From positions 62,001 through 126,000 of the forward strand of contig NW_003314295.1 in assembly GCF_000143415.4 (NCBI RefSeq): DNA of 64,000 nucleotides, given 5' to 3'. The notes under the pieces were generated by a model that saw only the letters and a list, made by a program, of their open reading frames with translations, ran no database searches and was not told where the DNA came from. The stretch comes from Selaginella moellendorffii. Taxonomy: Eukaryota > Plantae > Lycopodiophyta. Shown piece after piece: positions 1 to 64,000 of the stretch (its first letter is position 1; every line of letters begins with the position of its first letter). Both the position numbers and the translations under genes were made by a program.

Positions 1-1736
1 TTTGACTTGCTTACCTTACTCTTTGCTGGACCGCCTAAAGAAGGAATGCCTCTGTGAACAATGTACTCGCTGTCTATTACTCCAACGCTCTTGGACCGGT
101 CTCCCTGCCGTAAACATAGCTGTGAAGCATTGTAGGGAGGAACAGAAGTATACCTTTACACAATAACCAAGCTTGAAGTCCATTCCCCATCCGTGAACCA
201 AGTCGTTCTGAAAACACGTAGGTTAAGAACCTGAAGCTTATATGTATTAGAGACACACAGACCTGGATGAGGTGCCAGACACATTTCCATGCATCTCGTG
301 TAAAAACAGGGGCCATGCCTTCGACCCAGCTGAAAGGAAAAATTCAGGAAGAGAATGAAGAGCTTTTTACATACCCTGTACATGGTGGATCTGTGCTGTT
401 CTCAAAACACAATGTCCCAGTCCCTTTGGGCTTTAAACTCCTCCTACAAAAGCAAAGGAAATATTTGAGCCACCAAAGCATTATATATACGTACCTGTGT
501 ACCCTGTATCTCTTGCTTCGAATTGTTATACGATGGTGGACTTCCGACGCGTTGGGCTCTAGAGCAGGCTGTGAAATTTCTAGACGCTCGTACTTCATAA
601 TGGCCAAATATCTATAGAGCAGAGAAGAGAAAACAAGAAACCAAATAAGTTAGCAGAAGACGTGACTCAGGCGCTCACCTATCAACATGAAAATTTTCGA
701 CACCGAGATCTTCGTCCCAGACAAAAATGTACTCATACGGATCAACAATATCAGGGTGCAAAAAGCGCTTAGCAAACCACCTGTAGGCAGCCCGTCAAAT
801 TGACTCTAGTGCTTTATCGATACGTACCACTTCGTTTGATTTATTGCTACAACATGGATGGCACGACTACTCCAAGGTAACTCGTTCCACTTGTCCACGA
901 CACCGTCATAGTGAAACAGCATGATTGTGAAGTTGTGAGCGAGAAACTGCAAAGTTACACGGGGTCAGGACAACATCAGCAAAACGCAATTGATCAACAA
1001 CAACCTTCTGGACAATTCGGTCCACATAACGCTTCTGCTTTATGCCAGCCGCTACAGCGAGTAGCCCGTTGGGAACCTAAGAAAAGCTTGGCTATTGTTT
1101 GATCTTGGTCAACAACAGCACACACTACCTTCTTCCTGGAAACTCTTCCCAGCGGCTGGACCTCGAAGTTGGATGTTTGCTGGACAATTCCTCTCGGTAG
1201 TAAATCCTTTCCACCGCGCGGCCGATCCTCGCATGTTTCGAACAGTTCGGCCTGCCAAGCCAAGGATCAGAACATCCACAAGAGACACTCTAAAAGAATA
1301 AAAAAACCTGAATTTGAGGCTGTCCTATGACACCGACTCTTCTCCATTTCCAAAAGCTCTGCGAAACAAACAACCATAGCAAAAGAAAACTTGGAGAAAG
1401 AAGAAGAGATAGGAAGAACATACCCTTGGAAATGGATCGACGATAAAGTTGCTGAATATAAAGAGGGTGAACACGAGGAACGATAGCACCAAGAAAATGG
1501 ACTTGGTTCTACACAATCGAAGGCGTGATTTCCCACACTCGTGCTGCATCTTCACGTCGGCCTAGCAACAAAGGCGTCACGTTAGATCGATCGACATTTC
1601 GTGCAGCAAGAAAAGAAGGGGAAAAGAAAGCAGAAAACACTACCAAGTCCTCGAAATCTCTATGCTGCGATGAGTAATTCTTTTCCATCTGAGCCTTGGG
1701 CGTGCTGCGCAGCTTGCCACCGCCGCTCCCTTTCAT
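1..1736 (-). CDS. DUF707 family protein, multi-exon, 3' end runs off the window
   Basis: Spliced exons give KWWFAKRFLHPDIVDPYEYIFVWDEDLGVENF, LEISQPALEP, PPCTGYV, MAPVFTRDAWKCVWHLIQ and VHGWGMDFKLGYC, all DUF707 hallmarks. N-terminal TM segment IFLVLSFLVFTLFIFS. ATG at 1736 (MKGSGGG). Confidence 0.88.
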
Positions 1737-2319
1737 GGATTCCGACCAGCATTCCCTACCGCCGCTGCCACGCCCTTGCTCACGCTGCGATCGCGCACAT
1801 TCCCTTGCTCCACCACTTCAAATTCGAGCTATCCGTTTGCTCGGCATTATCTGCCCTACATTCGCGGCCGCGAATTCCCCCAAGAAATCAGTGAATCCAC
1901 CGATGCGCTGCTCGATCTAGCGCATCCCCACTCCCATTCTAGTACCCTAATCTACGCGCATCGCCGGCTTTGCGACACCAAAAGAAAGGCACTGGAGCTC
2001 TCCCGTCTTAAACGAAAACCATAACGAAAAGAACATAGAGCAAAGCGCCCAGCCTAGAGTTTCCCCAACACCCCGCGGTCGGGCCAAGAAATACCGGAGA
2101 CTTATAAGCCGGGCGGACTGACCACTCTATAACCTCACACACGACGGGACCTTTTTCCTCCGCCGCGATAGAAACGTTTAGCGTTGTCAGCCGACCCGGT
2201 CTAAAAAATACCGTGAAAGTCGCTTTTACCTGACACAGCGGTGGAACACGTGGCGAGCGGCGGAAAACGCTGCTGACGGGATTCGAGCGCGAGACCTGGC
2301 GGGAAAGATTCTAGGGCTT

Positions 2320-3208
2320 ATGGCGATGGCGATTATCATCCGGCTGCTCGGCATTACTTCCGCGCTGGCGATTGTTGCCGTGTGCCAGTTCCCAATCCCC
2401 CGCCGGTACGATGGATTCGCTTTCGGCAGCTATGGCGGCGTCCAGGAGCCGATTCTGGTGGAGGCCTTCTTCGATCCGCTGTGCCCCGATAGCAAGGATT
2501 CGTGGCCGGCGATCAAGCAGGTTGCGGAGGAGTATGGCTCGGAAGTGAAATTTATTGTCCATCCCTTCGCGCTACCGTAAGTGACACTCTTGGACTCTTG
2601 GACGGCAGAGAGATTCTCGTTTGTCTTGTTTCCAAGCATAGGTACCACCAGCAGTCGTTCCTTTCGGTGAGAGCGCTCCACATTGCGAATCATCTCAACG
2701 CGTCTCTCACGTACCCTTTGTTGGACTTGATCTTCGAGCACCAGGTTGGTTCTCTTATATTTATTTATTTTTTGTTCTTGTTCTTGATCTCTTTCGAATG
2801 TTTCGATGGTGACGAATTGATTAGGAAGAGTTTTCCAACGCGAACACTGCTGACAAAACAGCGTCGACGGTGATCGACGAGTTTTCCAGCCTGTTCGCGT
2901 CGCAGTTTGGCAGTGGCAACGAGGCGAAGAGCATTTTCAAGCAGGGATTCTATGACTCCTCCACTGATCAGGCGGGGCGCATCTCTTTCAAGGTAGACAA
3001 GAAGCTTTGATTGTCATGGCAAGAAAACTAAAGTCTTCGCGTACCTTGCACGCAGTATGGATGCTCGAGAGGCGTGACAGGCACACCGGTGTTTTTCGTC
3101 AATGGTGTCCCTCTCAGCAATGTAGATGCGAGCTGGGGAATCGACGAGTGGGCCAACATTCTCGATCCGCTGCTAGCAACTGGGCCTGGAATGAACGCAT
3201 TTGGATGA
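2320..3208 (+). CDS. Secreted DsbA-like thioredoxin-fold protein (CPDS motif), 4 exons
   Basis: Signal peptide, then PRRYDGF, VEAFFDPLCPDS, HPFALPYH and KYGCSRGVTGTPVFFVNG. GT-AG introns. TGA at 3206-3208. Confidence 0.88.
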
Positions 3209-3239
3209 ACTAGCACGGTAAGATGTATTGAAGACTACC

Positions 3240-4243
3240 TTAGAAGATTGGCATATGGACTTCTCTATACTTTCCATCGGTCGAGCATATGGTTCCAGCC
3301 TTCTCAAGCTCGTATAGAAGATCCACAAGCTGCTTTTGATCGCAATCCGAGAAGAAGGCAGCAATCTCCAGAAGCGATGCCTGTAAAGAACGCTTGCTTA
3401 TAGCCACGAATGTAAATCATTCTCGTTACCCCGTCTCTATCTCGAAGAAGATCCACGAGGCCTTGATCCAGTAACACCACCTTGCCTTGCGAAACTCTGA
3501 AGAACTCTTTCTTGATCTTCCGCGACTTTTGGAGCTCGGCCGACACAGCACGGAGTGTTTCGAGCTCGTTGGCGGAGTAGCCAGTCTCCGCAGCTGCCAC
3601 CGCTCTTATATCGTCAAACGAGAAGCCGCGATCGAGCATAGTACTGCATAGCTGGAGCTGTTCTCTCGTCACCTGGAGAGAAAAAACTTGTGAGCGGCGG
3701 CACATCAAGAGCAAGAGATCTACCTTGGAGCAGGAACTTGAGATCTTATCGAGATAGGCGCCTGTTCTAATCTGGCGAGTCCTTGGCAAATACTTGGACA
3801 CCTCGTTTGCGGCACTGAGATTGAGATTGACTTCTTTGCACAGCGCTATCCAGTCTACTGGCTTTCCACCATCAATCGCTGCCACAAGGTGGTCCACAAC
3901 AATCCCTCTGGGAGACTTGATTTTCTCCTGCGAGAAGGAAAACGAACAGCAGTCCTTTCTTGCCACGCAAAAATCTCTACTCACAGCGATAGCATCCAGC
4001 GAGAGGCCACCGAATTGCCAGAATTTCCAGACTTCCTCTGAGCTAACGGTGATCGCCTGTTAGCCGCATTATCAAATCCCTTCAAGAAATCCTTCCTACA
4101 CCCACCTGTTGAGAGCTTCTTCGTGCCAAAGCGACGTTTACACTGCGAGCGCAAGTGCTGCTAATGCTTACTCCGGAGAATCTCCCCGCGCCGGGCGGCC
4201 ATGCCATTCTCCTGGCAATCATCGTCGCGGCAGCTCGGATCAT
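3240..4243 (-). CDS. Stand-alone HTH_40 plus C-terminal winged-helix protein resembling the tail of plant WRN-like RecQ helicases; possible organellar presequence
   Basis: Spliced model: MIRAAATMIARRMAWPPGAGRFSG|AITVSSEEVWKFWQFGGLSLDAIA|EKIKSPRGIVVDHLVAAIDGGKPVDWIALCKEV...|...LVDLLRDRDG|ASLLEIAAFFSDCDQKQLVDLLYELEKAGTICSTDGKYREVHMPIF*. Last intron 3429-3381 (49 nt). Domain identity is from remembered family patterns. Confidence 0.6.
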
Positions 4244-4505
4244 CCCCCACCCCAAAACCCTAGCTCACAGTTTTTCAAATATCAATCTTCTAGATCAACG
4301 GCGGAATGTTCACTGAAATCGACGGCTGAGATTGCTCCCTGGTAAACCTAACAGAATTTTCTGCTGGCATTCCTTCTTGCTATGGCGGCGGGCGGCGGGC
4401 CTCGGGCCGGGAGGGCAAGAGAGCAGCTGTAGAAGAATTTAGGGCAGGGAGGTCCCATGAGAGGGCGCCGCGAGAATGCGTGAAACATGGTTCTAGGGCT
4501 GAAGA

Positions 4506-5583
4506 ATGCCGCCGAAGAAGAAAGGGAAGAAGGGCAAGAAGGGAAAGAAGAAGAAGAAGGAGCCCAAGCACGACGCTGGCTGGCAAAAGGTATGGAAGCG
4601 ATCTCCTTCCCTGGTAGAATCTCAGCTTTTGTTGCTTCGCCCAGGCTTTGATCAATGGAAAATGGGAGAGGCCTTTGGAAGCTCTTCCTGACCCTTTCCT
4701 CTGGCCGAGCTTTGGCGAGATCCGAGAGAAAATCCTCTTGAGTAGCCATCTGGTAAGAGCGAAAACATCGGTGCTTGATCGGTCCAATCCAACTTCATCC
4801 CGCAGATAAGCATTTTGTGGAGCGGATCTATTCACGACGATTTCATCCTAGAGCTTCTCAAAGTTCCTCGGCCAAACCTGGTGAGCATTCTCCTTGTGAT
4901 CTTTGTCTTGTAGATTGTGCTCAAAGCTAAGAGAATCGTTTTTTCACCAGCCAGACTACGCTTGAACTGAGGGGCACCAAATACTTAACAAGATTTGTCA
5001 TGTCCCCTCCATCAGTGTGCCCGGTGCTGGAAACTCTCGACCTCGCTTGTTGTCCCATCCTAGAGTACGTGCTCATCGAGGTAATGAAAGTCTTCTATCA
5101 TTTATAGCTTTGGATCGATCAAACCTTCCGATCTCTTGGCAGTCGACGAGCCTGGAATTCGTGTCCTTCAAACGCTGCGTTTCTCTCAAAAAAGTCCTCT
5201 TGAACGCCAAGAAGCTCAAGCGAATCGATCTCCACGAGACCGGTCAGCTGGACTGCTTGATGTTATGGAGTGATGCCATCGAAGAGCTTCACTTCTTCTG
5301 CAAGGAGATGACCCAGCTCGAGCTCTACTGTCCAAAGCTCACAAGAGTGCAAAGACCATCAATCAAGGTACTCGGTGGATGTTTCTTGTTCTTCATCTCT
5401 TTTCTCTTTTGTTCTTTGTTTTTTCAGGTAATACCACCCTTGTATCCTGTTCATCCGTCAGTTCTAGACATAGTTCGGGTTGACAACGCTCCCAGAGCGA
5501 AGGAGTACAGCCATCCTTTTGTGATAGAGGAGTACAAACCTTACGCGAGGAGCCCTTTCATACCTCAGGCGATTTTGCTGTGA
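4506..5583 (+). CDS. Leucine-rich-repeat protein with Lys/Gly-rich N-terminus (MPPKKKGKKGKK), about 6 exons
   Basis: GT-AG exons give TTLELRGTKYL, VCPVLETLDLACCPILEYV, TSLEFVSFKRCVSLKKV and LELYCPKL (Cys-containing LRR pattern). Stop at 5581-5583. Confidence 0.7.
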
Positions 5584-6639
5584 GGCTTCTTTTTTTTTTT
5601 TTTGTTCTTTCTTCCTACTTCGTGTTGCTGTGGATAGAAAAAAACCACTCTTGTTCATGCTTTGCTGTTTCCATTTTCCATTTCATGCTATAGATGCCCG
5701 CACTGGGATCTTAGCCTCTTCATACCAATCCATCACTTCATCAAGGCTACCATCAGCTATCAGCAGCAGCAATCATACAGCATTCAGACGAGCCGATCAC
5801 AAGAACTAGCTGAGATCCTCTTCCGTCGCAATGAACCAGCATCTTTGGAGTACCTTCCATCAACCGGCGACTTCCAGATAACAGGCAACATCCCTCTTCA
5901 TCAGCTCCAAACAATCAATAGCCGTCAGCAGAAGCTAAAACATCAACTTTGAGGCCATAATCATCGACACCAGTCACTCATCCATCATGGCTATCCATCA
6001 CCATCTTCTTTGCCGCTTCCATCCGTCCATTCCCTCACCATCTCCACATTGCCGCGGTTACCATTACCCGGCAACACATCCTCATCCATTTCACTTCCTG
6101 TGTGGTGTGCTAGACTTCCACTGGACGGGACGGGGGACCGATTGTGTGCAAGAGCCACAGGATGGGCACCAGATCAAGAAGATGGGCCGAGCACTCTTTC
6201 TCCACACCCTTCTTGGTTAAGTGTTTCAACAGCAATAACCATTACAACTCTTTTATGGTTCACCTGGAAAGCTAAGTGGTACCGGTTTACATTTCAAGGT
6301 CCAAAAGTTTCACAGCTGCTACAAAGCTATAGTCCTTGCTTGATTGTCTTAAAATATCGTAAAAAAAATTGAATGACGCAGGATAACAGTCCTGGTGCTG
6401 TGATCAGGAGTATCTATCAAGCGTCTCCACGGGCCATGCCTCGTTCATCCACAACTCCAGTAAGAAATTCTTGATTTTTAGTAATAAAATCTTGTCCTGA
6501 ATCATCACATACATCAAACGACAAGGACAGATTAGAATATTTTAGAATATTCTACATTTATCCATTTAGATTAATTTTGTGTATCTTGGGTAAGCAAGGT
6601 CGGGAAGCTTTAACTCTTTCCTGGAAGACGTTCTGTGGC

Positions 6640-7130
6640 ACAATCACTTCCTCTCGCGACAAGCCTTATGTGACAAACCTGCATGGTCGCGAAGCCAAAA
6701 GTGGAAGTTTTCAGGGTGTGGTGATCCTTGCAATAGTTGCCTCAAAACGATTGCTCGTGGCTGAAGCAGAGAAAGAAAAGAGGTAAAAAGAAAAAACACC
6801 AAATACTCATGTCCAGCTCCATGTGTCTATTGCGCTCTTGGGAACGCAAATGGTAACTAAGCCGTTCGAGAGAGACGCTCTCACCTGCTTCATGTCAGCA
6901 CTGGAGGGAAGCTTAAACTTTGTTTGTTGGAAGTTGGCGGTGGTCTTAAAGTTCCCGGCCCTGTATTGTCCACATTCACTTCCTCTCGTGACAAGCCTGA
7001 TATTGAGAAAACGTGAAAGTTTTCAGGGACATACCTGGAACTTCTGACACAAAGAATGTGGTGATGCTTGTCATCTACAATAGTTGCCTTGGGACATTTG
7101 CTCGTGGCTGCAGCAGAAAAGGAAAGGAAA
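6640..7130. repeat. Diverged direct duplication of about 150 bp (6640-6790 vs 6972-7130), probably decayed gene fragments
   Basis: Shared blocks: tcacttcctctcg(c/t)gacaagcct, aagttttcaggg, tgtggtgat(c/g)cttg, caatagttgcct, ttgctcgtggctg(a/c)agcaga. Confidence 0.65.
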
Positions 7131-7184
7131 TTAGCTCGTGAGTGCTGGGAACAGTAATGCAGTATCATCCTCTTGGGCATCACG

Positions 7185-8560
7185 GGAGGAGCTATATATT
7201 AACTATATATATATTTTTTTTTTATATTATCTCGTGGAGGAGCTAGATATTAACTTTTAGTAGAAATAATTTTTAGTAAAACTAATATAGCCATTTAATA
7301 AAACTATAAGTTGAAATAGCATTACTATCATAAATTAGTAGTGAATTTGTTTAATGCTCAGTCTCATTGCTATCCCATCATTCGTAAGACCACAACAATC
7401 AATATGTATTTAAGTAAGGATTCTTGATCACATGACGTGAACAATTAGATTATAATTCATTATAAATCATCTATTGGAGATACTCTTGGTCCCTCTAGTC
7501 TTCAGTCTTCAGAATCTTGAGGATAGTTTGCTAAAGCTTGAGCAAATTCCTCGTAGCATTATGCAATTGTTTTTTTTGTTGATGTTTTTTTCACAAAATC
7601 AAATTTTTATATCACAAGAAAGAAAAATATTTTTGATACATTATTTAGCACAAAAGACATCTAAATAAAGAAAAGCCTTTAGCAAAAGGGGTCTTAGATC
7701 ATTAAAACTTTTTCTTCTTTTAGAAAATATACTAAAAAGGATATTAAAGAGAATTTAGCTAAATGGAAAGTAATGTTGAAGAACGAAATTAAAATGTTTT
7801 TTATGTTAACTCTTTGAGATTATATAGAAGATATATTATACTACATTTGAAAAAAAAATAGTAACATTACTATACACTAAATATAAATTAAAGATGTTTA
7901 AACTTCCATGTATTTTTTTCTACCATCACTTGTATATTTTTGTCAATTATCCCAACAAGGCTTGTGGTCTTTAACTTTTTATATATGCATTTTCTTTTGT
8001 GAATTTTTGAGTGTTACAAATTTTTCTTTTTCAAGATTCCTAGTAGATTATAATCATGTTTTTTTAATTCCATTTTCTTAATTATAGAAACTTTTTTCAA
8101 GAGTGTGTAAAAAATCCTTATAAAAATAATATCATAACCTAAAATATATTTATATTAAAATATAATTATTACATATTGAATCCCTTTCCTTATTTGTTTT
8201 AATTTGGTTATGTGATGTCAATGACTTATTCAATTAGCTAAAATACAAAAAACAAAAGTGTGAAATATTTGTTATCACAAAAGTAAGTGTAGCAAAGGTC
8301 TATTATTTATTTATAGCAAATAAAATATTTTTAAAAATTTTATATTAAAAATCACTAATATTTTAATCCTTTATATAATTTTAAAATAGATATTTAAGTA
8401 GTGAAGTTTATAATGTGAAATGTGTTTATATATAAGCTTATAACACAATTTAAAAATATTTTTAGGCATTTTATAAATAATTTTAATATTATCATTTATC
8501 ATCATTAACTCTCCATTTAAAATTTTGCTATTTTATAATTATTAATAAATGATTTTATTC
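7185..8560. mobile_element. Very AT-rich non-coding block, likely transposon relic
   Basis: Sharp drop in GC content. Duplicated ggaggagcta(t/g)atattaact at its left edge. No credible ORF and no identifiable termini. Confidence 0.35.
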
Positions 8561-8614
8561 CTGTTTGTTTCCTTTAAATATTCTAGGTTTTCTTTTGGGT
8601 TGTGTGCAAGGAAA

Positions 8615-9484
8615 ATGGCTGTGGGCTTTCAAAACCAAGGGAATTCTTGTTCAGCCAACAGTGCTTTACAGTGCGTTGCTCACACGCCGGAGCTCTCTAG
8701 CTTCTTCTTGAAATCAGACAGCGTAAGAGGTGAGATAGCAATCGAGTTTAGGAAAGTGGTGAGGGTGATTTGGAATAACGCAAGCAAGTCTGTAAAACCA
8801 GGGCCAAAGCTGACAAATCCGAGCGTCCAGCCCGACGCACAGGAGTATCTCGATTTTCTTTTGGGTGCCCTGGATCAAGAATTCAAGAAGCAAGAGAATC
8901 CTCCTAAAGGACAAAAGGTGCGACCAGAGCTCCCCTCTCCAGTCGCAGATTTCTTCGAGGGCCAAACCAAATCCACAGTGAAATGCCCGAAGTGCTCCAA
9001 CATGGTCTCCTCCACGCCTGACTCTTTCACCTCTCTCTCGCTGCCAGTCCATGAGACGGCGCAGCCGGTTTCTCTGGAATCATGCATCCGGGAGTACACC
9101 AAAGACGATGTTTTGGATTCCTGGCACTGCCCAAAGTGCAAGAGAAACCAAAAGGACGCTGTCAAGAAACTGGAGCTTGGGAAGCTCCCACGGAATTTGA
9201 TCCTCCATTTGGCAAGGTTTAAGTGCGATTCTTCGGGGAGTGTGGAGAAGATCGACACCACGGTGGAGTTTCCACAGATTTTGACACTTTGGGAACAGGA
9301 GTACAAACTGTATGGATTGATTAACCATATGGGGGACTCCGACTATGGGCACTACACGGCGACCATCAAACTTCCAAATGGAAAGTGGTACAGCTTTGAC
9401 GATGAGGTGGTGGAAGAGATTTTTGAGCTATCGAGGTGCTCGAGCGATGCATACATTTTGTTCTATCACAAAACAAGTGTGTGA
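8615..9484 (+). CDS. Intronless ubiquitin-specific protease (peptidase C19), catalytic domain only, 289 aa
   Basis: Cys box GFQNQGNSCSANSALQC, QPDAQEYL, two CPKC zinc knuckles, LPRNLILHLARF, His box YKLYGLINHMG...GHYTA, WYSFDD and AYILFY. Confidence 0.9.
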   Translation: MAVGFQNQGNSCSANSALQCVAHTPELSSFFLKSDSVRGEIAIEFRKVVRVIWNNASKSVKPGPKLTNPSVQPDAQEYLDFLLGALDQEFKKQENPPKGQKVRPELPSPVADFFEGQTKSTVKCPKCSNMVSSTPDSFTSLSLPVHETAQPVSLESCIREYTKDDVLDSWHCPKCKRNQKDAVKKLELGKLPRNLILHLARFKCDSSGSVEKIDTTVEFPQILTLWEQEYKLYGLINHMGDSDYGHYTATIKLPNGKWYSFDDEVVEEIFELSRCSSDAYILFYHKTSV

Positions 9485-9500
9485 GAATTACAGTACATAT

Positions 9501-10142
9501 TTACACGATATCTTGGCTTGCGTCTTCTTGTCGCGCTGCTCTTGTTCTACAGCTCCAACATTCCAGGAGGAGAGCATTCACGATCATGGACAATCCGAAT
9601 CCCGCAAAACCGGCCAGCGAAATCGACAAGATTGGGTTCAACTTCATCTGGATCATGGATTGAAATAAGAGCTAAAAAAGTTTTAAGAGAGTGATCTTAC
9701 CCAACTGTAGAAAACATGCGCAAATAGTATGACAAAACCGACCTGAAAGATGGCAAAGAGCCACATACAACGCCGCCTCACTGTGCGTCGAAAGAATCTA
9801 TTCTTACAAACAGGAGCTCGAGAGAAAGAGAGAGAAACGAAATCTTACCAAGCGTTGATGCTGTGATGGCAGTGAGCATTCCAAACATGAAGAGCTAGCA
9901 TCAATGCTCGAGGGCCCTTTCGTCTCACCTGTAGTAGGCAACAAAGAAATCCATCCAAGAACTTCGCAAATCAATCGAAATCATCAGAGAATTATCACCA
10001 GTAGCTGCTCGAGGAGGCAAAAGTACGTGAGCATGCTGATCATGACGAGCACGGGAACGTCATGCCAAATCCTGGAAGAACACCATGGAATCTACAAAAC
10101 TATAGAGTGAGATAGACGAATCTACCTGTTGAGAGCACTCAT
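9501..10142 (-). pseudogene. Disabled 3' transmembrane exons of a RING-CH (MARCH-type) E3 ligase
   Basis: Exons RIWHDVPVLVMISMLTYFCLLEQLL, VRRRCMWLFAIFQVGFVILFAHVFYSW and MKLNPILSISLAGFAGFGLSMIVNALLLE lie after an in-frame TAA (10145-10143). The 80-nt exon at ~9849-9928 ends in the wrong phase, implying a deletion of about 11 nt near 9889. Confidence 0.75.
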
Positions 10143-11936
10143 TTACGCCATTTGAGCTTGCTGGAGAACTTGAGTTTCAGCGTTGGTATTGTTTTGGTTT
10201 TGCTGGAGCCTGACGAGCGTGACGGGGAGATTGACGACCTCCTGGCCACAAACATCGCACTCGCGGTTGCCTCGAATCCCAAACCACTTGAGAGCGCACT
10301 CCTCGTGAGCCAGCGCCAGCTCCCCTTTGCAGCTACACTCGAGCTTGAGCGTCTTGCCCTCCTCGCCCAGATCGCACAGGCAAATGCGGCACACTGCTTC
10401 CTCCTCGGGGATCTCCTCGTCCTCGCCGTCTAAAAGTTTTGAAACTTTCAGATCATGGAACCATGGTCTCCATGAACTTGATCATAGGAAGCTTACGTAC
10501 CTTGGGTGTCGTTGGCATGGTCAGTGTCTTGGGCTCCATTGTCTGCTTGTGAAGTTTCCCGGGGACGAGGACGAGGAGTGGTCGGCTTGACGAGAAACGT
10601 TCCGGAGTAAAGCCGGGTGAGCTTCTTCTCCTTTTGGTGACCATCGAGCGCCGACTTGGAGCGTTTGATCTGCTTGCCCTGCGAAGACGAGATGACAAAG
10701 TTGACGATGAAAGAAAGAAAGAAAAGTTCTACCTTTGATGACGAGATCAAATTTTCTCTAATGGCATCTGGACTCACTGCCGCGGCCCCTGTCGACGAAG
10801 AAGACGACGGAGACGCGGACGAAGAAGACGATAGCGTGAATCGCAATGGAAGAGACACTGTTCTTGCGGAGCGGGGCGTGAGGAGCCGCATGAGCGAGAA
10901 GTTTGATCGGGGCGTTGCTGCTCCTGGGGTGTTGGAGATGGATGGCGGTGGCGGCGGCTGCGGCGGAAGAGCATTGACGCAGGAGTCAGCGAAGCTATCA
11001 CCTGAGAGAGATAAACAAGCCAACCTTGTGACAAGTAGATATAAAACCACGGGAACGGCCGTAAAGCCTCGTTGGAGAGCGGCAAAATTGAGAAGCGATG
11101 GTGCCAAGTGACCAGCCATTTTGTCAAGGCTGCAAAGACAATGGAGCTGAGAAGCCATAAATGAATCTCGAAAAAACGAACCTGTTACTTATGCTCAGTA
11201 ACGCTGCAACACCCAGCATGAGAAGCGTCCCCTCTTCCCTTTTGCAAACTTTAGAACAGGAAAAGCGAAAAAAAAAGAGAGAAAATCTTTACCATTGAAT
11301 CTGTGGCCACCAGGAAGAATTCCCTCCAGGAATCGCCACCGAAGGGGAGTTCTTCTCACTGAGATCCAACACGACACCATCGCCATCGGTGGAAAACTTT
11401 GGGACCTTGTCACAAGCCTTGGACGAGTTCCAAGGAAGCAAAGGAAGAACCGAGACAATCTTGCCCGGGGGCTCGTCGGATTTCTTCACCTCCACCTCCG
11501 CCGGGTGATCCAGCGCGAGGAAGTAGCCGCCGAGAGTGACCACCACGATTCCCATGAGCCCCTGCGAGCTCGGGAGCTCGTTGATGATCACATAGCTCGT
11601 AAAAACCAGAAGAACTGGAGTGAAAGCTAGATAAGGAACAGTGACCGAGAGAGGGGAGACGTGGAGAGCACGCTGGTACATGAACCCCACCAGAGCCTTG
11701 ATCGCCGCGGTGACGAGGAGCGCGGCGACGTACTCGGTGTCCAGCCGCGTCAAAGAGAAGAGATCGAAGCCGCCGGAGAGGAGCGCCATGGAGGAGAGGA
11801 GCAGCGCGTCCAGGAGAGCCACCAGAGCTACGAGCTCGCGGTCCGAGAAGCGCTGGGACGCCCATTTCCTGCTGGCATCGATGCAGCTGTGGCCGATCGC
11901 GGCGCCCGCGGCGTACGCGAATCCTGCCCAGATCAT
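10143..11936 (-). CDS. Chimeric EamA/DMT transporter (5' part) fused to RING-CH E3 ligase, predicted 520 aa
   Basis: Exons 11936-11293, 11238-11182, 11129-10733, 10678-10501 and 10429-10143 join in frame. EamA motif [19 protein letters not shown]...NELPS, then SNSLDK, then RING-CH-family [18 protein letters not shown] and C4HC3 domain CRIC...[16 protein letters not shown]...W...CDVC. The exon 2 acceptor is uncertain. Confidence 0.65.
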
Positions 11937-11960
11937 TTCTCTGCTCTTCTCCGGAGCGAG

Positions 11961-11990
11961 CGATCGATCGATCGATCGATCGATCGATCG
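11961..11990. repeat. (GATC)n microsatellite in the 5' region of the EamA-RING gene
   Basis: cgatcgatcgatcgatcgatcgatcgatcg. Confidence 0.9.
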
Positions 11991-12273
11991 CTAGGACGAT
12001 CGCTGCATTGTCGGCGAGGGCGCGATTGGTGCCACCAGAATACCTGCTCGGTTGACAATCACAGCATCGCGGCTCCTCTGCCTCCGGGGACGACCTTATG
12101 GAGACCTAATTCGCCCTAATTTCTTTTTTTCTTTCTTTCACAAGGGATGGGTGAGTCTTTTTTCATGAAAAACTCTTCACCTAATAACAAATAATGTAAT
12201 GAACTTGTTCCAAAAACAAAATTACTTCTATTCACTAATGCTTTTCATTTATCATCCATTTTTTGCTGATCGA

Positions 12274-13299
12274 TCAGCATTTAAGAGTTTGGGCACCTCC
12301 AAAACCAATGTGATTTGTGGTGAATGTGAGATTGTCTTGATTTCGAATTTTACGTACTTCGTCCTTCCATACAAGCATTGCCTCCTCCTTTGCTGTCATA
12401 GATGCTTCCTCAATTTCCCGCTCCAACTCCATGGCGAAATCATTCTCCTCATCTACTACTGGGATGGGAAATTCTTCCTCCATTTGCCGCACCAGCTCCA
12501 TGGCAAAATTGTTTTGCTCCTCGCCCAAATCGAATCGGGTGCCCTGGCCCTGTTGGTCGCTGAACTCCCCGCTGAACTCCTCAAGACCCAGTAGTAAATC
12601 TAGATCATCACCATCATCGACATTGAAATCCTTGAGAAAGTTCTTCTCCTCGTCCTCCACAGAAGGACCCTTGTCCTCCAAATCCATTTTACACCACAAT
12701 TTCTCAACCTCCTGGAAGATCTCCTCGTCTTGCACGTATCCCTCGAGGTCACAGGCGTTGACTGGCAACGACTGATCCCGGACCATGAGTTGACTAGGGC
12801 ATTGACCTGTAGTGCTTGGTGATGGCCTCGCCGTTCTCCTCGAAGCTCCGCGACTTGCCCTGTGCGGGGATGCACAACCGCGACTCCCACTGGTTGCGGC
12901 CGATGGAATCATTGACGAAGGCAACATCTTGCGAGGAAGACACTGCCCCCTTGACTTGTTCTGCTGCTGCTCCTTCTTGGGTCTCTTCCTTGGACGACCG
13001 CCATCTTCTTTCTTGGCTCGTTTCGCTCGTATTGTGCCACCCAGGGTGAAGTGCCGTTTGCACACCGTGCACTTGTAGCGCGGCTGGATCAGCATGTGGT
13101 TTTCGAAATAGTCAAACTTGGTGACTGCCGAGCTATCGCAGCCGTGTGGGCAGAGCGGGTGCTGCTGTCGCAAGAAGGCCATGAGCTCCCCCACGCTCCC
13201 AAACGTAACAAAAGCCTGCTGTGATGTCTGTGAACCAAAAACTGGGTAGTTTTGGAGATGGTGGATGTCCTTGACTAGCACGTTTCTCATTTCTCTCAT
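12274..13299 (-). CDS. Intronless divergent Dof-like zinc-finger protein with acidic C-terminus, 341 aa
   Basis: CPHGCDSSAVTKFDYFENHMLIQPRYKCTVCKRHFTLGGTIR matches the Dof pattern CPRCxSxxTKFCYYNNYxxxQPRxFCxxCRRYWTxGGxLR. NLS-like PRKRPKK. Duplicated acidic E..N.FAMEL.R..EE motif. Confidence 0.75.
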   Translation of the reverse strand: MREMRNVLVKDIHHLQNYPVFGSQTSQQAFVTFGSVGELMAFLRQQHPLCPHGCDSSAVTKFDYFENHMLIQPRYKCTVCKRHFTLGGTIRAKRAKKEDGGRPRKRPKKEQQQNKSRGQCLPRKMLPSSMIPSAATSGSRGCASPHRASRGASRRTARPSPSTTGQCPSQLMVRDQSLPVNACDLEGYVQDEEIFQEVEKLWCKMDLEDKGPSVEDEEKNFLKDFNVDDGDDLDLLLGLEEFSGEFSDQQGQGTRFDLGEEQNNFAMELVRQMEEEFPIPVVDEENDFAMELEREIEEASMTAKEEAMLVWKDEVRKIRNQDNLTFTTNHIGFGGAQTLKC

Positions 13300-13344
13300 T
13301 CTTACTGACTACCAAATAATCTAGGTATGCTGTTAAGGGCGATG

Positions 13345-13417
13345 AAAATATACTTTACATTCAAACAAATATTCTGATACAGTATCAGAATATTTGTTGG
13401 AATGTAAAGTATATTTT
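13345..13417. repeat. 73-bp near-perfect palindrome (36-bp arms, 1-nt centre, 1 mismatch) flanked by ATG direct repeats
   Basis: aaaatatactttacattcaaacaaatattctgatac-a-gtatcagaatatttgttggaatgtaaagtatatttt. Confidence 0.9.
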
Positions 13418-13799
13418 ATGAGTAAAATCTGCGCAAGACCTCATGGCAATGCACAATCCATGAGGCATCCTGTTTTAACTTAAACTTCTGTGAAAAGCTT
13501 TTTAAGGCTTTAGTATGGAAGAGACTTTAGACCACTTAATCCCACAACAAGATTATCGTCTGGATCAGATTTCCTGCTGAACCATACAGAGTTTACAACA
13601 AGGGCAAAATCTATTTTGTTTTTGTCGCGGGCTAGCACAAACTCGTGCTGGGCGGAGCAGCAGGAGCAAGCTGGTTGTGGCGAAATTAAGCTTAAACCAA
13701 AAGAGGTGGATTCCTGAGAGATGAGGAGAGGTGAAACTTTCAGTGACTGGTACTTTTTTCTTGTGAGTAGCAAGAGGCGACCTTTTCGTCTGGTTTAAA

Positions 13800-16700
13800 C
13801 CAAAACTAATCTATTGTTTATTCAAACCTTTATGGAGGTAAGACTCTTTAATATTTTAGAAACTTTTCACCCTGATAACTTTAGTTTTGGACTCAACTTT
13901 GACTAACCTCAAAGCTATGTTTTCATTGCCTTCAGTTTAGCCTAAAAAAAAGTTCATAAGAGAGAATGATAATGACTATTTGAACCAATATATTAATTTT
14001 TATAGTCTCCAGCAAAAATCATGCCTAAGAAAGATCCACTAGTGCCATGCTAAATAGTTAGATATTTTCTATTTATAGTAATCTTAGAGGAGGTTTATTT
14101 TATTGGCAGTAATATAGTAATAACTTATGGTAACCACCAATATGCTAATATCAACTCAATGTGTAATTTTAAATTGCTAATATGACTCACTCAAGACCTC
14201 AAGTATAAACTTGTATAAATAGTACATATCAAATTCCATCTAATGAGCCCAAGTGAAAGCCATATAATATGGTACAAGATGATATGAATTGATATAACAT
14301 AACACATATCTAAGAACATTTGTGAAGCTATAGCAACCAAATGTGTATCCATTTAGATAATTATTTTCATCTCCACAAATGTAATGATATTAGTTGCCAA
14401 ATCTTGTTAATAGTACTTGTTGAGACTGATATTTTCATACCAAATATAGCACACATGATTTTGACTTTATAATGAATTATTAGGATAACTATAAAGTGAA
14501 ACATAACCCTTTGGACATAACAACTTTAACATATGTGGTTTTGACTATACCATATAATGAGTTACAACAATGAAACAGAAATTAACCCTTAGACACATGT
14601 ACAAGGGTAATGTAAAATTTAAATTTCAAAGCCTTAAACCACTAAATGAAGGGACAGAATCAAATTCCTTAGTGTATGATGAAGGTTAAAAGTATAAAGA
14701 AATACATAAAATAATTTTAGTGTAAAATATAAATCCCTAAGTCCCAAATGGATTTAAAGGCATAATACATGAAATAAAAAGCACTCAAAGAAAAAGCATG
14801 AAGCAATCAATAAATAAATCTCAAAAAGGATATAAAAATGATTGAGTATTGTAATATATAACAAGTGTCATGAGATATATGAAAGTGTTGAAACCAAACC
14901 CCTAAAGCCCAAAAATTTGAAATGGAACAATGTTAAAGCATCTTAGACCACTAAGAAACCAAGTGTTAAACATATCTAAAGCCAAATATATCTAGGGCTA
15001 TATATATACATAAAGGGTTTAGTAAATCCTTATAAAATAGGACTCTAAAGGGATTAATGTGACAAAAACAAGTTATACCCATGTAATGATAATATAAACA
15101 TTGGGAATCTAAAGCTAGAGTAAATATAAATATTAAGTGGGATAACTTGGTGAAATGTTTAAAGACCAACTCTAGCTCATTTAAAAGATTAAATAATCAA
15201 TACTCCTAATCTAAATGTGCATGGCATTACTTATTTGATACTTTATATGGCTCATTAGAGCTTTTCTAGCTATATAGCTAAGGTACCCTACTCATTAAAT
15301 GTGGTAGGAGAAGTTGCAAAATACCACTTTAAAGTCCTTGACTATTGAAAGGAAAAAAATGGTCATTTTAGTTAGTAATTAAGGGTATAGTTATGGTCAA
15401 TAGGATTTAGTGGATAGCTATTTAGGCCTTGACATAGTGGCAATATTAGCAAGTACTACTATACTTAGTAAAGAAAATTCCTTTATACTTTAAAGGATCC
15501 TAAGGACTAATGGTCGAGAAGTATTGGAGGATAATATTCCCCTATACTTTGAAGGATTCATGATATGGCCATTCATGAAATGGATGGTCAAGGGACAGGT
15601 TTGCGATAATAGTGGTTTTGTATTGGTAATGAGCTAATAATAATGAACTTTACTTTGAGTATATTAGTGGTATTTTTGGGTGTCTAAAATGGGATTTAAA
15701 TATAAAGAGCACTTAGACAAAATACAAAGTCACTATGGCTTCAAAACCATTTTTGGGGTGATAGCAAATGCCCTAAGTAAAGATTTAGTGAGTGATAGTT
15801 AAAGATATGGTTAAATGACTAAAAAAGAATGAAAAATTTAGTCATTTACATTTAAAGTATTTAAAATATTAACACAAAAACTAATATAAAATATATATAT
15901 TATTTAGCATACTAGTGGCCTAACACTAGAATATGAGTACACCAATTAATATAGTATGAAGATTATATTGTAATTATGAACAAAAGAGAGAGAAAAAGAG
16001 AAAATCTTCATTATATAATTTCACACTCAAGAGAGTCTTTAGTGTGAGTGGAGTCATATTGAGGCTAATGCAAGATTGGTGCAAGTTTCCAATCAAAGTT
16101 CCCTCTTGTTTCAAGGTTTTTAGATCTCAAATGTCTTCTTTCCAATAAGTGTAAACACTTATGATTTAGTGCAAAAATGACCAAGATTTTTTCATTTTTC
16201 TCTCAATGATTGTTTCTCTAAGCTGGAGTTCTCAGAGTTGAGCTGCTTAGAGTCATAACATGCAAGTAACATGTGCATCACAATCCAATATGGATTCTTT
16301 GACAACTGATTCTTTGAGCATATGCTAGTTTGTTCCTTATTATGTGTGTTTTGCCCCCAACTTTTGTTTGATGTATGTTATTGCCATTTTCATGTCTATC
16401 TGAGTCTCATGAAAACTATTTTTCTCATAATAGCGCAAATTGCCAAGCTATCAAAAGCTTTCATCAAATCTGTTATGTTGAGCTTATAGAACTCACCCTC
16501 TTTTGTGTGAGTCTCAATATGCCATAATTTGATTGCATATTCCATGAGCTAGTTTGTTCTCTTAAAACTTGTATTTCCTGAGCATGAGTGAGTTCTCTTA
16601 GCCCAATTCATTTCTTTTGACTATCTTTATTGCATCATCTCTGCATAAACATCTCCTTGGCCATCATTTGAGCCACATCTTAGGTAAATCAAGACGTGCT

Positions 16701-19700
16701 CTTTGCAAATTAAGCCTTCATCCTCTCTTTGGGGATCTTTCTCACTCCTTTCATGCTAAATGTGGTTTCAATAGCTAGGAACTATTTAGTTTTATTGCTA
16801 GTTGATCTTTGTGATCAGTCAAACACTGAGGGATACACTTGGTGAGCACTAGTTTCATCACCAATCTCAATAGATACCATAGTACCCTGATATTTGAGAT
16901 GGCAAATCCAATTTATATTTTGCAAAGAGGTGTTGATCTTCCTTTCTTCACACCCAAGGCTTCTTCAGCATAGAATCACATCACAGAGTTCAAGGTATTT
17001 TGCAACTCAAACAATCATGCCAGAGGCCCACAAGTGGGATCATCTTCTTCGCTCAATGCAAGGCCAAACTTGGCTTTGAGAGAGTCTCTCTTGGACACAA
17101 AGAAGGAAAGATATGCAAAGGTTAAATAGCTTTCTCAAGACTCTTGGACAGAAAAAGGATCTCCAATAACTTTATACTGAGTTCTTCTCCTTCCAGCAAA
17201 TGCCACATGAGTCTATGATGGAGTATATTTGGCAGCATTGGAAGCTCTGCCTCATATAAATCTCCAACCTCACAAAGCAGACCATTTTATCCAGGGACTA
17301 AAGTTGCTTTCAAAAGAAAGCACACTGAATGCCTTATTGCATTTGCCTATGTAGAGGATGTTGAGAAGGAGTTCTACCTCACTCTCAGTGTCTCTCAAGT
17401 TGCCCAAGCACCACCCAATCATCTCATGGAGCACACAGTCACAACAGCAATTTGCCAACCAACCCCAAAACCTGTTGAGGACAAAATGCCACTCATACTT
17501 GAATCTGCAATCACACAATGACCTGCTGAAGTACCAGATCTTAAAACAGCAGCAGAAACAGACTGCCATCTTGGAGGAGCTTAAGGCAATGTGGCTCCAA
17601 CAACATCAAGTTAATGGTGCACATGTTGCAAGGCAAATATGCATTTGATTGAATGATGCTACTGCTTTCAACCCAAGCTTCAATCTCCTAGGACTCAACG
17701 TGTCCAAGATCATTCTTTTGCTGACAACTCCACACTTTGGCTATCTCAAGATGGGTACCATTAGCAGTTCCAACAGCTCGCAATCAAGGCACCTCCATCC
17801 ACGACCAAAGGCATAGAACCAATGCAACACATCAACACTATCAATAAGGAAGCACTCACACTTATAACTCAAGCTTAGAGGAAGTGCCAACCAACAGCCC
17901 CAGACATCAATGGAGAGCACAACTCAATTGCTCCAGAAGGTCCAAGCCCAATCATGGCATGCCTTCAAATTGGGATTTGCTGGATCACATTTAGTTGAAG
18001 CTGATTCTTCTAAAAAATTCATGTGATCTTCTCCAGGTTTGACTCCATCGCCATTGTGTCCTCTCCCAGATGACATTATGCAACAGCTCCTATTCAGCTC
18101 AGTGCAACTTTCTCTTGCCAACTTTTGAGATTGATCCCAGGCTTCAGACGGCAGTTGGAGACTATTGCTCCATCCTTTGATTCATGCTGGCCAGGAGATA
18201 CATATCATGGATACCATAGCATCCCCAGGAGCTTTTGTGGCATCTATCACTTTGTGAGATGTTGTCACAGTTGAGGCACTTTGGACTCTAGATCTGGGAA
18301 CAACAAGATCTCTTTGGCATTGGCAAAGTCTATTGGGCTCCAGATCCAGGACAACACATCTATCATCCTCAAGACTTTTGCATATCATACAGTGATCCCG
18401 ACCACCAAGTGTCAATCATGGTTCAAAGGTTCAAGGGATCTCATCTAACGTGGATGTCAAGCCTTTCCTCAAGGACTTGTGACTCTAGGACACCTTCAAG
18501 CAAATGCTTAGATGTGGGATGATGCGAATCAGCGACAACATCAACAATGCAAAGCTCTACAATGTCCATGGCCGTCGTTTGATGGAGGGGAAGGTTCTTG
18601 CTCCAAGATCAGAGGTTCTTAATCCAACATCCACAGTTCCTCCTCCTACTCCACCACCAGTACCTGCTCCTCCAGTTATTGTTTCAACTCCAGCTCAGCC
18701 TCGCGCTGTTTTTCCAGTGGAGTTATAGCCGTCATCCTCCCTGAGCTCCCATCACTTGAGGAAATGGAGGTATTCAGCATCCATGCTTTTATATATCCAG
18801 CATTGCTTCGGAGGCATCCACCAACATTTGCTCCAGTTCTATACTGCTCACAGTCAACGCAAGATTCAACCAAGATTCTCGAGATTTACAAAAATGCCCG
18901 AGGTGACAGAACTCGACTGGATGGCTTTACCATGGCTCTTCCTTTAGTCAGAGAAGCAGCCAAGCAGCTGTTCATCACTTATCACCAATGTCAACAACAC
19001 TCTGAGCAGGTGGCAACTTATGCCAACTTCCTTTGAGGGCCAGGATTCATGGGAGTTCACAGCCCTCTCAACAGCTGCAGATGAGGAGCTTGGTACCATA
19101 GATGGCGCGACAAAATCGAGTTATGACATGCCAGATGCAAGTGACAACACAATCGACGATCCAGAAGCTGTGACTGCGACTTTCAGTGATTAAGAGGCTT
19201 TGGATACCACAGAGACATCAGCCTCAACACTTGTGGCACACACTTCTCCAGCTGAACAGCTTGAACAAGACATCTGCCTTACAGTGGCATTTGTCGCAGC
19301 CGTGGAGATTCCAACTTTCCAGAATCCTTTATCTGAACTTTATATCCATCATCAAATTTGTACTAACTTTGCCTTTCCAGGATACACATTGCATGGTGGC
19401 AATACAACTCTAGCATCTTCGCACGACTTCAGCCACACTTGGGAGTCTTTGCACGGCTGTTTTGACACTCAGGGGAGCATTCTTCAGACCCGGCCAGCTC
19501 TTCATCACCCTGGAATCAGTCGTCAACCACCTCGACTTGGCATCACCCGGCCTCATCACTCCAGGCTTCTTCCACTTTCAGCTCCAGTTTTCAGCACACA
19601 CCTCTTCAACATGGAGCCTCCAGGAACACCATTCCGGCCACAAACGTCAAGCATGATCACAGCTGCAGAGCACATTCGAGTTCACGCCATCTTTCCCAGG

Positions 19701-20230
19701 CATCGACACTTTGTTTGTCCACCAGATCATCTACAGGACGTCTTTCCCTGCCCTTAAAGTCATCAACTGGGACAACTACTCCTCACAAGACTCAGCAATA
19801 TCCAGCGAGATCCAGCTCTGCAGTTTCCCGAGGCGAATGCCCACCAACATCAACCAGGCCCGGAAACTTCTGCAGATCCATCCCCGGCCTACTCCAGGAC
19901 GCACTTCGACCTCCTGGACTCATCACATCAGGCTCAAGCAGCTACCTTCACCACCATCTTTGAGTGGCGAGGTCTTTCTCTCTTCTCTTTTCAGTTTTCT
20001 TTTGGTTTTTCTTTCTTCTCTTGATTTCACTCTTTTTCTCTTCCATTCCAGGACATACTTCCTCATGACAACAAGTTCCAGCTTGGGCTTTAGTCACGAG
20101 GTGGCGTCAACTCTGATCGTATGGGAGCTCATTCATTCCTCACTTCACTTCATTCCATTCACATCCTTCTCCATTCATATCACATCAGACTCACACAAAT
20201 CACCCAAGAAGTTCTCAGTGGATGTTTAAG
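13800..20230 (+). mobile_element. Decayed transposon block including Ty3/gypsy-like gag and aspartic-protease relics
   Basis: AT-rich and CpG-poor at 13.8-16.9 kb. Gag-like EFFSFQQMPHESMMEYI...FIQGLK at ~17180-17303. Protease-like TLDLGTTR at ~18285-18308. Many stops and frameshifts. LTR boundaries not resolved. Confidence 0.55.
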
Positions 20231-20237
20231 TACACCT

Positions 20238-21135
20238 TTAGCTCGAAAGCAACTCGCCATAGCTCGCAAGATCGCCAATCTGGACGGAAGAGCAAAAGCA
20301 CAAGGAGCAGGAATCGTTACGTACAGACCGTCTTGGCTGTGTTGCCGGCATCAGTTCTACCAGAGTCGGGCATCTTCCTCTTCTTCCCTCCACATACACA
20401 GCCAGCGTTTTCGAAAATTTGGAGCTGGATAGGCGAGAAAAAAAGGAGTTAGATTCATGAAATGCAAAGTCACAAACCTGTAGCATGAAGTTGTCATTCG
20501 GAGAGACTTGGGGGCTACATTCCCGGAGAGATGCTAATGCCTCTGCCATAATAAAAGAGAGAACATAATAAATAGATATCTCTGGTCACAAGCATACCAT
20601 CTCGTAGCAAATTCTCCTTTCGCATCAAGTATGCTGTGATCACCGCTGCACTGCAATGAAAAACACTATAAGCATCAAGAGCACAAGAAAAAGAAGAACA
20701 GAGTTTGGATCCAAACCTCCGAGAGATTCCAGCGCCACAATGCACCAGGACGATCCCATCCTCCCTCCCCTTCTCAACAAAATCCAGGCACTCTCCCAAG
20801 CAAGCGAGCAAGTCCTCCTCCATAGTGTCCTCCAAAAGAAAAACCTTTCTCACTGGCTTTGCCACCGCCGCGTCCTTGCATTTCGCCAGGAGCTCCCGAG
20901 CGACGTCCCGGAAGGCCTCGTCGTCGGGCTTGGGCTTGGAGGAATCGAGAAGTGCCTGCTGGAGCTTGCTCAACTTCGGATGATCGCGATTTCTCCGTCT
21001 CTCCTTCTTGAGAAGGCGAATGTCACGCACCTTTTCGAGCGACAAGATGTGCGTCACTCCGCGCTTCTCTCCACACAAGAACATCTCCGCGTCCTCGGCG
21101 CTGCCGATGTAGAGGCCATCGCGCACCTTCTTCAT
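20238..21135 (-). CDS. Dual-specificity phosphatase, DUSP12/YVH1-like, lacking the C-terminal Zn-binding domain
   Basis: MKKVRDGLYIG, VTHILSL, VLVHCGAGISRSAAVITAYLM, EALASLRECSPQVSPNDNFMLQLQIFE. The last exon is IGDLASYGELLSS*. Confidence 0.8.
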
Positions 21136-21271
21136 TCATCCGCTAGAACCCTAGAAATCAAATAAGGAGGGTTCTTATATGAAAAGGGGGGAGAAGCTAG
21201 TGGCCGTCCGATCTTAAAACCCCCACGAACAAAATCCTCGAGCCCTAACCCTAGCCCTAGCAGCGGCCGCC
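21136..21271. promoter_or_regulatory. 136-bp bidirectional promoter with telo-box-like motifs
   Basis: Lies between divergent ATGs. aaccctag at ~21147, ccctaaccctagccctag at ~21243-21260, and TATA-like ttatat at ~21175. Confidence 0.6.
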
Positions 21272-22124
21272 ATGGTAGCCTACTCGAGGGAGCCGGAGAA
21301 TGCAGTGAAGGGTGAGTGAAATTCGCAAGCGCTCTCGTTGACCTCTGCTTGGATTGATCGCAGCTTGCAAGGCGAGAGGCTCCGATCTCCGGGTCCACTT
21401 CAAGGTGTGTGTGATTGATTGATTGATCGATCCTTGTGTTCTTGGGCTGAAAGATCTGGGCTTTCTTCGTGTCGCAGAACACCCGCGAGACCGCGCAGGC
21501 CATCAAGAAGCTCGAGCTCAGCAAGGCCAAGCGCTATCTGGAGGATGTGATCGCCCACAAGCAGGCGATTCCATTCCGGCGCTTCTGCGGAGGAGTGGGG
21601 CGCACTGCCCAGGCGAAATCCCGTCACTCCAATGGCCAGGGGCGCTGGCCAGTGAAGTCCGCGCGATTCCTCCTGGCGCTACTAAAGAATGCCGAGAGCA
21701 ACGCTGAGGTAAAAATCCCATCTTTCTTCAGTGAATCACGGTGATTCTTTCAGGTGAAAGGCTTGGACGCGGATACCCTGTATGTCTCGCACATCCAAGT
21801 CAACCAGGCACAGAAGCAGCGCCGGAGGACTTACCGAGCTCATGGCCGGATCAATCGTAAGTGGTGAAGTTCTTCCTCGTTGATCTAGAAGCTGACTGCG
21901 GTGGCTTTGTGCTTGGCAGCCTACATGTCCTCTCCTTGCCACATCGAAGTGATCCTCTCAGAGCACATCGCTCCAGTCAAGGTGACACTACTCGAAACCT
22001 CTCGAGCTTTTCTTTGTAGCGTTCTAACTTTTGGTGTGTGGAACCATGGCAGGCTGAGCCGGAAGCCAAGCCCAGGAAGCCAAAGAAAGGCCCGGCTCGT
22101 TTGAGGAGCGGCCCATCGACGTAA
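21272..22124 (+). CDS. RPL17: 60S ribosomal protein L17 (uL22)
   Basis: [37 protein letters not shown]...GRWPVKSA...[27 protein letters not shown]. Six exons. TAA at 22122-22124. Confidence 0.97.
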
Positions 22125-22169
22125 AAGTCTTGTTTTTGTAGACCCGATATTTCCCGGATCTTGATTCAA

Positions 22170-23999
22170 TCAACTTGGAAGTAAAGTTTTCGTATCGCTC
22201 ATCCTCGGAGATCTTTGAGACTTGGCAAAGGATCCATCGGTGTAGAGGCTGGAGAGCAGCACGTAGGCCTGGGTCGCGCCATCGCCGCAGCTCAGGAGCT
22301 TCCTGGCAGCGCTCTCGCCATGGCGAAGGCTCTCGTGTCCCCGACTAGCGCCTAGCAGCGACGTCCACTCCAAGATGTCTGGAACAAAAGGCATGCTCGC
22401 GATGAGATCTCTGGCTTGATCCAGGTACCCGGCTCGTCCCAGGAGATCCACCATGCAGCAGTAGTGCTGCTTGCCTGGTTGGAGCCCGTGATCCAAGCCC
22501 ATGGACACGAAATGCGATCGCCCATCGTAGAGCTTCCCCTTTCTGCTACAAGCGACGAGGATCGAGAGGTAGCACGTCTCGTCGGGTGATTCCAGGGTGC
22601 CCATCTCGTAGAACACGGCGCACGCCTCGGCGAAGTGCTCGCCGCCCTGGGCCGAATAGGCCCCCAGCATCGCGCTCCAGGAGATGATCCCGCGCTCCGG
22701 CATCCTAGCGAAGAGCAGCGCCGCGTGGTCCAGGCGCCCGCTCTGGGCAAATGCGGTGATCATCGCGTTTCTCGTCACGGTGTCGCGCTCCGGCATGAAA
22801 TGGAAGGTTTCCTCCGCGCAGTCGATTCGCCGGCACTGTGCGTATGCGACTAGCATCGTGCTCCATGACACAACATCGCGCTGTGGCATGGAATCGAAGA
22901 TGTTCTTGCTCGGCTCCATATGCCCGTTTTGGGCATATGCTGCGAGCATGGCATTCCAGGTCACTAGGTTTTGCTGGGACATTTGATCGAACACCGTCTT
23001 GGCCTGCTCTACATGACCGGCCTGGGAGTACGCAGTGAGCATTGCCGTAGAGGAGACGAGATCTATCAGTGGCATTCTTGAGAGGGTACGCTTCGCCTCG
23101 TCCAGATCCCCGGTCTGGGCATATCCCGAAAGGATGCAGTTAAACGACACGAGATCGCGCTGCGGCATCGCGTCGAAGATCTGCCTCGATTCTGCAATGC
23201 GCCCGCGCTGAGCGTAGGCGGCCAGCATCGCAGTAAATGCAACGAGGTTCCGCTCAGGCATCTGATCGAACAAGGTCCTGGCCTGCTCGACCTCGCCTTG
23301 CCGGGCGAGTCCTGCCAGCATCGCCGTGAAAGACACCACATTCCTCTCGGGCATTTCGGAGAAGACTCTCTTCGCTTCCTCGAGCCGGCCTGCTTGGGCA
23401 TTTGCAGAGAGGATCGCAGTCCAAGACACAAGATTTCTCTCTGGCATGCGATCGAAGAAAGCTTTGGCTTGCTCGAATTTTCCCTGCTGGGCGAATCCAG
23501 CGACCATGGCCGTCCAGGACACGACATGGCGCTGCGGTACTTGCTCAAACAATCTCTCGGCCTTATCCAGATGCCCACTTTGGGCATATGCTGCAAGCAT
23601 GGCATTCCACGAAACCATGCTCCGTTCGGGCATACCTTCGAAGATCTCCTCGGCTCTCTCAAGGCTCTTGCTTTGCGTGTAGGCACTGAGCATTGCATTC
23701 CAGGCAACGAGATTGTGCGCGGGCATGGAATCGAAGAGCGACCTCACTTGCTCCTGGTTCCTGTTGTGGGCATAGGCTTGCATCATGAGAACCCAAGAGA
23801 AGAGGTCTCTGGAGGAGCCCAGTGCGTCGAAGACCTCCCGCGCGCGGCCGGAGCTGCCGCAATTGCCATACATCTCGATCAGCTTGTTGTGGACGAAGGC
23901 ATCGTCCGGGGCGATGGTGGGCTGCAGCTGGGAGTGGATTCGCTCCGCCATAGCCAGCGTCTTGCACGAGTAGATGAGCTCCAGGCATTGCTTGCTCAT
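22170..23999 (-). CDS. PLS-class PPR protein with long SS-motif array and truncated E domain, no DYW
   Basis: About a dozen consecutive 31-aa repeats (MPERNLVSWTAILSANAQAGRLEEAKRVFSE), then HYCCMVDLLGRAG, MPFVPD and AYVLLSSLY. Intronless. Confidence 0.93.
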   Translation of the reverse strand: MSKQCLELIYSCKTLAMAERIHSQLQPTIAPDDAFVHNKLIEMYGNCGSSGRAREVFDALGSSRDLFSWVLMMQAYAHNRNQEQVRSLFDSMPAHNLVAWNAMLSAYTQSKSLERAEEIFEGMPERSMVSWNAMLAAYAQSGHLDKAERLFEQVPQRHVVSWTAMVAGFAQQGKFEQAKAFFDRMPERNLVSWTAILSANAQAGRLEEAKRVFSEMPERNVVSFTAMLAGLARQGEVEQARTLFDQMPERNLVAFTAMLAAYAQRGRIAESRQIFDAMPQRDLVSFNCILSGYAQTGDLDEAKRTLSRMPLIDLVSSTAMLTAYSQAGHVEQAKTVFDQMSQQNLVTWNAMLAAYAQNGHMEPSKNIFDSMPQRDVVSWSTMLVAYAQCRRIDCAEETFHFMPERDTVTRNAMITAFAQSGRLDHAALLFARMPERGIISWSAMLGAYSAQGGEHFAEACAVFYEMGTLESPDETCYLSILVACSRKGKLYDGRSHFVSMGLDHGLQPGKQHYCCMVDLLGRAGYLDQARDLIASMPFVPDILEWTSLLGASRGHESLRHGESAARKLLSCGDGATQAYVLLSSLYTDGSFAKSQRSPRMSDTKTLLPS

Positions 24000-24069
24000 T
24001 AGATCGATCGCTGGGCATTATAGGCGCTCTCTTCCAAAGCAAGGCTAGATATGAAGCTCCCGTTTGGGA

Positions 24070-25413
24070 ATGGAGCGCGAGGCACTGGCACGGATCATAC
24101 GATCTTGCGGAGAATCCAGGAATTTGATCCAGGGGAGGTTGGTTCACGCGCGAATTCTCGAGCAGCAGCTCCTGGATCGCTACCTCGAGAATCTGCTCGT
24201 CCAGATGTATGGGAAGTGTGGCAGCCTGGGTGATGCGCGGACGGTGTTCGAGCGGATCCACGCTCCAAACGCGTTCTCGTGGAGCATCATCATGACTGCG
24301 TACGCGCAGAGTGGCGATGTTGGGCAGACGAAGGAGATCTTCGACCGGATGCCCGATCGCGGCGTTGTTGCCTGGACTTCGCTACTATCAGCAAATGCCC
24401 GTAATGGGCATATGGAAGAAGTTAAAGCTACCTTCGCGAGAATGCCAGAGCACAGCTTAGTCGCATGGAATGGAATGATCACAGCGTTTGGACAGAATAG
24501 CCAACTTGGAAGAGCGAAAGGATGTTTTGATCGGATGCCTGGAAGGAATACCTCATCATGGAACGCAATCATATCGGTGTTTGCCCTTCACGGGGAAATC
24601 TCCACAGCTCAGCAAGCCTTCGAGCGGATGCCGGAGAGGAACTCCATGGCCTGGAACCCGATCATCCACGCGCTAAATCTACAGGGCGATGTTTTTACCG
24701 CGAGGATGGTCTTCGAGAGCCTCCCGGAGTGCTGCAAAGTCTCCTCCTCGACGATGATCTCGGGCTATGCGCAGGCCGGGCATCTCGACCAGGCCAAAGC
24801 TCTCTTCGACTCTTTGCCACACCCGGACGAGTACGCTTGCTCCTCGATGCTCCAGGCCTTCGCCAAGGCCGGGGACGTCCTCGGCGCCAGGGAAACCTTC
24901 GACAAGATGCCAGAGCGCTGCCGCGACACTCCCTCCTGGAACGCGATGCTGGGGGCGTATGCGCAAAACGGGCTTGGCGAGCGGGCGCTGGAGCTCTTCG
25001 CAGCGATGATCCACGACGGGATCGCTCCCAACGAGATGACCTTCTCGACAGTGCTGCATTCTTGCAGCCATCTCGGAAGGTGGCGAGAGGCGATTGCATA
25101 CTTCCGCTCGTTGAGCGAAGATCACGGACTGGTGCCGGATGTGGAGCTCTACTCGAGCATGATTGACGTCCTGGGCCGGAACGGGAGGATTTGCGAGGCC
25201 GAGGAGCTTCTGGCGAGCATGCCCTTTGCTCCAAACCAGGCCGCCTTTGCGTCGCTGCTCGCGGCTTGCCGGCTCTACCAGGACTCGGGGCGGGGATCGC
25301 TCGTCGCGGGGAAGTTTGCTCGCCACCTTTGCGAGCAGCCGGCAGTGGAATCCATCGCCGCGGAGCCGTACGTCCAGCTTGCCAACATTTACAGGGGCAT
25401 GAACGCTCCCTGA
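24070..25413 (+). CDS. PLS-class PPR protein with E domain, no DYW
   Basis: LVQMYGKCGSL, 31-aa SS repeats, YSSMIDVLGRNG, MPFAPN and PYVQLANIY. First ATG at 24070. Confidence 0.92.
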   Translation: MEREALARIIRSCGESRNLIQGRLVHARILEQQLLDRYLENLLVQMYGKCGSLGDARTVFERIHAPNAFSWSIIMTAYAQSGDVGQTKEIFDRMPDRGVVAWTSLLSANARNGHMEEVKATFARMPEHSLVAWNGMITAFGQNSQLGRAKGCFDRMPGRNTSSWNAIISVFALHGEISTAQQAFERMPERNSMAWNPIIHALNLQGDVFTARMVFESLPECCKVSSSTMISGYAQAGHLDQAKALFDSLPHPDEYACSSMLQAFAKAGDVLGARETFDKMPERCRDTPSWNAMLGAYAQNGLGERALELFAAMIHDGIAPNEMTFSTVLHSCSHLGRWREAIAYFRSLSEDHGLVPDVELYSSMIDVLGRNGRICEAEELLASMPFAPNQAAFASLLAACRLYQDSGRGSLVAGKFARHLCEQPAVESIAAEPYVQLANIYRGMNAP

Positions 25414-25833
25414 TCATTCACTGTTCTTGGAAGATCGGCGCATGAGCTTCGTATGCATTGCTTGCAAACTTGCCAAAAGCGGTGCGTGCGTTTGCTCCAC
25501 TCCGCCGTGATCATTTGACAGTGCGGGCGATCGATCGAACCTCTCCAGAGGGATCCGACCACGCATTGCTTGCAAACTTATCAAGATACGAAGGGGGGAT
25601 CTTTAAATTATCTCTGTCTCGCCGCAAGGATGCACAACTGACAAAAAGGCGCCTCCCGGTGTCAAACTTGGAGCGCAATCCACCCACAAAAGGAAAAGCG
25701 CCATGGATTCACCATCTGGATCCGATTCGATGCGCGCCAGGACGAAATCGGAGAGTCAATCAAGTGAAGCGTACAATGGAAATGCGCTTTTAAAACTTAT
25801 TCTTGGCTTGAGAGAATTGGAGCAAAGTCGCAA

Positions 25834-25837
<4 letters not shown>

Positions 25838-25868
<31 letters not shown>
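25838..25868. repeat. (GA)n microsatellite
   Basis: gagagagagagagagagagagagagagagag. Confidence 0.9.
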
Positions 25869-25872
<4 letters not shown>

Positions 25873-26429
25873 ATCTAAAGAGTTTGGCAGACCAGCCAAC
25901 CAACGCAAATCAAATCGGAGAAACCAACTTTGAGAATTTGGCTCACGGCTGGCCTGCCAATCAACAGGAAACTTCGTGGGCTCATATAAATCCCGGGGAG
26001 TAGAAAAAAACGACACAAGTAAGAAAAAAAAAAAAGAGAAAAATTTGGCAGTGGAAACAATCATAGTCAGTGGGATTTGGGATCACAAAGCATTTGCTCA
26101 TAGAGAAGTTAAAAAAAAAAAAGAAAACAATTCCACATTTTGATCATCTAAAACATGCGCTAAGAAAAAAAGCTCTCTAGCTCAATGCGCTATAGCTCAG
26201 TCGTTAGACGGCTCCTCTCCTAGAGTGGAAAGCAAGCTATACAATCTAGAAGAGAGAAGCGTTGCCTTTTTTGCCGAGCTCCTACTGCTGGTCGTTGTCC
26301 TGGGAAGAGAATCTTGATCTTCCGTCCGGCTGGAGAAATCAGCTGGGAAAGTTGTGCTCGCGGTCCCGTTGGAAAGTCTGGAACTTCGGCTGCTTTTGCG
26401 CTCGAGTTCTAGCTTTGCTCCGGAAAGCC

Positions 26430-27085
26430 ATGACGGATTTGCTGAGCTTGTGCAAGAGCTCCGCCCAGGCTGACAATGCCAAGGCCCTGGCTGCTTCCAA
26501 AAGCCACAGCGAAGCTGAGAGGAGGCGGCGGGAGCGGATCAACAAGCACCTGTCCACCTTGCGAACGCTGCTCCCCAACACCGCCAAGGTAGAGTGAAGC
26601 TCTGCTCGCTCGCGTCTTTCTTCTTTGATTGCCTGTCCTGTGATTGAGTCGTCGCCGTCGTGCCAAACTCTTCCCAGACTGACAAGGCGTCCCTGCTGGC
26701 GGAAGTGATCGAGCGCATCAAGGAGCTCAAGCAGCAGGTCGCGGAGATTTCCCAGTTTGGCCCCGTTCCCAGCGACGCCGACGAGCTCGACGTTGACGTG
26801 ATGGAATCGCCGGTAGACGAGGGTGGGAAGGTGTTGATCAAGGCCAGCATTTGTTGCGCCGATCGGCCCAGCCTGCTCACGGACCTCGTCCGGACGCTCA
26901 AGAGCTTGCACCTGCGGACCGTCAAGGCGGAGATGGCCACCATGGAAGGCCGGACCAAGAACGTCTTCGTCATGACCATCAAGGACGACGCCGAGCTGCT
27001 GGAGCCAACCTTGGCCTGCGTCGAGGAGGCGCTTAAGTCGGTCATGGAAGAGCCATCCTCGAAAGAGAACCAGGATGATGCTTGA
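26430..27085 (+). CDS. bHLH transcription factor, subfamily Vb (TMO5/bHLH30/32-like) with ACT-like C-terminus
   Basis: AKALAASKSHSEAERRRRERINKHLSTLRTLLPNTAK|TDKASLLAEVI and IKASICCADRPSLL...VKAEMATMEGRTKNV. Start codon uncertain. Confidence 0.88.
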
Positions 27086-27303
27086 AAGAAAAAGGAACTC
27101 TTTTCTTTTCTTTGATCTAAGAGCTTTTCGCAGCACCTGCAACAAAGGAAGCGTAAGTCAATCGTCTGTAAACAGAAAAAAACCAAGGAACCTTTTAACC
27201 ATTGTGGGAGCAGGTGGTACTACGGAAAATGAAAGAATCTGTTAGAAATCTTTGATTTTCAATGAAATTAGATGTGCTCTTTCAATGAATAAATTAGAGC
27301 CTA

Positions 27304-28943
27304 TCACGTATAATCTCGTTGGAGACAAAGAGCGAGGCGCGGTCTGTATCTCGCAATTCTTTGTTTGATTTCTTCTCTCGATCTGTCATATACGAGGCAG
27401 ACGTCGTTAAAACACATACAGCCAAGCGCTAGCGTACCTCTTCCTCACGTTCTTAAAATGAGAAATGTGTTGTTCCAGCAATTCACCTGTTGAAAGTTTT
27501 TCTACGGGAAAGTCCGACTTCATCTGGAAAAAAAAAAACACAATGAGAAATATTTTCAACACTAGCCGCTCAGGATCACTCACCACTTCGTCAGGAACAT
27601 CTCCGTCCTCTTCCGACGGTTCTACCCTCTCAACCTCGGCAGCAGACAGCGGTCTAGGCAGCGGTACCACGCAATCCCAGCACCCCATCTGTCGCACAAG
27701 TCCTTATTAAGATTTCACATCGCTGTTCCATTCACATACCTGATCTTTTCTAGGAACATCGTTCCTTACCCATCGACGACAAAGGGAATACAGAGACGAC
27801 TTATCGGCCTCGGACACAAGTCTAACCTGAACATATGAATGTCATGTAAAAGCCAGCAATGAACAGATCTTACCTTTCTATCATTTATGATCACGGAAAG
27901 GGCATCCGGACGGTCCCTGCAAGTAAACACCGGTAAGTAAGAAAATCTCGTAGAGAACAAACACACCTGCCATGGGACTCGCCAGGAGTCATAGAGCTTG
28001 AGCCACCACCCTGCCGAAAAAGAAAATTCCAAGCTTAGAGGAAACAAAGTATCCAACAACAAACCTGTCCAGTCGGCGGAAGCCAAGATGGAGATTTCCC
28101 AAGAACGGAACCATTGCTCGCCCCGCCAACTCTAAAGTGATGAACTCCTTGCAACTTGTGAGGCTGTGGACTCGCGGAAGCGGACATAACACCCCCGGCC
28201 GCCTGTCCAGCGTTGACGTACCGAGGCGAGGAAACCGGGTGTGGAATTCTCTGGACCTGTGTGCCCTGCTGGGACTTCGACGCTGCCGGTTGAGGAGGCC
28301 TGGGAGTAGTAGCACCACCCGGTTGCATAGCCGGCATGGGAAGGATTGGATGAGGCTGGCGTAGATGGTGCGAGCCACCGGCGGCGGCGGCGGCCATTTG
28401 AGCCTGCGAGAAGAAAGCCGTGGCATACGGTCTCTGCTGCTGGAACTTCTGGAGATGGAGGAACTGACCAGGAGCGGCGGCTGCGCCAGAAGCTTGAGAT
28501 GTGGTTGGCGGCGCCGTGGTCATATGCCGGACCACCACCGCCGCCCCTTTGGCGGCCCTCCCCTGCGACGAAGACGGTGGCGCGTGTGGATATGGCGCCT
28601 GTTGATTCGGCACGCACACTATCCGCTGCTGCTGTGGTATGTGAGGCTGCCTTTGCTGTGCTACCGGAAGAACCAGAGGAGGCGGCGCCGCCATCGTCGA
28701 TGCCGCTGGAACCGGCACAGCCGCGGCCTGGGAGCTGGAATTCGTGGCCTCCCCGCCACCGCCATTAGAGTTGGGGGCGATCTCGGCGGCTGCCGGCGCG
28801 TTGCTCTCCGAGGATGACAAAACCCTAGCCATGGCCGCGGGAGGCGCGCAATCCGGATCGGCTGTGACGCAGCTACTACTGATGCTTGCGCTACTGGTCG
28901 TGCTACCGCTTACCACCGCGACCGCTCCTCCGCTGCTCTCCAT
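27304..28943 (-). CDS. LIN37: LIN37-family (DREAM complex) protein with low-complexity Pro/Gln/Ala N-terminus
   Basis: IINDRK|VRLVSEADKSSLYSLCRRWVRND, LPRPL, VEKLSTGELLEQHISHFKNVRKR|SREEIKQRIARYRPRLAL. Stop at 27306-27304. Confidence 0.75.
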
Positions 28944-29128
28944 CCCACAGCATCCCTTAAAACCCTAGTACCGCCTAGTAACTTAGGGCTCTCACTTTCA
29001 AATTTTCAAAGTGGGAGATGCCCGCGTTAATACGTGGCGCGCATCCGACGGCCGAGACCCGCCGGCGATCTAACGGCTGGGATTTGAAATAATTCCCGCG
29101 AAAAATTTATATGTACAAGTCTAGATCT

Positions 29129-30571
29129 TTACAATGGTCGGAGCTTCTCTCTCTCCGCGCTTAGGATGTTTTGGAGCTTGATTTGCTGCGCCAGCCGCGA
29201 TGCCTCGTCCTTGGTGTAGAAATACTTGGCGAGCTCGTCGTCAGAGATGGGCTGATCGTCGCCGCCTGGAGCAAGATCGGCGATGAGCGACTCGTAGTAT
29301 CCCTGCTCGATCTGATCCCGAGTTACTCCACGCAGGAGAAGGCTCTCGATCGTCATGTCCTCGCAATCCAGTCCGCCCTCCGGTCGATCTTTATCCACAG
29401 GCATTCCTCTGGCCAGGGATCGCTTCGCGCTGGCAATGCGTTGAGTAGCAAGCTCCGCCTTGACGATCCTCGCACACCGCGAGCTCCTGCTCGCGATGAA
29501 AGACACGGGGAGAACCGGGCTCTCCTCTGGCAAATGCCTCAGCTTCTTGTTCTTCGAGTGGCTTTGATCCTCATCTTGTGAGTAGCTTTGATCCTCATCT
29601 TGTACCCGATCGATGGCACTGGAGTCCTCTCGCCTCCTCTTCTTGCCCAGCTTGAGGCTCGTCTCCAAGTAGCGCAGCATGAAGCACAAGTGGCACGATA
29701 TGTTCTTGGTGGTCACGACCGTCTTGCACCACGGGAACGTCTTCATGGTGCTGACGAGCGCCTCCTGGATCTCGCGGAAGCGCTTCATGGACGTCGCCAC
29801 CGGCGAGTGGAGCTCGCTCGAGACCTCCTCCAGGCCAATCTCGATCCTGTTCGCGTCCGCCACGATAACCAGCGCGGCCGCGGCAGCGGGGAGCGCGTGA
29901 CGCCCGGTGCTCACAAACCAAGTCGCCATCCACTCGAGAAGAACCCGGCACTGCCCGATGATCTTCCTCGCGGCATCCCTGCTTAGCTTCGAGAATCCAG
30001 CGTGCGTGAGAACCAGGCGCTCGAGGAAGACGATGGGATCCTCCTGCGGCAGCGCCATGGCAAACTCCCTGACAAGCTTGCCAAGAACTCGCCCGAGCTC
30101 GCGAACGCCACAGTCGCTCGCGTAGGCCACCTCCACCAGCGTCAGTGGAAGCCTGTGATTCCTCACCACCACATAGGCGCAAGCGCCCACTAGAGCATCG
30201 AACCATCTCCCAGACCCCCAGTCTCCATTCGTCGCGCGATCCACCATAGCCTCCACCTCGTCGGCGTCGTTGGGCTGGAGCCTCAGCGCCGCCGCCACGT
30301 CCCGGATCCGCCGCAGCGCATCCTGCTTCTTCTTCGCGAAATACTGATCACTGCCACCGTTGCGATAGAGGAATCGCTTGCCGGCGAGAGCTCCGATCCC
30401 TTCGCCGGCTACGAGAGTTCCCCCGCGCTCACCGACGAGCCCTACCTGGTGATCGGAGCCCAGCGCGTCGTCGTCCACGACCACGCCGCATTCGCAGCAG
30501 CAAAAGAGGCCGGAGAGCGGATCGGTCGTGACAGTGCCGGCGCGCCCACAGGCGCTACAATCCTCCGCCAT
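29129..30571 (-). CDS. PTF2: Plant TFIIB-related factor (PTF2/BRF2-like), intronless, 480 aa
   Basis: N-terminal Zn ribbon CSAC...CCECG, cyclin-fold GDWGSGRWFDALVGACAYVVVR, WFVSTGRH and LDCEDMTIESLLLRGV. Confidence 0.85.
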   Translation of the reverse strand: MAEDCSACGRAGTVTTDPLSGLFCCCECGVVVDDDALGSDHQVGLVGERGGTLVAGEGIGALAGKRFLYRNGGSDQYFAKKKQDALRRIRDVAAALRLQPNDADEVEAMVDRATNGDWGSGRWFDALVGACAYVVVRNHRLPLTLVEVAYASDCGVRELGRVLGKLVREFAMALPQEDPIVFLERLVLTHAGFSKLSRDAARKIIGQCRVLLEWMATWFVSTGRHALPAAAAALVIVADANRIEIGLEEVSSELHSPVATSMKRFREIQEALVSTMKTFPWCKTVVTTKNISCHLCFMLRYLETSLKLGKKRRREDSSAIDRVQDEDQSYSQDEDQSHSKNKKLRHLPEESPVLPVSFIASRSSRCARIVKAELATQRIASAKRSLARGMPVDKDRPEGGLDCEDMTIESLLLRGVTRDQIEQGYYESLIADLAPGGDDQPISDDELAKYFYTKDEASRLAQQIKLQNILSAEREKLRPL

Positions 30572-30658
30572 GGCCCAAGAACCCTAGAACACCAAACGAG
30601 TTTCGCTAGAACCCTAAAAACAGCGTGGATGATCCGCCAAAAATCTGTTAGGATTCGT

Positions 30659-31747
30659 TTAGATTGGAATGTTCAATGCTGGCTCGGCCACAAAGAATGC
30701 CTCCACGCAGCACCGCCCCTCCACGATCCCCTTGCACTCCGGCAGCCATCGCCAAGCCCTCGTCGCAAGATCCAGCGCGCACACGAGCACGCCATCGTAG
30801 CTCAAGACAAAGATCCAGGAGCCGCGCCCGGCGCAGCGGAAGGAATCTCTCCCAGCCCCGCCATCCAGAAAGCAGCAGCACAGCTCCCGTGGCATCTCTT
30901 CCACAAGATCCCACGATTGGGCCTCCTTGCCGAGCTTCCAGATCCGGATTGCCTCGCCCAGCGCGGCGACGAGATGAACCTCCTCGCCGCACAGCACCAG
31001 ATTGGAGCTCGCGATCCCGGTGGGGAGAGGGATCTGGGTCTTGCTCCACTCGCCGCGGGCAAAATCGAACGCCAGGAGCCGGCAGCGCGGGATCAAGCAC
31101 GTCACGTAGAGGAATCCGGCGCTCACCACGCCTTCGCTCTCGAGATCCAGCACGTCGATGGGCAGATCCCCCTTGCGCGCCCACGCCGAGGGTGCGGTCG
31201 AATCAAACACAAAGGTCCTCTGATCGCTCCACCCGCCCGGCCCCGCGACGAGGATCTTGTACCCGCCCTTTTGATCGATCTGGATGGCCGTGAGCAGCGG
31301 CAGCAGCCGCGAGCAGCCAGGGATCTCCGGCAGCAGCCTCCACGATCTGGTGAGAGGATTGCACGCTATGATCCGCGACGCGGTGGTGAGGCACAGCAGC
31401 CCTCCGCCAGACGCCACGACCGAGACCTCCATCTCCATCCCAAAGATTGGATCCAAAGAGAGAGGCTGCCAGCAGCCGCTCACGGGGCTGAGCGCCGCTA
31501 TCACGGCGGCGCCGCCCGGCCCCGTGGCGGTGAAAAAGAGGAAGAAGGACGAATCCCCGCTGCCGCCGCCGCCGGATCGATCCATCCGGGCGCACAGATT
31601 GATGAAGCCCTGCGAGAGGATCAACAAACTCCACTCCTTGGACACGGCGCGCATTTGTAGCAATCTGGGCACCGGCACCAGCGTGAGAACGCGCTCGATC
31701 AGCGCATCCGGGAGTTCTTTCCACACGGCGTCGCTGGCCTCCTCCAT
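30659..31747 (-). CDS. Intronless F-box protein with C-terminal beta-propeller
   Basis: VWKELPDALIERVLTLVPVPRLLQMRAVSKEW, VVASGGGLLC, ACNPLTRSWRLLP and FFVAEPAL. ATG at 31747. Confidence 0.9.
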   Translation of the reverse strand: MEEASDAVWKELPDALIERVLTLVPVPRLLQMRAVSKEWSLLILSQGFINLCARMDRSGGGGSGDSSFFLFFTATGPGGAAVIAALSPVSGCWQPLSLDPIFGMEMEVSVVASGGGLLCLTTASRIIACNPLTRSWRLLPEIPGCSRLLPLLTAIQIDQKGGYKILVAGPGGWSDQRTFVFDSTAPSAWARKGDLPIDVLDLESEGVVSAGFLYVTCLIPRCRLLAFDFARGEWSKTQIPLPTGIASSNLVLCGEEVHLVAALGEAIRIWKLGKEAQSWDLVEEMPRELCCCFLDGGAGRDSFRCAGRGSWIFVLSYDGVLVCALDLATRAWRWLPECKGIVEGRCCVEAFFVAEPALNIPI

Positions 31748-31976
31748 CGCCGCCGCTGGCCGGCCAGCGGGCGAGAAGGGTATCAAAGATTCTACCACGC
31801 CCTTTTTTGAATTCTAGGGCTCCCGCGCAAAAAGAATGAGAATGACGGCCGGTAAGATAAAACCTAAAAATCCCGAGATTCCCGCGATTTTAGCGGCGGC
31901 CACTTGGACACCATTCCATGGAGGAAGAAAGATTTCCAAGGTCCTTGGAAGGAATCCTTTCTTTTCTTTCTTCCCG

Positions 31977-34577
31977 CTAAACGCACTGGAAGCTTCGCCC
32001 GGTGGGCTTTCGAATCCCCCTATCGGCCATAGCCTTCCGTACCATGGCCACGTCCTCCCACCGCCGCGCCGCCGCGTACAAATTGGCCAGCAGCACGTAC
32101 GGCGCGGCGCTCTCGGCCTGGAGCTTGAGTACGGCGCCCACCGTGTCCTGGGCCCGGGGCATATCCCCCTGGATCTTGCAAGATCCCAGCAAGGAGTTCC
32201 ACGCCGCCACGTCGGGCTCGTACGGAAGCCCCTTGACCACTCTCTCGGCTAGCTCGAGCTGCCCGATCCGGCCCAGGAGATCCACCACGCAAACGTAGTG
32301 CTCGATCGCCGGGATGAGCCCGTGATCCATGCCCATCCTCACGAAGTAGCTCCAGCCGAGATTGCGAGTGCCCGAGTGAGAGCACGCTTGCAGGATCTCG
32401 ATGTAGGTGAACTTGTCCGGGAGAGATCCGTGGAGCTGCATCTGGTGGACGAGATCCAGGCTCTCGGGCAGATGCCCGTGCTGTGCATACGCTGCGATCA
32501 TCGCATTCCACGATGCTACCGTGCGCTTGTGCGAGGCATTGAAGAGCGCGCTCGCCTCGGCGAGGCTGCCGCACCGCCCGTATAGATTGAGCAGCGCCGC
32601 CACCACCGCCGGGAAGATCACGTCGTGGAGCCCCTCGAGCTTGCGGTGGATCGCCCGGCCCGCGACGAGCTCGCCGAGACAGGTACACGAGTTCACGGCG
32701 TTGACGATGGTGGCCGGCGATGGCTGGAGGGAATGAGCTTCCATCTCTTCCAAGAGCTCGATCGCCTCCTCGTAGCACTCGTTCTCCACCAGCGCAACGC
32801 TCATGGCGGCGAATGCCACCGCGTCTTTGGCTGGAATCGACGCGAACGCCGCCGCGGCGAGCTCGATCCGGCCGAAGCTACCATACATCGCCACCAGCGC
32901 TGTTCCAAGCGTCAGCCTCGCGGAATCGCTCGGATTCTCGCTCGTTACCCGTTGATGCATCGCTCGCAGCTCCTCCAGCGAGCTACACGAGGAGATCCCA
33001 CTGGCGAGGGCCGCGGTATCCGGAAGAATTCCCTCCGCCTCCATCGTCTGGAAGAGCTCTAGTCCCAGCACTAGATACCCTTTCTGGGCATATGCCGCGA
33101 TCATGGCAGTCCAAGTCACAACGTTCCTCTCGCCGTGGCTCTCGAATGCCCGTCTGGCGTCATCCAAGATCCCGCATTTTGAGAACATAGTGATCAATCC
33201 CGTGAGGATCTCATTGTGGCGATGGTAGCCGCAGTGGATCACCAGGCTATGGATGTTTCGAGCGTCTTTTAGATCGAGCGATCCGAGCCTGGAGCACGCC
33301 TCGATCCGGATTATAAACGTCTGCGCGTTGGGCTTGGCGCCCTCGTGATCCATCTCGTGGGCGGCCTCTCGGAAGCGGCGATCGTTGCCGTTCTCGACAC
33401 ACGCGGCGAGGATCGAGTTCCAGGCCACGGTGTCGTGAACTGGGAGATCATCGAAGACTCGTCGTGATTCTTCCAGGCACAGGAAGCTCGAGTAGGCATT
33501 GATCAATGCCGTGCATGCGACTACGTCCGAGTCAAAGCGGCAGTCCACAATGCATGTGTGGATCTGGCGGACTTGGGCGACGCTGGAACACGCAGAGAGG
33601 ATGATCGCGAATGTGGGAACGCTGGGTTGGACTCCCTCGAGATCCATGACCAAGAACAGCTCCATCGCTTGGTGGATTTGCCCAGTTGTGGTAAATGCCG
33701 TGATCATAGCAGTCCAGGCCACAACATCTTTTTCAATGATCTGATCAAACACCGCTTGCGAGCTTTCGATGCAGCCACACTTGGCATACATGTAGACCAG
33801 CGCATTGTGTATCGACACAGCGTTTTCAAACCCAAGAGCAAGGATTCTGCTATGGATCACTCTCCCTTGGCTTAGATCTTCTAGTTGCGTGCACGCAGAG
33901 ACTAACTCCACAAATGTGAAGAAATCGGGCTTCACTCCCTCCAAATCCAAATGAAAGAAACAAGAAATCGCTTTCTTACATCCAAGATGCCCGGTTTGGG
34001 CATATGCTGTTAGCAGCGCATTCCAAGATGCGACATCCTTTTCCACAATCACATCAAAGCTTTCTCTTGAGTGATCAAGCATGAAGAGCTTTCCGTACAT
34101 GGTAATCAAAGCCGTTCCTACGTAAACATCGGATTCAAGTCCAGTTTCGATCACACATGCATGGATTTCCATCCCGAGCACGGCTAAACCCCGACCTTGG
34201 GCTGACGAGCAAGCACGGACCGCTGTAGCGTACGTGAACCCATCGGGAAGAACCTCTCCCTCGATCACCATCTCCAGAAAAAGCCGCAGCGTTAGAACAA
34301 AATTTCCATTCCGGGCATACGCTGCGAGGAGGATGTTCCAGGAGAAAACATTCCGCGCGCTGATCCGATCAAACGCGGCCCGCGCGCTTTCCATGCCGCA
34401 GCAGTTTCCATACATCTGGACAACAAGATTTCCCAGAAAGGTGCTGCAATCCAGCAGCCCGGAGCGCGAGATCTGCGAGTGGAGCCGAGCGGCAGCGTCC
34501 ATGTCCCTGCATTGCCGCGCGAGTGCTGCAAACGCATTCTCTTGCTGGTGCCGCAGTGACAGGGCACTCCATCGCAT
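31977..34577 (-). CDS. PLS-class PPR protein with full E domain and PG-box-like end, no DYW, 866 aa
   Basis: Regular P-L-S triplets, then HYVCVVDLLGRIG, PYVLLANLYAAARRWEDV and RGIRKPTGRS. Confidence 0.94.
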   Translation of the reverse strand: MRWSALSLRHQQENAFAALARQCRDMDAAARLHSQISRSGLLDCSTFLGNLVVQMYGNCCGMESARAAFDRISARNVFSWNILLAAYARNGNFVLTLRLFLEMVIEGEVLPDGFTYATAVRACSSAQGRGLAVLGMEIHACVIETGLESDVYVGTALITMYGKLFMLDHSRESFDVIVEKDVASWNALLTAYAQTGHLGCKKAISCFFHLDLEGVKPDFFTFVELVSACTQLEDLSQGRVIHSRILALGFENAVSIHNALVYMYAKCGCIESSQAVFDQIIEKDVVAWTAMITAFTTTGQIHQAMELFLVMDLEGVQPSVPTFAIILSACSSVAQVRQIHTCIVDCRFDSDVVACTALINAYSSFLCLEESRRVFDDLPVHDTVAWNSILAACVENGNDRRFREAAHEMDHEGAKPNAQTFIIRIEACSRLGSLDLKDARNIHSLVIHCGYHRHNEILTGLITMFSKCGILDDARRAFESHGERNVVTWTAMIAAYAQKGYLVLGLELFQTMEAEGILPDTAALASGISSCSSLEELRAMHQRVTSENPSDSARLTLGTALVAMYGSFGRIELAAAAFASIPAKDAVAFAAMSVALVENECYEEAIELLEEMEAHSLQPSPATIVNAVNSCTCLGELVAGRAIHRKLEGLHDVIFPAVVAALLNLYGRCGSLAEASALFNASHKRTVASWNAMIAAYAQHGHLPESLDLVHQMQLHGSLPDKFTYIEILQACSHSGTRNLGWSYFVRMGMDHGLIPAIEHYVCVVDLLGRIGQLELAERVVKGLPYEPDVAAWNSLLGSCKIQGDMPRAQDTVGAVLKLQAESAAPYVLLANLYAAARRWEDVAMVRKAMADRGIRKPTGRSFQCV

Positions 34578-34961
34578 CCCCTGTCGCCCAGCCAGGGCGA
34601 TTCAAATGGAGCAATCATCCAGGCATCTTATATGTTCCCGGCATATGCCCTGATCGGGCATCTAGAAGGTGGGCATCTAGTGGGCATTTGTAAGAGAGCT
34701 CCGTGTTTGATGGAGAGATCATGTTTGTGCTTTGACGAACTAGCTTCACGATTCCTTTAGTTTAAGCTAAAATCGCTATTGCCGAAAGCAACACGGAAAG
34801 GAAACCGCGTGAGATTGCCGTGTTCTAGAGGAGGACAATTTGACCCTTTACAGTTGGTCCAAGTTTCTAGACGATTTGGTTTCCTGGATCAAGCTTTCAA
34901 ACGGCGGCGGGAGCAAAGCAAAGCTTGGACTTTGGCACAACTGCAGGGAGTTCTTTTCGCC

Positions 34962-35441
34962 ATGGCTGCGCCAATCGATCAAGCCGAGCTGCGCCGTGCC
35001 TTCGACATGTTTGATTCCAACCGCGACGGCATGATCTCCAGGCAGGAGCTCCGGGAGATTGGCGACAAGCTGGGGATGCGGTGGAGCGACGAGGAGACCA
35101 GCTCAATGCTGGAGTCCGTGGACGAGAATGGGGATGGTCTGGTGGATTTTGGCGAATTCGTCGCCCTCTACTCGCAACACATCCAGGGCGAGGAGATCCA
35201 GGCGGCGGAGGAAGCGCGGATCAAGGCCGAGCTCCAGGAGGCGTTTGAGGTGTTTGACAAGAACAAGGATGGATTTATCACGGCGCTGGAGCTCCACTCC
35301 GTGCTTTGCAGCCTCGGCCTCAAGCACGGGAGCGATATGGTCCACGTCAAGAACATGATCTCCAGCGTAGATGCCGATGGCGACCACAAGGTGAACTTTA
35401 AGGAGTTTAGAACCATGATGTCCAAGGCCAAGGTCATGTAA
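34962..35441 (+). CDS. Calmodulin-like protein (4 EF-hands), intronless, 159 aa
   Basis: EF loops DSNRDGMISRQE, DENGDGLVDFGE, DKNKDGFITALE and DADGDHKVNFKE. Confidence 0.93.
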   Translation: MAAPIDQAELRRAFDMFDSNRDGMISRQELREIGDKLGMRWSDEETSSMLESVDENGDGLVDFGEFVALYSQHIQGEEIQAAEEARIKAELQEAFEVFDKNKDGFITALELHSVLCSLGLKHGSDMVHVKNMISSVDADGDHKVNFKEFRTMMSKAKVM

Positions 35442-35600
35442 CAGTAAGAACAGTGGATATGCGTGACAAAACAAGTTTGTGTGTCTCGATTTGATGGAAA
35501 CTGTTTCGAGAAACTAGCAGCAGCAACTTACGAAGCTAGGATAGATTTTTAGTAGCACTGCGTGTGCCTGGCTCGAGCTCTTGTTTCGATCCATCTCATC

Positions 35601-36479
35601 TCACACCTTGTCATCGTGGAACCACCACCTCGTGTCTTTGGGCGATCGCCCGTTGCGGCAGTTCCGGACGTAGCGATCGTTATCCGGTGGCCTCATCTGG
35701 ATCAAAGCGGATGTGAGATGAGATGCGCGCGAGAAGGAAACAAGCTACTAGAAACCTTGACTGTGGAGCTCGAGAGCATCGAGAGGATGCTGATGCAGAT
35801 GGAGCTGACGGTCATGGCTGGCGACCACGAATCATAGAGAATATCTGGGAGAAGGACACACACAAGAAGAAATGAAAAGTTTGAGTCGATCATCCATCAA
35901 GATCTATCACGGCTGGAGAGAAGTAAAAAAAAAAGAGAGAGAGAGAAAGCTTCACCTAAGCAAATGTGCCCGTTGCTGTAGACATGGGGATGAAAGGGAG
36001 GATTGTGGATGAAGATAACCTGTCCATCGGATCAGCAAAAGCTATGCGAGAAGGAAAAAGAAAAAAAAAACTTTTTTTTACACGTACTTGAGGAGCTTCC
36101 ATGGGATAGTGCTCGGGGAAATCCACTTGCAGCTGGAATTGCTCATTTGCGTAGAGCGTGCCAGGTGCTCCACTCACTTCAATGATCCACCTGGATCCAA
36201 ATCGAATCAACCAAAAGCACAGGAATCAAACACACAGTTCGTCCAAAACGAGAAAAACAAAAACGAAACTATTACACACCTTTGGAGATTATCGGTCGGC
36301 CTGTGCTTGAATCCGGCAGGGGGATTGTTCTCCCACTCCTTAAGCTCCTTGTGCAACCGGTTCGTGGCAATCTTGCTGAGAGCCTGGGCGCGAGAGAGGG
36401 GGAGACGAAGCAGGAGAAACCAAAGACCTAAATCCCGCAATGCGAGAATTCTCACCTTCTGAGGTACCGATGTGCTCAT
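35601..36479 (-). CDS. Ubiquitin-conjugating enzyme E2 of the UBE2W (plant UBC15-18) type
   Basis: [69 protein letters not shown] and TRWWFHDDKV*. Confidence 0.95.
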
Positions 36480-36766
36480 GATGCCCAGCAAAATGCCCGC
36501 GATTGCCCTGCGATTGCCGATCGGGCGCCCCAAAACATGCTCGCGAGACAAAACCAAGGAGACAAAAACAAGGGTTTTCCCGGCCGGGAATATGCCACAG
36601 CTATTCCCGCGGACCCGTACGCCAGATCCGACGGCCCAGATCCGCCGCCGCCGTACGGGCGATCTAGCGGCACATTCGAATCCGGTGGTGCATATTCTAC
36701 GCATCTGATCCCTTTTGGCTATGGTATAAGAGGTCACAGAGGGAGGTAAGAGCGCAGATAAGAGAA

Positions 36767-37051
36767 ATGGAGAGGATGATGAGCAGCGACGATCAGTTGT
36801 TTGAGCTAGAAAGGGGCGTCGCAGCGAAGATCCGGGCGATGATCCGGCGGATGGAGGCGAGCAATGTCGAGTCCACGGCGATCAAGCAGAGGGCGCGCGG
36901 GCAATTGCCTTCCAAGGTACTGAGCGTCATGAGCGGCAGGAGGCAAGCCCAAAATCTCGGCTCTAGCGCGGCGGATGTGGAGCAAGTTAGCGTAGATTCG
37001 GCCAGTCTCCTCTATTTCATGCTCCTGGCCGCAGCCGATCAAGAACAATAG
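36767..37051 (+). CDS. Hypothetical 94-aa orphan protein
   Basis: ATG-initiated GC-rich ORF with TATA-like tataag about 40 bp upstream. No recognisable domain. Confidence 0.35.
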   Translation: MERMMSSDDQLFELERGVAAKIRAMIRRMEASNVESTAIKQRARGQLPSKVLSVMSGRRQAQNLGSSAADVEQVSVDSASLLYFMLLAAADQEQ

Positions 37052-37501
37052 CAAACACCAAAACAACTTCCTTGTTCTTTGGGTCGATCTAGAATCTCTT
37101 GAAGAGAATATGGTGGTGATCAAGGACCTCGACCCTTAGAATCTAAAACCTATAATTTTTCGTACCAAATGCTTGTCAACGTGAATAAAAGGCTTTATTG
37201 CAAACACAAAATTTATTACCTAATGCTTATTACTACGAGCAAACATCTGTTTGCTTTTCTTGAAAGTGATGGAATCCCCGTAGCTTCAATAAAACCACTT
37301 GAAATCATTAAAATCCTCGGCGAGTGGAGCACGCCATTGTTCCATCGCCAAATTCTTTACGCAAGCGCGTGTCAATTATTGGTATGCTGATTACGATAGG
37401 AAATGGATTTACATAATGGAGAAGCGTCCTGTGGAACTTGGATCATTCACGCTGTTGCTTTGTCTACGCACAAAGTTAAAACACACACCTGAGCATACGC
37501 A

Positions 37502-39377
37502 TCAAAGAGGAAGAATACGTCTCTTACTGATTGGCTTCACCACATTCTCCGTTTCCGTTGGGGGATTCCAGAGGATGGTCGTCTCCGCGATCATCGAGGT
37601 CACAACGTAGGGGTCCATGTTTGATGCTGGACGGCGGTCCTCAAAGTAACCTGCATATACAAGAGTTTTAGCTTGATCACAATGAACAGAGATGATACAC
37701 ACACCTTTTCCTTCCTTTTCGGTGTCACGGCCAACGCGAACCGATGCTCCACGGTTGGCCACACCCTGAGGAAATGAAAAAACAATCGAGGAAACCATTG
37801 AGTAAAGTCTCTTCTTTTTTGTGTGGTGTGGAAGACTTACCCAGGAGAAGGTATGAATGTCTGCCGTCTCGTGCCTGCCAGTCAAGCGCCGCTCGTTGCC
37901 TTCTCCATAAGCAGCAATGTGGTCCTTGTGTTTCAAGCCAAGCTTGCCGATGGCCTTCTTGATAATCTCGTAGCCACCCTCTTCTCTCATGCTCTTGGTG
38001 CTGTTGATGGTATGTTAGTTGCCATGGCAGAAACATGAAGCAACGAATCATACCTGTAGTTTGCGTGACATCCGGCACCATTCCAGTCACCCTGGCACGA
38101 GAACAATCGTCAACCACACCTCTTTTTCTTAAAGCTTTTCTCACCTCGATTGGCTTCGGATCAAAGGAAAGCACGACATTAGCAATCTCGGTGACTCGCT
38201 GCATGGAAAACATCAGTTGAATGATCTCCACTATATTGATCACAGTTTTACCTCCAGAATGTATCTCGCGGCCCAGAGCTGGTCGCCAGCAGAGATCCCA
38301 ACCACGGGCCCGACTTGAAACTCCCACTGCAAAACCAAGAACAAGAGGAGGTGCTTCTTAGAGAAGGAAAACCAACACAAACCTGTCCCGGCATGACTTC
38401 TCCATTGATGCCACTGATCTGGATACCAGCGTAGATGCAAGCTTTGTAATGAGCATTCACAATGTCTCTCCCCCAAGCTTTCTCGGCTCCAGTTCCGCAA
38501 TAGTATGGTCCCTGTTGGCGTGCGTAAGAAACGAAGACTTTTGGAGCGAGCCAAGTCAAATGTATACCTGCGGGCCAGGATAGCCACCAAGCGGCCATCC
38601 TAGTGGCCACTTGACTTCCTTCTGGAGCAACGTATACTCTTGCTCGAGTCCATACCTGTCACAGTTTGCAAATTCACATTCCAGTGAGACGAAAAAGGAA
38701 AGGATTCTTCACGCCTTGCAACTTCATGCACGCCGCTACTAAGATCACGAGAACTTACCAAGGGACTTCATCAATGACAGCCTTTTGGTTGAAAATCTCC
38801 GCGGCTTTCGCACGCTTGTTCGTGGGGAGCGCGACTCCCTTTGGTGTGTAAGTGTCGCAGATAACCTTCGCAAGAGAAACAAATCCAGGATTATGGATAC
38901 GAGGGACGAAGGATCCAAAGAAATTACCAAGATGTTGTTTCCTCCCCGGAAAGGATCCTTGAAAATCGCCTGGGGGCTTTCAAAGTTCGTTCGTTCACAC
39001 AAGAACGTCAGTGATCATAGTATCAATCACAAAGAAATAGAGGGAGCTTACTATAGAATGACCTCACTATCCTCGCCTGGGGCCTGTCCGGTGCTGGAGC
39101 CATCGTAGTTCCACTTGGGGAGCTGCTTGGGATCGGTAATCGGTCCCTTGAGAGTCTGTGGAAACGAAGCAAAATCCGTGAGAAATCCTGGCAATGCACG
39201 CGCAGAGATTACATACTCGGCCCTTGCTCCGGATGTCCGTCCCCGACCCTCCAATCCTGCGCCATGCCAATCAATCGGGGCTTTCAATCAAGAACGTCTT
39301 CCATACCATATGTACTCGGCGATGATCTGCTTCGTGTCAGAGATGTCGAGGTTGAGCAGATCGTTGAGAGACGACAT
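37502..39377 (-). CDS. GLN1: Cytosolic-type glutamine synthetase (GSII class), multi-exon
   Basis: [83 protein letters not shown] and [25 protein letters not shown]. Confidence 0.97.
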
Positions 39378-39949
39378 CCTTGGAGTCGCGCGCCGCGCCG
39401 GGGAGGGGAAGAACAAGCTCCCGGATCGCAGCCTCGCAGCGCCAAACAAGACCTGATTTAAAGCCGGCCCTCGGGTCGGGCCACTAGAAAATCTCCGGAA
39501 TTGCGCCCCCGGCCGTACGAGGGGCCCAAACGGACGCTCCGGATTGGGCCGTACCCTCCGCCCAACCACACCCTCTCCTTGCAATCCATCCGCCAACCAC
39601 ACGTTCGTGTGTGCTTGGATGGGTTTGACTTTTTAGTGTGGCCCGGTTAGTCAAATCGTTGAATTCGAATGTTTGACAAGGGCGCACCTAAGCCTCTCTT
39701 CCTGGGGACTTTTCAGAAGGGCAGGCTAGAGCCTTTGCCATGCACAAACAGCCTTGGTGCCTCTAGCGCTACCTGAAATCTTGCTCTCTTAAATTTTGCT
39801 CTAAAATGACCCTTTGGTGCGCTCAAATTCTAGGAACGGGTTTCTTCTACAACAGCTCCAGATTGTCTTGGAGAGGCACCACATCATTTATATATATATT
39901 GAGGTGTGGAGATGACGTTTTGTTTTGTGGTCAAGCTTCTTCTTCTTTT

Positions 39950-41900
39950 TCTGTGATTAGATCAGCTATTTTTGTGTGGACTATACCACGATGTCAACTT
40001 CCTGGATCCGCTGCAGTAAAGAATGAATTATGTAATTGTTGTTTGTAATCCAAGACATGAAGACGATGTTGTATGTCCCAAAAACTTGACATACTAAGTT
40101 GACATTTTAATGCCAGTTGGATGGCTAACAACATTGCATGATATTCCACCTTGTTAGAAGAAGACCTCAAAACCACCATCGATGTGAAAATGTCCGAAAG
40201 GACTGGCAGATAAGTATTTCTTATGCCTAAAATCACATTGGTGACAATGCTTCATGAAAGTTGCATTAGACAATGAATGCTACTTAGATTCATATTTCAT
40301 CAGCTAAAAGGAATTATGCTTGCAAAAGTTGATTTGGCCATCGCATTATAGCAAGTCCATGCTTTGAAAACCTTGTGAAATTGAGCAAGGATGGAATCAA
40401 AATGTTCATTTAGGAGAGTAAATCACTAGTAATATCAAAAACTAGAGTTCCCATTTCACCTCCTGCATGGATTCATTTCCAAAATGGGTTTCTAGATTAT
40501 CTTGCCAAACCTTGCAGATCCATCAAAAAGAAACCAAATTTTGGGGTTTTAGAAGGTTTGTAAATAAGCATGTTTGACACATTGTTGTGCATTTTACTTT
40601 TTTTATCATAAATAATAATTTTTACTATATTTACTGTTGTGAATTATAAAAGGTAATTAAGTACTAATATTATTTACTTACTTGGCATGAACAATAGCAG
40701 TTTTTGTGTACTGTTGATTCACACATACACATCTCTTACTGAGTGTGTATGAGTAATTGAACTTTTCACAACCTGCCAACTTAATATCTCACCTCTTTCA
40801 TATCACTCTAAGAATAAAAAATACTAAAAGAGCTTCTAGTTTTAGTATGAATTTTACAATAGAGTGTCACCAAGACAGTAAAAGGCATCATGGGGAACTT
40901 GGTTGGAGCATAGCAACCACGAAAATGGCAGTAGCTAGGTTAGTGACTTTTCTGGTTGAGTTCGAGATGGGAAAGCCAACAACAGCAGTAGGGTAAAGGC
41001 TTCTTGCCAACCATCCCATTATAGCCCGATGTTGAGCTGGGTAAGTATTTTATCTCTTATTTTCTGTGACCATCTGATAGCTTCTTCACAACATAGAGCC
41101 CTTCCAGATGAGAGGACTCTTGTGCCAGTGTCTTGGGCTTGGGAAAACTTGACAAAGCTGCAGCCAAGAAGTTCTTCCAGGATCACTAGTTTGGAGCCTA
41201 TGGAAGGATATCTTTTGAGTGATTGGAATATCCCTGATGTGGGGATTTTTATCTTTTAGGAGTTTCTCTCACTTTTATCAATTCAAAGGGATTGAAAGAC
41301 CTTGAGCTAGGGGCATGAAAGTGAGATGAAATGCTGCTGCGAAGTCTGCACATCACAGGTGGTGACCCAGACAGCGCACTTGGGTGAAAAAGAAGCAATG
41401 GGCTTGACACAAAGTCACGCGAATTAGTTTGATTAAGAAAGTTTATAATTTATAAATGAAAAATGCTAGAATATACTTGAAGGTGTTTAAAGAAGATTAG
41501 AGAATATCCAAGCATATTCTAGAACCAAGAAAACCAGAATAAAAGTAAAAATCTTAATTGTAAAAATAATTAGAATACCCACTCTAGATTCATAAGCTAC
41601 CACCATAAGATACTCTGAAGAAATCCATGACTTCTTAACGTAAACTCTATGTTGCATTAGGTGAAGGCCGGTCTCCTTCCATACGTTTGGATGGTAGAAG
41701 TTTCTTGTTATACAAGAAGTGCTATTAGAATTTTTTGCAATATTGTTAAATATTACGTGATTCGTTTGTAAGTAGTTGTCTCTGTCGAAACAGATCTTTT
41801 GTAAGTTCAGAGGTGCTGCCGTATAGGATGCATAGAAGTTTTCCTCTAAATTTCTTAAGCACAGTAAAGAGCTGTTCCAATCGCTAGTGGCCAACTAGAC
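39950..41900 (-). mobile_element. AT-rich retroelement relic with RNase H-like fragment
   Basis: SSNKVEYHAMLLAIQLAL (~40105-40160) resembles the RNase H TNNxAEYxALxxGLxLA helix. Region is CpG-poor and stop-ridden. Confidence 0.4.
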
Positions 41901-42167
41901 AGACGATGGAAGCTAGAGTGGGAAACCTCCGGGAGGCAACCCTTGGCAGCTTCGATGACTCTCTTGATGAAAGGCATTTGAAAATATTGCGACTATAATG
42001 CCATCGCCATCTCAAATGCCACGTCATACGCCCCTTTAGCAATATAAATTAAAGATACGAATTTCGGTGTCCAAAGGGTAACAAAATTTGGGCCTTCTCA
42101 ATTATTGAGCATTGAAAACACAGCGCCCTTATTGCAAACGCAGTGCTAGGGTTTTCTTGATCGATCG

Positions 42168-42780
42168 ATGGCTGTTGCTTCCTCCTCCGCCAATCTCCCA
42201 AGGCTTCCAAGATCGGGGCTAGGGCTCTCGAATCGCAGCTCCAGCGGCGCCACTCGGCGGGGCGCCTGTGTCCGGTGCGCGTATGCGCCTCGCGGCGGGA
42301 GGGTCGCCCTCGCGGAGCGCGCAGCGCAGCCGAATTTCTACGAGGTTTTGGGATTATCGTCGCAAGACGTGGATTTGTCGAGCATCAAGCTGGCCTACCG
42401 GCAAATGGCGAGGAAATTTCACCCGGATGTGTGCCCCAGGGAGGAGATGGAGGAATGCACGCAGCGATTCATTGTTCTCCAGGAGGCGTATGAGACGCTG
42501 TCGGATTCCAGGCGCCGTGCTATGTACGATCTCGCCATCTCGGGCGCGCTCGATTCGCACGGGATTGCGGTGTCCTGGGCGACGGATTTCGAGGTGGGTT
42601 CTCACTCTTTTCTTTCTTTCGCTCGAAAGGAATCTAATCTTGATCGATCTTCTCCAGGATGATTGGAGGATGAGATGGGCCGATCAGCTATCCGGGCTGA
42701 AGAGAAGGAGCGCCGTGAAAGAACACGAGAATCGAGAGAGCTGGGCTGCGAGGATCCGGCGGCAACAGCAACAGCAATAG
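42168..42780 (+). CDS. Plastid J-domain co-chaperone, J20-like, 2 exons
   Basis: Ser/Arg-rich transit peptide, NFYEVLG...AYRQMARKFHPDV...QEAYETLSD and WRMRWADQLSGLKRRS...SWAARIR. Confidence 0.9.
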
Positions 42781-43168
42781 CATAAACAATAGATCAAACC
42801 ATGTACATTGATAGATAAAAAATAGATGCCGGGAATATACGCATCGGTTAAACTTATCCAAGCCAGCCCATGCATGAAAGACACGTCATCGTGTTAATCT
42901 CTCCACTGTGGACGTCCGCCACGTGTCCTGGCATATTCCCCCATTCCATTCGAGCTTTTCCCCTTTCCACCAAAGCCTCGGAGCTCGTGATGCTTGCTAT
43001 GGCTATGGACGTCGCGCATCGCGGATCCATCGCTTTGAGCGCCCCGGGAGGTAATTTTCGGGAGTTCTAGGCTATCGATCCAGATCGCGGCGTTTTGGGG
43101 CGGCATCGCAGCTGGAATTAGCGTGGCTCGCTGCGGCATGAGGTAGATTCTTGGAAATCCGGGGAGGG

Positions 43169-44536
43169 ATGGCTGCCGGGAGTGGCCGCGGCGAGAATGC
43201 GGCAGCGTCGGAGGAGAATCATCGCGCCCTGGTGCCGCGAGCTGCGGAGAATCATGCGAAGATGATGCTTGTGGGCGCCGGCGCGCGATGCTTGTTCTAT
43301 CCCACGCTCTTCTACAATGTTGTTCGCAATAGATTCCAGCCAGAGTTTCGGTGGTGGGATGAGATTGATCAGGTATGGATTTTCCCCCTTTGGACAAACA
43401 CTCGTACTAATTTTTTTTTCGGTTTATTTTTTTTTTTCGATTTTTGCTCCTTGTAGTTTTTGTTGCTGGGTGCTGTCCCATTTCCAAGAGATATACCCCG
43501 GCTTAAGGAAGCTGGTGTTCATGCAGTGGTGACTTTGAACGAATCATACGAGACTTTGGTTCATACTTCCTTGTACAAGGTTTGTGAGAAACAAGAATGG
43601 CTTGAGATCTAAAACTTTGCTGCTTTTGTGTAGAATCAAGGGATCAATCACCTTGCAATTCCGACCAGGGACTATTTATTTGCACCATCTTTCGTTGATC
43701 TTCGCCGGGCAGTGCGATTCATTCATGGTAAGTTTTTATCACAGTTTATCTCCGTTTGGTTTTTGAGTAGATTCCAAATGCGCAGATCACGCACAACTTG
43801 GGATGAGGACTTACGTTCACTGCAAGGCAGGACGAGGACGAAGCACCACTGTTGTGATTTGCTACTTGGTAAAGTTCTCTGTAGCTTTTTTTCTCTCTCT
43901 CTCGATCGAGTTTCTTACTCGTTTCTCTCAGGTGGAGCACAGAGGGATGACTCCTCTCGAGGCTTTGAGTTTCGTGCGCTCCAAACGACCTCGAGTTCTT
44001 CTAGCCGCCTCCCAATGGAAGGTACACGAAAACTTCCGGTTTGATAATTGCCGCGATAGAGCGACACCTCTTTCTCTCTCGCCCTCCAGGCAATCCAGGA
44101 CTACTGTGATCAAGTCATCAAGCCACAGTGCTACATGACTCTGAGCTTCCACACCTCCACATTTTCTCCGGAGCTAGTCGCCACCAGCAGAGAAGCTCCA
44201 TCCAGCACGGTGACGGCTGTGGAGGATTTGGACTTGGACTTGCCAGTGCTGGTTAGCAAGGCAGACCTGGTGGGCTACACGAGCATCGAAGACGCGGGGA
44301 TCATCGGCAACGAGCTGTGGAAAGACATAAGCTTCGTTTGCCGCTTCCGGCTGGCCGCTATACGCAACTTTCGAGCGGCTTCCGCCTGGATCGGCACGCA
44401 TTCCAGAGGGTCAAGCCTGGAAACTTGCAAGAAGATGGCCGCTTCATCGCCATCGCCATCCTCTTCGTCGTCGCCATCGTCACCATCGTCGACTTCGGCG
44501 TATGCTTTGGACGGAGTCGTGGTGCCCGTTTGCTAG
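43169..44536 (+). CDS. Phosphatidylglycerophosphate phosphatase, PTPMT/DSP8-type
   Basis: GAGARCLFYPTLFYNVVRN, LLGAVPFP, IPTRDYLFAPS, TYVHCKAGRGRSTT and VRSKRPRVLLAASQWK. Confidence 0.92.
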
Positions 44537-44867
44537 TCGGGTGGGAAACTGATAAAACCATCGTGTCTGGGATTTTGCCAGGTGGCACTGGTGGGGCCGT
44601 TGAGCCGGGCAGTCAATCGGCGGCCAGTTCTTGTTGTAAAAAGGGGTTTTTTCTTCTTACCGCTGCAGTAAGAAATTCAAATTTTTGTCCCCCATTTTTG
44701 TCGAGGGTTCATTCTCAAACCTTTGCGAGTCGCGCTTCCATCGGCCCGGCGGCGGCGCGTCGATCGGGCAGAGGTTTGAGCGCTTGTAGGTTTGGATCTT
44801 TGCGCGCTGGGCTTGGATCGGCTGTTCGGGCAGGGCATTTTTGTGCTCCTCGATTCGAGCTCTCAAA

Positions 44868-47035
44868 ATGGTATGTTGTTTCCCTTGCTCCTGGGCGCCT
44901 TGGCTGATTTGAGGTGGTTCTATTTGCAGGGTTTCCTGTCTGGGGAAGAAGTGTGAGTGTTTGTGAATGGATGTATCTATGGTTTCTTGATGGACCTTGT
45001 GCATGCAGCGAGCAGCAAGTGTTTGCTACCGTTCACAATCTGGAGCATTGTGTTAAGTACATAAATCAGTCGCTTGTTGCCTATGGATTTCCAGCACCGC
45101 TCGAGCTGGGCTCGCAAAATCCGGTATGGAACATTTACTCTTTCTTTAGCAACTCACCAAGAAAAAATATTTTCAATGGTACAGGTTGCTGTTGCCAGAA
45201 CTTGCAACTGTTTGTTCGCGATACTTCAACAACGGCAGCACGATGTGGAGTTTAGAGAAACAGTCGATGATCAGCGACAAAGGTAAGTTCGCTTACTTAC
45301 GCTTGTTTGTGTCTAAGTAAGTTTTTTCAGGCTTTTATCTGACATTTCCCGGCTTGAGTCCAAAGTCGAGAGGCTCGAAACCAATCTCGCGGCCAAAGAG
45401 AGGGAGCTGTCCGGGATGCTCAGCAAGGTTTGTGTGTGTCTCTCAGTTCTTTGGGAATTATCACTCGTGCTCTCGTAATTACAGGAGCAGAAAATGACTG
45501 CTACTTTTAAAGCACAGCTTGAAAAGCTTCAGCAAGAGCGTGACGAGTTTCAGAGAATGGTAATCGGGACACAGGTATGTGATTTATCGTACAGGTAATA
45601 TATGTTCAATGATGGTCGCCTGCAGCAAATACGAACGCAGCAACTTCACGAGATAAAAAAGAAAGAGAAAGAATTCCTCAAACTTCAGGTAATGCTGATG
45701 CCATCTACTGGCTCAAGGGCCTAAACTCTGGAATTTTCTTAGGAACGACTGAATCAAGTTCTTGCTGACAAGAAAAAAGAATCAAGGTCGGGGATGGAGA
45801 TAATGAGTCTTCTACAGGCATGAATTTATCGCTTCTCTTTAGAGTTTCAATTGCGAAGTTACTGTAAACAGAAAGAAAGCCGTCAGCGTGGTACATGGAG
45901 CAGCAAGAAAGCCGATGGGGATTTCTACAAAATGATAGTAAGTGCCAGCGTAAAAGTATGATAAAAAAAAACTGCCGATGCTTTTGTTACAGGTGGATAC
46001 TTATGAAAGTAAAAAGCAAGAACTCATGACTGAAAATGCGGAGCTGAAGACACTTTTGCGGGCAATGCAGGTCCGTGTCAAAACGCTTTCCTAGTTAATA
46101 TTGAATGCTTAACAGATGGACATGAGAAACTTTTTGAACAATTCACAAACTTCTTGTGACAACGACTTGCCAGATCGTCCAGTAACTCCGCTTGGTGGAC
46201 GCGCGGTAAGCTGGTGCTTCACTTTTTCTATCTAGTTTCACATCGACTTCTCTGCAGGATTTGTTCGATCTTCCCTTTCACATTGCGAAAGACCAGATTG
46301 AGGAGAGTTTGCGCTCGAAAATGGCATCGATCAAGGTACACTTGCAAGCGTTACTTGTTTTTCTACATCGTTTCTCTCTTGATGCAGGAATACATTATTC
46401 AGTTTCAACAGGCTGAGAAGGGGATGCAGCTTGTCAGCGAAGCTACTGAGCGGGAACTTGAGCTGGAGGCGCAACTCGTTGAAGCTCGCAGCATAATCCA
46501 AGAGCAGGTGCATGCTTTCATGATAGGAGTTGTCGTCTGACTGACTATGTTCTATGCAGGCAGCTGCGATGAGCAAACTCTCCGAGTAGGAAACCATCAC
46601 TAGTTTGTTTTAGCAGTGTTACTTATGAGTGCATTCCCTTTGCAGGGGGTATATCGATGAAAATCATGTTGACGAGCTTCAAGGCTATGGATCTGGCTGC
46701 TCTCTCCTCCAAAGAATGTCGCACCAGCTCGACAAGGAGCGCTTGGAAATGGTGCAAGCAAAGGAGCGGCTTCAGGTATGTCCGAAACTACGGTTTTCTT
46801 TCATTTCCTATATGAAAATGACATTTGAGTATGAGCAGGAAGAGCAAGAAGCTTGGAACGTGAAGCTGAGCAAATGGACGTCTGAAATCGAATCGCCTAA
46901 CAAGGTAAGCGACGCAGCGTTCAAGCTTTTCGAGCTCTATCTCAACTTTTCTCACAGGTCCTCAATTGTAATGCGGAGGCGGCCAACAGAAGTCATGGAT
47001 TCTGTGGGGGGCTAACGGAATCGTACGCAGTGTAA
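44868..47035 (+). CDS. MSD1: Afadin/alpha-actinin-binding (ADIP/SSX2IP/Msd1) coiled-coil protein, many exons
   Basis: NLEHCVKYINQSLVAYGFPA, ARTCNCLFAILQQRQHDVEFRE, LQQERDEFQRMVIG, RQRGTWSSKKAD and TERELELEAQLVEARSIIQEQ. Confidence 0.88.
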
Positions 47036-47180
47036 ACCAGGAAAGCGAGCATTGGGCTGTGCTGCTCATCGTCAACCTCTGGTTCTCGTGATCAATCAAA
47101 GTTTGGTTTCGAAAGTGGCTCAGTGGAATCGAACCAAGGGTGGGGTGTAGGGCTTTAGATTTCTTCTTGGTTTTGAGGCG

Positions 47181-47595
47181 ATGGCAGCTCCAGGGAAGGC
47201 TTTGCTTACTGCTGGCCTTGCCGCGGTGGGCGGCATTGTCACGCTTTCGCTCATCTCCACCGTCTCACTGCGAGCATTCAAAGCTGTCGTGGATAAAAAC
47301 CGGGTAAGCAGTTTACGGCTCTTCTCGTTTGACGTGGTTTTTTATCATTTCCAGAGAAAGGTTGCACCGCCCTGCCAAGTTTGCAAGGGGAAAGGATTTG
47401 TTCCATGCAAGCTCTGCAAAGGCAGCTCCACCGTTAGCTGGTCGCCATTGTTTGATCCGGTCTTCATCAAGCCTTGCGTCTGCCCAACCTGCGAAGGCAA
47501 CAGGTAGCTACTCGCATCTTGATCGATTTCTTCTCACCATTGCTTTGTCCAGAGTACAACGTTGCCTCAATTGCATTGGCAACGGCTTCGTCTAG
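47181..47595 (+). CDS. Small DnaJ-like CxxCxGxG zinc-finger protein with N-terminal TM, 3 exons
   Basis: CQVCKGKG, CKLCKGSS, CPTCEGNR and CLNCIGNG. Confidence 0.88.
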
Positions 47596-47836
47596 AAATA
47601 CTTTAACTTTGAGCGTGCAGCGTGTGAACAAAAGTGGAAACTTTTTTTTCTTTTTCAGTTTTCTTTCTTTTCCAGTTGGTTTTTTTTTTTTTTTTTCCTT
47701 CTCTTTTGGTAGATCGCTTTACCGCGTTTCGGCTTGCATGCAGAGAACACGTGGCCATCTCTTCTTGAGCCAAATGGTAAGTGCCCGAGGTCTTTATAGT
47801 GTCTTGTTGCGAGTGTTAACTCCCCTCCTTGATTGA

Positions 47837-50069
47837 ATGGGAGCCTGCAGTATTGCATTCTTCTCAACTTTGAGGAGACGGGGCGTTGTTTCGAAGCTCG
47901 GGAGGGCTCCAACGTTTTACGTGGTAAGGAGCCAGTTTCTTCAAACTATTCGTTTCTTCACGGCTGTTCTTCTAGTGAACGCAGAGTAGGATATCATCAA
48001 TGGCTAAAGAAGCAGCAAGCGCCGAGGCTGTGGCTAATGTCCCCGGCCTCCGGCATACTGTGTGGGATCAGGACCAGCAGCTTCCGAAGTATCCCCGGAT
48101 CGCGAAAGACGAGTCCGCTGATGTTGTGGTCGTGGGTGCTGGTATTGCTGGCATGAATGTTGCCTACAATCTTATCAAGGAGGGGAAGTCTGTTATAGTA
48201 CTGGAAGGAAGGACTAGAGGTTTGTCCCTTTCGTGCTTGTTTTTTTTTTCTTTTCATTTCTTGCATTTTGTCCCTGTGCTTGACGAAGCGTTGTTCAGGT
48301 AGTGGACAAACAGGGAGAACCACGGCTCACATTATGCCCTGGAATGACGACTTCTACTATATGCTAGAGCAGCAGCACGGTGCTCAGGTGGTTAAACATG
48401 TGGCTGAAAGCCATAGAAGTGCGATCGAATGGGTTGCCAACACTGTTCAGGAGGAAAAGCTCGACTGCCACTTCAAGCGCCTGGATGGGTATCTGTTTCC
48501 GTGCAATGAATCCTCTACTGAGCACGATAAGTTACAGAAGGTTCGTGTATATACTGCTACGAGCTAGTTCAAAGCTGACACGGACTTGATGACAGGAGTT
48601 TGAGGCTTGCAAGAAATTCGGGTTTGATAGCGTGGAGCTGGTGGACTTGGGTGGTGATCCTTCGGTCGGCAAGATTCACAAGGCATTGCGATTTCCCGAC
48701 GCAGCCGAGTTTCATCCTCTTATGTAAGCAGTGTTTACAAAGCAGCTTCTATAGTGTTGACGCAGCCTTTTCTTCACAGGTATATAAACGGATTGGCCGA
48801 AGCATTCGTTCGTCGGGGTGGTAAAATTTACGAAATAAGTAGAGTGATGGAGATAGATGGAGGAAGTCAAGTTAAAACAGCGGACGGCGTCAGTGTTAGC
48901 ACCGGAGCTGTGGTTGTGGCAACGAACTCCCCTTTGAACCATGACCTGTTCGTGCACGCACGCCAGGCAGCCAGCCATTCGTATGTTGTAGGCTTGAAAG
49001 TTCCTAAAGGCTCTGTCAGGTATTGTTTTGCTTTTGGTTTTGTCTCATTCCCCAGACACTAGACATTTTTTACTATTTGCTTCAACAGGACAGCCGAGTG
49101 GTGGGATACTGATTCGCCTTATCATTATGTGCGGCTGGAAGAGAAAGATGGCTACGACGTTTTGATTGTTGGCGGTGGTGACACAAGCACTGGAATGAAG
49201 CCTTCCGAGTACAAGGATACTTACGGGGAGCTGGCCAACTGGGCTCGAGCGCGTTGGACGAGCGCTCAAGAAGTTCTTTACACATGGACAGGACAGGCAA
49301 GAAAACAATGTACCACTGGTTTCGATGACTAAATCTTCCCTCGCAATACAGGTCTTTGAACCGGCAGACAAACTGCATCTTATCGGATTGGAGCCTCTGG
49401 AGTCCCTCAAAGGCAGCAATCAGTACATCGTGACAGGTTCGTAGTCGTTCTTATGCTTCTCTCCTTCTCCTTTCTTTCCAAGTTGAGATGTGTGGTATAG
49501 GTGATAGCGGCCAGGGAATGACAGGAGGAACTATCGCGGGGATCCTCATCAGAGACCTCATATTGGGACGGCCGAATCCATGGGCTGCTGTCTATAGTCC
49601 AAAGCGGTTGCTGCCGCTGGACGTGTCGACAATTAAATCTACGGTGGAAGAAGCCAATCACACGTTCCAGGTAGATACACGAGGCTGATTTCACTGTGGC
49701 TAAAATGCTACCATGCAGGGATTGAAAGATACCGTTCCTTTCTTGGGAACGGACAGTGTGGACATCGAAGATCTCCAGACGAGTCACGGAGCTGTGATCC
49801 AGACCGGATTGCACAAAGTTGCTGTTTACAAGGACGGCAATGGAAGAGTTCACCGCCACTCCGGTACGTTTATCTATCGAAAAGAGAATTAAAATTCCTT
49901 CGCCAACTTCGTTTTATCTTTTGTTGCAGCCGTATGCCCACACATGAAGTGCATTGTGAAATGGAATCCTGTCGATAGCACATTCGATTGTCCCTGCCAT
50001 GGATCCATTTTCGACCCTTACGGCAAAGTCATCAACGGCCCAGCAAAGGCCGATCTTTTTGAGATCTGA
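47837..50069 (+). CDS. FAD-dependent oxidoreductase (DAO family) with C-terminal Rieske [2Fe-2S] domain, YhfW-like; putative transit peptide
   Basis: DVVVVGAGIAG, GSGQTGRTTAH, TGDSGQGMTGGTIAG, and Rieske ligands VCPHMKC and FDCPCHGS. N-terminus MGACSIAFFSTLRRRGVVSKLGR. Confidence 0.9.
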
Positions 50070-50125
50070 GAGGTGGAACGAGAAAGCTTTCGTTTAATGG
50101 AAAAAGAGATTCTCGTTTTCGCATA

Positions 50126-52429
50126 TTAGTTGTTCCCTGTCCTTTCTTCCATCCTTCGGTCCCAGTCGGCAGCATCATAACTTTGCTCTAGCAAATCCTT
50201 CTCGGTTGTGTAAACAATGCGGTCCTTCCCTATGATTGTTCTTTCGGCTTGCCGCCGCGCACTGCGTAGCTGTTTACAGTGGAAAGGACATGGTGAATGA
50301 GAGCACTCAGCGAAGTTTAGGAAAGGATACCTTCTCGCGCAAGGTCGCGTCAGGAGCTCTCAGGCGCAGCGCTCTCTCCTTTCTCGCCAGGTTACGCCCC
50401 TCGATCTTGGTGTTTTTCTGTTGGACTTGAAACCACCGGAAGATCGGGATCGCGAAGAAGGCTACCGTGTAGGCCTGTTCAGCTGCGTGTTGGATGGAAG
50501 CAAAATACTGTTTCTATATTACCTGTAGCACTGGGAATGCATTTGAAACGAACTGGAGGAGCCCTCCCATTTGAGCAGTGATGGCAGCGTCCCTGGAAAG
50601 ACAAAGTTGGCGAGTTAAAATTCGAAGAGTTTACACATTAACTGAAACTGTACTTTAACAAGCTACCCAGTGTCAAGACTCCGAGTAGATTGAACGCTCC
50701 TAGCGCAACAACAAGAGTTTGGTCTGTTTGCTTGGCTCGGCTGTGTAAAGAAAAAAAGAAAAAAGAAACACTTAGACAAGAGATGAGATACAACAACACA
50801 CACCTGAAAGGAAGAGGAGCTTCTTGGAGATACTGGAGCCTGTCACCGTTGTGACTTTTCCAAGCTTGATTGGCTGCAGTGCGTTGCAAAGATGGGAAGC
50901 GATACACGATGTTTCCCTGCAAGGAGTGACGTTGCTAAAACGACGCAGAATATCAGAAAGCTTACTCTAGCATCGACTTCAGGTTGGCCATCGAATCGTA
51001 AGAGAACTGGCAAAACAAACGACTCATCGTCCTGCCAAACCAAAACAGAATAAAAAAGAGAAAACAGAATAAAAAGCGTTGAAAACAAAACAGCGTACCT
51101 TGTTGTTTTCATCCAAGGCCGAGACATCTAAGTAAGGTGCAAGCTCTTCTGCAGTTACCACGCCACCTTTAGCAGCAATTTCTTCTCCAATCTGGAGATG
51201 CAAAACGTAATCTACTTTAGAACAAAAAACGACTCATAGCACCCTCAAATACGGACATTTAAGAGTTTCTAGAAGTGACTCTTACCGCCTGCCACCGAAC
51301 TTCGTCCAGTCCTTCATTGGGATCAGGGTCTCCAAATACGAACGAGAACACCTGCAAAAGAAACAAAAGAGAAAACGTTAGCAACGATTTCGATCTCTAA
51401 AGGTATGCCACGCACAGATTCAAGGAAATTCATGCCCTCTGTTCTTTTCTTCCTCCTTCTATAATAGTAAGGGTCCCAATACCTGCAGAGTTAGTTAGCT
51501 CTCTCTTCCTTGCAAAATCGCGACTACCAAAACAAGTCGAATGGACTGACGTAAAATGAGAATCCACTTCCGCGTGAGCTATAGCCACCTCGATTATTTC
51601 GATTGTCATCTTCACTGCAGACGATTTTCACTCCAAACATTTCAGAACAATCGTATCAAAAGGAGAAAACAAGAATAAACAACACCAACCTCCGCGCAGA
51701 CGAAAGCAGCACAAAGATCGATGTGTAAACAATCACCAGAGATGCAATAAGTGTCGTTCCAAACGAGACGCGTATCAAGTACTCCGCTCCAGCCTACCAA
51801 GAGCCAGTTAAAAGTCTTGTAGAAAACCAAAGGAAATCACACACACCTTAAGTTTGCTCAAGGCTGGTTCGATCTTGAGCCGGAAAGATTTCGCCAGCAA
51901 ATTCGATCTATAGTCCTTGGAAAACACGTAAAGCACGTCTCCTTCGTCCGAGACCTGGCACAGTGGCAGCACGCAAAGTGAGAAAAAAAAAAATTCAAGA
52001 TCATCCATGATCCTACAAACAAACCTCTAGAAATCCTCCAGTATCAGCAGCGAGAGCTTGCAAAGCGCTCTGAGCCTCGCTAACTTTGAGCCCGGCATTG
52101 GTCGCAACATCACCGACTGTCACTCGTCCACCCAGCGTATCAATCGCTTTCATGGTCCTCTCCCTCACCGATGGAGCCAACCTATCAGTCTCGATTTGCT
52201 CTCCAATCCGGAGGCCCGAGCCGGCCGCTCTACATTCCAGCCGAATCCTCCGAAACAAGCTCGTTCCAAGCTCGCCTCTCCTCCGGCCTCCAATGATCAC
52301 CACACCCAAAACATCCCCTCCTCCTCCTCCATTCGCTGCTCTAGCCACCGGCGTCTTGTTCCTGGAATGGACTGCGTAATCCACGCATCCCTTGCACGAG
52401 ACGAGGTAGCCGCATTGAATTGCCGCCAT
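50126..52429 (-). CDS. Conserved plastid/cyanobacterial-type membrane protein (At5g03900-like)
   Basis: MKAIDTLGGRVTVGDVATNAGL, ALQALAADTGGFLEVSDEGDVLYVF, VFSFVFGDPDPN, GGVVTAEELAPYLD and PVLLRFDGQPEVD. Confidence 0.88.
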
Positions 52430-52599
52430 GGCGAGCGGTCGATCATCCCATTCCTGGCAGCGCGCTACCTAGCTAAGAGCTCTTACCTCCGGCGCGAGCG
52501 CTCCACAGCCAGAGCCAAAATATTTTCTCTCTTAGGGCTTTCTAGTGGCTATGATTTTGCCGCATATGAGCCGTTGGATTGGTGTTCGTGGTTCCAGCC

Positions 52600-54012
52600 A
52601 TGGCCAAGCACGTCATTGTGACTGGAGGAAACAGCGGTGAGATGGAAGAGTTTCTTCTCGCGAGAGTTCCTTGGCGTGACAATGTGCTTCTTCTCTCCAG
52701 GGATTGGCAAAGCCACGGCATTGGAGCTTGCGAAGAGGGGAATGGCGATAACACTTGGTTTGGTTCTTTTGAAGTATCCACGCGATCTTCTCGAGTTTTT
52801 ACTCTTTCGTGCTCTTGGGCAGCTTGCCGGAATGTGGAGTCGGGCAGTAACGCTGTGAGGGAGCTCATCTCCTTGACGGGAAATCAGTCGATCAGGTAGA
52901 GGTGTTAAGATAAGGAGATTAGAATTCATGGTCGTGACTCCATCGACTTTAAGATCCATGCAATGTGATCTTGCATCGTTTCGTTCCATACGGAAGTTTG
53001 TAGACGAGTACAGACGAGCAGGGTATCCTCTACACGTCCTGGTACGTTTGGAGATCTTTGTAAAACCTCTGGATATGGAGACACTGGCAGATAAACAACG
53101 CTGGAGTCATGGCATGTCCACTGGACTTCACGCGAGATGGTTTTGAGATGCAGTTTGGGGTAAGCCCAAACTTCTCGATCCAAGGAAGCTGAAAGAAACA
53201 AATTTCTGGCAAGACCAATCACTTGGGCCATTTTCTCCTGACGATCCTACTTATGGAGCTTCTTCATTCGAGCGCAACAAAACTGAGGTACAGTACGTGC
53301 GTTCGTTAAAGTGTTCTAGGTAACCAAAATCACATTTTTGACAGGAAAACGTCAAGAGTCGTGGTCCTTGCCTCCGAGGCCGAGAGGATCGGACAGCTCG
53401 ACTTTGAGGATCTGAATTTCTCTAATAAGAGAGGTACTATAGCTCTTATCGATTTGTTTAAAAACTTCTCCATATCAGTTTACAATCCGTGGCTAGCATA
53501 CGCCCAATCCAAACTCGCAAACTGCCTCTTTAGCCTCGAGCTCAGCCGACAATGCGAGTCTCTCAACCTTCCAATCACATGTAACTCTATCCACCCGGGC
53601 ATCGTGGACACCAAGGTTCGATTTTTTAAAATCTTTGCAAGCGATTTGAGATATCACGTATGAGATCCTTGGCAGCTCATCAGGCATGTTTTTCCTGGAG
53701 CCATGGCTGACACTTCGGAAGGCAAAGTGCGTTCCATCTTGCGCAAACTGATTGGTCTTCGAGTAAGTAGAAAAAGATCTCTCTTTGGTGTGTTTTACGA
53801 GCATTTCTTTTTGTCTTTCGCCGCAGTCTCCACTTGAAGGTGCTCAAACGGCGATACACCTCGCAACCTCGGACGAAGTCGAATTTGTCACGGGCCAGTA
53901 CTTCAAGAACTGCTGCGTTGCAAAGCCGAGCTCCCAGGCCATGGATAAGACTATCGCTCGAAAGCTGTGGCAAGTTTGCGAGGAGCTCACCGGTGATAAG
54001 CTCAATGTGTAA
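52600..54012 (+). CDS. Short-chain dehydrogenase/reductase (retinol-dehydrogenase/TIC32-like)
   Basis: VIVTGGNSGIGKATA, CDLASF, LINNAGVM, FGTNHLGHF, catalytic YAQSK and IHPGIVDT. Confidence 0.92.
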
Positions 54013-57000
54013 GAGAAGGCTTATAATACTCTTGGGATGGGACGTTCCACTGAGAAGAAAAACAAGCCATGGAATCTCTCTGGAAGTAAAAAAAAAACAT
54101 GCCACTTTATGAACGAGATCCCACTTGCAGCCTTTAAAAATTGCAAGTTTTCCAGAAGGAAAAAATTAAAGGACCAGGTCGACAAATCGCTGATGGAGTT
54201 AGCAGTGATTTTGCAATTGTCTTTATGTTTTCCAACCGAAGAAAAAATGGTATAGAAGTTATTGATTGTCTCAATGTGACAAGCTCTGGCGTGACTTAAC
54301 AAGGTTACATGCAGTGCTCATGGTGATCTTGCGATCACACGAAGACAAGGGAACAAAAGAAACGAAAACAATCCATCCAAGCCAGTACTACACGAACGAG
54401 TGTGAGTGAGAGTGAGAGCGAGAGAAAGAAAGAGATGTCCCTTGCTTGCTGTCAATCCAATGCCTTGACCGATCCAAGGAGCGAGAAAATCTAGTTAAAA
54501 CACCTTGTGTCACTCGTGAAGCCTACCGGATTGACAATGATGATTCGTTCCATCTCGCAAACCGGAGAGATTTGGGCGATCGAGAAATCAAAGCAATCGC
54601 TTGAAAATGCGCGAGGAGATGGATCCATAGATGCGAAAGAAAGCGATCAGGTGGATCAAACCATTGTTTACGCGCCAAACTCCGCCAAGGCGACCCTACC
54701 CCATGTGTGTTCTTGGAATTCTTCTCTGGTTTGGTACCAGCTAAACTATAGTATATTCGTCGCATTATTATACTAAACCATCCCTGGGGTGGTACCACGT
54801 GGCGTACAGCATAGCAGGCCGTGGGGGGGAGCTGCCACGCGTCAGGGCTGCAGGGGCCCACTTGTCCCATCGGGGGACCCTTAGATTCGGCGGATTCATT
54901 GCACTTGAAATCGTGCGGCGGGCGCGGGCACAGGCCGACGTCAGCATTCTTCCTCCTCTCGCGGTTTTTGATTTTAGGGTTTCTTCGAGTGCTCAAAGCT
55001 TTTGTCATAGCGTAATGATTGACGCAAGGGAGTGAGCCCTGTTCTAGAAGATCTCTAGACCCTATAAGCTGGATCTTGAAAGGCGTTCCGGCCATTTCCA
55101 CACATACGACGACAAAGGGACCAAATCGGATTTATCCAACCATAGGGTGGAAGGATTGGAAGAAGAAGACGGCAACAAGGATGTTTGGATTGGATCTTCT
55201 TTTCTTCGCGACACGAGAGGTCCACACGGAATGTGGGTGCGCCATGATCGGCCACCACCCACGATCCAACGCCCAGAGACCGCGACACGTGGACGCCCAC
55301 ATCTCGCCAGCTTTGGACTCGCATGGGTTTTGGCCTCGACTTCCACCGACGATCATTCCTCCTGCTGGGAATCATACCAAAAAAATGAGAGAGCTTTGAG
55401 GATTCCAAGACCGCAAATTCGCTTGTTTATGATCTACGGCAGTGTGTTGTTTGTTCTTCTTGTTGACACAAAGGAGAGATTCACTGCGCTGTGCTCCTCC
55501 TCTCGATCGATCCCTAAGTTTGTCATCTACCTCAACCTGGAAAACTACAAATTTCGGGAGCTTCCCTTGTCCCAATGCCGCGGGGATAAATTCGGTGCTT
55601 GGCTGGTTGGTTGGCGAGGATTGTAATCTCTGTGCTCTGTTACAACATCACACTGAAAATATTGTCTGTGAAATGAGTAAACCCAGAGAATCTTACCCTT
55701 GACCCAGCCATTCCACACCAGACGCGTGCTCTTTTACCACGGGGGGAAGGAAAAGTCAAAACCCGTCAGTGAGCGTCACGGGGACGTCACTTCACGTGCG
55801 AGCTCCAATCTTTGGAAATTTTAGCTGTTTGATCGCTCACAAAGTTAAGGTGCCCGAGTCCCAAACAAAAGCCTCGCATTCGCGTTATAATAAGCGAAGA
55901 TCTCCAACATTAAATCGTTGTGTGGGTTTTAGGGTTCTTGCTTGGCAGGTGGTCAAGACAAAGCATTGGAAGGAAGAAACACTGTCCCTGTCATGCAACT
56001 AGAATATTAAGGCAATGTGACAAGGAAGAAAAATAATAGAGGGGCCTTATGTAATATCTGCCACGGGACCAGCCAGTTGTTGTTGTTGACAAAAAATATA
56101 AGCGTAGTTTTCCTTTCCAAGGTTTGAAATATTTTGGCATTGTCTCTCGCTAACTTGGAGCTTTGGCATTGTTAAAAATTTTCCAGATCAATCACGGGCT
56201 AGTGGGTGCCGCTGATGCCCGCGCACACAAAGTCCTTTTGTCCTAAATTTGCCCGGTCGCAAAAGCAACGACACAATCTAAGTCACTCTGGCCTGGGCTC
56301 TCGAGACTTTCAAAGGAGCTTGACCACCCCTCTCAAGCTCAAAGCTTAATCTATGCGTTTGTGTTTTTCCTTGTGCTTGGATGGTGTGATCCAGATGTAA
56401 GATCACAGCTTAGGGAATGGCGTGACAAGCTATCTCTCTTTCTCTCGCGCGCAAATGCCTTGTACAGGGAATCGCATCCGTTATAACGTAGTTTACTGCC
56501 TCAAATATTCCAATGGATGATAGGTACTCGAAGACACGGAATCCCTGCTTTGCTTTTCCACCACTGTTTGGATTGTCATTCCAAAAGGCGGGAGCACAAT
56601 ATATTCCTGCAATTTCCAGCATATATAAGGGATGCTGATACTACTCATCTCCGCCCATCATTCCTCCTGGCTTTGCAACTTTGGTTCCAAACAGCTTGCT
56701 TGCTAACAAGCAACACTTAGTTTATACACACAGCATTGTTTGTAGCTGCCGCATTTTCTAAGGCTCTAAACTCCACGCGAGAGCTTTTGCTTCCTTGATC
56801 CTTGACAAAACCACGCGTCTCTAACTTAATCCAAAAGCCCAAGCGAGAGAGGCGGCCCACCATCGCCAAGCTCATACATCCCGCCCTCACAAAGCCCCCA
56901 AAGTTGACAAATTGCGCTGCGAAACCATCTGGATGCACTGGAGACCTCAGCTTCACGTCAGGCATCAAGCGCCGAGGCAAGTTGCTTGCGTTGCTTGCGA

Positions 57001-57207
57001 CTTCCCCTCCCGTATTATCTGTTATTATTAAAACCCTCTCCTCATAGCAATGCCGCTGCCACCCTGCCCGTGATGTCACTCACACACTCTTGCATTCACT
57101 AGTTTTAGGCAAGGGGAAAAGAAAACCAAGCACCCAAATCCACAATCCTTTCCTCCAGGACCTCCAGGACGCTAATCTAGTTATAAGCTACGTAAAAAAC
57201 ATCTCCT

Positions 57208-57233
57208 CCTCTCTCTCTCTCTCTCTCTCTCTC
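57208..57233. repeat. (CT)n microsatellite; further (GA)n tracts at ~57564-57584 and ~60474-60497
   Basis: Direct dinucleotide runs. Confidence 0.85.
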
Positions 57234-58460
57234 GCTCAGAGGCGCCATAGCATGGCAGTAGCAGTAAGTGTGTGCAGGTCGTACGCACGGGGCGAGGGAG
57301 TGAAGCGAATTGCGTCACCCGGTACGGGCAATGGGCCGGTTTCGTTATCATTGCTCTCTAATGGGTGCGTAGTAGCATACATATATATAAATATAGGGAA
57401 GGGGAGGTCTCCTGTGACGCAAGAGCAAATCTAAGGCCAGATTTTGGAGATTTGGTCCTTTTGTGCAATGGAGCAGCAGCGGCAGTGGAGCAGTGTCCAG
57501 CAGTGGAGCTGCAGTAGTGACACTGATCGATCAGTCGAGAGCACAGTGCTACTGGAGAACTGAAGAGAGAGAGAGAGAGAGAGATAAGAGGTGAGTGTGT
57601 GTGTGGTTTCTTTCTCTTGCTCGAGGGCGACCACTGCTGTGAGAGCCCTGCTGCGCAAGCGAATGCCAATGGCTGGCGCTGGCTTGGGTCTTCCTGTGAG
57701 TGAGTGGACGGGCTGACTATAAAGTACTGTGGTGAAAGCTCTTTGCTCGCTCTCTCTCCCCGTTCCTTTCGGTTTGCATCGGTGTCTGGTCCTTTCGATT
57801 TCAACCCATCCAGGAGGATCAAATTGTCCACAATTGGGTGTTGTCTCTGGATTTAGTTTAGCTCTTGGCTAATTGCAAGCAAGCAAGCAATGTACTGCCA
57901 TTTAAACACCCACATTTGTGGTGATGGGTGATTTTGTGATTGTCTTTGCATACGACACTTGCAAGTACGCAAAACTTTTGATGGCGATTTTGGATGTTAC
58001 TATATGGCGTGGCGCGAACCTAAGTGTCAACTTTGTAGGGCACTTTGGCCGGTCAAACAACGCTGCTAATAGTATACAAAGCATATACTATTCATGCATG
58101 TCCGCATTAAATAAAATAACTCGTGGTAGGGGTCACATGTCGTGATGATTCCACCTTATAGTAACACCGCGGCGTGCCATATTCGCCCAGATTATTCCTC
58201 CTGCCGCCTTGACCCTTGACAAATCAAGGGCTTGTAGCAGCGCTTCTTGCGTTTGAAGCCATCCATGGAACGAGAGGTCTTTTGTTTACACTCTCTTTCC
58301 TGCCTGCCCGTGAGTCTGTGTGTTTGTGTCAAATCTTTCTTTTGTACTCCACCAGGCCACAGCGAATTGTTTTATATGCCAAGCGTCCATAGATCTCTTC
58401 CCTCCCTCCATGCCAGAAGACCAAACAAAGAAAAACTTACTTGACCATGTCAAATCAAAT

Positions 58461-58487
58461 CACCACCACCACCACCACCACCACCAC
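58461..58487. repeat. (CAC)9 microsatellite
   Basis: caccaccaccaccaccaccaccaccac. Confidence 0.9.
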
Positions 58488-61333
58488 CCAGATTTTACCG
58501 TGTTGTCTTGTTAGGCAGCCGTGGAATCCACCTCCAAGACTCTCTATAGTGTGAACGAGACGCAACCGCCATAGACAATAGTACATACTGCCCAAATGCA
58601 CATGGATTGTGTCAAGGTTTACAAAAATCAATCGACGTCGTGGCATTAAGGTTTGGAAAATCCAGGATCCACGGGCGCTCCGCCGGACGTGTGGCGCGCA
58701 TCCGGGGCGTCGAAAGGCGGCGGCCACAGGCCGTTGGATGCACCGGCGGGCGTCGCCGCCGGGTGGGTCTTGTCGGCATTTATGGTACGGTCGGCCAGTA
58801 GATTTTCTCAATCACCGAGGGCAGGGGGCGGGCTTGTTTTTTCTTTTACCCAACGCTGGCTGGTGGTCTGGGCTCTTGGCTTGGAACCGTTTGGAGGGTG
58901 AAAGAAAAAGTAAAAGTGAATGCCCCGCTGCTAGTCAAAGTACGAGTACGGAACAACAATCACGGCGTGCAGCAGGCGGGGGTGACGCCAGCCTCGGTAC
59001 ACTCATTAAGTAAAAGCATAGGGATATAAAAAAAAATGACGTTGTTTTCTCCTTTATTTTGCTTTGAGCAGGGGATTTCTTTTTTACCCTTTTGTATTTG
59101 CCAGCAGGTAAAAAGTATTAATGCAAAATCGGGCCCGGATCCAGTGGACGGGAGTGGCGGTCTTTTCGAGCGTGGCCGGTTGACACGTCATGCTTGATTG
59201 AACAGGGTTGCCAATTCAGGAAAGGTGGCAACGGGGTCGGCCCTCCGTCGCGATGGAACGGCGCGAAACGTTGCCTAAAAAGGAAACACGCACGCACTAC
59301 GAGAGGGGTATATGTTTGGGTATATGGGTGTGTGAGAGACATGGAAGACGAGCAAAGCAAATATAGTCCCCAACGCCGGACTGTCAGGGAAGGGGGCGGT
59401 ATCTCTTTTGCTTGGGCGAATGCCGCAAAAGGGGACGAGTGTTTGCTTTTGGAAATTGCTTTCTTGGAGCATCATCCACTAGCCCGCGTCTCCTTTGAAT
59501 TCAATCGCTATGAGGGGGTTTTAGGGCTTGGGTTTAGGGTTTATAGGGGGGTTTTGTTAGCGTGCTAATACGCCAGCCCACATGTCGCTCTGTCTGCTGC
59601 CTGTCGTGCATTCTCTGTGTGCCTGTCGTCTCGGGGCCGGGGAAGCGCCGTGACAGTGACCTCGTATTTTATGACATGTGCATGGGGTGTGCAATGGCTT
59701 TCTTGACCGGCGACCGGGGTTAGCGGGCGCTTAAGCAGCTGTTAAGCTAAAGGGGGCTCACGACCACGTTAAAGGTGTGTTAGTTAAGCCCGGGATATTT
59801 AGCAAACACGGCAGTGACAAAGATGTTAAAAACAAGCGAACAAGATGACAACAAGGCGAGTTTGTTAGATCCATCTGTCAATGTAGTAGATCACGAATGA
59901 TTATATTTGAGAGGATCAAAGAAAACTCGGGAGAAGAAAGAGGCACTGAGATTTAGATCTCCTTCTTCTGCTTCTTTCACTCTTGGTCTTGAGCTGGAGC
60001 CTGAGCTCGAGCTCGCTAAGGTTTTCTATCATCCCCAACATTGGAGCAATGGAACTTGGGGCGCGATTAAAAATGTCGCGCATGGATCGATGCAAAGGGG
60101 GCCAAGGTGTGGGAGAAAAAGAGGGAGATAAAAAGGGCTGGGGTCCGTATGGGGCTCGAGAGAGCGTAGCCGTGTGACCGGACCAAAGACATCGTCCTGG
60201 GAGAGCGATATATATACCTCGCTGTGTTGTTTTGTGTGAGAGATAGATAGTGTGTGTGGATTTGTGTGTTCAAGGCTCAATGTTGCTTCGCTCCTGGGCT
60301 CGCAACAGTGGCGTCTCCTTCTTCCCGGCCAGGAGAGGCGAGAGCTTTTAGAGACCAAGATCTCACCAAGATCAAAGTAAGTAACTTATTAAGGATCTCG
60401 CTCTCTCATCGTTTTCTCAATCTTCCCTTCCCTTCTCCTCTTAAACAGCGAAGGGTTCACGTAAATAAGCACAAGAGAGAGAGAGAGAGAGAGAGAGGAG
60501 AGGAAGGAGAGAACGAGGAGGAGAAGAGCTCTCTCTTTCTTTTGGGGAAAGCTGAAAGGATCTCATAGAACTCTGTGTTTGTGGGCGGCGGCGCTCGGTG
60601 GAAAGCGCTTCGTGGTTGGCTGGTCTTTCAGTGTTCTCTTTCTCGTCGTTGCGCGAGCGTGAGCGCTGAGCTCTGAGTAATGAGACGAGGGAGTGAGTGA
60701 GTGAGTGCGCGCTGTACTTGGCTGTCACTGCTGCCAAAAGAAATCCCATCGCTCCCGTCTTCCTCTTCCTTCGTTCCTCGCCTCATCTCGCTCGTCCGGA
60801 GGGTACTCTCTCGCCATTCGACTTGTTTGTGGTCTTGTGTTGTTTTGCTTCCCCATGTACATGTCTTGTTCCTGCTGCCTCTTCGCCTTTGGGTCTCGTA
60901 ACATTCTTCTCAAAATCTAGCGCGCGAGATTGCGAGAGAGAGTTCGCTTCTGAGCACTCTCTGAAAAGCTCCTCTCTACTAGATTAGCTATGGTCTAGGC
61001 TGCTCGAAATCTTTTCTCTAGTTTTCTTCGTGGTTTTTTCTTGGGTTTTAGGAAGAGATCCAAATCCAAATCCCAAGCTTGTCTCTTGTTTTCGTGTTGA
61101 TCCAACATCAATGATGAGCACACCGGTACTAGTGCGTTGCTTCTCTCAAATGCGAGCACGCGAAGATCAGGGAGCCGTCTAGACAACAAAGAGCACCTGT
61201 AACAGCAGTGCTACTGGAAGATATGATCGGCGGCGGGCGATAGTTAATGGGCTCCGAGACCTCTCTTTCCTGGTGATCATCTAGGACTTCAGAACTTCTT
61301 CTCTCTTTTGGGCGAGGAAGAGAGAGAAGAGCG

Positions 61334-64000
61334 ATGAGGTCTTCCGCTAGTAACAGTAATTGGCTCGGCTTCTCTCTCTCGCCACATCTCCCTTCTTTCG
61401 AGCAGCAGCAAGCTCCCTCGTCCATCGGCGACGCCAAGCTCGGTGGTGGCGGTGATCATCTCCAGGGCAGCAGCGCCGCCACCGCGGACTACCAGCAGCA
61501 GCAGCAGCAGCAGCAGCTGGGCAGCAGTGATCAGTCGCCTCATCACCACCACCATCACGAGCTCCAGATGCAGCAGCCGCAGCTCGCCACGGACGGCTCG
61601 CTTTGCATCATGGAAGCGTTCGAGCAGCGGAGATCCAGTAGCGATCAAGGTTTGTTTGTTTTTTCTTGGCTCACTCTTCGTCTTCCTCCTGGCAAAGCTT
61701 CTTCGCGGTCAAGTCTGGCATCTGCATTGCCACTGCCTCTCTTTTCTTTTCCTTTTTCCCTTCTCCTTTGTTTGCGTCTGGCAGTAGAATTATTACAACT
61801 TATTGTTCTTCGTCCTCCTCGAGTTTCCATCCCCCATGGCTTCTCACCCGGTGTTCTTCGCAGATCAATGGCACAAATATGCAGGAATGAGCGCGAGCAT
61901 GCATCCCCAAGTCTACGACTACTCGCGGCTGGGCTTAGAGCCAGCGCAAGCGCAGCAGCACCACCACCACCAGCAACAGCAGCAAATCCACCACCACTAC
62001 GAGAACCTCCTCCGCCCAAAGCCCGAGCACGAAGCTCCCAAGCTGGCGGACTTCCTGGGCGGTGGCTCGTCCCTGGGTGGCGGCGGCGGCCAGTACTCGA
62101 GCCGGGACTCCTCCAACACCAGCCCGGGAGTAGCGAATCTCTTCTACGGTGGTGGTGGCGGCGGAGGCGGCCACCAGCAGCAGCAGCAGCACCACCAGAT
62201 TGGCCACCACCATTCCGGAGCTCCCTTCTCAGCGACGCCGCGGCACCAACACGATCACGCCGCGGAGATCAATGTCAATCTCCCGTATTACAACCTCTAC
62301 GGTGGTGGCCTCGCGGAGGCCACCGGCGAGGGGGGATTCGATCACCACTCGCACCAATCGCGGCACAGCGAATTCGAGCAGCACAGCCAGCAGCAGGCGG
62401 ACGACAATCTCTGCTCCACGATCTCGTCGCTTCATTCCCACTCTAGCCAGCTCGTCGCGGGGCAGGAGATGGATCACCACGGCCACGCGCAGCACCACCA
62501 CGGCCACCAGGAGGCCAGCAGCAGCCTCTTCTCGGACTGCAGCCTGCAGCTCCCCCATAGCTCGAGCAACGCTAGCAATGGCGGGAATATGCTGGGGATA
62601 TCCGCGCTCAAGACTTGGCTCCGCCAGCACCAGCAAGGATCCTCTCCTCCCGGCGGCGATCATCAGCTCGCAACCAAGGCCACCATCGCCCCCGCCATCG
62701 CCGCCAATCCGGGCGCCGCCAAGAGCACCGCCACCGGAGGCGCATCCGGAGAGTTTAGCGCGCTGGCGAATTTGCAGTCCTTGACGCTGTCCATGAGCCC
62801 CGGCTCGCAGTCCAGCACCGCCGCCGCCGCTCCATCGCAGGTCGCGGCTGCCGATCATCACAGTCCTTGCAACGCTGCTGGAGCGAATCTCTGCTGCTCC
62901 ACTACCTCCGCGCTCGTCACCAGTGCGGCCGCCGCCACCGCTGCCGCTGTCGCTCCCAGCGATCCGGTTTCCAGCGACCAGCCGCCCAAGAAGAGGCCCA
63001 AGGCCGGTGGCAAGGAGCCGTCTCCCAGGAAATCCATCGACACCTTCGGACAGAGAACGTCAATCTATCGAGGCGTTACAAGGTACGTGATCGACAACTT
63101 TTGATCGATATATGGAGGAACCATAGCTAGACTAATCACGGGTTTGATGGAGCAGGCATCGCTGGACTGGACGTTACGAGGCACATCTGTGGGACAATAG
63201 TTGTCGAAAGGAGGGCCAGACCAGGAAAGGGAGGCAAGGTATGTTCATTGTTGATCATTCGATACAAAGTTCCGCGAGCTGACCGCTCTCTCTTTTGCTT
63301 TTTTGCTTTTTCGTATACGTGGTGGTGGACGCAACTTCGTTGGATCGATCAATGCGCAGTTTACCTGGGTGAGTGTCACTCTTTGTTGTTCGTGCTTGAA
63401 GTGTTTTTTCGTTCCTCATTTAATGTTTCTTGCCGGGAATGAATGCGCAGGGGGTTATGACAAGGAAGAGAAAGCAGCGCGAGCGTATGATCTGGCGGCG
63501 CTCAAGTATTGGGGACCTACGACCACCATCAACTTTCCTGTGAGATTCCTTCCTCTTGTATTATTCATGAACTCACAAGACCGTGTGTAAACTACGTTTT
63601 GATTGGCATCAGCTAAGTGACTATGAAAAGGAGCTAGAGGAGATGAAACACATGACACGGCAGGAGTTTGTGGCTTCCCTTAGAAGGTATTTCAGTCGTT
63701 CCCCAGCTTGCCTCCCAAGATTTCTTCGCTGAAAAATGTGTGTTCGCAGGAAAAGTAGTGGGTTTTCTAGAGGAGCATCGATTTACAGGGGAGTGACGAG
63801 GTAAGCGTGGCGTGAATCCTTCTACTTCGCGATTCCTAACAAGCTTTAAATCATGCAGACACCATCAACAAGGACGCTGGCAAGCCCGGATTGGAAGAGT
63901 AGCCGGCAACAAAGATCTTTACCTCGGAACTTTCAGTAAGTTCTCAGTTGTTTAAAGCAATGCAATGCCTCGCTCGGTCTGATCTTGTTTAAACCAACCA
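61334..64000 (+). CDS. euANT (AINTEGUMENTA/PLETHORA-like) double-AP2 transcription factor, 3' end runs off the window
   Basis: [102 protein letters not shown] and [19 protein letters not shown]. Confidence 0.96.

Follow-up and report, generated by a model that had tools for sequence, protein, structure and literature searches.

A Probably Decaying EamA/RING-CH Chimera at a Segmental-Duplication Junction in Selaginella moellendorffii

Gene Content of the Duplicated Block

The analysed window is a 64-kb stretch of Selaginella moellendorffii DNA that matched GL377599.1:62001-126000 of assembly GCA_000143415.2 at 100%. The assembly holds both haplotypes of the sequenced plant (PMC3680112). The window carries 6.4 kb of duplicated structure (7482-13867), comprising a Dof zinc-finger gene copy, the 5′ part of an EamA transporter gene, the 3′ part of a RING-CH (RINGv) E3 ligase gene and a UCH gene copy convergent with the RINGv remnant (Table 1). 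Gene families were searched exon by exon using Pfam profiles, blastn and tblastn. Transcript and genome evidence was taken from assembled contigs, not raw reads, of one DNA run (X1) and three RNA runs. The window scaffold (L006) was compared with the parent locus on GL377590.1 (L004) and with a sister chimeric copy on GL377568.1 (L005).

The EamA part begins at ATG 11936 on the minus strand, and its first exon matched the EamA profile PF00892 with 31.1 bits against a cut-off of 28.2. Exons 1-3 are 99% identical to XP_024535395.1, an intact 352-aa S. moellendorffii EamA protein with orthologues of equal length in conifers and green algae. The exon 2 acceptor favoured by the initial annotation of the locus, AG 11240-11239, is the one used in the RNA contigs. 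In agreement with the end point first proposed, coding halts at GT 11024-11023. By then, 268 of the 352 residues and two helices of the second EamA repeat have been encoded. Residues 269-352 of the intact protein were absent from the whole 64-kb window by tblastn, and an RNA contig of the intact gene departs from the window at 11025 and runs on into the missing exon 4 of the parent. Pfam recognised two EamA stretches in the intact protein (residues 5-140 and about 218-350) and only the first in the window product, which lacks the two-repeat structure of EamA/DMT transporters (PF00892). No stop or frameshift was found in the EamA part of either chimeric copy, in the window or on GL377568.1.

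The RINGv remnant gave a profile match (PF12906) of 48 bits against a cut-off of 21.6 (E = 1.4e-12). The spacing read from its translation, C-x2-C-x14-C-x-C-x7-H-x2-C-x12-C-x2-C, is that of an intact C4HC3 RING-CH domain. As a gene, the remnant is neither open nor complete: its first 66 codons are gone, the splice that reaches it is out of frame, and a TAA and an 11-nt deletion follow the domain.

Both of these lesions had been recognised at the outset and both are real. The TAA at 10145-10143 is a genuine in-frame exonic stop, about 30 residues past the RING domain, and is private to the window; the parent and the sister copy read CAA. An interpretation of these letters as a mere GTAAAT donor at 10147 was rejected, as RNA joints place the donor at 10125. 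The frameshift suspected near 9889 corresponds to an 11-nt deletion between 9891 and 9890 in the ligase's membrane region. It is likewise private to the window copy, the 11 nt being present in RNA and at both other loci.

The Dof and UCH genes, which the block carries as complete genes, are still open-framed. The parental Dof protein has 393 aa, and the window copy differs from it in how many times an internal repeat occurs. The UCH copy shows 89% identity to XP_024535525.1 of the parent locus; 258 of the 265 aligned residues are identical, and the shortfall is due to one 24-residue gap.

Table 1. Features of the duplicated block, in window coordinates
Feature	Position	Strand	Evidence
Segment A: Dof, EamA exons 1-3, first 48 nt of EamA intron 3	10977..13867	-	L004 9413-12455; blastn 95.5-96.7%; sharp homology ends
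Dof zinc-finger gene copy, open 341-aa ORF	12274..13299	-	Pfam Zn_ribbon_Dof E=4.3e-13
EamA exon 1 (first EamA repeat and loop)	11293..11936	-	Pfam EamA E=3.2e-07; 99% identity to XP_024535395.1; RNA joint at 11292
EamA exon 2	11182..11238	-	RNA joints 11237->11292 (cut +1) and 11129->11182
EamA exon 3, last EamA exon present, ends at residue 268	11025..11129	-	tblastn 100% to residues 234-268 of intact protein
Hybrid intron, 67 nt	10958..11024	-	Parent comparison; RNA joint 10957->11025 (run X3); NCBI models
Out-of-frame tail, 61 residues, Arg/Pro-rich, stop TGA 10776-10774	10774..10957	-	Equals C-terminus of XP_024538101.1
Segment B: RINGv codon 67 to end, UCH, about 1 kb beyond	7482..10975	-	L004 944-4499; blastn 94%
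RINGv-derived exon, 3′ part of parent coding exon 2	10733..10975	-	Alignment to L004; RNA joint at 10732
RINGv-derived exon	10501..10678	-	RNA joints
RING-CH domain exon with TAA at 10145-10143	10126..10429	-	Pfam RINGv E=1.4e-12; CAA in L004 and L005
First exon of the ligase's own membrane region	9999..10071	-	RNA joints; frame kept relative to parent
Membrane-region exon with 11-nt deletion between 9891 and 9890	9849..9928	-	11 nt present in three RNA runs, L004 and L005
Membrane-region exon	9701..9780	-	RNA joints
Last RINGv exon, parental stop	9501..9647	-	RNA joint; alignment
UCH gene copy, open ORF, convergent with RINGv remnant	8549..9484	+	Pfam UCH E=7.7e-47

Junction and Hybrid Intron

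The junction could be placed at base resolution. The window is EamA-derived to 10977, followed by an unmatched filler C at 10976 and by RINGv-derived sequence from 10975. Intron 3 of the parental EamA gene measures 60 nt; the window keeps its first 48 nt, and the last 12 nt, acceptor included, were lost at the breakpoint. On the other side, the RINGv breakpoint lies inside coding exon 2, at codon 67. Contigs of the DNA run and of all three RNA runs part from the window precisely at 10975, where they pass into parental RINGv exon 2.

This arrangement replaces the initial picture of a deletion that had fused two introns with that of a duplication junction, with one breakpoint in intron 3 of EamA and the other in exon 2 of RINGv. 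The 23 nt (11024-11002) first read as the joined halves of two introns are the unchanged start of the native 60-nt EamA intron 3. The AG at 11003-11002, where the RING-CH gene was thought to resume, already lies inside this intron in the parent, and RINGv sequence begins at 10975. The RING-CH gene had also been described as lacking its 5′ exons. Its 5′ part is indeed missing, but with the breakpoint inside exon 2 the loss is limited to 66 codons, made up of exon 1 and 150 nt of exon 2.

The splice observed across the junction removes 67 nt (11024..10958) and not the 23 nt first supposed. The intron removed is a hybrid, made up of 48 nt of EamA intron 3 (11024-10977), the C at 10976 and 18 nt of RINGv exon 2 (10975-10958). 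Its acceptor is a recruited, pyrimidine-rich CAG, 18 nt inside RINGv-derived coding sequence. In RNA, the chimeric splice (10957 to 11025) was found in one short contig from one of the three runs (X3), with 28 nt on the shorter side, and its source could be the window or the GL377568.1 copy. It cannot derive from the parent locus because RINGv sits upstream of EamA there. The NCBI models of both chimeric copies, XP_024538101-3 for the window and XP_024524368-9 for the sister copy, use the same 67-nt splice and encode 329 aa.

Translation of the window after this splice reproduced the 61-residue tail of XP_024538101.1, ending at TGA 10776-10774. The spliced product is therefore a truncated EamA protein of 329 aa whose 84 C-terminal residues have given way to 61 encoded by frameshifted RINGv sequence. 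After the splice, RINGv is one base out of frame, and the ligase part consequently becomes untranslated 3′ sequence with six introns.

Retention of the whole 67 nt is the sole in-frame reading of the junction. As described initially, straight read-through then stays open for 520 codons, from ATG 11936 to TAA 10145. A functional in-frame chimera could result, in which seven EamA helices and a RING-CH domain are joined and the helices replace the ligase's own anchor. The open frame, the intact C4HC3 domain and the RING-CH frame that is still open in the sister copy are all compatible with such a protein. If it existed, the retained product would measure about 656 aa on GL377568.1, at full length, and 520 aa in the window, with its own anchor off; a young transporter-anchored E3 ligase would have been caught at birth, and the two copies would represent alternative fates.

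However, the new ligase put forward in the initial annotation depends on 67-nt retention. None was seen in the RNA contigs, a type of data that cannot exclude it, whereas the sole junction-spanning RNA evidence and all NCBI models remove the 67 nt and shift the ligase out of frame. Chance alone puts one in three junctions in frame, and seven helices taken from a 5+5 transporter would be unlikely to fold. The chimeric lineages accumulated 13 nonsynonymous to 4 synonymous changes, and both lesions, the TAA and the 11-nt deletion, arose recently and in the window copy alone, as neutral decay predicts. Even with retention, the window copy would stop about 30 residues past the RING domain. We therefore regard it as very unlikely that the locus encodes a functional in-frame chimera, and equally so that some transcripts retain the 67 nt and let seven EamA helices anchor the RING-CH domain.

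Parent Locus and Sister Copy

At the parent locus on GL377590.1, the gene order is ribosomal S8e, RINGv, UCH, GST, PCRF, Dof, EamA and a PDDEXK gene. The parental paralogs were sought and found there, and both are intact, with 352 aa for EamA and 437 aa for RINGv. The order of the homologous segments is permuted, with A followed by B in the window and B followed by A at the parent locus.

The identical junction, including the same filler base, occurs on GL377568.1. The order on this scaffold is GST, PCRF, Dof, EamA 5′ part, RINGv 3′ part, UCH, GST, PCRF and Dof. The junction is thus flanked on both sides by GST-PCRF-Dof, which constitutes a tandem array with an 11.5-kb unit, and an intact 352-aa EamA (XP_024522619.1) lies on the same scaffold. 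Over 1.5 kb, 22 substitutions and additional indels separate the window copy from the sister copy.

Outside 7482-13867, the window block is flanked by unique sequence that has no relation to the parent locus and matches nothing in the other loci compared. No GST or PCRF was found beside the block. Its two ends are not paired by inverted or direct repeats, and no transposon-capture signature of the Pack-MULE/Helitron type was detected. The 6.4-kb block could represent a dispersed secondary copy or, alternatively, a rearranged allele.

Mis-assembly at the junction had been raised initially as an outcome that would overturn the interpretation of the locus. An artefact of this kind, in which a mis-join of reads from the duplicated locus created the junction or put the 6.4-kb block where it is, would accord with the unrelated flanks and with several window-specific positions at which all contigs of DNA run X1 show the other letter. 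However, contigs drop minor variants, so missing window letters prove nothing, and the substitutions and indels separating the window from the sister copy mark it as a distinct molecule. The junction itself is present on two independently assembled, differing scaffolds and is therefore not a mis-assembly; its splice was also seen in RNA. An assembly artefact is accordingly scarcely credible.

Two other origins were rejected. A heterozygous deletion allele of an intact locus is incompatible with the permuted homology to the parent locus and with the tandem array on GL377568.1. A retrocopy or processed pseudogene is incompatible with the retention of all parental introns in both halves of the chimera.

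Constraint on the Chimeric Copies

Codon changes were classed exon by exon in an alignment of the window copy, the sister copy and the parent. In the RINGv exons, the window branch carried 1 synonymous, 2 nonsynonymous and 1 nonsense change, and the sister branch 2 synonymous and 7 nonsynonymous changes, compared with 7 synonymous and 3 nonsynonymous changes on the parent/stem branch. In EamA exons 1-3, nonsynonymous and synonymous changes stood at 3:1 on the chimeric copies versus 1:3 on the parent/stem. The pooled ratio was 13:4 (plus a frameshift) for the chimeric copies versus 4:10 for the parent/stem (Fisher's test, p = 0.012), based on small counts. The EamA and RINGv halves agree in direction and, small as the counts are, point the same way, suggesting that constraint has been relaxed in the chimeric copies.

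These counts bear on two further readings of the locus. In the first, the 329-aa truncated EamA would be functional, for example as a regulator or a dominant-negative partner of the intact transporter. The protein is annotated with the same structure on two scaffolds, its splice was observed in RNA, and its EamA part is free of stops and frameshifts in both copies. In contrast, nonsynonymous changes are in 3:1 excess in the EamA exons of the chimeric copies, against 1:3 for the parent/stem, the second EamA repeat is undetectable by Pfam, and the tail is frameshifted RINGv sequence. Furthermore, the stop precedes six introns, which would make the message a target of nonsense-mediated decay. A function for the truncated protein is, on this balance, improbable.

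The second reading places translation of the RING-CH remnant at its own start, an in-frame ATG at 10891, and yields a soluble 207-aa protein without a membrane anchor. It agrees with JGI models of 343 aa, for the equivalent on the sister copy, and of 137 aa (RINGv) for the window. However, neither a promoter nor a transcript start of its own was seen for the remnant, and RNA contigs over the RINGv part bear the parental letters and not those of the window. The window-specific changes in this part comprise 2 nonsynonymous, 1 nonsense and 1 synonymous. Independent expression of the remnant is thus highly doubtful.

Origin and Fate of the Chimera

The locus is very probably a decaying duplication-junction chimera, composed of an EamA 5′ part and a RINGv 3′ part. 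The possibility of a young double pseudogene, offered in the initial annotation beside that of a new ligase, fits the partial duplication of intact parents, the frameshifting splice, the lesions found only in the window and the apparently relaxed constraint.

Under the proposed scheme, an 11.5-kb unit containing RINGv, UCH, GST, PCRF, Dof and EamA would have been duplicated in tandem in S. moellendorffii, with breakpoints 48 nt into the 60-nt EamA intron 3 and at codon 67 of the RING-CH gene. The resulting order would be Dof, EamA exons 1-3, RINGv from codon 67 to its end and UCH, with the intact parents surviving. The window would then represent a 6.4-kb copy of the junction piece, placed in a different genomic setting. 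The duplicated EamA promoter is expected to drive transcription into the RINGv remnant, and the broken intron would be rescued by the cryptic CAG acceptor 18 nt into RINGv coding sequence, at the cost of a shifted frame. The message would encode 329 aa, consisting of seven EamA helices and a 61-residue nonsense tail. Left untranslated in the spliced message, the RINGv remnant would evolve without constraint, and the window copy would have gained its nonsense codon and 11-nt deletion in this way.

Messages with introns downstream of the stop are unstable through nonsense-mediated decay. Six introns lie downstream of the stop in the chimeric message, and it is therefore a predicted target of this pathway.

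Relation to Known Systems

Tandem duplication that ignores gene boundaries is a standard route to a chimeric transcription unit, and the present locus is an instructive example of this known kind. Sdic in D. melanogaster is a chimeric gene that arose at a tandem-duplication breakpoint. Chimeric genes at such breakpoints have been surveyed in Drosophila yakuba and D. simulans (PMC4069613, PMC5460883). As in the Drosophila chimeras, the 5′ part of the downstream parent precedes the 3′ part of the upstream parent, the parents remain intact at the outer edges, and the promoter is inherited from one parent. In contrast to those chimeras, the rescuing splice shifts the frame, hence there is no protein-level chimera here. 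The window also differs from tandem-array chimeras in being a secondary junction copy outside the array with extra disabling lesions.

With respect to the contributing families, the parental ligase resembles plant membrane-anchored RING-CH (RINGv, PF12906) E3 ligases, relatives of MARCH, in that a C4HC3 domain is followed by hydrophobic exons, and the window keeps the domain. Unlike these ligases, the window copy is without its first 66 codons and its promoter, contains an early stop and a membrane frameshift, and lies in the 3′ untranslated part of the message. Similarly, the close identity of exons 1-3 to an intact 352-aa protein is that of an EamA transporter, whereas of the two five-helix repeats the window keeps the first complete and only two helices of the other.

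A literature search found no paper on the EamA/RING-CH junction locus. The locus shows at base resolution how, in a vascular plant of an early-diverging lineage, a segmental duplication gave rise to a chimeric transcription unit, and it raises no new biological question. A breakpoint in a 60-nt intron was repaired by the use of a coding CAG as acceptor, and that choice alone precludes a fusion protein. For annotation, the window models (the 329-aa EamA, the 137-aa RINGv and a 653-aa Dof-EamA merge) are best treated as parts of a decaying duplicate and not as new functional genes. Three states can be compared: the parents are intact, one chimeric copy is still open, and the other carries a nonsense codon as well as a deletion. 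Decay is not universal, as the sister copy on GL377568.1 retains an open RINGv frame.

Additional copies of the Dof-EamA block

The Dof-EamA block has been duplicated repeatedly within the genome, since two extra, more degenerate copies are also present on GL377583.1 (locus L001) and GL377584.1 (locus L002). Their identity ranges from 72 to 97%, and they carry an internal deletion corresponding to window positions 11541-11115. Each copy is neighbored by PCRF together with a gene for the Rpb2 subunit of RNA polymerase. In the JGI models SELMODRAFT_412494 and SELMODRAFT_413050, Dof-like and EamA-like pieces are stitched into one.

Fusion of adjacent genes in JGI models was observed in the window (locus L006) and at the parent locus on GL377590.1 (L004). 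The acidic internal repeat of Dof varies in copy number among the gene copies, as seen in the window versus L004; the protein comprises 341 aa in the window, 336 aa in the GL377568.1 array (L005) and 393 aa in L004.

Positions of the gene models, block copies and associated features
Feature	Position	Remark
Merged Dof+EamA model	L006 12160-14685	JGI model, 653 aa, in window
SELMODRAFT_442559	L004 11496-13571	JGI model, 518 aa, parent locus; intact EamA plus downstream ORF
Dof-EamA copy	L001 7180-8966	GL377583.1
Dof-EamA copy	L002 7041-9012	GL377584.1
Dof gene	window 12274-13299; L004 10001-11182	
(GATC)n microsatellite	window 11954-12004	palindromic
Inverted repeat	window 13345-13417; L004 9877-9949	36 nt
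UCH/GST insertion	L005 6867-9778	~2.9 kb
Two PPR ORFs	window 22170-25413	609 aa and 449 aa

Repeats and insertion at the duplicated loci

Immediately upstream of the EamA start codon lies a (GATC)n microsatellite, the length of which varies among copies and at which many contigs, in all sequencing runs, break or diverge. The inverted repeat located immediately upstream of the Dof ORF is 97% complementary with a 1-nt loop and is retained in the parent locus.

The tandem array on GL377568.1 carries an insertion between UCH and GST that is present in neither L004 nor the window. An alignment break at L004 4495-4590 falls near L004 4499, where homology to the window ends.

Contig joint and neighboring ORFs

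One contig of run X1, whose kind is recorded only tentatively as "DNA?", fuses position 11726 in EamA exon 1 directly to 10804 in the RINGv-derived exon, skipping 921 nt of the window. Its depth was similar to that of adjacent contigs, and the joined sequence is absent from all of the loci compared. The joint may represent a further rearranged copy or a contig artefact.

A few kb away from the duplicated block, the window contains two long single-exon ORFs with PPR repeats, located on opposite strands.
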